From the human T2T-CHM13v2.0 reference genome, Homo sapiens: a DNA stretch of 64,000 nt. The position numbers and the translations under genes were made by a program. The notes beneath the pieces are model-generated. The model was given only the letters and a program-made list of their open reading frames with translations. It did no database searches and had not been told where the DNA came from. Positions within the stretch are counted from its first letter, which is position 1; each line of letters opens with the position of its first letter. The stretch lies in NCBI RefSeq assembly GCF_009914755.1, contig NC_060930.1. One strand, given 5' to 3'. Of the stretch, positions 1 to 64,000 are shown piece by piece.

Positions 1-70
1 CATATGGCTGGCAAAGCCTAAAAATATCTACAATCCTGCCTTTGATACAAGAAGTTTGTCAACCCCTGGT
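1..70. mobile_element. MER58-like hAT MITE end
   Basis: gcaaagcctaaaaatatctac...gaagtttgtcaacccctg. Confidence 0.55.
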
Positions 71-71
71 T

Positions 72-211
72 GACATACATACATACATGTATACATACAT
101 AACATACATATACATGTATGCATATATATATGCACACACACATGCATATATATGTCAACATGTATATGTTGTGAGGGGTGTGAGGGGTGTGTGTGTGCAC
201 GTGTACGTGTA

Positions 212-248
<37 letters not shown>
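72..248. repeat. Compound (TACA)/(CA)/(TG)/(TA) microsatellite
   Basis: Visible dinucleotide and tetranucleotide runs. Confidence 0.9.
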
Positions 249-671
<423 letters not shown>

Positions 672-1714
672 TGACAAAACCCATATATTCTTATTGAAAT
701 CATGCAAAGATATTTTATATTCTACCTTTTCCCTGCTGTACATTTCATACACCTTTTTGATGTGCTATGTAGCATTCAAATTTGCCCTCTTTAATGGTAT
801 AACATGGTTCAAGTTTATAAACTGCACACCATAATTTACATAACTTCTTCTCATGTTTAAATCTTCATATTCTTTTCATTTTCCCCTGTTTATTATTGGT
901 TGCAAGGCAAAGAATATCTTTGTACACAGAGATTTCCCCCTTTCTTCTTGCCAGGTATGGTGACTTCTTTTCTTAGAATAAATTCTTAGGAATGAAATAC
1001 CTAGTTTTCCCTTCACCCCCCAAATTCTAAAAACTTTCTCTTCCTCTCTTTATTCCTATAACCTCTTACTTTTTCAGTCTTTTTGCTTATCCCCTTGCCT
1101 TCTCTAATATAACTGATCTCTGCCATTGGCTCTAACAGTGGTTGTTTAGATACTATAAAGCTCTCTTGCTGTTAAATCCCAGCTTGACCTCACTATCTCT
1201 TAGGTGGCCCAACATTGCACAGTGCATTGTGAGGGCTGCTTCTTGCTCTCATTTCTTAACCCTTCCCCTCATCACAGTGTCTACTTCCTTCCTTCCACTC
1301 CACTCCTTCACTAAGGTTAAAGTCTGCCAGGGATCTCTCTGTAAGTCCAAAGGCTTTTTTCTCTATTTTTATCTTCCCATTGGAGCTCCTGTCCTGAAGT
1401 GACTTTCCTCCTATAGTTCTTCAGGCCTTTCTCTTTCCTTTTCTCTCCCTACTCAAGGATTATCTCTTTCATAAAACTTTCTCTAAGGGTTGGGATATGC
1501 CTACCTCTTTTGAGTCCACAGTCAACCCAGGCATATCTCATCCCTTAACTATACTTTGCCACATTTTAAGTTGTTTAACCCTCTTTTGAATGAAGATGAA
1601 GTTGAGGGGGGGAAAGTAAAAACTTGCAGAAGCCTCTACTTACAGTTTCAAAATAAACTCTTGAGATAAAGTAAACAATCACAGGCCATACTGTATTAGT
1701 AACAGAAGATCTAT

Positions 1715-1875
1715 AAAGTGAGGTCCATGGATCAGCAGCATCAGTGTCACCTGGGAGCTTGTTAGAAATTCTGAGTTGTAGGCTCCACCTCAGACCTCCT
1801 GAATCAGAATCTAGGTTTTTAATATAATCCTCAGTGATTCACATGTGCAATATAGTATAGGAAGCACTGGTCTAG
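1715..1875. mobile_element. MER5A-like hAT MITE
   Basis: cagcagcatcagtgtcacctgggagcttgttagaaat...gaatcagaatct. Confidence 0.6.
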
Positions 1876-2404
1876 TGGACCAGTGAATGTCTGCCAAGAA
1901 GGACCTCCATCAGAAGGCCTCTAAGGACCCCTTGGGAACCTCAAACCAATGATTTACACCTCTTGCTGGGCAAGGGTGGCTGCCATACCTATCAGCCCTT
2001 TGATGACAGCTACCAACTGATCTCCTGACTAGGTGGGTGGCCTCCCTCCCTCATCATTCCAGGTACAGGCACATTCCTTTGAAGCTGCAAAAGAGTTTGA
2101 AGAATACAATCTTTCTCAGAGAAGACTGTTCTTCAACCAAGGATGTAGGCAAGGATGTAGAGTCATTGGTAAAGTGGACACATCCTACTAGGGGTTAGGA
2201 AACACTGTTTCTATCATCTTTCCTAACATAAAAATATGTGAACAACATAGAATCGAAAGACAAGAAATATTTATATTCTTCCTTCTTTCACTCAGTAAAT
2301 ATTTACTAAGCACTCACTATGTTCCAAACACTATTCTAGGTGCTGGGGATACAGCAGGGAACAAAACAAAGTCCCAGTCTTAGTGGGGTTCACGATCTCT
2401 AGGG

Positions 2405-2730
2405 CAGTAGTCCCCAACCTTTTTGGCACCTGGGACCAGTTTCAGGGAAGACAACTTTTCCATGAAAATTTTGGGGGAGGGGGGTTAAAGGATGAAACAG
2501 TTCCACTTCAAATCACAAGGCATTAGATTCTCATAAGGAGTGCGCAATGCAACCTAGATCCCTTGTATGAGCAGTTCACAATAGGGTTCAAACTCCTGTG
2601 AGAATCTGCTGCTGCTGCTGATCTGACAGGAGGCGGAGCTCTGGCAGTAATGATTGCATGCCCACCCGCCACTCACCTCCTGCTGTGCGGCCTGGTTCCT
2701 AACAGGCAACAGACAGGGGGCCTTTACTCT
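2405..2730. mobile_element. MER1B-like hAT MITE inserted in an L2 fragment (~2285-3400)
   Basis: cagtagtccccaacctttttggcacc...tgctgtgcggcctggttcctaacaggc. Confidence 0.7.
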
Positions 2731-3007
2731 AGGGGATGGAGATGGACAACAAACAAGTACATAATATGGCCTGTAGTGATAGCGCTTTAAAGAAAAATAG
2801 AGCCAGGCAATAAGACCAATGGGCATGGCTGCAGCAGATTAAGCAAGAAAGAAAGCATAATGAGATGAGACTGGAGAGGTGAGTGGAGCCAAGTCATGTA
2901 GGGTCTTTAAGGAGCTTGGATTTTATGCCAAGTACAATGGGGGCCATTGCAAAGTTTTCAGCAGAGGAGTGACATGATATCGTCTACATTTTAACAGGGT
3001 GTCTCTG

Positions 3008-3306
3008 GGCAGGGTGCGATGGCTCCCACCTGTAATACTAGCTCTCTGGGAGGCCAAAGGTGGTGGATTGCTTGAGTTTCAGGAGTATGGGACCAGCCTG
3101 GGCAACATGGTGAAACTTCATCTCTACAAAAATACAAAAAATTAGCTGGCCATGGTGGTATGTGCCTGTTAGTCCCAGCTACTCAGGAGGCTGATGTGGG
3201 AGGATTGCTTGAGCCCAGGAGATGGAGGTTGTAGTGTGCTGAGATCATGTCACTGGACTCCAGCTTGGGTGACAGGGCAAGACCTGGTCTCAAAAAAAAA
3301 AAAAAA
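3008..3306 (+). mobile_element. Alu
   Basis: Dimeric Alu with A-tail. Confidence 0.9.
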
Positions 3307-5175
3307 GGTCTCTCTGGTTGGTATATGGGGAATGGACTCTAAGGGGCTAAGAGTGGAAGCAGGGAGCCGAATAGCAGGCTGCTGTAAGCAGGTGTGTGGT
3401 TGGTGAAGATTAGGGTGACCAAGTGGTAGTGGTGAAAAAGGTTCCAACAATCTCAATTTCCCTATTTAAAAAGTCATCACAAGGTAACTGATGTGAATTT
3501 TTAAAAAATCTTGGAGGGGAAACTGATATAGAAAACAAACTGTAGAAATAACAGGGCTTTTCTGGGTTGAGCACTGTTAACTACACCCCCTGGGAATCAG
3601 TGTCATTTAACATTTCATAGAAGATTAAGAAAAAGGAGTATTTTGAGATATGTCTAGATACACAAATCATACTTTGCTTTCCACATAGTAAAATGTCAAA
3701 TCAATAGGGAGCAGCTTCTGGAACATCTCTAAAGCCATGTGCATAAGCTGGAAAGTGGCAGGTATCTTGTCACATGGATGAGTGTATGGCAGCTCACATA
3801 GGGAAAGACAATTCAGAGGATACCTTTAAGACAATGAACTCTGAACTGCTGGTTGCCACCAAGGTAAGGAATCTAGAAGTTGTTTTAGATTACTCTTTCA
3901 AGACATCAACTCTTCTAAAGTCCAAACAGCCAGCAAAAGGTCTGGCTGTCCAGAATAAAGACAAAACATCAGCCTTAACAAAGCCTCAGTACATCCCTCT
4001 TTGGGCTTAGTGTGCAGTGCTGGTCACTGCATCCTAAGAAAAAGAAGCGCCAGAGAAAGGCAGGTAAAATAATTAAAAGAATAGAGGGGCTTTTTTTCTC
4101 TGGGTTAAATGCCCATAAAGAAGATAAGATGCTTTTATAGCATGAAAGACTCAGAGGAAGTAAAAATAGCCCTTGTCATCCAATCCTATAATTCTTAAAT
4201 TAGGGGACAAAAGAAGCTTGAAAATGGGAGTAATGAAGAAACCGTCGTTGGAGGACATATAAAAGAAGGTCCTTCTTTGGCTGGGGCCAGGGGTCAGGTC
4301 TTTAAGTATTCTCCAATATGTGGAAGTACATGTGGTAGCTGTAAATGGAGGGTGGGGGTGGGGGTGGGGGACACGCAGCCCACCTCAACAGTCCTTCGAA
4401 GGGACAAAAACCACTCTGGACTGGTGCCCGCCTTCCCTCTTTCCCCAAATCACCACGGAATACAACCACAGAAACTCAAAACCAGCAAAAAACGCTGACA
4501 AGACATTCAAAGGATTCAAAATGCTAATACTAAATCTCATTGTCTGGGAAAATTAGATTGAAAATAAATTCAAGGGTGCAAGATTTATAATAGATTAACA
4601 AGGGAAATTAAGGATGTTGGTGGGGCCGGGAGGAGATACATCCTTAACTTTGTGATTCACACGATGGAGCAATACTGTGTCCTTCAAAGAAATGGTATTT
4701 GGTAATCTGAGTTGGACAGCTATCATAAACCATTTCCTATATACACTGTTAGCATAGTCAGAAAGTGAGAGTTATGGATTGACATAGGGATTAGATCATT
4801 TGAATTTTTAACCCACAGCACAAGTCCTTCAATCGTTTTCAATAAACAGAGGGAGAGGGAGACTCTGATGAACCGTTGCTCACGTGTTGAACAGTTAGCA
4901 ATCCCGGGCTATCGGGTCCCTGCTGACCTTCCTTCAGAAAAACGAATGGACATGTAAACGGAATGAGGAAAGGAGGGTAATAACCAGAGTGTCATTGAAT
5001 TGAGAGATGTTAAAAATGGGCCACAACCAACACATGGGCCCTTACTTTTAGGTGAAAGATTCCTATATATAAATACATAGTATGTTCTCTCTTGCCAAGA
5101 AATATTAGACTAAGGAACTTCATTCCTCACGAAGAAGATAATCCCCTCTTCCTTCCCATAGGTCCCTTACCTTAC

Positions 5176-5310
5176 CTGCTTCTTCCCTCTCGCGGGTAGG
5201 AACTTTGAGCCCCGCCTCTCGGCTCGTCCAAGCTCCGCCTTCCCCGTCCACCTGTGTGCCCAGCCCCTGACGTTACCGGTCGGCTTCAGCGGCCTGCAGG
5301 ATTCCGGCTC
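5176..5310 (-). other. Candidate non-coding first exon of a divergent transcript (recalled head-to-head neighbour TMEM217)
   Basis: Minus-strand consensus donors CAG|GTAAGG (5176/5175) and AAG|GTAAGG (5171/5170) at the island edge. The gene identity comes from memory of the locus, not from the sequence. Confidence 0.45.
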
Positions 5311-5388
5311 CCAATTGGTCGGCCCGTCCACGGCTTGCGCAGCTCACCAATGGCAGCGGTGCTGGGTGGAGGGGTGCCCACATCCAAG

Positions 5389-5418
5389 ATGGCGTCCCCA
5401 GGAGCTGGGAGCGGGTGA
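5389..5418 (+). other. Upstream ORF MASPGAGSG* in the putative TBC1D22B 5'UTR
   Basis: aagATGG (A at -3, G at +4), TGA at 5416-5418, 107 nt before the main ATG; depends on the TSS lying upstream of 5389. Confidence 0.5.
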
Positions 5419-5525
5419 CCGGCGGCGGGGAAGCGGCCTGGGTTGGCCCTCAGATTGCGGGGTCTGGGGGCATCTCGCCGGGCAAACCCTTGGCCCGCCT
5501 ACAAGGACTTCCCCCGGCCAGAGCA

Positions 5526-5581
5526 ATGGCCGCTGAGAACAGCAAGCAGTTTTGGAAGAGGAGCGCTAAGCTGCCGGGGAG
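5526..5581 (+). CDS. TBC1D22B: TBC1D22B coding exon 1 (MAAENSKQFWKRSAKLPG+AG)
   Basis: ATG at 5526 (gcaATGG) in a CpG island; donor AG|GTGAGC at 5581/5582; translation matches the recalled TBC1D22B N-terminus. Confidence 0.95.
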
Positions 5582-6624
5582 GTGAGCCCAGGACGCTGAG
5601 AGGGATAGGGGATTGGACCAAACCCTTCCAGATCCTAATCCCTGAATCCCGCGGGCCTGGGGCGCCACAGAGGCCAGAAGACTGGTTTGGGGAAGCTGGG
5701 ACTGCCTGGTGGCGGCAGGGCAGCTGTCAGGCAGCGAAGCGAACAGCGAGCTTTGGGGACGGCTGGATGTGGGTGTAGACCGGGGTCTGGGGGCGGAGGT
5801 TTCAGGAGGGGTGACCTCAGCGGGAAGGTGGCGGAAGATTGGGCGTAAAGGGGAGTGGAGTTGGGTGAATAGTCAGTGTCGGCCCTGGTCTCGGAAGTTC
5901 CTCCCCAGAGCTGCTTCCCACTCTAATTAGGACTCCCTCTCAGGGGTCTCCACCACGCACAGGTGGTTGGTCGCTCGAGGATGGCCCCTTCCCTTGATCC
6001 CTGAGGTCGGCACTTACCCGAAGGATTCCGGTGGGAGTTTGGGGCCGCCTGCCGAGAGGGTTAGGCAGGAAAAGTGAGGACGATTCTCAACCCTGACCTT
6101 ACTTTATCTTGAGTTGGCCCTTTCCCACTAGGAATTATTACAAGACGACCACAGAATCAGGGTTATTCCTTTGGCATTTTCTAAGGATTTGTCCAACCCC
6201 AAGTGACTTCTTCCTCCCCTGCATTGTAATGCACTTCTTGTGCAAATGCACTAAATTCGTTCATTCTTCAGTTGTTTAACTGGAGAGCAGACCCCCTAAG
6301 ACTACCCCCACCCTCTTTTCGGTGTATGTTGAGACTTTTGGCAAATTATCCGTCCATCAATCTACTGTTGGTTTACTGTTTCAGTTTATTTTGGGCAAAG
6401 TCCTGAGAAGTATAAGGAAGAGTGTGTATTTCAGTCGTAAATTTAAGATTTCTGCCAGCTACAGTCTACTTGGTGATGAAATTCATGTTTGGTTGTGTCC
6501 CCTGTGCTACCTTTTCTAATGGATTCAGGTTTTTTCCTTCTGGGATAATCTTTTGAACTCGTGACTTTTTTTTTTTTAAGCGAGAGAGAGATGAGGGTCA
6601 GTAGTGGCTAGGTAAGAGCCTTAA

Positions 6625-6767
6625 TTTTTTTTTTTTTTTTTAAATGAAATAGAGACAAGGTCTGACTGTGTTGCCAGGGCTGGTCTCTGACTCCTGGCCT
6701 CAAGTGATCCTCTTGCCTTGGCCTCCCAAAGTGTTGGGATTACAGGCGTTAGCCACCATGCCCCACC
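6625..6767 (-). mobile_element. Alu monomer (FLAM-like)
   Basis: Left-arm sequence only; flanking aagagcctta/aagagtctta target-site duplication (TSD). Confidence 0.8.
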
Positions 6768-7309
6768 AAGAGTCTTATTTTATTAAGGATTCTAGTAGAC
6801 ATATGGAGAATAGGGTGGAAATCAGCTTTTAGTAATACTTATTAAAGTAATAGAAAGGAATGCAAAGATAACTTCAGATTAAAGTGCTGTGGACTCAACA
6901 GTGTTAATATTACTGTTAAAGATGTTCTGTGTTTTTAGGTAAGCACACTTCCTGCCAACTGATTCCTTTTCCTTCCTGGTCTAGTGAGCTCTCTAGTTGT
7001 GCTAACTGCTATTCTCTGGGGTTTTCCGTAGTGAGATCATTAAATTTTGACATCCTAAGATTATAATCATAATCAATAGGAAGACTGTTGTATCAGGAAG
7101 CAGTGTAAGAGATGTGGGACGTGGCATGGGCTTCTGTGCCTTCTGACTGCTGGTTGCTATTAACAATCTTTTTTTCCTATATTTCCTGTATTTGGCTATA
7201 AGAACAGTCAACTTTTTTAAAGCACTACTTTTCTGAGATAGGAAGAGAAGTCTTTTCAGTTTCTTCAAGTTTCTGGATTCCTTTTTCATTTTGAAGAATA
7301 TAGAGAAAT

Positions 7310-7540
7310 AGAGAACTTTCGAGTTCAGAAAGACTTGGGTTACTATTTGGGCTCTGTTGTGTGTGTGACCAAGACAAATAATCTTTCTAGGCCTCAATTT
7401 CCTTACCTATGAAATGAGAAATAAAAATACTTTCCTCAGAGTTACTGTGGGGACTAAGTGAAATACCCTATTTGTAAAGAGCCTAGGACAGTGTTTATTT
7501 AGCACATTATAGTTGCTCAAAAAAACAGTAGTTATTAACA
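7310..7540. mobile_element. MIR
   Basis: ggcctcaatttccttacctatgaaatg core. Confidence 0.6.
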
Positions 7541-8064
7541 TTGCTGTCATTATTACAGCAAGTAAACATTTAAAATAATGTTACTCAGATCCTTACCCCA
7601 GCTCATTGTCTTCGTTGTTTAAGGTATTCAAATATTGTCACAATTCATAATAGTTTTTAGTACCTTACTTGGTAAAGAGAAATACTGTTCAGCTGTGTGC
7701 TTTTAGCAGTGAAGCCCACGAGCCTCTGGTCATAGGAGAAAACTAAGGTTCTTTTAGATAGAAAGGTACTTTGGTTTAAAGAAAATGTTAGGGCATTTTC
7801 TCAAGAATAGAACTTTTGCATCTGTACTCTTTCGGTCTTAGAGAAGAAAAACTTTCTCCTGGGTGGGGAAATGACACAAATGACTCTACTGGATGCATGC
7901 AAACTTGGAAATGAAACTAGTTTACTCTTCTTTGCAAATTGAAAGGTGAAAAATAAAAGCGATGACAGGGTTCTTTCCATTTGTCTGATCATGATCCAAC
8001 AATCTTAGTGACAACAAATAGAAATTTTATTAAATAAAAGAAGTTGCAAATGAATGAAACATTC

Positions 8065-8640
8065 TTTTTAAAAATAACAGCTTTATTGAGATATAATTCA
8101 CATACCATAAAATTCACTCTTTTAAAGTGTACAATTCAGTGGTATTTAGTATATTCATTTATAGTATAGATGGTTTTGTGCAACCATCACCACTAATTTC
8201 AGAACATTTTCATCATCCTGAAAAGAAACTACATACCTGTTTACAGTCACTCCCCATCCACCCCACTCCAGACCCTGGTAACTACTAACCTACTTTCTGT
8301 TTCTGTGGATTTACCACTTTTGGACATTTTATATATATGGAGTAATATGATCTGAGGCCTTTTGTGAGTGGCTTCTTTTATTAAGCACAGTGATTTCAGG
8401 CTTGTCCACGCTGTAGTATGTATCAGTACTTCATTCCATTTTATGGCTGAATAATATTCCATAGTATACATACACCACATTTTGTTCATTCATCAGTTGA
8501 TGGATATTTGAATTGTTTTCACTTTTGGGCTATTGTACGTAATGCTTTTATGAACATTTATGCAGAGGTTTTTGTTTGGATATATATTTTCTATTCTTCT
8601 GCTGATAAATAGGAGTGGAATTGCTGGGTCATGTAGTAAC
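8065..8640 (-). mobile_element. L1M 3' fragment
   Basis: ctttattgagatataattcacataccata...ggagtggaattgctgggtcat. Confidence 0.8.
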
Positions 8641-8766
8641 TTGGTGGAACTAAGCATCTTTTAAGTTCTCTCAGTTATTCACATGAGCCCCATTTACTTA
8701 GCACATCAAATGGTCATTGTATTAATGCCTAGAAGATAAGAGGCAATCTCTACCATTGCAGGCTTT

Positions 8767-9063
8767 GGCAGGTGCGGTGGCCTGTAATCCCAGAATTTTG
8801 GAAGGCTGAGGCAGGTGGATCGCTTGAGGCCAGGAGTCCGAGACCAGCCTGGCCAACGTGGTGAAACCCCCCATCTCTACTAAAAATACAAATTAGCTGG
8901 GCTTGGTGGTGTGTGCCTGTAGTCCCAGCTACTCAGGAGGCTGATGCCCAAGAATCTCTTGAACCTGGGAGACGGAGGTTGCAGTGAACTGAGATTGCGT
9001 CACTCCACTCCAGCCTGGGCAACAGAGCAAGAGATTGTCTCCAAAAAAAAAAAAAAAAAAAAA
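8767..9063 (+). mobile_element. Alu (S-like)
   Basis: Dimeric Alu; tgcaggct TSD. Confidence 0.9.
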
Positions 9064-9265
9064 TGCAGGCTCTGAAATCTGACTGCCTAGGTTAAAATCC
9101 CAGCTCTGCTTTCTAGCTGTGTGATCTTATGGGATTTAATTAACCTCTCAATGCATCAGTCTCCCCATCTCTAAAATAGGGACAGAGTATCTGCTCCATG
9201 GGGCTGTTATGAGGATTAAATGAGATAATACATAATAATTGGTTAGGAGGTACACAATAATATTA

Positions 9266-10082
<817 letters not shown>

Positions 10083-11151
10083 AAAATCGAAATTACCTGA
10101 GTCTTCCAGGCCCTTCGTTGTTAGAAAGAGAGGCCAAGTTAAGAACTTGAAGCCAATCCTAAAATAATAATGAATCTGATAGGAGACTTAGTGTAAAAGT
10201 CACAGCCTGTCTGGGCAGGTACATTACAACTTGTTCTTGGCTTGGAGATGTTTTACTGGTAGAGTGAGTGACTAGAAGATACTAAATTATCATCGAAACA
10301 GCATAGATCACCTGTTCTGGAAGACTAATGTGGAGTGAGTGTGTGAACCTACATCAGTTGCCAACACGTTTGGCATTTAAATTTGATGGGTCTTTTTCCC
10401 ATATTTGCACTAGCTCTTTTATCAGTGCTAAACAAACACCTGTTGATTTTTCCTACCAAGATGTTTGCACTGTTTCAACTAGGCAAAACAGCTATGTCAA
10501 TACATTCTATGGTGTTGGTTTTATTAAAGAGAGTGACGGAGATTAATCAGAACTTTTGTTCCATTTTGTCTGCGTGGCAGCATATTCCATGGCATTCTTT
10601 TCTCTGCATATGTGGTGTGATTTCTTCGAGATGCAGTGTGTTAACTAACCTCTGGTTTTTAGGTCTAGCTTAAGTGGAGGCCTAGGTTTTGTAGAGATCT
10701 AATCTTCACTTACTAAATATTGTTAAGTGCCTGCTGGTATGTGTCATGCTCTGCCAGGTGGCAAGGGGGCTACAGAAAAAGATATGGCACCACTATGGCT
10801 TTCTAGGAGCTAAAAAATCTGCTTGGCATCATGGCTTCCCCTGGAGAAGATGCTGTGTATGATTGACTTTCTGGTTTTTCCACTAAACATATGTTATATT
10901 TGTAATCAGACAAACTTAAAAGTGGAATTGGGTGAAAACACATTGTTGAATGCAAAGAGCAAGATGTAGAAAGATATGTGCAATGTGCAGTCTTTTATGT
11001 GAAGTTTAAAAACATAAAAAATACTGTGTGTTGTTTATGGATCTGTGAATATATGTAGAGGAATAAAAACAGATGGGAGGAGTTCCCTCCAATTTCAGAA
11101 TAATTGTTATCTCTTGGGAAGTGAAGAAACAGGACTAGGGACTGCAATTAG

Positions 11152-11483
<332 letters not shown>

Positions 11484-11871
11484 TAACACTTTTTTTCTTA
11501 AATGAAATGTGACAAATGTTAACATTTGTAAATCAGAGTGATGGGTTTGTGGATGTTTATTATATCATTTTCTGTACTTTTCTTTGTGTTTGAAAATGTC
11601 AATTAAATGCTTTTTCACTTGTGTTAGAGCAAATGTTTTGTATTTTTTTTTTTAACTTGTGTTGGAGAGATCAGCCAGTTAGCCATGGAATTAAGTAAAA
11701 TTTAAAGTAACATGATTTAGAGTCAAAATAAGTCATATTTACAGTGTGATGTTATTTATATAAAGTTTAAAAAACATGCAAAATCATACATTATTTAGGG
11801 ATACATACATAGAAAATAAAAATATAAAAATGAGTGTGAAAAATGCCAGATCCAATAGAGTGGCTTGCTAG

Positions 11872-12198
<327 letters not shown>

Positions 12199-14020
12199 GA
12201 TTGTGTCTTATATTATGATCTAAATCTAGTTTATTTTTAAAAAGTAATATAAGCCCTAATTTATGTATGTTAGGGAACTAGAGAAGACATGAGTTAGTAG
12301 ATGCTGGGGGTAGGGGTATGGAAAGTTTCATGAGGGGTGTAGAATTTGAAGAGAATGTTGCAGGATGGATACAATTTTGAAAAGGGATGTAGAAAATAGA
12401 AAAGCATTCCAAGTAGGGAAAAGAGCCTTATTTAATAATGGGTTTAATAAGTTTGGAAGGTGGAGTGGAGATCAGTCTTTCTTAGAGCTGAGTTTGGGTT
12501 TGGAAGGAGTAGGTATGGTACAGACAGTGAAAGGTGAATTATAAATGTCAGGAAATTGAGCACCTTAATCATTGGGCTCTTCTGGTCTATCTCCATTTAG
12601 TCTCTGTGATCATCTCGGTTTCTCTTTTCTAAATTCTTGCCTGTCTTTTTTAAGCTGCAATAAGCTGATTTATTATACAAAGTGTTCCAGTTTTAGATAC
12701 ATCATGGTTCAGTTCAAGAATATGTTAACAAATTCAATTTGGGCCCTGATACCTTTGCTGATGAAGTCCATCATTTATCTTAGCCTTCCTGGCTATGCCA
12801 GCACCTTGGGCTGACAGCTTTAAAAAATAGTCTACTGTGATTTTAAGATTCCTTTCCTAGATGGTAATTGATGGCCTCTGGCCCTTCAGCCTGCACAAAT
12901 TAGGTTTGCTTTTCTTCTGCATGGGTTACTGGCAGATGGTAATACTTCTTTAAGGTAATACTCTCTTATTTTTCTACCCAGTCACCTTACCTAACCGGCC
13001 TGTTGAGATCTTCCTGCAGTTTATCCTCTGATTTTATATTTTATTGTGAGGAGGGCTTGTGGGCTTGAAGAATTCAGGTGTACTCTTAGATTATTTGCAG
13101 CTGCTAATGTGCATATCAGTAGCCCTTTGGGTTTTTTTTTTTTTCCCGTGGTCAGTGGGGGTGTCTAACACCCCCTTCCTCTCTCAGCAGAACTTTCCCT
13201 TTACTCTTTGATTCCTCTTTTTTTCTCTCTGCCTAGGAAACCCTTTAAACACATCAATTAGTATTGTTTTCAAAGTTTGTATTTCTGTAGTAATATATGT
13301 AATAGTTTGCTTACACATTACTTATTAATCTTCCAGAGAGGTTTAGGGAGTAAAGATTCTTATAGCTAAAGAAGTAGGGACTGTATTCATAAATTAAAGA
13401 TTATATGTAAGATTTCCTCTGAAATCTTAATAGGAATCAATGTGAAAGTGATTGATTTGGCTATATTTTTATTTAAGAGCATCCTTTAGGATCACCTCTG
13501 TTATGTGAAACAAGTATTTGGTAAGCTTGTTTCAATTTCTAAATGTTGAGTATGGATTAAATTATAAAAATGGGAGGGAGGAAGAAAATCAACATTTCTT
13601 GGGCACTGAGTGTTTGCTGGGTAGTGTTCTAACATTTGCAAATCTACGTCACTTCCTGCTTAACATTAAATTAGCATTACCACCCACCAGGAATTGTGCT
13701 AAAGGGCTTTCAACATATCGTCCCACTTAAACCTTCTAACCTTCTCAAGATCGCTTATTTCTTATAAAGGTGATACTTGTACATGATACTAAATCAGAAA
13801 GGGTTTGCAGTGAAAACTAAGTCTCTTTGGTGTCCCATCATCTTCCAGTCATCTGGTTCCTATTCCAAACTGCTGCTACCAGTGTCTTTTGTATTCTTTC
13901 AGATACTCTGATATTCTTTCAGATACATAGACCTAATCATACATAAAATGCATGTATCTATTTTAAAGATTTTTATAAAAATGGTGTCATACATGTAGTT
14001 CTGCATCTTTTTTCAATTAA

Positions 14021-14360
<340 letters not shown>

Positions 14361-14527
14361 AGAACTGCCTCATTCTTTTTAAAAGATATACTGTAATTTA
14401 TTTAACTACTTTCCTGTTGGTAATTATCCTTTCTATTTTAATAGGTAAGTTAGCTCCTTTATATTTATTGGAATAACTGATATATTTAGTTATTTAGTTT
14501 AAGTTCAATTTTTAATATTTTCTTCGT

Positions 14528-14832
14528 CTTTTTTTTTTTTTTTTTTTTTTTGAGATAAGGACTTACTCTGTTGCCCAGGCTATAGTGCAGTGACACGATG
14601 ATAGGTCACTGTAGTCTCAAACTCCTGGGTTCAAGTAATCCTCTCACCTCAGCCTCCCAAGTAGCTAGAAGTACAAGCATGCACCACCACAGTTGGCTAA
14701 TTTTTAAATTTTTTGTAGGTACAAGGTCTTGCTACGTTGCTCAGGCTGGTCAAACTTCTAGCCTCAAGCAGTTCTCACACCTCAGCATCCCAAAGTCCTG
14801 GGATTACAGATGTGAGCTACCATGCTTGCCCT
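14528..14832 (-). mobile_element. Alu (J-like)
   Basis: Reverse Alu. Confidence 0.88.
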
Positions 14833-14899
14833 TTTAAAAATATTTTCTTCTTAAAAAAGTCTTTCACTATGTGGACTGTGCTTGCTTTTGAGGGGAGGA

Positions 14900-15148
14900 C
14901 ATACATATATATATATATACACACACATATATATAATATATATATACACACATATATAATATATATATACACATATATAATATATATACACACATATATA
15001 ATATATATATACACATATAATATATATACACACATATATAATATATATATACACATATATATAATATATATACACTATATATAATATATATATACACTAT
15101 ATATATAATATATATATACACATATATATATACACACACACATATATA
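14900..15148. repeat. AT-rich minisatellite, ~20-nt TATATATACACATATATAA-like units
   Basis: About 10 imperfect tandem units. Confidence 0.92.
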
Positions 15149-15799
15149 TTTTCTGATAATTTGGAAGATTTATCTTTTTATTTTAGTGATTGTGTTTATA
15201 AGTGTAACTTTATACCATATTTCTTCAGACAGTACCTGTTGGCTCCCTACCATGAGTAATGATGAAATTAGTAAGTATATTTCCTCACCCCTCTCTTCCC
15301 ACCTGCTTCTAGTTGATTATATTATTTTTCTTGGTTTTATTTTCTGTCGTAAAACATCCATATTCGTCTATTAACATTTGCAAATCTACATTAGGATTTA
15401 ATGTTAAACAGGTAGTGACATAGATTTGCAAATTGAGCTATCTGCTTTAAATATCTTCTGAGCCCTGTCAGTAAAAGATGAAGAAGTCAATGCACTTCAT
15501 TTGTCCATTTTTTCCTCCTTTTAACATTTGCCAATTATATTACTTTGATGTTCTCTTTGCCTCAAATGTAAGACCTAGTCGTAAGGTTGGATCTGTTCAG
15601 GGCTCTCCACCAATCCTTTTGCCATGGTTTCTCCATCTCATGATTAGTTGAAGTTTGTTCTCTCACAGCTTCTTCAGACAGGTGTTAAGGAACACATTTT
15701 CCCTGAGTTCTTACATGTTGAAAAGTAGTTTTTTTTCACTTTTATACTTAAACAATAGTTTGGCTTGATATATACTTATTCTTGAATCATTTATTCTCA

Positions 15800-16097
15800 T
15801 TTTCTTTCTTCTCTCCCTTCTCTTTCCCTTTTCTTTACAACAGGGTCCAGGCTGGAGTGCAGTGGTGTGCTCACTGCAGCCTGGACCCTCCTGGGGTCAA
15901 GCGATCCCCCCGTCTCAGCCTCCCAAGTAGCTGAGGCTACAGACGTGCAGCACCATGCCCAACTAATTTTTTATTTTCTTGTAGAAACAGAGTCTCACTT
16001 TGTTGCCCAGGCTGGTTTCGAACTCCTAGGCTCAAGCAGTCATTTTGCCGTGGCCTCCCAAAGTGCTAGGATTACAGTTGTGAGCCATCCCATCAGC
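15800..16097 (-). mobile_element. Alu (J-like)
   Basis: Diverged reverse Alu. Confidence 0.85.
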
Positions 16098-17164
16098 TCA
16101 TTTTCTTTTAATTGTGATACATGACCGAAAAGCACATGAAGCACAAATGTGTGGTATGATGGCTTAATGAATAATCACAAAGTGAACACCCCAGAAACTT
16201 CTGTGTCTATTTGCTGTTTTCTCCTTTCTTTCCTCCAGAGAGAACTATATCCTTTTATGTCATTTACTCCTTTCTTTCTTTATAATATTACTCTGCATGC
16301 ATTCCTAAACAGTAGAAACTACTTTTGTCAGTTTTTGAAGTCTATATAAGTCGAATCATAACAGTATTTATTCTTATGCTTTACTTATTTGTTCAACATG
16401 ACATTTGTAAGATCCATCCACATTGTTACTTGAAGCCCTACTTCACATATATTGTCATTGGTGTATAATGTTCTGCTATATAAACATATTGCAATTGATT
16501 TCTCTTGTCACTATTGATGGACATTTGGGTTATTTCTAGTTTGGGGCTAAGACGAGCCATGGTGCTTTGAATAGTCTTATATATATCTCCTAATACATAT
16601 ATGTATATATTTATCTTAATATGCATATTTGGGAGTGAAAATACTGGGTCTTAGGGTATGCATATTTCATTCTTCCTAGATATGGCTAAATTATTTTACT
16701 TTATACCCCTCCTGCAGTGTGTGAGTTCCTTAGGTCACCCTTCACTGTCTTTTAGCCCAGTGAGCCTTTCAATTAGGCAATATTCCCACTTTAGATGAGA
16801 AAACAGGTTCAAAGGAGTCAAAAAGCTTGCTGGAAGTTCATGGTGGTACTGAGTGCCAGAACTGGCATTTGAACTCTGCTCTCTCCAGCTCTAAAGCCCG
16901 TTACCTTTCCATCCTGCCTTCTTTACACATAGGACATCCTGACAGGTGTGTAAGGCACTGAAACTTCACCAGGGAGAATGAACATTATCAAATATATTTT
17001 TTTAACGGGTAGATTGCTCTCTTTGGGGGATGGCTTGAGTACAGTTATTAGAGATAACCTATTTATCAAAGTCTCATCCAATTTTGTGATGCAGATGGCA
17101 CTTAGCCAACATATTTAGTTTCCTAACTAAACTAACTATTTCTTCCTTTTGTTTTTGCTTTTAG

Positions 17165-17221
17165 CATTCAGCCTGTATATGGAGCACAGCATCCTCCTCT
17201 TGACCCACGGCTCACCAAAAA
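17165..17221 (+). CDS. TBC1D22B: TBC1D22B exon 2 (SIQPVYGAQHPPLDPRLTK), 57 nt, phase 2-2
   Basis: Polypyrimidine tract ttttgcttttag acceptor; AA|GTAAGT donor; continues exon 1 frame. Confidence 0.95.
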
Positions 17222-17739
17222 GTAAGTCAAGACATTTTCGTTTTATCTATCTACTGCTGTCACCCCTATACCCTCCCCTATTTTGTTGAAATGACAGTTT
17301 CCACCTTGACATTTTTTAGCGTCTCTTCTGCCCTATTTTGGACCAGGAGATGAGCAATGTTCTTACTTCCAAATGGTCCATTGCTAAATGGGAAATTAAC
17401 TCCCATTAGAGATTTTGTGTTTTCCTATATTGGGAACTGGTATATGTAGGGTTTGGTATTGGATTCTTTGGTCAAAAGAGAATAGTCAAAAGGTCTTTAT
17501 TGATTAAATGTTGTCCCTGAAACCAGAACATTGATGACCTCCAGATCTTTTAGCAGGAGATCTGGTTTCTGAGGCTCACTGCTTCTGAATATAGATAGGT
17601 CTGCCACCTTTTCCTCACTTTTACTATGAGAACTAGGGCAACAGAATATAACTGTAGGCTGGCATTCTTTAGTTCCTCTTTCCCTTTGACACACTCAAAG
17701 AGACCCAGGCATATGTACAGTAGAGTTAAAAGCTATTTA

Positions 17740-18074
<335 letters not shown>

Positions 18075-18449
18075 CTAGTAGAACTCTAATAAATTATTTT
18101 CAAGCGCAACAGAGACTCTAGTTAAATCCAAGATGTGTGGCTCTGTATCCATACCCCCAATTATCCCTTTATCCCATCTTTCTCTCATGGACCATCACTG
18201 AGCCACAGTGAATTTAAATGAGGGGATAGGTCACCTTCAGAGATTTTCTAAGAACTTTGGCCTCTATTTGGGGGCATGCTTAATTTTAGAGACTAGTTTC
18301 TGGCAAAGTTGTTGTTTGTAATGAAAGCTGAATGGTTAGGGAGATGCAGACCTAGGTTCTCATCTTCCTGGGGCCTGTGTATTAGTAGCTGCCCTTTCTT
18401 CCTTCACAGTCAATAGGGAAGTAAAGATAATGTACAATTATGGTTCCAA

Positions 18450-19200
<751 letters not shown>

Positions 19201-19642
19201 AGGATAATATACGTTAAAGTATTTTGAATACCTAGAAGAATGCTATATCAAATATGCATTATCAGTATTTAAACATTTAAAAAATAACTTAGCTGAATAT
19301 GTAGTGCACTTTCTATAATTCTACCAACTTGTTCTTTTTGCGATTTGGTGTGTGTATAAGGCACAGTCTTCTGAATTACTGAGGAAGCATGACTGCTGTT
19401 CTTGTCTGCAAGGTGCATGCTTTTTTTTTTTTTTTTTTTAAATCAGAAACCACTATTGTATAGATTTCTTGAGAGCAGGGACTTTGTTTTGTTCATTACT
19501 GTACCCATAGCCTCTAGAACAGCATGTGGCACGTAGTAGGCAGTGAGTAAATATTTATTGAATGAAGGTATGAAACTGTCTCATTTACTTAAACAGCAGG
19601 CTTTTCTTTAATGTTCCTTGGTTTGCCCCTTTTGTTAGGTCT

Positions 19643-20257
<615 letters not shown>

Positions 20258-22335
20258 GTTAGCTCTTAAGGGGAGCATGTTTTCTGTGATATCTGTGTGA
20301 TCGTCCCATTAAATAGAATGAATTCTACTATTCTTTGGTTTTATCAAGAATCGACTTTCTGGTCTGTTGGCCAGTGAGGCAGGCATTACTGGTTACCTAA
20401 CTGATAGTCTTCCCTGTGCCTGCTTCTTTCATGCTCAAGAACCGTAATTTTGTTCAGATATTGAGTAAGCAACAATGCACTTAGGGGAGGTATTAACATT
20501 GGCTTAAACCTTTCATGATAATTCTTTAGTAATCCCAGTGACTGGCATAGACTGGTCTCATCTCATTGGTTCTGGCCAATCAAAGAAAGTCTCCTGGGGG
20601 AGGGTTCTTGGAAAGATTTTCTTTTTTGATCAGAATGGGAGACAGTTCTGTGAAGAAAGCCTCTTTTTGCTGCCACTCACATTTCCTGCGTTTGAATGTG
20701 GTAGTGTGAGTGTGATTCTGAAAGCTATAGCAGCCGACTCGTAACCCCGAGGCAAAAAAAAAAAAAAAAAAAACGAGAATAGCAAAGACAACAGCCTAGA
20801 CCTACATCGTGGTCTTGGGATTTAAGGATCATAGTTGAGAATTATGTTACATGTAACCACAACCATTCTGGTCACAACCAGGAGTTATTGACTGGTAATA
20901 GATCTGTTCTAGCACAACCTTTGACAAACACGTGGCTAACCTATAAAGCTGTTCATCCACTCATATAAGGCACTGAGTGTAGTGTCCATTTTATGTTTTG
21001 ATCAAGATCACCATACCTTGTCTGCACCTATCATCAACTGAGCTTTTCCTAATTTTGTATTTAGGACAGATCTTCAGGAATATTTCCATATCCCAAACTG
21101 CCAAGGCAAACTTTATATACTATTGTTTTCTCACCTGTTGATGATATAAAATCATGAATATTTTCACTGATCTTTCAGCAGAGTTTCAGTCATGCTTTCA
21201 ATAGGAGTAATTACTTAGCTTTACAGTTTGGGAGGAGTTTAGTTGTCACTGGATTAATTGGTTCCCTTTTTCATGTATGTGGTGGTTTGATGTTGATATT
21301 TTACAACATGGGGTCGCGTCTATGTCTGCACCAGACCATTTTACAATTTCAGATTGTTGCCATAAAACATTTATCACCTCTATTTTAGTACCTTTGTTAG
21401 GACATTTTTATGACTTTCTCTGCTACATGATTATCGTTCCACTTCAGCCCATCATTAATTACTGTGTAGTTAATACACATTGCAGCAGAAGCCTTTACAT
21501 TGGGTCTTCAATCATCTAAACTGCACAAGCACAGTAAGTCGTTCCCTGTCCATGTGTATTGACTTTAATTTGCCAGATGATTACTATTAGTGATACTATT
21601 GCCTGCAGTAATTTTTATAGCTCAGATAAAGCTAGTCTCATTGCTGAGCAGCTGCATTGGCCACTTGATGGTATGACAAGCTTCTAAGTTTATTGTTTTT
21701 TGAATTGATGCTCAAGTATGCTAGGTCCTAATTCCAAGTTATAAAACTAGTTCACATGGAGCCACACTAGTTACTAAGATATCTGGATTTATTTGATTGT
21801 TACTAAATTTCTCCACTTCACATCACTTGTCAGTGTCAAACATTTTTCTAGAAAATTCTGTTAAGTAGAACATCCGTATTAGTAAGACAGTGTAGTATGA
21901 TCAAATTACAGAATGCTTGATCTTTTGTACTCCTAACCAGTGTAACCTGTGGCCACTCTTTTTCAACATATCCTTAGGTGTTTGTGTTACTAAGGTACTC
22001 ATCACCAAACACTTTACCAAGTCAAATGTGCCATTTATTAGGTTTTTGAAATTTTTAGTATTCCCTGCACTTCTTAAATCTCTTTTTCTTTGCCGCTTAC
22101 CATTTCCATGACCTTGGGCACATTACTGAAACTTTCCAAGCCTTAGTTTCTTCATTCATAAAATAGAGATAGTAAGACTCATTTCACAGATTTGTGAGGA
22201 TTGCATGAGGTATCTGCAAAGGTGCTTTCTAAACTATAATTTATCGTACAGTTGTAAGGAGGTATGGTGAAGGTGTTCGTCAGAGGCCAGTTTGGTTGTG
22301 ACTTTGATAGAGTTGTGTTTAAATAATCTTGGTTA

Positions 22336-22640
<305 letters not shown>

Positions 22641-23485
22641 AATCTTGGTTAGACTTCAAGCCGCACTGTGGCATTCTTTTACATTGAGTTAAGTGTAAAC
22701 TACCTGGGACTGTGTTTAAATGGAGTATATAAACCAAAGGCATCCCCAGCTGGAGTTACCTGGATTAACTTTTTGCTGCAACTACTGGGGTCAACAGAAA
22801 GGGGTGACATTTCTCTTACAAGGAGCCCATGCCTAGATGTGGCTTCTTTCCTGTCTACTCAGAATAGGCTATGTGTGTCAGACCTAAGTCTTTTCCTACA
22901 AGTTGAGATTTTTTTTTTTCCTACAGGGTGTGAGAGTTGGGCTTTTGGCTGTGTATAGTTGGGGAGAATTATAGCTGTGGTGGTATGTGGCTTGGTTTAC
23001 TTGGCGACTTCTCTTCCTAGGCTGCAGATCCTTCTAGGCCCTGACCTTCTTCTTTTTAGCTGCTTTTTTCAAGGTAAAGTAAGTAGTTAGTAGCACATGC
23101 TGGCCCAGGAGTCAGGTAGACCTGGATTTGAGCCCAGACCTCACTGCCTGCTCATGATCTCAGTAGGCTTCAGTTCCCTCATCTGTAAATGGGACTAACA
23201 AAAATACCCACCTCATAGGATTATTAATGGGCATTAGATAAGAAAATGGGTATATATTAAAATTTAGCATAGGGTCTGGTGAGTATTCAATATTTATGAA
23301 TATTATGAATATGTATGAATATGGCTAGTGAGTAGCCAATATTTATATGTATTTATTTGTGAATTTATGTATCTCCTCTGGAGAGAGCATAACTAGTAAA
23401 CATGGAAAAGCTTCAAAGCCTTAAATTTACCCATCATTGTTTATTGCTCCTGGTCTGTGGATTCTCTGCCTTCTCTCAGTGGTAA

Positions 23486-23835
<350 letters not shown>

Positions 23836-24219
23836 TTCTCTTTCATTCTTGTGGGTGGTTCTCACCAACCTTGTTTTGTCCTCAGACTCTTCCCCTTTTC
23901 TAGGTGAAACCAACCCCTTCCTCCACGAAAGCCTCTTTCCTCAGGACAGAGCTGACTTTTAAATTGGTTGGTTGAATTTGGGGTTTTGTGGGCTAGGTAT
24001 CCTTAAAATCATTTCTAGCAGCCTCAAAATGGTCTGCCTTGAATCTCATGTCTTTATGTCATGGGGAATGACAGCCTTTTCTCCCTTCTTTCTTCTTCAT
24101 TGTGTTGGAAAGTGTCCTCCCAGTTTCTATTGGCAAGTCTTCATTTGAGTAAATTCCAATCTTAATCTACTTCAAATATATATTGAATCATTATCTGCTT
24201 CAAAAATATAATGAAAACT

Positions 24220-24566
<347 letters not shown>

Positions 24567-25031
24567 TTAACGGCCTTCATTTTTCTCAGAAGTCAGCACC
24601 TGTTAGAACCTGACAGGCAGCCTGGCCCGTCTCTCCCTGTAGTGTGTTCATCCGGTCCTGGTGTGCGTGTGTGTCACCCTGTGTTAGGCCACCAGCTTCA
24701 AGTCAGCTCTTTGACCTGAGTTAAAATTCAACTTCTTGATTTGATGATTGATTAAAGAATTCTCAGAACATCCAGTATTTATGCAATCTTAATGTACACG
24801 TGGCCTCTAAGGAGGAAAAACAGTAATAACCACATACTCCTGGGTGTTATATTAGATGACAGATCTTTCTTACACAGCTGCATGTTTGTTCTCGACAGCG
24901 AATCCCCTGAGGTGGTACTGCAGGTGGTAGATCAGGTCCCCTTTTACAAAGGAGAAGCAGCCATGGTGGATGAGTCCAGAACGTGCAGCCTCAGTTTTAT
25001 TTTCTTTGATTTGGGTACTTGTCTCCTATAG

Positions 25032-25346
<315 letters not shown>

Positions 25347-25420
25347 TAGTCTTGTTTTAAGAACAAATATTATCATTTCTATAAATAGAAAACAACATTT
25401 GTTATAAATAAGAAGAACTT

Positions 25421-25716
25421 CTGGGCGTGGTGGCTCATGCCTGTAATCCCAGCAATTTGGGAGGCTCAGGTGAGAGGATCACTTGAGGCCAGGAGTTTGA
25501 GACTAGCGAGAGCAACATAATGAGACCCTTATCTCTCAAAAAAAAAAAAGCTAGACATGGTGGTGTGCGCCTATAGTCCCAGCTACTCAGGAAGCTGAGG
25601 TGGAAGGATTGCTTGAGCCTAGGAGTTCAAGACTGCAGTAAGCCAAGATTTCTCTACTGCACTCCATCACTCCACCCTGGGTGACAGAGCAAGGCCCTGA
25701 CTCTTAAAAGAAAAGA
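25421..25716 (+). mobile_element. Alu (J-like)
   Basis: Forward Alu. Confidence 0.88.
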
Positions 25717-26218
25717 ACCATATAAATACTCAGTGAAAAACCAAACAATCTTATTAAATCCAGAGGCAGATCTTGTTGCTAGCAAATATATTGATTCTGA
25801 GGCTGCCGTCACTTTGGCACCTAGTTAGAAAATGGTCTTAAAGACAGAGTAGCACCAAACTTCAACTTTCTTCTCAAGGCCAGCAGAAGAACTTTTAACA
25901 GAATAAAAAATGGAACAACTTTTTTATTTTGGGACTTAATGTTTAATGCTACATATGTGGACTACCTAAAATTATCTTGTTTTCTGCCAGTAGTTTATGT
26001 GCTGCTCTAAGTGATAGCAGATCAACTGTCAAATCTCTGTGGATTAACATAGTAAAGGTTTATTTCCTGCTCATGCTACATGTCTAAAATGGGGGTGGGG
26101 TAAGGGCAGAGGGCAGGCTCCTCGACATAGTTACTGCTGCTCCACATAGCCACTCAGTTACCTAGGCTGAAGGAGGTTCTACCATCTTGCCAGTGCATCA
26201 TGATAGAAGAAAAGCTAT

Positions 26219-26512
<294 letters not shown>

Positions 26513-26875
26513 GAGAGAGGTTATACAGAACTGACACCTATTCTCTACTTTGCCTGGAAGTAATCGCCTCATTTCTCCTCAGTCCATTGGCCGGTATTGG
26601 TCATATGGCCTCACCTAAGTGTATGGGGGCCAGGAAGTATACAAGAGCACATGGGATATTTGGTGACCATTGCTGTCTCTGCTACATCTGTCTCTGCGAT
26701 CTCAGGCTGGTCTGGATGTATCTAGATGAAGAATGGATGTGGGCAATTTTTGTTTGAAGAAGCTAATGATTATGTATGTGGTAGTTTGTAATTTATTAAT
26801 ATTACAATAATAAGCAAATGTAGGTGGTCAGATGTGTCAGGCCATTCCTTGGTAATCGTGTCTCCTTTCTTGAAG

Positions 26876-27183
26876 TTTCATTAAAGAACGATCAAAAGTC
26901 AACACAGTTCCTCTGAAGAATAAGAAGGCCTCCAGTTTTCATGAGTTTGCACGGAATACCAGTGATGCTTGGGACATTGGCGATGATGAGGAAGAGGACT
27001 TTTCCTCACCTTCTTTCCAAACTCTGAACTCAAAAGTTGCTTTGGCAACTGCAGCCCAAGTTCTAGAAAACCACAGCAAGCTGAGAGTAAAACCAGAACG
27101 GTCCCAGTCAACGACATCGGACGTCCCTGCCAACTACAAGGTCATAAAGTCCAGCAGTGATGCCCAGCTGTCCAGAAACTCTA
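26876..27183 (+). CDS. TBC1D22B: TBC1D22B exon 3 (NFIKERSKVNTV...DAWDIGDDEEEDF...QLSRNS), 308 nt
   Basis: ctttcttgaag acceptor; A|GTAAGT donor; open frame with compatible phases. Confidence 0.95.
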
Positions 27184-28291
27184 GTAAGTCCTTCCTGCTC
27201 CCTTCATAGCCTCAGCCTTCTCAGCAGCGTGCATTTTAAATAAAAGCGATTTTTCTTTGGGGCCTCACTCAGGTAGATATTCAACTGGGCGGTAAATAAA
27301 CTCAAGCCTGAGATGTGACATCATTAAGCCTGAGTGGTCACAAGCTATACTTGCCCCTCCCACAGTGGTGGCTGCCCAGTCTGGTGACCTGGGCCTTCAC
27401 TCTCTGACACCCAGGTGTTGTTTGCCATTCTCCTCTTCTCTTCTTCCTTTCCCTGTGGTGGAGTCCACAACTTCTCTGGTTTGATTGCTTCACATTGCTT
27501 TAGGCCTGGTCAGGTTTAGAAATAGTAACTGATGTATTTAAAGCTGTTAGTGGCTGAATTTCACAATTGTTTGGCACTGTGGTTTGACTTTCTCAGCCCT
27601 AGGGAACAGCCACTAGCATAAGGTTGTCTTTTCCTGTTCCTGAGGGAGGGAGCAAATGTGCCTAAAGGCCCCAGGTCCCAGCTTCCTGACCATCAGGCAG
27701 GTCCCATCAGGTTGGGTGGGGTAGAAGTAGAGGCCTCTCTGTTTCTTTTCGGGAAACTGGCCACAGTAATGGTTGATGTGTTGGTGGTTTTATTAGCTTT
27801 TGGGGACTCTCAGTGTATTCCTTTAAATATTCATGGTTATGTTTAATGTTGCCCTAATGGGTTTTATAAAGTATGTTGGGAGCTGGAGAGGGAAGCTTTG
27901 TCATCGCAGTGAGAGTTAAAGCAGTGAGCTGGTACAGGATGAAAAGGAAGTAGAAGAACATCAGAGCCCTGGAGTGTACCCTGGCTCATGTTCTGAGGGA
28001 ACTTTTTCGTGGCTGTAAGGTCTTTGCAATCATTGCACAGTTATTTTCCATCACTGATTTGGGCTCTAGCATGAACCTTCAGTGCCATGCACAGATAGGC
28101 ATTCAGTGTTACTGGACCAGGTGGCCACAGCTGCAGGCCGTGGAAGGTGTCTACACACTGTGATGGAGGGTCTCCAGAGGTTTCCAGTGTGAGGAAGGCC
28201 CCTACCGTGATCCATGATGAGCTGCCCTGTGCAGCCAGGACCTCCCCCGCCCAGCCCAGAGCATTCTCCCTGAGGAGGTTTTCTCCTGCCG

Positions 28292-28617
28292 GCATCTGTC
28301 TGTAAATAGGTAATATGAGATTTACCTCTGTCTCAGCTTTGCAGTGTGTGTCTGCATTTTCTAGTCCCCTTGTTACACTAGGCGTCCCAGCCAACTGCCT
28401 CATGGAAGTTGTTTTTGTAAACCTTCTAGTAGTGCTGGTTGGTTGATAGTCACTGCATCTGTCTGTAAATAGGTAATATGAAATTTACCTCTGTCTCAGC
28501 TTTGCAGTGTGTGTCTGCATTTTCTAGTCCCCTCGTTACACTAGGCATCCCAGCCAACTGCCTCGTGGAAGTTGTTTTTGTAAACCTTCTAGTAGTGCTG
28601 GTTGGTTGATAGTCACT
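28292..28617. repeat. Tandem duplication, 2 x 163 bp
   Basis: Units 28292-28454 and 28455-28617, 4 mismatches. Confidence 0.95.
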
Positions 28618-29404
28618 GTTTAATTTTTGTTGTGACTACTACTTTTTAAGGCCCAGCCGTGTAAAGAATATGAAACAGTCATGTAAGCACAGCTAGAATT
28701 AAAAACTGAGTTTTGCTTGTGGTAATACAAGAGTTTTAGAGTCAGGCTTACCTAAGGTGGTTTTTCACTTCTCACTTGCAAGTTATTTAACCTCCCTGAG
28801 CTGCAGTTTCTTGTCTGTAAAATAGTTATACATTCCTACCATATGTTCTAAGGATCAAATGAGAGATCATATGTAAAAGTGACCTATATGCCTTATACAT
28901 ATGAAGCACTCAATATACGTGAGTCCTCTACTGCTTATTCCCCCTACCCACTATCTAGTGTAGAAATGTCAAGAACAAGACAGAGTTCAGTTTGAGTCTT
29001 TGTTTGTTATTTCAGTCATATCTTGGCAGAATTAAGAACTGGTTGATTTTGGTGGGAAATGTAGGAGCACAAAGGAACCGCAGCCACCAAAGGCAGGATT
29101 GCCTTAGGCCAGAGCTTCTCACCATTGTGCAGGGCACACTGGTGGGCCAAGAACCGGGTACAGGATGTGCGGGGATATTGATCCTTTTAGTCCTTGGAGC
29201 AGCTGGGGGTTCTGGGGCTTGTGGAGAGCAACCACCTCCATTTATTGCAGCCTTGTGCTTTGTGGTGTCATCTGCAGTGTCATCATTCCTTATGTGCTCT
29301 GTGGTGTGGAATGGGAAGGAAAACACTGCCTTAGACTAAACTAAACTCACTATTTGGCACCAAGAAAAGTTCCAAGTTAGGGTAGAAAGAAAACATTTGA
29401 TTTT

Positions 29405-29529
29405 CCTTTACAGTCACCAAAAAAGTTCTCAAAAGTTGCTGCAGCATCTGGAGTCTCTGTTAGCACCTTTAGAGTCACCAAAAAAGTTCTCAAAAGTTGC
29501 TGCAGCATCTGGCGTCTCTGTTACCACCT
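29405..29529. repeat. Tandem duplication, ~2 x 61 bp
   Basis: agtcaccaaaaaagttctcaaaagttgctgcagcatctgg at 29412 and 29473. Confidence 0.93.
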
Positions 29530-29756
29530 AAGGTGCCTTGGTGTGTTTGATATAAATGCAGCCCTTTCTCTGGGCAGTGAATGGGGTGTGGCTGGGTTCT
29601 GGCCCCTCGCTGCCCTTCAGCTGGGCACCTCAGACAGTGCACACAGGCAGCCACACCCTTGGGGAGGAAACACAATGCTGAACGGTTAGGTTTAAGGCTT
29701 CTCAGAATCCATACTCCTCACACAGCCCGTTCTCTTTCTTTTTCAAATGATCTCAG

Positions 29757-29936
29757 GTGATACATGCCTGAGGAACCCACTCCACAAACAGCAATCACTC
29801 CCTCTCCGGCCCATCATCCCCCTCGTTGCCCGGATCTCGGATCAGAACGCTTCTGGGGCCCCCCCAATGACTGTCCGGGAGAAAACCCGCCTAGAAAAAT
29901 TCCGTCAGCTTCTCTCCAGCCAGAACACTGACTTAG
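29757..29936 (+). CDS. TBC1D22B: TBC1D22B exon 4 (SDTCLRNPLHKQQ...QNTDL), 180 nt, phase 1-1
   Basis: tctcag acceptor, G|GTGAGT donor; overlaps ORF 29747..29950. Confidence 0.95.
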
Positions 29937-30453
29937 GTGAGTCCCTGTGAGCCCAGGCAAGGTAGGAGCTTTGGGTGACTGGAATTCTCAGAGACCTGGA
30001 AGCTACTGCTCTTTATTCTTCCTTCTTTTACTTTTCTAGCTTCTCCTGACCTGGTGCCCATTGCAGTGACATGCAGGTATTAAGTCAGACATATGTTACT
30101 AGAGATTATGGACCAAATTAGGTGGGACTGGTTTCTGTGGCCTGTAGACCCTAGTGCAACTATTCTGACTTTGGTCTTCCTTATCTCAAGGTGACTCTTA
30201 CTGAAATCTACACCCACTGGTCTTTCCCTTCCCCTCTAACTTTCATCTCTGAGCTGACAGGACTGCTACTGCAAGGCCGTGTCCTTGGCACTTAGCTGCT
30301 CGGGGCTGTTTTGGGCTTTTCACTGTGCTTATGGGTAGCAGGTGGTGGTGGTGGTCTTACATGGATGGAAGGAGACATCAGGCAGTGCTGGTTGCGGTTT
30401 GCTTTAGAGCATTTGTGGAGAGTTAACCTAACAAGGCTGTTTTCTATTTACAG

Positions 30454-30524
30454 ATGAACTGAGGAAGTGTAGCTGGCCAGGGGTTCCCAGGGAGGTTCGA
30501 CCTATAACCTGGAGACTCCTGTCG
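30454..30524 (+). CDS. TBC1D22B: TBC1D22B exon 5 (DELRKCSWPGVPREVRPITWRLLS), start of TBC domain
   Basis: tttacag acceptor, TCG|GTGAGT donor; TBC signature G-[VI]-P-x3-R-x3-W-x-LL. Confidence 0.96.
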
Positions 30525-31907
30525 GTGAGTTCTACCCACTGTGTAGAGAAATGTGAGCCTCACACAGCCCTTCTTGCCTGATGAGGTTAGTCTGGACACA
30601 TTGGTCTTAACTCCATAGACTTCTCTAGTCCTACTGGATATGACAGAACTATGGGACTATAGTCCTATTTCTGTGCATAAAGAAATACATTCTTGAGAGT
30701 TTATTCACACACATGTAGTGGTACACAGACTTGTACCAATAGTCATGGTGTCATGTTCTTAACAGCGAGGAAGAAGAATAGAGTGAGATAGGGTGATCCC
30801 AGCACTTGCTTTGAGTAAGCTCCAACGTTCCCTGTGCTTCACTCCTGTTTCAGCCAGAATAACCAAAAGTTGAAACCCACTTTGATCTGTGAAGAGTTGA
30901 TAAATTGGCCTCCCTTGGAAGCTTTACTAGTCCTGCTTTCACCAAGTACAGAGCACTGTGCCAGCCGCTATGATAGAAACACTTGGGTTTCCTGAGCCTG
31001 TAAAATTCATTCATTCATCTAGTGAGGATTTATTGAGAGCCTGCTGTTTGCCAGGCATAGTGCCAGATGCTTTGAGCAGATGCAAAAATGAATAAACCAC
31101 AGTCCCCACTCTCCAGGCACTCACTGCAGAATGCATTACATAAATGTTTTCAAGAAGAAGGGTCTGTCTCCTGACTGCTCGCCCCCACCTCTACTCTTGC
31201 AACCATGCAATCATTGCCTCTGCCACTTCTAATAAGTTTGAATACTATTCAGAGTAGATTTGGTGAGAACGGAAGGGGAACAGAAAATATAAGAATGAGA
31301 GTGGGATCTAGACCAGGGATAAGAATGAAAGTTGGCCTGGAGCTTTGGCTAGGCCGGGGGCTGCTGCCAGAAGTTCTGTCTGAGTGTTGTAGCTGTATGT
31401 CACAGATTCCATTCAGCTGCTTCCTAAGCTGGTAATTCTGAAAGTTACACTGGAAAAGAATGTAACTGGCACCAACTTACTTGGCACACTGCTGAGATGT
31501 GCTGTAGAGGTTGCTATATCCCTGCATTTCTCAGAAGTATGGCCCTGGACACACACAGCCCTCCGAGGCCATGACTTGGGTCCAGCTCCCTCCCACTGAC
31601 CTACATTCACTGCTGTACTGTGCCAGCTCTGGGAGCTGAGGAGTGCTCACCAGTGGCACAAGCTCCAGCACAGTGCAGGGCCAAGGGAGTAAATAATCCT
31701 GGGAAAGCTGGCCTTGCTTCATCTGCTCACATGTGGATCTCATTGAATGAGGAGAGGGCAAAAAATGGGTGGCCAGAACCAAAAAGGGATTTACCCTTGG
31801 CAGTTTTCCTTCTTGGTAGTTTCCAAACCACTGCATAGATTAAAATAAAAATTAAGGATTTATCCAACCATTGTCTTTCCCCATCTGACCAGCAGTCTTG
31901 TCTATAG

Positions 31908-32036
31908 GGCTATCTCCCAGCAAACACTGAGAGGAGGAAGTTGACCCTGCAGCGGAAGCGGGAGGAATATTTTGGCTTCATTGAACAGTATTATGACTCT
32001 CGAAATGAGGAACATCACCAGGATACCTACAGACAG
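31908..32036 (+). CDS. TBC1D22B: TBC1D22B exon 6 (GYLPANTERRK...QDTYRQ), 129 nt, phase 0-0
   Basis: ctatag acceptor, CAG|GTACAG donor; open frame. Confidence 0.95.
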
Positions 32037-32885
32037 GTACAGTCACCACCTGCTGCCTCTTTGCTTACCAGTCATATACTTTAGGTATGTCTCATGGTAG
32101 TGCTCTCAGGGTACAGGCTTTCCAAGTCTTCAGGCTGTGGTATATTGGTTAGGAGTTAAATTTATCCTCAAAACTGTTTCCCCTCTTTTCATTCAGCAAC
32201 TCTGATTTTAGCCATTTTAAATAGACAGACTTTTTTGGCACTAGTCAGTGCACTGCTTCTCAAACTTTAATGTACATACAAATCACCTAGGATCTTGATA
32301 AGATCTCACCTAGAGATTATGAGAAAATGCAGATTCTGATTTAGCAGGTCTCAGGTAAAGCCTGAAGTTCTGATGTGCTCCCTTGCAATGCTGCTGCTGC
32401 TGGTCCACCAACCACACTGTGAGTAGTAAGCGTTATCGAGCATGGAGAGGAAAGACAAGCTTACCTAGCCGTGGTCCAGTCCCTCTGGACTATGACATCA
32501 GTATGTCTTCCTGGCAGCTGCACTACTGTTTTGGCATCTGTGACTGTAGGAGCTGTAGCTTTCAGTAGTCTTGTCAGGGAGTCTTCTGTCATTGCCCATA
32601 ATGGTCCTCATGGTCTGCGGAAAGGTCTGCTCCCAACATCACATGTGGAGGGAGGAGAAGAGTAGGCCAGGGGTTGCAGAAAGTGGAAGGTGGGCAGCTA
32701 TTTACAACAAGCCTCAAGAACTGAAGTAGCCTCTGCTGCTGCTGCTGCTGACGCAGTCTTTTGCATAGTTAGACTGGGCACTGGGAAATCCCTGAGTTGA
32801 AATGGACTATAGTGATGTCTTAGGTAACAGAAGTAAGAACTTTCAGCTTCAGTTACTGAAGGCCAACTCCTTTTGGTCCTTCCCC

Positions 32886-33554
<669 letters not shown>

Positions 33555-33886
33555 TAGGACATTTTTGCAGCTTTCTGAGCTCTTCTAGTTCTTAGGAACT
33601 GTTGATGAGTAAGATTCTGAAAGATGGGTACCTACTTGGATCATACCTGCTACATACATGCCAGCCCAGAGTGAAACAGACTTCAGAGCAATAAGAAAAA
33701 ACCCTTAATCTGTGAAGCCTATTGCCATTTGACTTTAGTGGTTTCTTTTGGGAGGTTTCCTCACTGTTTAATAAGCTACTGTTGTCATGGAAACATGTTC
33801 CACATGGGCAGGTAGGTATAACTAGATTTTTTTCCTGTGTCAGTCACTTCTTTCTGAAGATAAATTGTGTTTTCTTACTACTTTGA

Positions 33887-34190
<304 letters not shown>

Positions 34191-34225
34191 AGATGATTCC
34201 CATTTCTTTAAAAAAAAAATTGTCA

Positions 34226-34649
<424 letters not shown>

Positions 34650-34949
34650 GTGAGGGAATTACTTAATGTTCTTTGGCGCTTCTCCCCGCATAGTTCTGTG
34701 GCACCTGTTTACAGGTTTGCGGCTAATCATAATAGTACCTTATGTTCATATATGCAGCTTTGGTTCCTTCAGAGCATGGTTTCATACATTCTCATTTGAT
34801 CTTTGTTACAAATCTGTGAGCGGAATAACACTTTGAAAGGCTAAGGAACTTGCTCAGAATTTTGAGGCTACCTGGTGGCAGAATGAAGAACCCACATCTT
34901 AGAATTCCTATTCCTGTATTTGCTCTACTTTATCAAGCTGGAAGTAGTG

Positions 34950-35480
34950 ATTTTTTAAATTGTGGTAAAATATACATAATATAAAATTTACTGTGTTAAC
35001 CATTTTTTAGTGTACAGTTCAGTGGCATTAAGTACAGTCACGTTATTGTATGACCATCATCACCATCCACTTCCAGAACATTTTTCATCTTCCCAAACTG
35101 GAACTCTGTATCCATTAAATATTAACTCTCTTCTGCAGCCTCCATTCTATTTGTCTCTAAGAATTTGACTACTCCAGGCAGCTCAAATAAGTGGAATCAT
35201 ACAATATTTGTCCTTCTGTGACTGGCTTATTTCACTTAGCATAATATCTTTAAGGTTCATCCCTGTTGTTGCATGTGTGAATTTCCTTTTTTAAGGCTGA
35301 ATAATATTCCGTTGTACATATGTAACACATATTGTTGAGCTGTTCATCTATCAGTGGACACATGGGTTGCTTTCACCTTTTGGCTATTGTGAGTAATGCT
35401 GCTGCTAGTATGGGTATGTGAATATCTGTTTGAGTCTCTGTTTTAAATTCTTTTGGGTATATATTTAGAAGTGGGAGTAG
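34950..35480 (-). mobile_element. L1M 3' fragment
   Basis: aattgtggtaaaatatacataatataaaatttac... Confidence 0.8.
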
Positions 35481-36005
35481 TAGTTATATTTTGAGACCTA
35501 ACAAGTTAATGAAGTACATGGAAGGTGTCAGTGGGGCTATTATGTTTTGACTCAAGCAGTAACTGTAAACTTCTTAAGATTAGGGATTTCCTTTGCAACT
35601 TTACAGTAGCCAGGACACTAAGTACTAGTGCTCTTTTAACGGAACTTTCAGTTCTCATAGTAGAGAGGGATGGTGGTTAAAATGCTGAAAATAATTTCTA
35701 TTTGACTTTGGGTTATATTTATAATTTTGTTTAAATATAGATGTCTCCACTGGTGGGGTCCCTCATGTCTTACCCATAGCATAAAGAAGATTTTGAAGGT
35801 AACATCATTATTTTAACTATAAGATTCAGCTCACAGGAAGCTAAAAACCCATTCATGATCCCTTTATCCTCCCATACAGTTTTCCATGGCTCAGCACTGC
35901 TTATTCCTCATTTTAACTTGGAGATGTTCAGAGACTTTTCTTTTACCTGTGCATGCTTACTCTGAATTTGGAGATGAGGAAAGTAGTCAGTTTAAAAGGC
36001 TTCTC

Positions 36006-36335
36006 AGCCAGGCGTGATGACTCACTCCTATAATCCCAGCACTTTGGGAGGCCAAGGCCAGAGGGATTGCTTGAGCCCACGAGTTTGAGACCAGCCTGAG
36101 CCTAGGAGTTTGAGACCAGTCTGGGTAACATAGCAAGACCCTGTCTCAAAAAAATTACAGAATTAGCCAGGCATGGTGGTGTGTGCCTGTGCTACTGTGC
36201 CTGTGCTACTTGGGAGGCTGAGGAGGGAGGATCTCTTGAGCCCAGGTGGTCAAAGCTGCAATGAGCCATGATCGTGCTACTGCACTCCAGCCTGGGTGAC
36301 AGAGCAAGATCCTGTCTCAAAAAAAAAAAAAAAAA
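36006..36335 (+). mobile_element. Alu (J-like) with small internal duplications
   Basis: gagtttgagaccag twice; tgtgcctgtgctac twice. Confidence 0.88.
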
Positions 36336-36459
36336 GAGGTTGGGGGGTGGTGGCTTCTTTTAGTAGTGCATCCTGAATACAATATGGGAACTCAAACTTT
36401 ATTCTCCCCAATTTTTCCTGAATGACCATTTCATCTAGCAGGCTACAGTCATCTTTTAA

Positions 36460-36775
<316 letters not shown>

Positions 36776-38819
36776 GTAAAAATGCCAACCAAGAAGCAAA
36801 GAACTAAGTAACACTGAATACGGAAAGGCTTGCTTTGAAAACCTGAAAGATACTTGATAATTGCCTATAGTATGTAAGAATTACCCACACTAGTAGAAGA
36901 GACATTGGAAGACCTCCAGCGGTTCTCCTATCCACTCCTCTCTATAAGGCAGGATTATCCCAGACTTTTTCTATAGCGAACATCCCATGGTCTCCCCTGA
37001 TTACCAGGCTTGGTGCTCTTCAGTTTCCATCTCTTTGACCACTTCACTTGTACCATGTGAGTGTGTCTGTGTTGTTCCACCCTGACTAGAGAGGATGATC
37101 ACAGGTCTCCTGATTCTGAACAGCTAGCTTCCATGTACTTGGCCATTGTTACAGCCAGGCGCCAAGGATTTGAGTATTTACAAGGGGCTGATCCTATAGA
37201 GTAGAAGCCCTTCTAAGTCCTTTGGAAAGACCAACCTGGAGGAGCTTTTTAATAGAGGCATCTAGACAGACCCAGGTCACAAGAAGTGCAAAGAAAGAGA
37301 GTGAGGCAGGGAATTATTGAGATTTTCCTGAAAACGATGGTTCTAGCTTTGGCTGTATTTTCAAGATAGAGGGATCATTTAGCAACAGAGAGGAAATAGA
37401 GTGTAAGAGCGTTCCCATTAGAGTGTTGGGCCGAATGCAAATGAGGGTGCTATGCCTTTTCCTCAACTACACAAAGCAAATGGGTAGGTCTAGTGAAGGC
37501 AGAGAGGCCAGCTCCCTTCCAGGAAAGGCTTTGTTCTCACTACCTATGAAGGCAGCAGTGTTGACAGTGAAAGAAACCGTTTCTCAGCTCTGTTTGCCCG
37601 CTGTAGGCACAACGATCTATGACAGAGAGGCTGGGAAGCATCCTTTATGTCTCTAGATTCTCTGTGTCCCTCCTACACTAGATAACCATCTCCAAAAACC
37701 ATATAACCATTTCCTGTTTGTTGGTCTCCCTGGGAGGTTTTTCTGCCTTCCACCTGCTTGAGAGGGCCTCTTCAATCTGATGCAGTGGTGACTGGCTGAG
37801 ATTCTCCCAAGTCCACATGCTTTCTAATCTCCTACCCTATCATCTGCATGTACTCACATCACCTCTGCCATCTCTCTGGTGTGGTTCTCAGAGGCATGAG
37901 GCAGCCCAGTCAAAGCCAGTCTCAAGAATGTGTCAGACTTGGGAATTGTGGTCACCAGGATGAAACCAGGCAATGGGTATTATCAGGTTGAGAGAAGATG
38001 GGGAGAAGCTCAGAGGGCCTAATGAAAGCGAGGGGAGTATAGTTGAGTGGGACAGGGCATGATTATGTAAAGGGACCATAAAGATCTTTCCTTTGTCCCC
38101 AGTGTAGGCCTCTGGCTTCTTATGGCTAATATGCTAAACCCCAGGGCCTTTCCCATGGGGCCCTGGCTGGTTTCTCTGTTCTCAAATTCCCAGCTATAGG
38201 AGTCCATAGGATTTTGTTTGACTTCCTATCCTTAGCAAACATCTGAGTTGTATCCTGATATGTGAACTGACTTCCTGCAATGTGCAGTCTGTCACTTGGT
38301 CCTAGTCAGGCTGGGTTAGAATTAAATCAAGACCACCTTTCTTCTCAGGCAGGGAGAGGGGAGGGTGGTAGAAAAGGTATTTCCTGTCTAAATCCTATAA
38401 TGACCAAAAAAAAAAAAATTTAGAAAAAAGCATCAGAACTGGGATGTCCTGATATCTTGCTCTTGGAAATAGGAAACCATATCTACAGATGAGAATGTGG
38501 TGGCCTGAATTAACAGCATTCATCCCAAATGTTTTCTAAGGCATTTGGGTTTGCTGTTCTTTCCTTCTCCCAATTTTATATTGTGGTGACCAGATAATGA
38601 AAAAATGAATAAAGGGCAAGAAGTATCTACCCCTACTTGAAAACAATTAGTGTATTTAGAAACTTTTTGCATTTATATACTTCTTTATCCCACAGTATCT
38701 TAAAATTTTCCTAAAAATTCTACACCAACCTGGAGGTAAATTGTGAAGTAGGTAAACGGAGGGAAGGAGTGTGTGTCCCCGTGATTTAACACTCGTGTCT
38801 TTCTTTCTCATTTTCCTAG

Positions 38820-38934
38820 ATCTTTGAAAGAATTCTATTTATTTGGGCCATCCGCCACCCTGCCAGTGGGTATGTCCAGGGAATTAATGACCTGGTCACT
38901 CCATTCTTTGTCGTCTTCCTCTCAGAATATGTGG
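38820..38934 (+). CDS. TBC1D22B: TBC1D22B exon 8 (IFERILFIWAIRHPASGYVQGINDLVTPFFVVFLSEYV), glutamine-finger exon
   Basis: ttttcctag acceptor, G|GTAAGA donor; GYxQG motif. Confidence 0.96.
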
Positions 38935-40547
38935 GTAAGAAGCATTAGTACCAAGCTGAACAAGCTATTGCTCTTTCTTATCTGCCGTCTGTCTGTTTGT
39001 TTTTCCCAAGAGTCCAGCCAGTAGGTATGTCTTGCTAGAAAATAGAGAGTGCCTTTGGCATACACAGCTAAAACTACTTTTAACAGCGGTTGCTGCCTGG
39101 AATTTATCTCTTAAGATGGTCACAGATCTCACCTAAAAAGACCTGCTTTGTCACAAGAATGACCACATTGATATGTTTTGTGGTTTGATGGTTTATTTGA
39201 GATTATTTTAGGATTATTTTGAACTTGTTTCCGACATAGGCCCTCATCCATGTAAACTGGAATTTTAGATTGGACATCAAGCCTGCACACTCCAGTTCAC
39301 TTGCTGTATCTTAGGAGCAGGATGTGGACGTGCAGAGGACAAAAGATTGTGGCACCAGAACACAGCACATACGGGAAGTGATGGAATGGGCCAAGGAGGA
39401 CTCCAGGACCTTGATTTCTCCCCACTCCTTCTTCACCTCTCACCCCATTGGGTTCTTGTCACTTTGGAGAGAGATTAGATTTCATGGCAGCAGGTGGGTT
39501 TTCTTGTAGTCCCAGCCTCTGCCAGCCAGCCTAAGTTAAGCAGAGTCTTAAAGGAGTTGAGGATCCTGTGTTTCTCTGTTTTGGTTTCCTTAATCACTTG
39601 TGCTGAGAGAGTCACAGGAAAACCCATCTGCCATGGCCTGATGCTTTGTTTCCTTAGGTAAGGAGAACCTCATGTAGGAATAAGAACATCGAAAGGATCT
39701 TAGAAAGCCATTCATGTAATCCCTCATTTCACTGAGAAGTTGTGAGATTCTCTGTCTCCTTATTAGAGGCAGAGCTAGAACTAAAACCATTTTCTTTAGA
39801 CTCTGAGGGTAGTGGATGATTGTGGTTTTTGGAGGAAGCCATTTGGAGGGGTTAGAGGGTTGGGTAATGAGAAATGGGTGAGAGTGGAACCCTTTGGAGA
39901 GGAGAGCATAAGAAATGTCTCACTTGGCCTATCCTATCCAGGTTTTGCGATGGGGCTCAAAGGGATGATGAGGTCTTTCATGAGGCGATCTCAGAAAATT
40001 AAGAATTAAGGCAACTAAGAAAGCTTTTTCTAGAGGACTTTTTACATATCCTCCCCACCCCCCCGCCTTAATAGATCAACTTTTGGAAGCAGCGTAATTC
40101 TGCTGTGTGTTGTATAATTTTATCAAGAGAGCATTTCAGCTGATCTGTTGTGATTTTTTAGTTGCTTCTTGCAGTAGTAATTTTCTAAAATAGTATTGAA
40201 GAATGAGCCTAGGATGGTATTAATCCATTCATTAATCTACATTTGAAGTCTAAATGCTGTCATGAAATCTTGCTAACAGTGTTATGCCAGTTAAAAATAA
40301 TCCTCAGCAGCTGTAGTTCTGATTAGTTATTTAATTATCTTCTTAGCTACCATTTATATTTTGTTCCAAGCATGTCTTCACTTTCTTCAAGTGCCCATCC
40401 CATTACTACCTCAACCCCATCAAGCAGTGTGCCTTCCTGGGATAGATATGACTGCTTTCTGATCTTGGTACAGGCATATCTTGTTTTATTGAGCTTTGTA
40501 GATACTGCATTTTTATAAATTGAAGATTTGTGGCAACCCTGTGTTGA

Positions 40548-40953
<406 letters not shown>

Positions 40954-41769
40954 CAACTTTACATTATTATTATATCTGTCATGGTCATCTGTGATCAGCA
41001 AACTTTGATGTTACTATTGTAATTATTTCAGGGTGCCATGAACTGCCTCCATCTAAGACAGTGAACTTAATTTATAAGTGTTGTGTGTGTTCTGATTGCT
41101 CCACCAGCTGGTCCTTCCTCATCTCCCTCTCCTTGGGCCTCCCTATTCCCTGAGACACAACAATATTCAAATTAGGTCAATTAATAACCCTGCAAAGGCT
41201 TGTAAGTGTTCAAGGGAAAGGAAGAGTTACATGTCTCTCACTTTAAATCAAAAGCTATAAATGATTAAGCTTAGTGAAGAAGGTAGGTCAAAAGCTGAGA
41301 CAGACTGAAAGCTATGCCTCTTGTGCCAGCATGCCTAATTGTGAGCAAAGGAAAAGTTCTTGAAGTAAAATTAAAAGTGCTACTCCAGTGAACACACAAA
41401 TAGTAAGAGATCAAAATAGCCTTATTGCTGATATGGATAGAAGAATGAACTAGCCACAACATTCCCTTAATCCAGAGCTTAACCCAGAGCAAGGCCTTAA
41501 TTCTCTTCACTTTCATAAAGGCTAAGAGAGGTGAGAAAGCTACAGAAGAAAAGTTTGAAGCTAGGAGAAGTTGGTTTTCATGAAGTTTAGGGAAAGAAGC
41601 CATCTCCATAACATGAAAGTGCATGGTGAAGCGACAAGTGCTGATGTAGAAGCTGCAGCAAATTGTCCGGAAGATCTAGTTAAGATCATTGATGAAGGCG
41701 GTACACTAAACAGCAGATTTTCAATATAGACAAAACAGTCTTCTATTGGAAAAAGATGCTATCTGGGAC

Positions 41770-42052
41770 TTTCTTTTTTAAATTTAATTATTTTTTTAAG
41801 AGACAGTGGCATGATCATAGCACAGTGTAACCTTATACTCTGGCTAAAGCAATCCTCCTGCCCCCCCGAGTAGCTAGAACTGCAGATGCACACCCACCAC
41901 ACCCGGCTAACTTTATAAAAACAATTTTTGTAGAGAGGGGGGTCTTGGTATGTTGCCCAGGCTGGTCTTGAATTCCTGGTTCAAGTGGTCCTCCCATCTT
42001 GGCCTCCTGAGTAGTTGGGATTACAAGTACGTAGTAGCCACTATGGCCAGCC
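41770..42052 (-). mobile_element. Alu (J-like) in Tigger1
   Basis: tgctatctgggacttt/tgccatctaggacttt TSD. Confidence 0.85.
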
Positions 42053-42668
42053 TGCCATCTAGGACTTTCATAGCTAGAGGGGAGTAGTCAATGTCTGGCT
42101 TCAAAGGACAGGCTGACACTCTTGTTAGGGGCTAAGGCAGCTGGTGACTTTAAGTTGAAGCCCGTGCTCATTTACCATTCCAAAAACCCTAGGGACCTTA
42201 AGAATTATGCAAAATATACTTTGCCTGTGCTTTATAAGTGGAACAACAAAGCTTAGATGACAGCACATCTGTTTATGGCATGATTTATTGAATATTTTGA
42301 GGCCACTGTTGAGACCTCTTGCTCACAAAAAAAGATTTCTTTTAAAATATCACTGTCCATTGACAATGAACCTAGACACCTGAGAGCTCTGATGGAAATG
42401 TACAAGGAGATTAATGTTTTCATACCTGCCAACACAGCGTCTGTTCTGCAGCCTGTGGATCAAGAAGTCATTTCAACTTATGAGTCTTATTATTTAAGAA
42501 ATATATTTAGTTATTTAGTAAAGCTATAGCTGACATACTTTCTTGAGATGGAATCTACTCCTGGTGAAGATGCTGTGAACATTTGAAATGACAGGAAAAG
42601 ATTTAGAATATTACATAAACTCAATTAGTAAAGCAGTGGCAGGATTTGAGAAGGTTGACTCCAATTTT

Positions 42669-42982
42669 TAAAAAAATTTTATTTATTTATTTATTTGGAG
42701 ACAGGGTCCCACTCTGTTGCCCAGGCTGGAGTGCAGTGGTGTAATCATAGCTCAAACTGTAACCTCAAACTCCTGGGCTCAAGTGATCCTACTGCCTCAG
42801 CCTTCTGAGTAGGTGGGACTACAGGTGTGCGCCACCATACCCAGCCAATTTTTTTATTTTTTATAGAGATGGGGTTTTCATTGTGTTGCCCAGGCTGGTC
42901 TTCAATTCCTGGCCTCAAGCAGTCCTTTTGCCTTGGCCTCCCAAAGTCCTGAGAGTATAGGCGTGAGCTACCACACCTGGCC
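42669..42982 (-). mobile_element. Alu (J-like) in Tigger1, adjoining the retrocopy
   Basis: Reverse Alu between ttgactccaatttt and ttgacttcatttt. Confidence 0.88.
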
Positions 42983-42999
42983 AGATTGACTTCATTTTT

Positions 43000-43315
43000 T
43001 AATTTTTTATTTTTTTCAGATAAATAGAAAGTCTGGTTTTATTTTAAGCTTTACATTTTTGTCAAGTGCAAGGTCAGCCAGCTAAGATTTCCAATAATTA
43101 CTGAAGTAATAACTTCTGCTGGCATGTCTTCTGAGTCTCCATTTCCTCCACTGATATTCATCCAAATAATAAGAGAAACACAATTGCAGTTGAGTTTACT
43201 ATTATCAATGGCACTGTCATCAAGGTTCTTACAGATCAAATAAGGTTCATTAGCTGAGATTTAATTCCTGGCTCCTCTCCAAATCCATCGATTCCCTGGT
43301 CTCTTCCCCAGCCAA
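43000..43315 (-). pseudogene. IER3IP1: Processed pseudogene of IER3IP1 (codon 31 to the stop, short 3'UTR, poly(A))
   Basis: Minus strand reads GWGRDQGIDGFGEEPGIKSQLMNLI*SVRTLMTVPLIIVNSTAIVFLLLFG*, compared with recalled IER3IP1 GWGTDQGIGGFGEEPGIKSQLMNLIRSVRTVMRVPLIIVNSIAIVLLLLFG. No intron; premature TGA 43238-43236; native stop 43160-43158; AATAAA 43043-43038; A-tail from 43016. Confidence 0.92.
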
Positions 43316-43400
43316 AGTTCCACATGGCTGGGGAGGCCTCACAATCATAGCAGAAGACAAATGAGGAGCAGAGTCATGTCTTACATGGTGGCAGGCAAGA
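43316..43400 (-). mobile_element. THE1 (MaLR, THE1D-like) LTR fragment forming the 5' exon of the retrocopy
   Basis: TCTTGCCTGCCACCATGTAAGAC...GAGGCCTCCCCAGCCATGTGGAACT matches the recalled THE1 LTR and stops where the consensus continues GT(A/G)AGT. Confidence 0.85.
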
Positions 43401-43681
43401 GACTAACTTCAATTTTGGAAGAAGTTCTACCGTGGGTAAAATGCTATCAAACAGAGTCACATGCTACAGAGAAATCTTTTGTGAAAGGAAAAATCAATCA
43501 ATGTGGCCAACTTCATTACTGTCTTGTTTAAGAAATTGTCACAGCCAGCCCAGCCTTTAGCAACCATCACCCTGGTCAGTCAGCAGCCATCAACATTGAG
43601 GCAAGATCCTCCACTAGCAAAAAGATTATGACTTGCTGAAGGCTCAGATGATTGTTAGCACTTTTTAACAATAAAATATTA

Positions 43682-44225
<544 letters not shown>

Positions 44226-44404
44226 CTAGTCTTACCACCTCTCTCCATTCTCTACTCCCTCACCATTGTGAATTATTTTGAAGCAAATCTCAATGTCAAA
44301 CATCGTATCATTTTATGCATAAATTTTTTATATGTATCTCTGAAAAGTATATATGTATACACACACACATACACACACGTGCACACACATATATATATAT
44401 TATA

Positions 44405-44702
<298 letters not shown>

Positions 44703-45296
44703 AAAGACATTTTTTAAAACACACAGCCATAATGCAATTATCACATCTAAAAAGTAGTAATAGCTCCTTTATGTAATCTAATATACAGTCGTATTCATAA
44801 ATCTATTCAACAGTTTGAATCAGGGTCCAAATCAGAGCTGCGTATTATAGTTGGTTGTCTTTCTTAATCCTCCAGCTCCCATCCATCTCTCTTTCCCTTA
44901 GGAGTTTGTAGCTGTAGCCCTTGTTTTTCTGGCCAAGCAGTAACATTACACTGGTTTTTAAAGTACTTTACTATTTGCAAAGAACTTGGACATACTGATT
45001 TCCTTTAGTAGGGCCCAATATCTCTTTAAGGTAGATGTATCAAGCCATTTTATAAGGTGAAATATCCAAGATTCAGGGGTCTAATGAGCTTCTTGAACTC
45101 AAATACCTGTGCTTGGCTTTAATACCTGTGCTCTCTATATGACTTGGTGGTGTCTCAACTTCAATCCTTGTCCTTGGACTTCTAATGGCTTCACCTATTA
45201 TATTTAATGCTCTAAAGCAGGCAGTGCCTTTCTTATTGCTTATCTTTCTAAAAAAAATTGTAGTAGAAGTATGTTTATTAAAAAATCAAAACAACA

Positions 45297-45783
45297 TTCT
45301 ACTGTAAAGATATATGCACATGTATGTTTATTGCAACACTGTTCACAATAGTAAAGACTTGGAACCAACCCAAATGCCCATCAATGATAGACTGGATAAA
45401 GAAAATGTGACACATTTACACCATGGAATACTATGCAGCCATAAAAAAGAATGAGTTCATGTCCTTTGCAGGGACATGGATGAAGCTGGAAACCATCATT
45501 CTCAGCAAACTAACACAGGAACAGAAAACCAAATATCACATGTTCTCACTCATAAGTGAGAGTTGAACAATGAGAACACATGGACACAGGGAGGGGAACA
45601 TCACACACCAGGGCCTGTTAGGGGTTGGGGGGCCCAGGGGAGAGATAGCATTAGGAGAAATACGTAATGTAAATGACAGGTTGATGGGTGCAGCAAACCA
45701 CCATGGCATGTGTATACCTATGTAACAAACCTGCACGTCCTACACATGTATCCCAGAACTTAAAGTATAATTTAAAAAAAAAA
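45297..45783 (+). mobile_element. 5'-truncated L1PA 3' end
   Basis: gacttggaaccaacccaaatg...cccagaacttaaagtataa plus A-tail; aaaaatcaaaacaa TSD. Confidence 0.92.
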
Positions 45784-46073
45784 TCAAAACAATATAGAAG
45801 TGTTAACAAACACACACCCACCTCCAAGATAACTACAGTTGTTAACCTCTTGTTGTGTGTTCTTCCAGACCTTTTCCTATGTATGGATGGAGCTGCATAC
45901 ATTGTTTTTCTTTACTGGGTTCAGAAAAATGAAATCAAGCTACTCATACTTTTCTGTATTTTGCTTGTGTTCATTTAAAAATATCATATAGCAAGCTTTC
46001 AAAGCCTGAACATATAGATCCACTTCATTATTTTCAGCAATTCCATTATTTCTATAACAAGACTTAACTATAG

Positions 46074-46419
<346 letters not shown>

Positions 46420-46909
46420 TAAGTTGCCTACAGTTTTTAGCTGTTATAAGTAACATTGCAGTGAATATCCTTGTACATATTTTCTTGTGCACTTGTTAAA
46501 ATATGTATTTCTCTGAAAGAGTCCTAGAAGTGAAATTACTAATCCTGAAAGCATGCCAAATAGGTACTACTGAATTATAATCCAAAAATGTTTATACCAG
46601 TTTGTACTCCAGCCATGAAATGTGTGGATGCACTTTTCCTCACCTCCTTAGCAAAACCTGTGTATGGATGAAGTCTAGTGTATTTCACCTGTCTAGCAGA
46701 TAAACCATGGTTTGTGTTTCAGTTTTTGTTTCCACTTTCTGGTCAGTGATATTACGTATCTTTTCTCATCTGTATTATCATTTTCTTTTGTGGTCTGCTG
46801 GTTTAATCATTTACCTATTTTTTCTAATGGATTATTGACCTGTCTTGTTTTGTAAGAGCTTTTTGTATATTAGATAAATTTATCCTTCATCTGCTATGTG
46901 TTAAAAATA

Positions 46910-46989
46910 TTAGGTTGAATCATATAAATTGTTAATACTCAACCTTTTTTTTACCGCCCAACATGGGAATTTTATGTAGTCCAACCTAA
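46910..46989. mobile_element. MADE2-like mariner MITE (80 bp)
   Basis: Terminal inverted repeats ttaggttg...caacctaa flanked by TA. Confidence 0.75.
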
Positions 46990-47292
46990 TATTTTCCCCA
47001 GACCATTATTTATCTCTTAACTTTGCTACTTGTGTCTCTTTATGTAGAACTTAGTAATTTTTATACAGTCAGATCTGTCCATTCAACAAGTATTTATTAA
47101 GCTGTTACTATGTGCCAGGAGATAGACATGGGCCTGCCCTTGTGGCAACTCCTGTCTGGTAGGGAGGCTCACAAACAAGTCACCAGATAATTGCAAACTG
47201 TGATGAAGCCTCTGAGGGAAGCAGCTTCTCCTTTAGGGTTTTTGGATTTGGTATCTTGCTTAGGAACTCTTTCCTTCCCCACCTCAAGATTA

Positions 47293-47600
<308 letters not shown>

Positions 47601-47914
47601 GATTACAAAATTACTCTCCCGTGTTTTCTTCTAATACTCTTGTGGCTTTAACATTTAACTTTTTAAATTCCATTACTAATTTATTTTCTTGTATGATGAG
47701 AACTGAGATTTATAGTTACTATTCCAGTTGCATAGCTAATTATTTCGACACCATTTATAAATAATACACCATCTTTTCACCGATGTGAAATCTCTCTTCA
47801 TAATATTACGTAATTTTAATTACATGGTTCTGCTGCTTTGTTGGTTTGATTTTATTTGTCTCCATTTCTATCCAGTACCACACAGCTTAGATTTTTTGAG
47901 TTTATAAAGTTGTT

Positions 47915-48235
<321 letters not shown>

Positions 48236-48369
48236 TATTATTTTTTATTAGTGGCTTTTTAAAAAAAATTCCCCCCACCCAGGGCCAGTCTCTTTCATTA
48301 TCCTTTAAAAAAATACTGTCTTGGTTGTTCTTCCAGATGAACTTATTTTTCAATTTTGTTTATTTTTTA

Positions 48370-49220
48370 TCTTTTTCTCATAGTGATAAGAGCACTTAAC
48401 ATGAGGTCTACCCTCTTAACAAATTTTGAGGTGCACAATACAGTATCGTAAGCTGTGGGCACATGGTTGTACAGCAGATCTCTAGAACATATTCATCTTG
48501 CCTACAGTTGTCAAATTTGTACCCTCTGAACGTCAACCCTCTGTTTCCCCTTCCCCCTATCCCCTGGCAGCCACTACTCTGTCTGTTTCTATGTTTGTGA
48601 CTATTTTAGATACCTCATGTAAGTGGATTCATATAGCATGTGTCCTTTTGTAAACCAACTTTTACTTTGCATAATGTCTTCCAGGTTCATCTGGTTGAAC
48701 TTGAGAATCAACTTTTGTCAAATGTAGGAGTGGGGAACCTTTTATTAATACAATTTTTATTGGAGTTGCAATAAATTTATAAATTACAATTTTTGTGGGT
48801 TTTTTGGTAACAGCTTTATTGGGATGTACTTCGTGTGCCAGACAATTTACTCATTTAAAGGGTACAGTGAATAATTTTTAGTATATTTACAGAGTTGTAT
48901 GTCACCACAATCAATTTTAAAACATTTTATCACCCCAGAAAGAACACTCGTACTCTTTAGCCATCACCCCTAAGCCTCCCATCCCGTGTATCCCTGGGCA
49001 ACCACTAATCTTCTGTATCTAGGGATTTCCCTATCCTGGACATTTTATATAAATGGAACCACACAGTATGGAGTCTTTTGTGTCTGGCTTCTTTTACTTA
49101 GCGTAATGTCTTCAAGATTCATTCATGTTGTAGCACGTGTCAGTACTTCATTCTTTTCTATGGCCAAATATTCTATTATATGGATGTACTACATCTTATT
49201 TACCTGTCAGTTGCTGGATA
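48370..49220 (-). mobile_element. L1M 3' fragments
   Basis: acttaacatgaggtctaccctcttaac...; cagctttattgggatgtac... Confidence 0.7.
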
Positions 49221-52200
49221 TAAATTAAATTCCAAAGAAATACAGACTTCTCCCCACCCTCACACCTTTCTTGAACAGAGATAGATACAACATTGTGGCC
49301 AGCAAGCATCATTTTTTTGTCTGGGCAATGATGCTTCTCTTCTCTACTTCTCTCATGTTGGCGTATCTGGATGAGGCAGCTGCTGTCAAAGGTTTTTTGC
49401 TATGGCCCTCCTGGTGTGACTCTCCCTACTGTAGGAAGCCTCAAGTATCTTTCTCATGGAACAGGCCAGCAGTTGCCCTCATTATCCTGGGTAGGTCTCT
49501 CCAGGCATCCTTACCCCACTGCCCCATCTCACTGAATCATAGCATAGGGGATCTGCCCTAGTGGAGCCGTGGGGTCCACATGCCACTGGGACATTATTTG
49601 GCTTCTCTCATATCTCTTCCCCTACCTATTCTCTACCACCTCTATCACTTTTAAAAATTAGTACCTGAGCCTGCTTCATGCTTTATGTTATGTTTGTTGT
49701 AAAGTAGTTGGAAACAGTGAGTTCCAGTGATTCCCCTGTGAGTTGATAGAGAAGTTGTCTATAGCTCTAGCCTTGCCCCCAAGCAGCTTCTTTATCTGCT
49801 GAAGCCAGCTGCTCCTGTAAAAGTGGGTCCTCTGCAGATAAGCCAGCTGTGTCTGGGTCTAGTGGTGACAGTGCTGCAGGTGGGGAGGTCACCCCTGGGG
49901 AGATAAAGTCTCTGGAATCTTATCTCTGAGACTGTGGTATAATTCTAAACTCTTTCCTCCAAGAGCTTTTAGGCTTAGGCAATATTAGTCTAGCTCTGAA
50001 CTACTGAGGTCCAATATAATTGACCATGCAGCCATCATCAAAATAAACTGCTTAACAGGAACAACAGAAGTGATTCATATAAGGAAGTCATGGAGAAGAG
50101 CAGGACTTATGATGTTTCCTATTTTCAAAAGAAGAGTGGTGTCTGATGATATTTTTAGGTACAAAATGCAACACCAATTATCAAGTAACCTTTTCTCTTT
50201 TCCTTTGCATAAAACAGCACAGTAGGATTTTCACCGTAGATTTTACCTGGAAGCATGACAGCAGTGGAACTCTCGGAAAGGAAGTCCTCCGCAGACCTCT
50301 GACTTGTGTCCGGTTCCCTACATGGCATTTCCACCTGATTATGTCATAGATGATCACTTAGGATTAGCTAGGCTGCACATAACAGGGAACCCAAGTAACA
50401 GTTCCTTAAGTAAGATAGAAAAGCTTATTTCTCTCACATTAAAAGTCCAGAGGTGAGTGATCTGGGGCTTATCTGCTGCTCCAAAATATCAGAGATCCAG
50501 GTTGCTCTCTCTCATTCTGCAGTCTTCAGCATGTGGTTTCTTTCTCATGATCCAAGAGCTGTTTGTGCTCCAGCCATCACATCAATATTCCAGCCAGTAT
50601 GGAGAAGGAAAGGAAGCAAGGCATACTTCTTCTGTTTAAGAACATTTCTGAAAGCTGTGCATGACTCTGGGGCTTGATTCTCTTTTGTTTGAACTTAATC
50701 TCGTGGGCACACCTAGCAGCAAGTGAGGCTGAGAAACAGTCTGTCTTAGGTGGCCAATACACTTAGGGGTCCTGTCACCAAGGAGGAAGAAGGGAACAGT
50801 TATTTTTAGGCAATCTTTGCTATTCTTAGGCTCCTCAGACTCGGTGTTTGGCTCTTCTCCTTCCCTTACCCAGGCACCCTTTTCTCTTAGTTGGCAGTAT
50901 TTCCTGTCACTTAAGTCAGAAATGCTAAGAATTGTTCATGATTCTGTTTCCTTACTCTTCCATATCCAATCATTTACAAAGCTCTGGTGATTTTACGTCC
51001 TAAATGTTTCTTAATCTGCTTCTTCTTCATTCTCACTATGCACGCCCTAGGTCAGGCCTGGATTGCTGAACCAGCCAAGCATGTTTTCTCACCCCCGGTT
51101 TTATCTCCTTCAAACCCATCTTGCACACCATTCAAACAGAGACTCGCCCACAGAACTCCTCTGACAAAAATCCTTCCTTAGCATTCCATCACCTATAGGT
51201 TAAATGTCCAGGTTTTCTAACTTGGCATGTAAAGGCCCTGTGACCTGCTCCCTGCTTCGCCCCTTAAACTCAACAATCCAAAATGGACATTGTAAATGTA
51301 AAGCCTTGTCCTGCACCACCTCTTTATCTCCTGAGCTAATCTTTGTGCACCCTTTAAGACTCCCCTTCCTCCTAGAAGCCTTCCCTGGGGTCCCCCTGAC
51401 CCCCGGCATCTAATAGTGCTATTTCTGTCACTCTGTAGATTTCTCCTGTGGCACTTTACCTCGCTAGTTGTTTGTGTTTCCCTCCTACTCTCTGCCACCA
51501 GACTTTCTGATTCTTTGAGGCCAAAGAGTATTTTAAACATCTTCATATCCCCAGTACCTTCATTTTGGTGTCCAAAATAGGCATTCCACACATGTCCAGA
51601 TGAATGAGAGAATGAAAATTCCATAACTGCAGAATACTCAGAAATTAGTACAGCTTCACTAGGCTTGGCCACTGGAGGGCAGTGAGTTACACTTTTCTGA
51701 TACTGTGCTGAATTAGCCGAAAGTTCTCTCTCCCCTAAGGGATGGAGGTGGAGCACCACCACTTAGTCAACAAGTCTTTGATGAGCACCCACATGTGCAG
51801 GGCACTGCTCTAGGCACTGGGGTTTATGACCATAAACGAAGTAGACAAAAACCCTGCCTTCTACTTCTAGGTATTTATTCAAGGAAAATGAAGGCTTATA
51901 GCCCCAAAAGACATGCACAAACATATTCACAGCAACTTTATACAGACATAAAATGAAACAACCCTAATATCAGCTAATATGAGAACAGATATCCATACCA
52001 CAGAGCAGTACTCAGCAATAAATGAGAACGTACTATTAGTAGTACAGCAACATGGAAGAGTCTCAGAAACCATGAAACAGAATGAAAGAAGCCAGATACC
52101 AAAAAATATATATATTGTATGATTCACATTATATGGAGTTAAAAATAGGTAAAGCTTATCTATGGCGATAGAAATGAGAGCAAAGTTTACCTATGGTGGG

Positions 52201-53079
52201 AGGTGGGCTGAGAATGAGCATAAGGAAACATTTCCGGGGTGATGGAAATATTCTCTATTTGGATGGGGGCATTTTTTTTTTAAACCATAGACATAAACAT
52301 GTGTCAAGACTCATAGAACTGTGCACATATGTGCAGTTTACTATGCGTAATTCTACTTTTTTAAAAAAATCGCTTTCTTAGTTTAATTTCTGGTGGGCAG
52401 AAACAGACAATCAACTGAAAAAACAGATATTTGTAGGATTGAGATAAGTGCTATGGATAGAAACAAAGCAAGAAAGAGGGACAGGGATGTGCCATGCTGG
52501 CAAGTGTGGGAGCAGGAGGCAGGTTTTAAACCGGGTGGTGAGCCGCCTTCACACTGAGGAGATGACATTTGAGCAGAGCCCTGAAGGAGGTAAGGGAGGG
52601 AGCTGTGCAGTTAATTTTTGATAGTCAACACTCACATTTTCAAAGAAAAGGTAGTGTGGATCCTGTTGTCTTGTCTTGCTCCTGGGCTGTTGTGGATTGT
52701 GCTCGCCCCCCACGCTCAGTCCTGGGAGGCGGCATCCTCCATCTTACATCTGACTCTTTGCATCAGCTTTGCCCAGTCTGTTCCTCCCTGTCTGGCTAGG
52801 CCAAAGATGAAACTGGACAAACTTTATTATTGTCTCAAGAGGCCATTCCTTTTCTGCTTTTTAAAATGTGAACTTCATATTAAATCATACATTTAGAAAA
52901 GTGCATCTGTCATACATGCACAGTTCGATGAATTTCCCCAAAATAACCAGCACCCACAGCAAGACGTGGAACGTTTCTAGGACTTCAGAAGTCCCTTTGT
53001 GTTCCCTCCTAGTCCCTACCCCGTCCTCTCCTCCCCTGCCCCTACAAGGGTAACTACTTTACTGATTTCTAACACCTAG

Positions 53080-53395
<316 letters not shown>

Positions 53396-54857
53396 AGTTT
53401 TGCCTATTTCTAAGCTTTATCTAATTTGAATCATATAGTAAGAATTTTCCACTTTAATGTTGTTAGTTTGGAGGGAATTGGTGGGGAGTGGGCTTGATGC
53501 TGAGTTTTTAGCAGCCACCCTATTTGGGACTCAAGCTGCCTCCTGGCCCCATCTTCGTAGATGAAGCAGCCTCCCATGTGATAGGCAGCTGAGAAATATT
53601 GAGGCTCTTGCCAGCAGTGTGTGGAGATAGCCCAGTCAGGATGCTGAGCTGCTTTCAGTGACACTTGAAGACAGTGTGTGCGTTTGGTGGGACAGTGGTG
53701 CGTCCAGTGCTGGATTTCCTGTCATTGCAGGAGGTGAGCTCTCCAAGGGCAAGTTGTGGCTTGTCATTTCTGAGACTATAAGACCTAGCCTAGTCCTCTA
53801 CCCTGGCAGTGAGCTGAGCAGGATGTGCACATTTGCTCTCTGTCCCTCATCTGACCCCAGGGATAAGTGAGAAATCGTAACAGAGGAGATGTTGAGGTAG
53901 CCAACATATTCAAGATATTTGAGCCTACATGAGTAGCCTCTGTGAACAGCTGACACTGGCAGTGGGGACCCTGAGCCTCCCAGAGCCTGTTCACATCCAC
54001 AGCGTCTTAGTAACATGCTGCCCATCTCTGTGAGTGGTCTTTGGGCAGGTCCTAGAAGATTAAGTATGTGCTGGACCTTGCCTTTCCTTTGCCTCCTCTT
54101 CCTTTACTCCATAACCCAAATACTCAGAGTTTGGGCTCATATAATCTGGGATCCTATAGCCAATGTCAGGAGGCTGACTTAACCAGCAGCAACTAATGTT
54201 TGCTAAATAAAAGTAAAAGTAATACAGCAACCTAAGGAAAATAGTGAAAACTTGGTGGTATGTTGGTTTTTAAAATTAATTTTAACCAGGGCATCATGAT
54301 ACATGTATACCCATGCTATCCTATACTGAGCAGCCAGAGTTCATGTATTATTCTGAGTTAATAGTCACCACCCTGATTGACAGGCACAGTGTCAGAATGC
54401 TGTATGGTCAGCTAAGCAGCATCTTCAAAATAGCACATCTCCTCTGACAGTCAGAAAAACATGGGCCTTGTGAAACAGAACCACCTCCCAGTGGGTCTCT
54501 TCTCTGTGGGAATCTCGAAATAAGTCTTTCCTCCAACCATCTCATTGGAGTGGCCATCTCTCTCAGAGACCAGCTCCCCCTGTCTTTGTCAGGTGGTTTG
54601 GCTTTCCCAGGTTTAGCGAGGGGCCTCTCCACCCTCTCTACACTTACAGGTTTGCAGTGCTATTATTGTCTCAGCTGCTGCCATCAGGTACTTTCCTGAA
54701 AATGCCAGATGCATAACACCCAACAATACGTTTATATATAGCGCTTGAACCAGTTCAAAATTATTACATAGAAGTGATAAGATGAATTCTTGACAGTTTT
54801 CTTAAAACTGCTTTTTTCTGAATGAAATATTTGTTGCTGTTTTAAGAGGTTCTTTAG

Positions 54858-55229
<372 letters not shown>

Positions 55230-56404
55230 TGTTATCAGAAAATATTACGCAAGGTATTCTTATGAGTCCGGTTCAACAACAACAACAACAAGGACCCGAA
55301 TCAGGTAAACCAGAGGCTTTGGAAAATAGAAAGGCCATCTGCAGCTGAGGCGTTGGAGCCTCTTGGTCCGGCCGGTCAGGTTGAATCATGCTGGCCCACC
55401 AGATCACATCTAGAAATTGTCCTGAGATCACAGATGGTTCCTGGGAAATGCCTAGAGCAGTGAATAGACAAGTTACTCTTGTTGGTGTTGGTAAAACCAG
55501 TTCTTCCTAAAACTGTCAGGGAATTTTTGAGGCATATATTAAGCTGATTTTTTAGGACTGGGGCTCAGAGTTCTTGGAAAAATAAACAGTTGACTGGAGC
55601 CATCACTCAAGTACATTTCATCAGTTAATAAATGGGCATGTTCTTTGTAAGGCCCAGAGTGGCCAATTTGATTTTTATAAAGAGCTTTTGAGCTTCCTCC
55701 TTGTGGATGCCTTGCCTTTTAAAATAGCCATAAAATATCCCTTAAAATCTTGTTTCCTCCCATCTGAGTCCTGCTGCTGTATGCTCTTGTCATGACAACC
55801 AGAGACGCTGCCCTCACTCGAGACTGCACTGCTGGCATGGTTTCCCATTTCAGCTTCAATTATGTGTTGAATTTCCTCAAGTGGACGCTTAATGATCCTT
55901 CTGAACAGATTGTTTATGCTGAATGAAGCCCTTCAGAGAGCATTTGCTCCTCCCTTTCTCCACTGCTTTTTGCTGGTGCACTCAGCTCACAGTTTTTGAC
56001 TAAATGTTTGAATTTTATCCACCCAGCAGGCAGAAAAATAGAACTAAACCCTCCCTCCCACTCTCTGAAGTGCTGGGGAACTATCTCACTGGCTGTGAAA
56101 ACAAAGGGCTAATGGGCAAACAACAGCCCCCATTTCAGGGCCCCAAAATAGGGTTCAGCACCTTGTCTGTTGTTCCCTTTGCTCCCTAGATGGCTAACAG
56201 TTTGGAGTGGGTACAGTTACCGAGCATGGCACCTTACCAACTTATGACCTCATGTTGTTAGTCAGGTTTTCCTCCTTAAGACGAAAGACAGAAGTAGAGA
56301 ACTTTTAAAATTGACTTATTTTTAAGGTATATTTTGGGATGGCAGGTATATCAGTTAGGATTAAGTTTGGCTGTGAATAATAGAGATCCAGAATTTCAGT
56401 GCTG

Positions 56405-56537
56405 GCTGGGCATGGAGGCTCACACCTGTAATCTCAGCACTTTGGGAGGCCAAGGTGGGAGTTCACTTAAGCCCAGGAGTTCAAGACCAGCCTAGGCAAT
56501 ATAGTAAGATCCTGTCTCTTAAAAAAAAAAAAAAAAG
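56405..56537 (+). mobile_element. Alu monomer (FLAM-like)
   Basis: Left arm plus A-tail. Confidence 0.82.
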
Positions 56538-57494
56538 ACAGTGCCAGTGGCTTAAATAAGGTAGAAGTGTATTTATTCCTTTGGTAACAATAATAATTAT
56601 GCCAGCTAACTTTTATGTAATGCTTACTTTATGCCAGGCACTGTTGTTAGCACTTTTCATATATTAACTAACTTATTTAATCCATAAAATATCCTATGAC
56701 ACTAGTACTGATATTAACACTTTAACAGATGAGGAATTGAGACACAGAAAGTAAAGCCATTTGTGCAAAGTCACATAGCTACTGAATGACAGAGCCAGGA
56801 CTTGAGCTCTGCAGCCTGGCTTCAGAGTCTGCTCTTAGCCATGTGCTTGCTATTCTGTCTGACAAAAAAGCCACAGGTCACTAGGGCTGGTGTGACAGCG
56901 ATGCTCCTGTTGCCCTCAGGAACTGGGGCTCTTGCTCTCTTTTTACCCTGCCATGTGTGGTTTCCAATTATGCTTGTATTTGCATTGCAATGTTCTGGAA
57001 TCCTAAAATGCCCAAGTTGGAAAAGACCTTTCAATTTATTATGGAGCTCTGGATCTTCCTTTAGGAAATGTGTAGGAGGAGTTGGGGTGGTTTTAGTCTC
57101 CATCCTTCCCTGTGGGTTTCACTTTTTTCCAACGACCCTATTTTCATAAAGAGGGAGCTGCTGCCTAGGATGGATTAGAAGTCATGCTCATGAATAGGGA
57201 AAGGGCTCTCCTCCCTTGTGCACCGTTGTGAGGCTAGTCCTGGAGAAGAGTCTGCCTGAGCCTGTGACCCAGAGCAGTTCTCAAAGGAAACAGTTCCTTG
57301 GGGCATTGTTTATGGTCATGAGAGTTGGAGGCAACCTGGGTATATCCATCCCTGAGGAAATGGATAAAGTGTGATGGAGGCGCACCATGCAGCAATGAAC
57401 TAGAGGTATGTACAGGAACACAGACCTTAGAAATGTAACATGAAGCAAAAAGTCAAAGGAAGATCCTAAGCCGGGTTTTACAGCCCAATATCAT

Positions 57495-57925
57495 TTAACT
57501 AAATTAATTAATTATATAATATTAAAATATAATATAAAACATAATATAAAATATTAGGTAAAATAATTTAAACTGTTAATATATAAATATATATTATAAA
57601 ATATAAAATTATATTTACATAATTTTATTTTTATATAATGTATAATTATATTTAAATATATGTGAAATATAATTTTATATATAATTATATTTTAATATAG
57701 CTTTATATATGTAAGTATATCTATATAGATATACTTACATATATTTTAAAATATGTATGTATACTACCATATATAAGAAAACAAATATGTATATATACTT
57801 ACATATATAAAAAAACAAAAAAACCTACATAGTAAATGTTTAAGTTAGGATACAATAAAAGAATAAAAGGAATAATAGGAATAAAAGAAAAATAATAAAA
57901 AGAATAATAGGAATAAAAGAAAAAT
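57495..57925. repeat. Very AT-rich low-complexity tract with palindromes
   Basis: Almost pure A/T; perfect 40-bp palindrome at 57705-57744. Confidence 0.9.
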
Positions 57926-57948
57926 GATATTTCTTGGAAGAATTTTTA

Positions 57949-58290
<342 letters not shown>

Positions 58291-58963
58291 CTAGATTTTT
58301 AGTTTCTGCAAGCTTAGTGTTGTTTTACAAAGTCTTCTTTATTCTTTTTTGGTGATAAAAGGCAGATGTAGTCAATTGTGGCTCTTTTTTCCTAAAATAC
58401 TGTGCATATAAAATGACTATAAAAATTATGCTTATTATAGAAATTTTGAAAAGTCCAATAAAGCTTTAAGAAAATAAAATCCTTCATTCGTACCACCTGG
58501 GGAATAAATACTGTAAACCTTGAGATGTTTTGTCTTTCCTCTGTGCTTATATAAACACATAAATATTGTATGCACAGTAAGAAAGTATGCCATAAATAAT
58601 TTTTCCCCTCTTTTCTCCTTAATATTGTGGCATGCTTTTTTATGTCGTTACAAGTTCCTCATAAATTCCATCTAAGATAGCTATATTGTGCCTACTGTGT
58701 GCCAGGCACTATATTTAGCACTTTATATATATTAACTGCAGCTGGCCTTCAAGTTGGATTTTTTTTTTTTAGGTCATTCCTAGAGTCATGGCTTTTCTGA
58801 TAAAGCACCCCACCCTTCTCAAGAGGGGTTTTTTTTTTTTCAGCCTTGATGTTCATTTAAAAATGTCTCTTTAAACGGGTGAGAATCCGAGAGTTGTTAC
58901 ATGTTTTCTCAAGGAGGTTCAGATATAGGTCTTAGTAACAATGCTTAGAAATGAAAAGGCTGG

Positions 58964-59278
<315 letters not shown>

Positions 59279-60491
59279 CTAGATTCTGAATACATTTTGT
59301 CTAATGCCTGTGTCTCTGTAGCACAAGGGATTGCAGTGAACATCTGTTTCCAGAATAGGGGTTGTGGGTCTGAGGAGAAAAGCTGTCTGGTAGAGAACTC
59401 AAGGGCTTGATTGTTTCTGTGTGTGGCCTCTGACAGGCATACACAGGGGCCTTTCTTGTTGGGCAAACACAGCACTTCTTACTACTTCACCTCTCTGTGA
59501 CAGGAAGTGGGAGTTAAACATGGGCTAGGAAGGACACATCACATAGCCTTTTCCTTCTTCAGGTTTCTGGAAGGCTGCTTATGTTTTCCTCACTTGCATC
59601 TCAGACGAGACAGATTCTCACTCCTGTTACTCAGTGGGAGGTTTCCATGAGAAGCTAACAGATAGTCCTTTCCAAAGAGGTCTCGTGGCTAGATAAACTT
59701 GGGAAATGCTGGATAAACAAAGTTAAGCAGATTTACTTAATGCAGAATTTCTGTTAACTTCTCAAACCCTTTTGTGTGCTGTGATCTTTGCTAATCTCCA
59801 AGATGGGGATATCTAATGCAACATTTCTCAACCATATTTGTCTGTGGAACCCCCCCTTTTTTTTGAGTGTTCTGTAGGATTGATGTTTTGCAGAACCCAT
59901 CTTGAGAAATACCATCTTGTTGGAATTAAGTCCTAGAAGCACTCACAGGCTTGACTCATCTTCCTTTACATGCATACCTTCTCTTTTGAGTGGCAAGACT
60001 GTGGGTCTGCCTTATCAGAACTTGGGAATTCCATCTTTAAAATAAACTGTGGGGGCTTTCTGATCCTAGCTGTTCTCCCTATATATGAGTGTGAGTGTGC
60101 TAGACAGCTCACTGAGCTGAAATCAAAGAAATTTTCCAGGCCATCTTCAGGGATCTGAGTATAATTCATTGAACATGAGACCTGAAGTATCATTTTCTAA
60201 AACTGAACGAACAAATGCCAAGGAAGAGAAAGATATGTTGGACCTGATGGGACTAGCATGAGAAATGGCCTGTCCAGTGTTGTAGTGAGATCTTCAAGAA
60301 CAAATATGTTCTTGAAGGGACATATTTGCCCACCTGACACAGACAGTAGAGGGGCAGGCCCTTGTTTCTTAACATCAGGTTAGCCTGGTCCTCACTTGGC
60401 CTTAAAGACCCCATTGAAGACACTCGAATCTATCTTTCTCTCTCCATTTTTAGATAAGACCTCTGGACTTTCTTCACCTTTTGTTTTACAG

Positions 60492-60598
60492 AAGAGGATG
60501 TGGAGAACTTTGACGTGACCAACTTGTCTCAAGACATGCTGCGAAGCATTGAGGCTGACAGCTTTTGGTGCATGAGCAAGCTGCTGGATGGAATCCAG
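60492..60598 (+). CDS. TBC1D22B: TBC1D22B exon 9 (EEDVENFDVTNLSQDMLRSIEADSFWCMSKLLDGIQ)
   Basis: ttttacag acceptor, CAG|GTGAGC donor; E-x-D-x-FW TBC motif. Confidence 0.95.
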
Positions 60599-60780
60599 GT
60601 GAGCTGCTTCTGCCCTTGTGGGAACAAACGTCTAGGTCCAGGGGCTCCCAGCAGGGCTTTGGTTTCTTTCTTGCTCTTCTGTATCAGGCAGGACCACCCA
60701 CCCACCCACTATGGCTCCTCCTCCTTTTCATCCATCTCTATCCTTCTTCATTGGCTTTACAGCTTTCAAACAGCAATGGT

Positions 60781-61080
60781 GGGTCGGGCACGGTGGCTCA
60801 CGCCTGTAATCCCAACACTTTGGGAGGCCAAGACTGGAGGATCGCTTGAGCTCAGGAGTTCAAAACCAGCCTAGGCAACATAGAGAGACCCCTTCTCTAC
60901 AAAAAATTTTAAAATTAGCCAGGCGTGGTGGCGTGTGCCTATAGTACCAGGTCCTCAGTGGGCTAAGGTGGGAGGATCACTTGAGCCTAGGAGGTCAAAG
61001 CTGTAGTGAGCCATGATCACACCACTGCACTCCAGCCTGGGCGATAGAGTGAGACCCTATCTCAAAAAAAAAAAAACAAA
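60781..61080 (+). mobile_element. Alu (J-like) in intron 9
   Basis: aaacagcaatggtg/aaacagtgatggtg TSD. Confidence 0.9.
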
Positions 61081-61388
61081 ACAGTGATGGTGTAGTGTCC
61101 CTTGGAGTCTGCAGAAATCTCCGTGTTGCCTGGACTTCGTCTTTGGAGTAGACTGCTCCTTTCTGCTCTGTACCCCAAGCACATGGGTTTGCTTCCACAC
61201 TGCAGGGCTCCATTGGGCTTTCCCCCAACACTGTTGTTCTGTAGATTTCTTTGTTTCCCAGAACACTGTCACTGGCCATTGGTACTAGCTTTGGAAAATG
61301 GCCTGAACTTCTAAACGTGTTTCAGTGAATGTCAGGTGATAACACAAGTTAGAGTCCATGTTCATCCTGGGCTCTGTGTCATTTGCAG

Positions 61389-61464
61389 GATAACTACACC
61401 TTTGCACAACCAGGAATCCAGAAGAAGGTGAAGGCACTGGAAGAGCTTGTCAGCCGGATTGATG
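61389..61464 (+). CDS. TBC1D22B: TBC1D22B exon 10 (DNYTFAQPGIQKKVKALEELVSRID); gene continues past the window
   Basis: tttgcag acceptor, G|GTAGGT donor; frame continues from exon 9. Confidence 0.95.
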
Positions 61465-61689
61465 GTAGGTTCAGAGGGAGAAGAGTTCTCTAGCAATAGC
61501 AGAGTTGATTCTGTTATGAGGCGGTTGTGCTTGTGGGTCCTCTCCTCAGCTGTCTTCCTAGCCATGACCCTTTCCAGCGCACTGAGTGCTGCTGGCAGCA
61601 CCGGGATCCTTCCACATCTCAGCAGGAAGGCGAAGTGAGAACTGTGCTGTTATATCAAGTTCTTCTTTCCCCTTGGTTTCCTATCACCA

Positions 61690-61930
61690 GGCTCTATCGG
61701 TTCTCCTTCAGCAGCTCTCCTCAGTACGCCCGTTCCCCACTTCCCCAGCCACAGCTCTGGTCCAGCTTCCTCCTCAGAGGGCTTGCCTTCTCCATACTCT
61801 TCTCTTCCAAACTATCTGTCACGCAATTGCATCTTTCTGCAGCTCTGTTCTGGCCACGTCCCTCTTCTGCTCTGAAGCCTCCCATAGCTCTCCATTGCCT
61901 TCAGCATCCAGCCTGTCGTCCGGCCTTGTC
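61690..61930 (-). mobile_element. L2 fragment
   Basis: Reverse complement aggcaatggagagctatgggaggcttcagagcagaagagggac resembles L2. Confidence 0.5.
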
Positions 61931-62859
61931 CTTCACGTTATGATGTAACTCATAACTCCTGGGCTTGATATGGGGTCCTCAGGCCTGGCTGATACTCCAG
62001 CAGGACTTTATACAGCTTCCCAGGACTTGTGTGGGGTGGGGAAATTGAGATGTGGCTCTTCCTAAGGCACATGTCTTTGAGGAACAGCCTTACAGGAATT
62101 CCTCAGCTTTGGCCTAGAGTCATAGAATGTTAGAACGAAAGGACAACTCAGGAAGCTCTGCTGTTGACTGATGTTTAAGTGAGGCATGGGGAGAGAAGTC
62201 GGTGGGATCTCTAACACTAGTGAAGTTGTAGTAGCTCCCATAGGACTCTGCCTGTCCTGACACCAGCTAACAAATGTTATTCCCAGGCTTTCCTACTCAT
62301 TGGATTTTCTGCTTCACCCAAGCAAAGCCTTTCTCCCCTACCTGCTGCCCACCCCCACCCCCAACATTGTATATCTTTCTCTCTTCTTTCCCAGGTTCTC
62401 TTTTCATGAAAACCTTCATTGAGTTGTTCCACTCACTCTATTTTATGACTTAACATTTCAATCTTCTGAACCCATTTGTTTATTCACAGTTACTTCCCGT
62501 ATGTCACATGTGGAATTTTTTTTCCGCTGTGTCTTATCACCCTGGCCCAGCTGTTAGCCCTCACGTTTGGGCCCCTTGTGCAGGTCTCTTGACATCCCTC
62601 AACCGGAGCCTAGCACAGAGTGTATGCTGCCCTCTTCTGGGGGATAAGCTGGCTGCCAGAGGCTGGTCATCAATCAAGTTTCAACAGGCAGATGCTGTGG
62701 TTTCTGCCACTGTCTGCCCTATCCTTATTTTTTCCGCCCTTACAAATACGTGATACATAAAGGCATAATACTTTGGAATAGTGGATTTTTAAGTATATAT
62801 ATCTTGGATGTTTCTTTGCATTGTAGAAGTAATACTTCCTCATTAAAAAAATTTAAACA

Positions 62860-63448
62860 GGCTGGGGACGGTGACTCACACCTGTAATCCCAGCCGAGGC
62901 AGGAGGATCACTTGAGCCCAGGAGTTCAAGACCAGCCTGGGCAACATGGTGAGACCCCATCTCTACAAAAAATTTAAGAAGTAGCTGGGCATGGTGGCAC
63001 ACGACTGTAGTCCCAGCTACTCAGGAGGTTGAGATGGAAGGATCACTCGAGCCCAGGAGGTCAAGGCTACAGTGAGCCAAGATCGCACCACTGTATTCCA
63101 GCCAGGGTGATAAGGTAGGAATCCTTCCTCTCCTTAAATTCTTCTCCCCAGAAATAACTTGTTTTTTGAGATGGAGTCTTGCTCTGTCGCCCAGGCTAGA
63201 GTGCACTGGTGCGATCTTGGCTCACTACAGCCTTGACCTCCTGGCTCAAAGGATCTTCCCACCTCAGCCTCCTGAGTTGCTGGAATTATAGGTGCGCACC
63301 ATGACGCCTGGCCAATTTTTGTATTTTCAGTAAAGACAGGCTTTTGTCATGTTGCCTAGCCTGGTCTTGAGCTCCTGGGCTCAACACTCCGCCCACCTCG
63401 GCCTCCCTAAGTGCTGGGATTACAGGTGTGAGCCACAGCACCTGGCCA
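62860..63448. mobile_element. Tail-to-tail inverted Alu pair (62860-63110 +, 63162-63448 -)
   Basis: Two Alus about 50 bp apart in opposite orientation. Confidence 0.88.
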
Positions 63449-64000
63449 TAACCATTGTTAATAGTTCTTCTTTCAAGAATTGTTTGAAATATTTACCACA
63501 TTCCAGGTGCCATTGTAAGCACTTTACTTGTGTGTTCTCATTTATCTTCCCTGAAACCCTCTGAGGTGTGAATGATTATTCCCATTTTATAGGGTAGGAA
63601 ACTGAGGACAGTAATTTAGAAAACAATCCCACTAAGCATTATTTGGAGAGCTGTCCTGTGGAACAGCAATCAGGTTTGTTTGGGCTTGCCTGAGAATATC
63701 ACACGAACACCAAAGGGTGGGAGTGAGGAGGCAGCTGGTTTTGTTGAATATGGTGAAGCGCTTTCTGGTGAATCACTTCATACATCAGTGGAAGAGGCTT
63801 CCCTTGAGTGGAGTTTGTGAGCCCCTTTCGCTGGCAGTGTTCACATCCCTGCTGGCTAGCCATCTGGCGGGGATGCTGAAGAGGAGTTCCTCGCCAGTAG
63901 GAGGGTGGCCAAGGTGACCTCCATGGTTCTTTTCAGTTCTGGCTTCTTCTCTGATGAGTACTAAGGTTGAGCAGCCAAGTGAACCTCATTATCCTCTGCT

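What the first reader, a model, noticed from the sequence alone, without database searches (positions are those of the whole stretch)
43000..43402. Retrocopy of a THE1-LTR-promoted, spliced IER3IP1 transcript
Seen: on the minus strand, ~85 nt of THE1 LTR ending ...CCCCAGCCATGTGGAACT (43316) is joined without extra bases to TTGGCTGGGG... (43315). That sequence is intronless IER3IP1 coding DNA from within codon 31 to the stop, followed by a 3'UTR, AATAAA, poly(A) and a TSD. Established/recalled: THE1/MaLR LTRs carry a splice donor at GGAACT|GT(A/G)AGT and act as alternative promoters in oocytes, testis, DUX4-expressing cells and Hodgkin lymphoma (THE1B-CSF1R); IER3IP1 exon 2 begins inside the Ile31 codon (A|TT); the fragment's 5' end lies roughly 25-30 nt after the THE1 TATA box, near the LTR start site. 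Inference: this is a near full-length cDNA of an LTR-initiated mRNA that replaced IER3IP1 exon 1 and was present in the primate germline or early embryo, where L1 retrotransposed it. The pseudogene may already be annotated; the chimeric LTR origin is the point of interest.
Basis: partly seen in the sequence, partly recalled or inferred. Interest (0 to 1): 0.92.

Follow-up and report, generated by a model that had tools for sequence, protein, structure and literature searches.

The report
Retrocopy of LTR-spliced IER3IP1 transcript
This is a dead, intronless copy of the IER3IP1 gene whose first exon is replaced by the start of a THE1-type retrotransposon LTR, so it records an ancient LTR-driven spliced transcript; it is one of several such copies, not a new kind of element.

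Summary
On the minus strand, an 84-87 nt THE1-type LTR piece (43402/43399-43316) abuts IER3IP1 exon 2 (43315-43214). Exon 3 with its 3'UTR (43213-43017), AATAAA and a poly(A) tail follow. A 17-nt target-site duplication encloses the whole unit inside an old DNA transposon.

Both sides of the junction are splice sites. The parent intron 1 ends in AG directly before the joined base. In 25 of 29 genomic LTR copies, GT follows the piece's last base. The piece starts 27-30 nt after the LTR's TATAAA.

However, the predicted same-strand THE1 was not found in intron 1 or within 150 kb upstream of IER3IP1 in this human assembly.

A limited genome-wide pattern screen found three sibling retrocopies with the same LTR donor joined to an exon start. 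For two of them, the source LTR still lies 8 kb and 63 kb upstream of the parent, on the same strand. The mechanism therefore holds.

The IER3IP1 source LTR may be lost, never fixed, farther away, or acting in trans. I rate this a new member of a known kind, of moderate interest.

The parts
43400..43416 (-). 5' copy (a) of the 17-nt target-site duplication, AAAATTGAAGTTAGTCT. Its last 3 nt (TCT, 43402-43400) could equally be the first bases of the LTR piece.
   Evidence: 4 of 4 paralogous copies of the flanking repeat run through this site uninterrupted.
43316..43402 (-). THE1-type MaLR LTR piece (84-87 nt), running from about the LTR's start site to the last base before its splice donor.
   Evidence: 92-95% identity to 39 other genomic copies; in 29 copies, GT follows the piece in 25 and GTGAGT in 24; 22 carry TATAAA, whose first T is 27 nt before the piece start in 16; the 32-mer spanning the piece end plus GTGAGTC occurs 1484 times.
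43214..43315 (-). Copy of IER3IP1 exon 2 (102 nt), with an in-frame TGA at 43238-43236 where the parent has CGA.
   Evidence: 93/102 identical to contig 18 positions 47347745-47347846. The parent has AG immediately upstream and GT immediately downstream.
43017..43213 (-). Copy of IER3IP1 exon 3: the coding end (stop 43160-43158) and the 3'UTR up to the poly(A) site, with AATAAA at 43043-43038.
   Evidence: 185 of 197 aligned bases identical (12 substitutions), plus gaps of 3 and 7 nt. Intron 2 is absent.
43000..43016 (-). Degraded poly(A) tail.
   Evidence: an A-rich run begins where the parent genomic sequence continues with a T-run.
42983..42999 (-). Middle copy (b) of the target site, AAAAATGAAGTCAATCT. 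It is the 3' duplication of the retrocopy and the 5' duplication of the adjacent Alu.
42669..42982 (-). Alu element with A-rich tail, in the same orientation and inserted at the same target site. It is not part of the retrocopy.
   Evidence: The Alu identity and its subfamily are recalled, not tested.
42652..42668 (-). Third copy (c) of the target site, AAAATTGGAGTCAACCT, after which the flanking repeat continues.
   Evidence: the downstream flank continues exactly as in 4 of 4 paralogs.
43417..43640 (-). Upstream flank: an old interspersed repeat (Tigger1-type DNA transposon by recall) that hosts both insertions.
   Evidence: 39 other genomic places at 83-87% (40 scored of 3437 candidates).

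Best explanation
An mRNA began in a THE1-type MaLR LTR, about 27-30 nt after its TATA box. It used the LTR's own splice donor (GGAACT followed by GTGAGT in genomic copies) and spliced to the normal acceptor of IER3IP1 exon 2, skipping exon 1. It then spliced exon 2 to exon 3 and was polyadenylated at the proximal AATAAA.

L1 machinery reverse-transcribed this mRNA at a TTTT/GG nick inside an old DNA transposon in what is now a TBC1D22B intron. This left a 17-nt target-site duplication. The copy then decayed, acquiring an in-frame TGA and two small deletions.

Shown here: the anatomy, both exact splice boundaries, the single enclosing duplication, and that the same route produced sibling retrocopies whose cis LTR still exists.

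Inferred: that transcription initiated in the LTR, that it happened in the germline or early embryo (the copy is heritable), and that the LTR lay in cis at IER3IP1. No such LTR is present in this assembly within 150 kb upstream. It was therefore lost, never fixed, or lies farther away.

The confidence given (0.85) is for 'L1 retrocopy of an LTR-donor-to-exon-2 spliced RNA made in cis'. For a spliced chimeric RNA of any origin, I put it at about 0.93.
For: Junction and parent splice sites:
- The join is GGAACT then TTGGC, with no filler.
- The parent acceptor AG lies directly before TTGGCTGGGG. Exon 1 ends in A, so the T at 43316 comes from the LTR and not from exon 1.

LTR features in genomic copies:
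- 25 of 29 copies have GT, and 24 of 29 GTGAGT, right after the piece's last base.
- The 32-mer spanning the piece end plus GTGAGTC occurs 1484 times.
- 22 of 29 copies carry TATAAA; its first T lies 27 nt before the piece start in 16 of them.

Single insertion event:
- 4 of 4 paralogs of the host repeat are uninterrupted across the site.
- The duplication encloses LTR piece, exons and tail.
- The tail starts at the parent's poly(A) site.
- The other two IER3IP1 retrocopies (contigs 12 and 2) carry exon 1 instead.

Sibling retrocopies:
- A pattern screen gave 36 hits, of which 3 have unrelated sequence after GGAACT.
- All 3 are multi-exon intronless copies that start at a parent exon's first base after an AG.
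- For 2 of the 3, the best non-self genome-wide match of the LTR piece (94%) lies on the same strand, 8.3 kb or 63 kb upstream of the parent exon. It is followed there by GTAAGT and shares private variants with the retrocopy.

Literature (passages read):
- A THE1B LTR initiates CSF1R transcripts and supplies the splice donor (PMC5134097).
- THE1B-HEY1 starts 40 kb upstream, splices to exon 2 and is found in testis (PMC3836709).
- THE1 LTRs start transcripts in human oocytes (PMC6102241).
Against: No source LTR was found near the parent:
- BLAST used five full LTR copies against the first 80 kb; over the full 180 kb (contig 18 positions 47337001-47517000: gene, intron 1, 150 kb upstream of exon 1) the rows of two of the five copies and of the piece itself were examined.
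- These found four or five MaLR LTR matches on the opposite strand and one on the gene's strand, about 19.5 kb upstream of exon 1.
- That one is only 68-72% identical to the five LTR copies used as queries and 64/91 to the piece, with a 9-nt insertion.
- None of the 39 best genome-wide matches of the piece lies on contig 18.
- A 42-nt pattern with up to 3 mismatches gave 54 hits; the only one on contig 18 is 17.6 Mb away.

Limits of those two genome-wide searches: the piece carries 3 private changes inside that 42-mer, and the DNA list stops at 92%. A source at about 90-92% could be missed beyond the scanned 180 kb.

Other weaknesses:
- The start-site claim rests on spacing from TATAAA and on sibling 5' ends. 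One sibling begins at the same CTTGCC and one about 8 nt upstream, but the third extends at least 50 nt further into the LTR.
- No measured THE1 start site was seen in a paper.
- The names THE1, Tigger1 and Alu are recalled; no repeat library was available.
Confidence: 0.85

Rival explanations
1. Trans-splicing. A THE1-initiated RNA from another locus was spliced in trans to IER3IP1 pre-mRNA at exon 2, and L1 then retrocopied the product.
For: It explains both exact splice boundaries and also the absence of a cis LTR. A preprint on exon-L1 chimeric insertions that end at splice donors raises trans-splicing as a possible route (bioRxiv 10.1101/2025.02.02.635956, passages read).
Against: No genomic copy stands out as a donor. 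The best matches (95%) share at most one of the piece's three private variants. In the two siblings where a source could be identified, it lies in cis. By recall, trans-splicing is rare in mammals.
Confidence: 0.08
2. Template switching. During target-primed reverse transcription of a normal IER3IP1 mRNA, the L1 reverse transcriptase jumped to a THE1 RNA, as proposed for U6/L1-type chimeric retrogenes.
For:
- Exon 1 ends ...GAACA and the LTR piece ends ...GGAACT, a 4-nt microhomology next to the junction.
- The contig 12 retrocopy aligns 4 nt further into the window sequence for that reason.
Against: - The break would have to fall exactly on the exon 1/2 boundary, one position in an mRNA of roughly 480 nt by my sum of the exon lengths.
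- It would also have to fall exactly on the LTR's donor, one position in an LTR of about 350-400 nt by the BLAST spans.
- A jump primed on the GAAC microhomology would leave exon 1's A at 43316, but the base is T, as in the LTR.
- The three siblings show the same donor joined to three different exon starts, which random jumps do not predict.
Confidence: 0.04
3. Two independent events. A THE1 fragment was already at the site, or arrived later, and a 5'-truncated IER3IP1 retrocopy landed beside it by chance.
For: None beyond the fact that both sequence types are common in the genome.
Against: - 4 of 4 paralogs of the host repeat have neither part, and one 17-nt duplication encloses both.
- The piece is an internal 84-87 nt of an LTR, with no LTR ends and no duplication of its own.
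- Both breakpoints are splice sites.
Confidence: 0.01

Closest known systems
L1-mediated processed pseudogenes (retrocopies) of spliced mRNAs
   Same: Intronless copy of a three-exon gene, poly(A) tail at the parent's poly(A) site, 17-nt target-site duplication, T-rich nick site, decayed reading frame.
   Different: Exon 1 is replaced by a retrotransposon LTR exon. The two other IER3IP1 retrocopies in the genome carry exon 1.
LTR-initiated chimeric gene transcripts (THE1B-CSF1R, THE1B-HEY1, oocyte LTR-initiated transcription units)
   Same: A MaLR LTR supplies the first exon and the splice donor and joins a canonical downstream exon. HEY1 likewise joins at exon 2 (PMC5134097, PMC3836709, PMC6102241; passages read).
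   Different: Here the transcript is known only from its DNA copy. No LTR is present at the parent locus within 150 kb in this assembly.
Chimeric L1 insertions whose 5' gene exons end at splice donors (bioRxiv 10.1101/2025.02.02.635956)
   Same: A spliced chimeric RNA is captured by target-primed reverse transcription, with the junction exactly at a splice donor, plus a target-site duplication and poly(A).
   Different: There, gene exons are spliced onto L1. Here an LTR exon is spliced onto a cellular gene, and L1 acts only in trans.
U6/L1-type chimeric retrogenes (template switching or RNA ligation; PMC4476161 and PMC6789731, search listing and abstract starts only)
   Same: A two-part retrocopy in one orientation inside one target-site duplication.
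   Different: By recall, those junctions do not coincide with splice sites and the 5' partner is a complete small RNA. Here both breakpoints are splice sites.
Sibling retrocopies found here (contig 3 at 47488801, contig 3 at 72926020, contig 21 at 29996636)
   Same: The same LTR donor (…GGAACT) is joined to the first base of a parent exon. The copies are multi-exon and intronless.
   Different: Two of the three still have their source LTR in cis, 8.3 kb and 63 kb upstream. The IER3IP1 copy does not.

Membership tests
L1-mediated processed pseudogene | Intronless copy of a parent gene that has introns | tested here: met
   exons 2 and 3 are contiguous in the window, but about 1.2 kb apart in the parent and flanked there by AG/GT.
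L1-mediated processed pseudogene | Poly(A) tail at the mRNA's polyadenylation site | tested here: met
   AATAAA at 43043-43038. The A-run starts at 43016, where the parent has a T-run.
L1-mediated processed pseudogene | Target-site duplication of about 7-20 nt and a T-rich endonuclease site | tested here: met
   17 nt with 14/17 identical, and an empty-site proxy in 4 of 4 paralogs. The nick site reads TTTT/GG on the opposite strand. The consensus TTTT/AA is recalled.
IER3IP1 / Yos1 family | Yos1-like domain, and a three-exon parent on 18q21.1 encoding 82 residues | tested here: met
   PF08571, E 2.3e-14; the parent on contig 18 has coding parts of 91+102+56 nt, giving 82 codons plus stop. PMC12588062 and PMC11335259 (passages read) give the gene's location, exon number, length and its Yos1p orthology.
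THE1-type MaLR LTR | High identity to a multi-copy LTR family with TATA box and splice donor | tested here: met
   92-95% to 39 copies; TATAAA in 22/29; GT donor in 25/29; 1484 exact copies of the donor 32-mer.
THE1-type MaLR LTR | Assignment to THE1 and to a subfamily against a curated repeat library (Dfam/Repbase) | not testable with these tools
No repeat library is available here.
LTR-initiated chimeric transcript | LTR splice donor joined to a canonical acceptor of the gene | tested here: met
LTR-initiated chimeric transcript | 5' end at the LTR's transcription start site | tested here: inconclusive
   the piece starts 27-30 nt after the first T of TATAAA; one sibling starts at the same CTTGCC, one about 8 nt upstream, and one extends at least 50 nt further. 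No mapped THE1 start site was seen in the papers read.
LTR-initiated chimeric transcript | Same-strand LTR in cis, upstream of the acceptor exon | tested here: not met
   none in intron 1 or within 150 kb upstream of exon 1 in this human assembly, apart from one LTR that is 70% identical to the piece. Other primates and greater distances were not tested.
Template-switch chimeric retrogene | Junction unrelated to splice sites; 5' partner a complete small RNA | tested here: not met
   both breakpoints are splice sites, and the 5' partner is an internal LTR segment.

The most novel reading that the evidence does not exclude
The retrocopy may be the only surviving trace of a THE1 insertion at IER3IP1 that was transcriptionally active in the germline but was never fixed or was later deleted: a 'ghost' LTR promoter.

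Two observations fit this. The LTR piece differs from the majority state of its 29 nearest relatives at only 3 of 87 positions. That is about what the IER3IP1 part accumulated after insertion (11 changes in 258 compared columns). So the source LTR would have been young when it was copied. The 29 relatives were chosen for similarity to the piece, so the figure of 3 is a lower bound.

Together with the siblings, such retrocopies would form a nucleotide-resolution fossil record of ancient germline LTR promoter and donor use, including promoters that no longer exist.
Probability: 0.4. Interest if true: 0.55.

Novelty: new member of a known kind. Interest (0 to 1): 0.42.

Why it matters
The copy gives DNA-level evidence that a THE1-type LTR acted as an alternative promoter and first exon for an essential ER-Golgi gene in heritable cells tens of millions of years ago.

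LTR-exon retrocopies (at least four in a limited screen) can be used in two ways. They map ancient LTR start sites and donor use, and they can reveal LTR insertions no longer in the genome.

It changes nothing about IER3IP1 function. The copy is a pseudogene lying antisense in a TBC1D22B intron.

Tried and rejected
Searches that did not find the source LTR:
- BLAST of the piece and of five full LTR copies (in one search only the rows of two of the five were kept) against up to 180 kb around the parent gave no credible source.
- The genome-wide DNA search with the piece put no contig 18 hit in the 40 scored of 793 candidates.
- The 42-nt pattern with up to 3 mismatches gave 54 hits, none near the parent. 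It is weak as an exclusion, because the piece's 3 private changes all fall inside that pattern.
- An exact 32-mer search, meant to list contig 18 LTRs, listed only the first 100 of 1484 places, all on contig 1. It served only as a copy count.

Other dead ends:
- PDB sequence search with the translated copy: 0 hits.
- Paper searches: IER3IP1 with THE1, 0 papers. IER3IP1P / 'IER3IP1 pseudogene' / 'IER3IP1 retrocopy', 0 papers. A donor motif as text, 2 unrelated papers. None of the 15 listed of 71 papers in the search for retrocopies of LTR-driven transcripts contained the term 'LTR-driven'. These searches cover only the held open-access library.

Considered and rejected:
- LTR-retrotransposon-mediated retrocopying, which would leave LTR sequence on both sides (described in PMC5470649, passages read). 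Here there is LTR on one side only, plus poly(A) and an L1-type duplication.
- The same-strand LTR 19.5 kb upstream of exon 1 as the source. It is only 64/91 identical, with a 9-nt insertion.

Full report
**What is in the sequence**

Read on the minus strand, the region has the following order:
- host repeat;
- target-site copy a (43416-43400);
- LTR piece (43402/43399-43316; three bases, TCT, can be assigned to either);
- IER3IP1 exon 2 copy (43315-43214);
- exon 3 and 3'UTR copy (43213-43017), with the stop at 43160-43158 and AATAAA at 43043-43038;
- A-rich tail (43016-43000);
- target-site copy b (42999-42983);
- an Alu with its own tail (42982-42669);
- target-site copy c (42668-42652);
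- host repeat again.

Coordinates come and, for copy c, from my count on the output.

**Gene identity**

The translated stretch 43316-43158 hits Pfam Yos1-like (E 2.3e-14). A search of the window's own genome with 43315-43017 found five places. These are the window itself, two exon-wise matches on contig 18, and intronless copies on contigs 12 and 2.

The contig 18 locus has three coding parts of 91, 102 and 56 nt, which is 82 codons plus stop, with canonical splice sites. This fits published descriptions of IER3IP1: 18q21.1, three exons, 82 residues (PMC12588062, passages), and a yeast orthologue Yos1p (PMC11335259, passages).

Identity to the parent is 93/102 in exon 2. In exon 3 with the UTR there are 12 substitutions over 197 aligned bases, plus gaps of 3 and 7 nt. 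An in-frame TGA at 43238-43236 replaces the parent's CGA, so the copy is a pseudogene.

**The junction**

Parent intron 1 ends ...attatacag immediately before TTGGCTGGGG. Exon 1 ends ...AAGAACA followed by GTGAGT. The window reads ...GGAACT then TTGGCTGGGG. The IER3IP1 part therefore starts at the first base of exon 2, and the preceding T is not exon 1's A.

The 87-nt piece matches 39 other genomic places at 92-95% (40 scored of 793 candidates). I examined 29 of these copies with their flanks:
- the base after the piece's end is G-T in 25 of 29, and GTGAGT in 24 of 29;
- an exact TATAAA lies upstream in 22 of 29;
- its first T is 27 nt before the piece's first possible base in 16 of those 22.

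The 32-mer made of the piece's last 25 nt plus GTGAGTC occurs 1484 times in the genome. Both breakpoints are thus splice sites, and the 5' end sits where a TATA-directed start would be expected.

**One insertion event**

The flanks belong to one old interspersed repeat (39 other places at 83-87%). In 4 of 4 paralogs fetched, the sequence runs straight from the left flank into the right flank, with a single copy of the 17-nt target.

In the window that target is present three times, so two L1-type insertions used the same site. Copies a and b enclose the LTR piece, exons and tail together. Copies a and b also share an A where copy c and two paralogs have G and the other two paralogs have C. This suggests the retrocopy arrived after the Alu, but it rests on one site only.

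The nick site reads TTTT/GG on the opposite strand.

**Searching for the source LTR**

I BLASTed the piece and five full LTR copies against contig 18; only the rows of two of the five copies were kept. The final subject was positions 47337001-47517000, which covers the gene, its 18.6-kb intron 1 and 150 kb upstream of exon 1.

There are four or five MaLR LTR matches on the opposite strand and one on the gene's strand, about 19.5 kb upstream of exon 1. That one is 68-72% identical to the five LTR copies used as queries and 64/91 to the piece, with a 9-nt insertion. It is not a credible source.

Genome-wide, no match near the parent appears among the 40 scored places, nor among the 54 places that match a 42-nt pattern with up to 3 mismatches. 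These two searches would miss a source at about 90-92% identity. The piece carries three private changes inside that pattern, and the DNA list ends at 92%.

**Positive controls: sibling retrocopies**

A pattern requiring the piece's last 22 nt followed by non-G, non-T gave 36 hits. By my reading of the matched strings, 33 are LTRs with a mutated or shifted donor and 3 continue with unrelated sequence.

All three are intronless copies of multi-exon genes. The exon pieces matched were:
- two on contig 1;
- five on contig 8;
- three on contig 5.

In each case the first base after GGAACT is the first base of a parent exon that is preceded by AG.

For two of the three, the best non-self genome-wide match of the LTR piece (94%) lies on the parent's strand upstream of that exon, 8.3 kb away on contig 8 and 63 kb away on contig 5. 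It shares private variants with the retrocopy and continues there with GTAAGT. For the third, no match near the parent was in the 40 scored places.

The 5' ends differ: one sibling starts at the same CTTGCC as the window's piece, one about 8 nt upstream, and one extends at least 50 nt further into the LTR before an Alu interrupts it.

These controls show that LTR-donor-to-exon transcripts were retrocopied, and that the search can find an extant cis LTR. They also show that the window's copy is not unique.

**Age**

Using the contig 12 retrocopy to polarise differences gave these counts over 258 compared columns:
- 11 changes on the window copy's lineage;
- 6 on the parent's lineage;
- 2 ambiguous.

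The last part of the contig 12 row is misaligned past an Alu, so the counts are approximate. With recalled neutral rates of 1.5-2.2e-9 per site per year, this gives about 30 My, with a wide range.

The LTR piece differs from the majority state of the 29 copies at 3 of 87 positions. Those copies were chosen for similarity to the piece, so this is a lower bound.

**Mechanism and rivals**

Cis-splicing of an LTR-started transcript, followed by L1 retrocopying, is the best reading. The three rivals fare as follows:
- Template switching would need two independent exact coincidences. If primed on the GAAC microhomology, it would also leave A rather than T at 43316.
- Trans-splicing explains the anatomy and the missing LTR, but no donor copy stands out, and the resolvable siblings are in cis.
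- Chance adjacency is contradicted by the single enclosing duplication.

**Literature**

I read passages showing the following:
- THE1 LTRs act as promoters and donors: CSF1R (PMC5134097) and HEY1 exon 2 and testis (PMC3836709).
- THE1 LTRs start transcripts in human oocytes (PMC6102241).
- Spliced exon-L1 chimeras end at donors (bioRxiv 10.1101/2025.02.02.635956).
- PMC5470649 describes the mechanisms of retrocopy formation.

No paper in the held library pairs IER3IP1 with THE1 or names an IER3IP1 pseudogene. RefSeq lists no pseudogene here, according to the hub's table.

**Verdict**

It is a new member of a known kind, of moderate interest.

Noticed in passing
window 42652-43416: The same 17-nt target in the host repeat was used by two L1-type insertions, an Alu and the retrocopy. 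This left three copies of the target site in tandem order.
   Followed up: partly
window 43325-43323: An ATG inside the LTR piece is in frame with the IER3IP1 reading frame (…M-W-N-F-G-W-G…). The chimeric mRNA could therefore have encoded a protein lacking the first 30 residues. Other ATGs lie upstream of it in the piece.
   Followed up: no
G000 contig 3 at 47488801-47489350 (L058); contig 3 at 72926020-72926570 (L059); contig 21 at 29996131-29996765 (L060): Three further retrocopies in which the same LTR donor is joined to the first base of a parent exon. The parents are on contig 1 at 243.79 Mb, contig 8 at 98.94 Mb and contig 5 at 172.45 Mb. Their 3' ends and target-site duplications were not examined.
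   Followed up: partly
L058, just before the LTR piece: The contig 3 sibling has AGG directly before CTTGCC, where LTR copies have other bases. The G's might be untemplated cap-derived bases of a full-length cDNA.
   Followed up: no
G000 contig 18 at 47386216-47386607: An older same-strand MaLR LTR lies about 19.5 kb upstream of IER3IP1 exon 1 and still carries ...TGTGGAACT. It is not the source of the piece, but it might act as a promoter or donor today.
   Followed up: partly
parent 3'UTR on contig 18 compared with window 43131 and the contig 12 copy: Both retrocopies lack 3 nt (GAG) that the present parent has, and they share several states against it. Those changes therefore arose in the parent lineage after both copies were made.
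   Followed up: partly
L002 (contig 12 retrocopy): The contig 12 IER3IP1 retrocopy carries exon 1. Its 3'UTR is interrupted by Alu-like sequence about 130 nt into exon 3.
   Followed up: no

What the first reader, a model, noticed from the sequence alone, without database searches (positions are those of the whole stretch)
43158..43325. The LTR exon supplies an in-frame ATG predicting a single-TM IER3IP1 isoform
Seen: the last LTR ATG (43325-43323, cagccATGt) reads ATG TGG AAC T|TT GGC TGG = MWNF-GWG, in frame with IER3IP1. Without the TGA at codon 57 (probably CGA>TGA CpG decay) the ORF gives 55 aa that keep only the C-terminal hydrophobic segment. Established: IER3IP1 (yeast Yos1) is a small two-hydrophobic-segment ER/Golgi trafficking protein mutated in microcephaly-epilepsy-diabetes syndrome. 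Inference: the parent chimeric mRNA could encode a truncated, tail-anchored-like variant. Upstream LTR ATGs (a GCCACCATG-TAA start-stop and an out-of-frame MIVRPPQPCGT ORF) could damp its translation. The retrocopy itself could only encode a 29-aa peptide.
Basis: partly seen in the sequence, partly recalled or inferred. Interest (0 to 1): 0.7.

Follow-up and report, generated by a model that had tools for sequence, protein, structure and literature searches.

The report
IER3IP1 pseudogene with LTR-derived first exon
This is a dead, reverse-transcribed copy of the IER3IP1 gene. It preserves an ancient transcript that started in a retroviral-like LTR instead of the gene's own first exon. The in-frame start codon is real, but it is a generic feature of that LTR family and is not evidence for a living short protein.

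Summary
On the minus strand, an ATG at 43325-43323 reads MWNF and continues in the IER3IP1 frame. A TGA at 43238-43236 sits where the parent gene has CGA. The natural stop is at 43160-43158.

The whole unit (43405-43017) is an L1-type processed pseudogene with these parts:
- a 90-nt THE1-type LTR exon that starts about 25-30 nt after the LTR TATA box and ends exactly at the LTR splice donor
- IER3IP1 exon 2, starting exactly at its acceptor
- exon 3 up to the proximal poly(A) site
- an A-tail and target-site duplications inside an older interspersed repeat, antisense in a TBC1D22B intron

The isoform inference is weak, for five reasons:
- The ATG-plus-donor stretch is shared by 6456 genomic sites, and its phase match is a one-in-three coincidence.
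- Three upstream ATGs precede it.
- No sense LTR of this type lies in intron 1 or within 223 kb upstream of IER3IP1 in this genome.
- IER3IP1 is absent from the one table I checked that lists overlapping gene names (human oocyte LTR transcripts) and from the readable supplements of three other papers.
- Disease variants in the missing first helix show that it matters.

Best reading: a fossil, tens of millions of years old, of an LTR-driven transcript. It is ordinary in kind and modest in interest.

The parts
43406..43416 (-). 5' target-site duplication (AAAATTGAAGT), the first of three copies of the same target
   Evidence: A paralogous uninterrupted copy of the host repeat (L008) has this stretch once, and the two flanks overlap there by 14 nt.
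43316..43405 (-). LTR-derived first exon (THE1-type MaLR LTR), from about the LTR transcription start to the LTR splice donor
   Evidence: 83 of 87 nt identical to each of three genomic LTRs of 355-365 bp. It starts about 25-30 nt after their TATAAA and ends at GGAACT, which GTGAGT follows in 2 of the 3 copies.
43381..43386 (-). Upstream ATG 1, directly followed by TAA (start-stop), context gccaccATGt
   Evidence: ATGTAA is present in 2 of the 3 LTR copies compared.
43345..43377 (-). Upstream ORF 2, 10 codons (MTLLLICLLL). Its TGA overlaps the next ATG.
43250..43348 (-). Upstream ORF 3, 32 aa, out of frame, running over the in-frame ATG
43236..43325 (-). In-frame ORF from the last LTR ATG: MWNF plus IER3IP1 residues 32-56, closed by the premature TGA (43238-43236; parent CGA, codon 57)
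43214..43315 (-). IER3IP1 exon 2 equivalent (102 nt, no gaps)
   Evidence: 91% identical to C18:47347745-47347846. The parent acceptor reads acag|TTGGCTGG.
43017..43213 (-). IER3IP1 exon 3 equivalent up to the proximal poly(A) site. Natural stop TGA at 43160-43158, AATAAA at 43043-43038, and deletions of 3 and 7 nt.
42999..43016 (-). Decayed poly(A) tail of the retrocopy
   Evidence: The parent has T-rich genomic sequence, not A's, after the same point.
42983..42998 (-). Second copy of the target sequence. It serves as the 3' duplication of the retrocopy and the 5' duplication of the Alu.
42672..42982 (-). Alu element with an A-rich tail, inserted at the same target site in the same orientation
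   Evidence: Reading it as an Alu, and of an old subfamily, rests on recall of Alu sequence and not on a tool.
42652..42668 (-). Third copy of the target sequence, after which the host repeat continues

Best explanation
The stretch 43405-43017 (minus strand) is a dead processed pseudogene of IER3IP1.

Inferred history: in a primate ancestor's germ line, a young THE1-type LTR lying upstream of IER3IP1 exon 2 fired from its own TATA-directed start. The transcript used the donor built into the LTR (GGAACT|GTGAGT), skipped exon 1 and spliced to exon 2. It ended at the proximal poly(A) site. L1 machinery then reverse-transcribed this mRNA into an A-rich target inside an older interspersed repeat, in what is now an intron of TBC1D22B, antisense to that gene.

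Shown here:
- intron loss
- exact donor and acceptor boundaries
- a start near the LTR transcription start
- the poly(A) tail and the target duplications
- a neutral-looking pattern of decay

The copy has since decayed: 21 substitutions in 296 aligned nt, two deletions and a CGA>TGA stop.

The in-frame ATG is a by-product. That ATG and donor belong to the LTR family's common sequence and give phase 1, and IER3IP1 intron 1 happens to be phase 1. Nothing found here indicates that the short protein is made today.

The source LTR is not at the parent locus in this genome. It may never have been fixed, may have been lost, or may lie more than 223 kb upstream (inferred).
For: Retrocopy:
- Exons 2 and 3 are joined without the intron, and 275 of 296 aligned nt match the parent (K2P 0.075).
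- An A-tail starts 21 nt after AATAAA, where the parent has no A-run.
- The target sequence is present three times here and once in a paralogous copy of the host repeat.
- Of the 51 codons for residues 32-82, 12 are changed: 5 synonymous and 7 not, one of them a stop.

LTR-initiated and spliced:
- The 5' 90 nt match three LTRs of 355-365 bp at 83 of 87 nt.
- They begin 25-30 nt after the TATAAA.
- They end at the base before GTGAGT.
- The IER3IP1 part begins at the first base after the parent's acag acceptor.
- Both parts lie inside one pair of target duplications.

Generic ATG: a 42-nt LTR stretch holding the ATG and the donor has 6456 matches with up to 3 mismatches, against 0 for the reversed control.

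No living source:
- Sense LTR hits in C18:47340001-47590000 comprise only two full-length LTRs, both of other subtypes (about 70-77% identity), and one LTR matched in two pieces at 47537312-47537732 that was not examined further.
- The other two IER3IP1 retrocopies, on contigs C12 and C2, carry the canonical exon 1.
- IER3IP1 has 0 occurrences in the supplements of the human oocyte LTR-transcript study, whose table lists overlapping gene names.
- It has 0 occurrences in the readable supplements of three further papers.

Background: THE1 LTRs do start transcripts in human oocytes, and some MaLR LTRs carry a consensus splice donor (passages of PMC6102241).
Against: - No source LTR was found, so the central step, cis-splicing from an LTR at the parent locus, rests on the junction alone.
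- Only 250 kb of the parent region could be read.
- No other primate genome was available, so loss or non-fixation of the LTR, and the age, are inferred.
- The last bases of parent exon 1 (GAACA) resemble the end of the LTR exon (GAACT). A reverse-transcriptase jump at that micro-homology followed by one A>T change would give the same sequence.
- The supplement searches cover few data sets, and one file could not be read. Absence there does not show that the isoform is absent.
Confidence: 0.82

Rival explanations
1. An LTR-to-exon-2 IER3IP1 mRNA is still made in humans, from an LTR beyond the region read or from a polymorphic one. It is translated from the last LTR ATG into a 55-aa protein that has only the C-terminal helix and behaves as a tail-anchored variant.
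For: - The frame is open and in phase.
- The hydrophobic stretch 61-82 ends at the C-terminus, as in tail-anchored proteins.
- A start-stop ATG-TAA can allow re-initiation downstream (general knowledge, not tested).
- THE1 LTRs start transcripts in human oocytes, and an intronic mouse MaLR LTR gives a truncated, active DICER isoform (passages of PMC6102241).
- Only 223 kb upstream of exon 1 was read.
Against: - No sense LTR of this type lies in intron 1 or in 223 kb upstream.
- Three upstream ATGs, each with a purine at -3, precede the ATG. One ORF overlaps it.
- The ATG itself has T at +4.
- IER3IP1 is absent from the human oocyte LTR-transcript table and from the readable supplements of three other papers.
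- No paper in the library pairs IER3IP1 with THE1 (0 papers), none holds the peptide string (0 papers), and the two papers each pairing it with LTR or with chimeric transcript looked unrelated by title and abstract start.
- Disease variants A18V and V21G lie in the first helix that the short form would lack (passages of PMC11335259).
Confidence: 0.07
2. The chimera was never a cis-spliced mRNA. Either the L1 reverse transcriptase jumped from canonical IER3IP1 mRNA onto a THE1 RNA at the shared GAAC, or an LTR transcript was trans-spliced to exon 2. In either case no LTR ever sat at the IER3IP1 locus.
For: - No source LTR is present at the parent locus.
- Parent exon 1 ends in AAGAACA and the LTR exon ends in GGAACT, a 4-nt micro-homology next to the junction.
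Against: - A jump at GAAC predicts A before TTGG. The copy has T, which is exactly what the LTR exon plus exon 2 gives.
- The junction falls on a splice donor on one side and a splice acceptor on the other, to the base. A jump would hit both only by coincidence.
- The 5' end sits at the LTR start site, as for a complete capped mRNA.
- Trans-splicing is rare in mammals (general knowledge).
Confidence: 0.06
3. The retrocopy itself is functional today, either as a transcribed 29-aa micropeptide gene or as a regulatory RNA within the TBC1D22B intron.
For: A 29-aa ORF exists.
Against: - The changes look neutral: 7 non-synonymous (one a stop) against 5 synonymous changed codons, plus two deletions in the 3' part.
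- The LTR promoter itself was not copied, only the transcribed part.
- The gene table supplied with the finding shows no annotated feature here.
Confidence: 0.02

Closest known systems
L1-mediated processed pseudogenes that preserve old transcript forms
   Same: Intronless, with a poly(A) tail at a real poly(A) site, target-site duplications and disabling mutations. It records an isoform (an alternative first exon) of the parent gene.
   Different: The recorded first exon comes from an LTR that is no longer at the parent locus within the 250 kb read. The two other IER3IP1 retrocopies carry the normal exon 1.
LTR-initiated chimeric transcripts of MaLR elements in oocytes (mouse MT, human THE1), for example the truncated DICER isoform driven by an intronic MTC LTR (PMC6102241, passages)
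   Same: It starts in a MaLR LTR, uses the donor built into the LTR, splices into an internal gene exon, and would give an N-terminally shortened protein.
   Different: Here only a DNA fossil exists. There is no promoter copy at the gene, no RNA or protein evidence, and the open frame needs an ATG that follows three others.
THE1B-CSF1R and other LTR promoter exaptations (PMC5134097, passages)
   Same: A THE1-type LTR supplies both the promoter and the splice donor to a host gene.
   Different: THE1B-CSF1R keeps the full coding sequence and is active in lymphoma. The IER3IP1 case skips the first coding exon and is not known to be active.
IER3IP1 / Yos1 family (Pfam PF08571)
   Same: The read-through translation matches profile positions 27-81 of 81 at E=1.4e-14.
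   Different: The first helix is missing, there is an internal stop, and six residues are changed. It is not an intact member.

Membership tests
Processed pseudogene (L1-type retrocopy) | Introns removed at the parent's exact exon borders | tested here: met
   Exon 2 (102 nt) abuts exon 3 with no intron. The parent has gtaag...acag between them.
Processed pseudogene (L1-type retrocopy) | Poly(A) tail at a polyadenylation site that is not templated in the parent genome | tested here: met
   An A-run starts at 43016, 21 nt after AATAAA. The parent continues with a T-run.
Processed pseudogene (L1-type retrocopy) | Target-site duplications flanking the insert | tested here: met
   An 11-nt duplication at 43416-43406 recurs at 42998-42989. 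The stretch is single in a paralogous repeat copy.
LTR-initiated chimeric transcript | The 5' end lies at the LTR's own transcription start, downstream of its TATA box | tested here: met
   LTR homology starts 25-30 nt after TATAAA in the aligned LTR copies.
LTR-initiated chimeric transcript | The junction joins an LTR splice donor to a gene splice acceptor | tested here: met
   GGAACT is followed by GTGAGT in 2 of the 3 LTR copies compared. The parent acceptor acag lies directly before TTGGCTGG.
LTR-initiated chimeric transcript | A sense-oriented source LTR upstream of the acceptor exon at the parent locus | tested here: not met
   None of this subtype lies in intron 1 or in 223 kb upstream. 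The only two full-length sense LTRs are of other subtypes, and one sense LTR matched in two pieces was not examined further. Beyond 250 kb was not read.
THE1 group of MaLR LTRs | LTR of about 350-380 bp with TG...CA ends, present in thousands of copies | tested here: met
   The matching LTRs are 355-365 bp and run from TGATAT to ATACA. There are 6456 matches to a 42-nt stretch.
THE1 group of MaLR LTRs | Assignment to a named subfamily by a repeat library (Dfam/RepeatMasker) | not testable with these tools
   No repeat library is on hand. THE1A is my recollection only. The THE1B-like look of the LTR at C18:47567373-47567741 is also recalled.
IER3IP1 / Yos1 (PF08571) | Match to the family profile above the curated cut-off | tested here: met
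   54.5 bits against a cut-off of 27, covering only profile positions 27-81 of 81.
IER3IP1 / Yos1 (PF08571) | Intact reading frame with both hydrophobic helices | tested here: not met
   The first helix is absent and there is an internal TGA at codon 57.
Tail-anchored membrane proteins (for the hypothetical 55-aa form) | A single hydrophobic helix at the extreme C-terminus and no N-terminal signal | tested here: met
   Kyte-Doolittle 17-residue windows above 1.6 occur only at 3-24 and 61-82 of the 82-aa parent. The short form keeps only the second.
Tail-anchored membrane proteins (for the hypothetical 55-aa form) | The protein exists and is inserted after translation | not testable with these tools
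   No expression data were available. This needs an experiment.

The most novel reading that the evidence does not exclude
A THE1-type LTR further than 223 kb upstream of IER3IP1, or one that is polymorphic in people, still drives an exon-1-skipping mRNA in human oocytes or early embryos. Re-initiation after the LTR's start-stop ATG-TAA lets ribosomes reach the last LTR ATG. The product would be a 55-aa tail-anchored IER3IP1 that lacks the helix hit by the A18V and V21G disease variants and could compete with the full protein in ER-to-Golgi traffic.
Probability: 0.07. Interest if true: 0.6.

Novelty: new member of a known kind. Interest (0 to 1): 0.22.

Why it matters
The practical value is small. 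It shows that this unannotated stretch of a TBC1D22B intron is an IER3IP1 pseudogene, which could confuse read mapping or variant calls for a disease gene.

Its modest scientific value is as a dated record. At about the time the THE1-type LTRs were spreading, one of them drove a germ-line IER3IP1 transcript, and that LTR is not at the locus now. Retrocopies of this kind can reveal LTR promoters that were transient or lost.

If the short isoform were alive, it would matter for IER3IP1 biology in microcephaly, epilepsy and neonatal diabetes. Nothing found here points that way.

Tried and rejected
Searches for the source LTR:
- I blasted the 105-nt LTR exon (word 7, E up to 10) and three full LTRs against C18:47340001-47590000. 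There were no sense hits in intron 1.
- The sense LTR at 47386218-47386598 was rejected as a different subtype: two insertions, CTG at the ATG place, and its other ATG out of phase.
- The sense LTR at 47567373-47567741 was rejected as a different subtype. Only 26 nt match the exon, and TT stands at the donor.
- A sense LTR matched in two pieces at 47537312-47537732 showed only a 3' end and a 5' end; no hit covered the exon region, and I did not look at it further.
- A full element with two LTRs at 47371531-47373813 is antisense.
- A genome-wide search for a 57-nt stretch of the LTR exon with up to 3 mismatches found only the copy itself and one LTR on C2. This was too strict to find a source that has drifted 12-15%.
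- Listing LTR copies on C18 by pattern failed, because only the first 100 of 6456 matches are shown.

Literature (search listings only unless stated):
- IER3IP1 + LTR: 2 papers, unrelated by title and abstract start.
- IER3IP1 + THE1: 0 papers.
- IER3IP1 + pseudogene: 8 papers, none on this by title.
- IER3IP1 + chimeric transcript: 2 papers, unrelated.
- The peptide string: 0 papers.

Other points:
- Order of the Alu and retrocopy insertions: I first read a shared A in two target copies as showing that the Alu came first. The paralogous repeat copy has the same A, so the order is left open.
- No structure or complex prediction was run, because the protein is hypothetical.

Full report
**What is in the sequence**

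- Read on the minus strand, 43405-43017 has four joined parts.
- The first 90 nt (43405-43316) match LTRs of 355-365 bp that begin TGATAT and end ATACA. Each of three copies taken from the genome search is identical at 83 of 87 positions.
- The next 102 nt (43315-43214) match IER3IP1 exon 2 on contig C18 at 91%. The following stretch (43213-43017) matches exon 3 at about 90%.
- After 43017 comes a decayed A-run.
The ATG at 43325-43323 gives MWNF and then the IER3IP1 residues, up to a TGA at 43238-43236, 29 aa in all. With TGA read as X, the frame runs on to the natural stop at 43160-43158.
- The read-through matches Pfam Yos1 (PF08571) at E=1.4e-14 over profile positions 27-81 of 81.

**The parent gene, checked in the same genome**

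- IER3IP1 lies on the minus strand of C18.
- Exon 1 ends ...AAGAACA followed by gtgagt. Exon 2 starts after acag with TTGGCTGG and ends before gtaag. Exon 3 starts after ttacag.
- Exon 1 carries 91 coding nt, so it ends in phase 1. The spliced frame gives 82 aa, with hydrophobic stretches at about 3-24 and 61-82.
- The LTR exon ends ATG TGG AAC T, also phase 1. The ATG is therefore in frame, and the hypothetical product is 4 + 51 = 55 aa with only the C-terminal helix.
- The parent codon 57 is CGA where the copy has TGA.

**Why it is a retrocopy of a spliced, LTR-started mRNA**

- The intron between exons 2 and 3 is gone.
- The A-run begins 21 nt after an AATAAA, at a place where the parent genome continues with T's.
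- The insert is flanked by a duplicated 11-nt target.
- The flanks belong to one older interspersed repeat. In a paralogous copy of that repeat (L008) the two flanks are contiguous and overlap by 14 nt at the target. I recall this repeat as Tigger1, but no tool named it.
- The LTR piece lies inside the duplications, so it was part of the inserted RNA.
- Its first matching base lies 25-30 nt after the LTR's TATAAA. Its last base is the one before GTGAGT in 2 of the 3 LTR copies compared.
- On the other side, the IER3IP1 part starts at the first base after the parent's acceptor.
- A start at the LTR's own start site, together with an exact donor-to-acceptor junction, is what an LTR-initiated, exon-1-skipping mRNA predicts.
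- Passages of PMC6102241 say that THE1 LTRs start transcripts in human oocytes and that some MaLR LTRs carry a consensus donor.

**Age and decay**

- Against parent exons 2 and 3 the copy has 275 of 296 aligned positions identical (12 transitions, 9 transversions, K2P 0.075) and two deletions.
- In the 51 codons for residues 32-82, 12 are changed: 5 synonymous and 7 not, one of them the stop. This looks neutral.
- The three LTR copies are 86-87% identical to each other, so each is about 7% from their common source. That is similar to the copy's own drift.
- In the 87 nt that align, the LTR exon differs from all three copies at only two positions.
- My inference is that the mRNA came from an LTR that was young at the time, tens of millions of years ago. 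The rate is assumed, and no other primate genome could be consulted.

- I read C18:47340001-47590000. This covers exons 3 and 2, the 18.6-kb intron 1, exon 1 and 223 kb upstream.
- Neither the LTR exon nor three full LTRs find a sense copy in intron 1.
- Upstream there are two full-length sense MaLR LTRs, both of other subtypes at about 70-77% identity. A third sense LTR, at 47537312-47537732, was matched only in two pieces (its 3' and 5' ends) and was not examined further.
  - The one at 47386218-47386598 has extra insertions, CTG at the place of the ATG, and another ATG out of phase.
  - The one at 47567373-47567741 matches only the last 26 nt of the exon and reads TT at the donor place.
- A complete element at 47371531-47373813 is antisense.
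- The other two IER3IP1 retrocopies, on C12 and C2, carry the normal exon 1.

**How much the in-frame ATG means**

- A 42-nt LTR stretch holding this ATG and the donor has 6456 genomic matches with up to 3 mismatches, against none for the reversed control. The ATG and its phase are therefore family features, and any phase-1 acceptor would be in frame. That is a one-in-three coincidence.
- Three ATGs lie upstream:
  - gccaccATGt, directly followed by TAA
  - a 32-aa ORF that overlaps the in-frame ATG
- All three have a purine at -3, while the in-frame ATG has T at +4.
- Re-initiation after the start-stop could let some ribosomes through, but that is speculation.
- The short form would lack the helix that carries the disease variants A18V and V21G (passages of PMC11335259).

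**Search for a living isoform in print**

- No paper in the library pairs IER3IP1 with THE1 (0 papers).
- Pairings with LTR (2 papers), chimeric transcript (2 papers) and pseudogene (8 papers) looked unrelated by title and abstract start.
- The peptide string occurs in no paper.
- IER3IP1 has 0 occurrences in the four spreadsheet supplements of PMC6102241. I saw part 1 of 10 of its human oocyte table, which lists overlapping gene names.
- It also has 0 occurrences in the readable supplements of PMC10616205, PMC12999487 and PMC6771403. One file of the last could not be read. I did not open these files to see what they list.
- These are few data sets, so absence from them is weak evidence.

**Rivals**

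- *Reverse-transcriptase jump.* A jump from canonical mRNA onto a THE1 RNA at the shared GAAC would need no LTR at the locus. However, it predicts A before TTGG where the copy has T, and it would have to hit a donor and an acceptor to the base by coincidence.
- *Trans-splicing.* It fits the junction but is rare in mammals.
- *Function of the copy itself.* Unlikely, given the neutral-looking decay and the lack of the LTR promoter in the copy.

**Verdict**

The thing is an ordinary kind of object: a processed pseudogene that preserves an LTR-started transcript. Its one mildly unusual point is that the source LTR is missing from the parent locus. The predicted single-helix IER3IP1 isoform is not supported as a living product.

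Noticed in passing
window 42652-43416: The same A-rich target in the host repeat was used twice, once by the IER3IP1 retrocopy and once by an Alu in the same orientation. This leaves three copies of the target sequence. The order of the two insertions could not be settled.
   Followed up: partly
L002 (G000:C12:111976073-111979304), match at about 1499-1901: A second IER3IP1 retrocopy on contig C12 carries the canonical exon 1. It extends about 900 nt further into the 3' UTR than the chr6 copy, so it used a distal poly(A) site. An Alu appears to be inserted in it.
   Followed up: partly
L004 (G000:C2:209325226-209328458), about 1410-1741 and 2307-3227: A third, much older IER3IP1 retrocopy (about 70-75% identity) on contig C2. 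It also has a recognisable but heavily decayed canonical exon 1.
   Followed up: partly
L012 1531-3813 (G000:C18:47371531-47373813): A complete MaLR element with two LTRs of about 353 bp lies 5-7 kb upstream of IER3IP1 exon 1, antisense to the gene.
   Followed up: no
L011 6484-6499 and window 43316-43321: The donor of IER3IP1 exon 1 (GAACA|GTGAGT) and the LTR donor (GAACT|GTGAGT) agree at 10 of 11 bases. This is probably coincidence, but it creates the micro-homology that keeps the template-switch rival alive.
   Followed up: partly
window 43690-44200 (minus strand): Upstream of the host repeat lie two Alu-like elements. Between them, a short block (gggtgacagagtgaga.cctgtctc plus a caatcaatcaa run) appears twice in tandem.
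   Followed up: no
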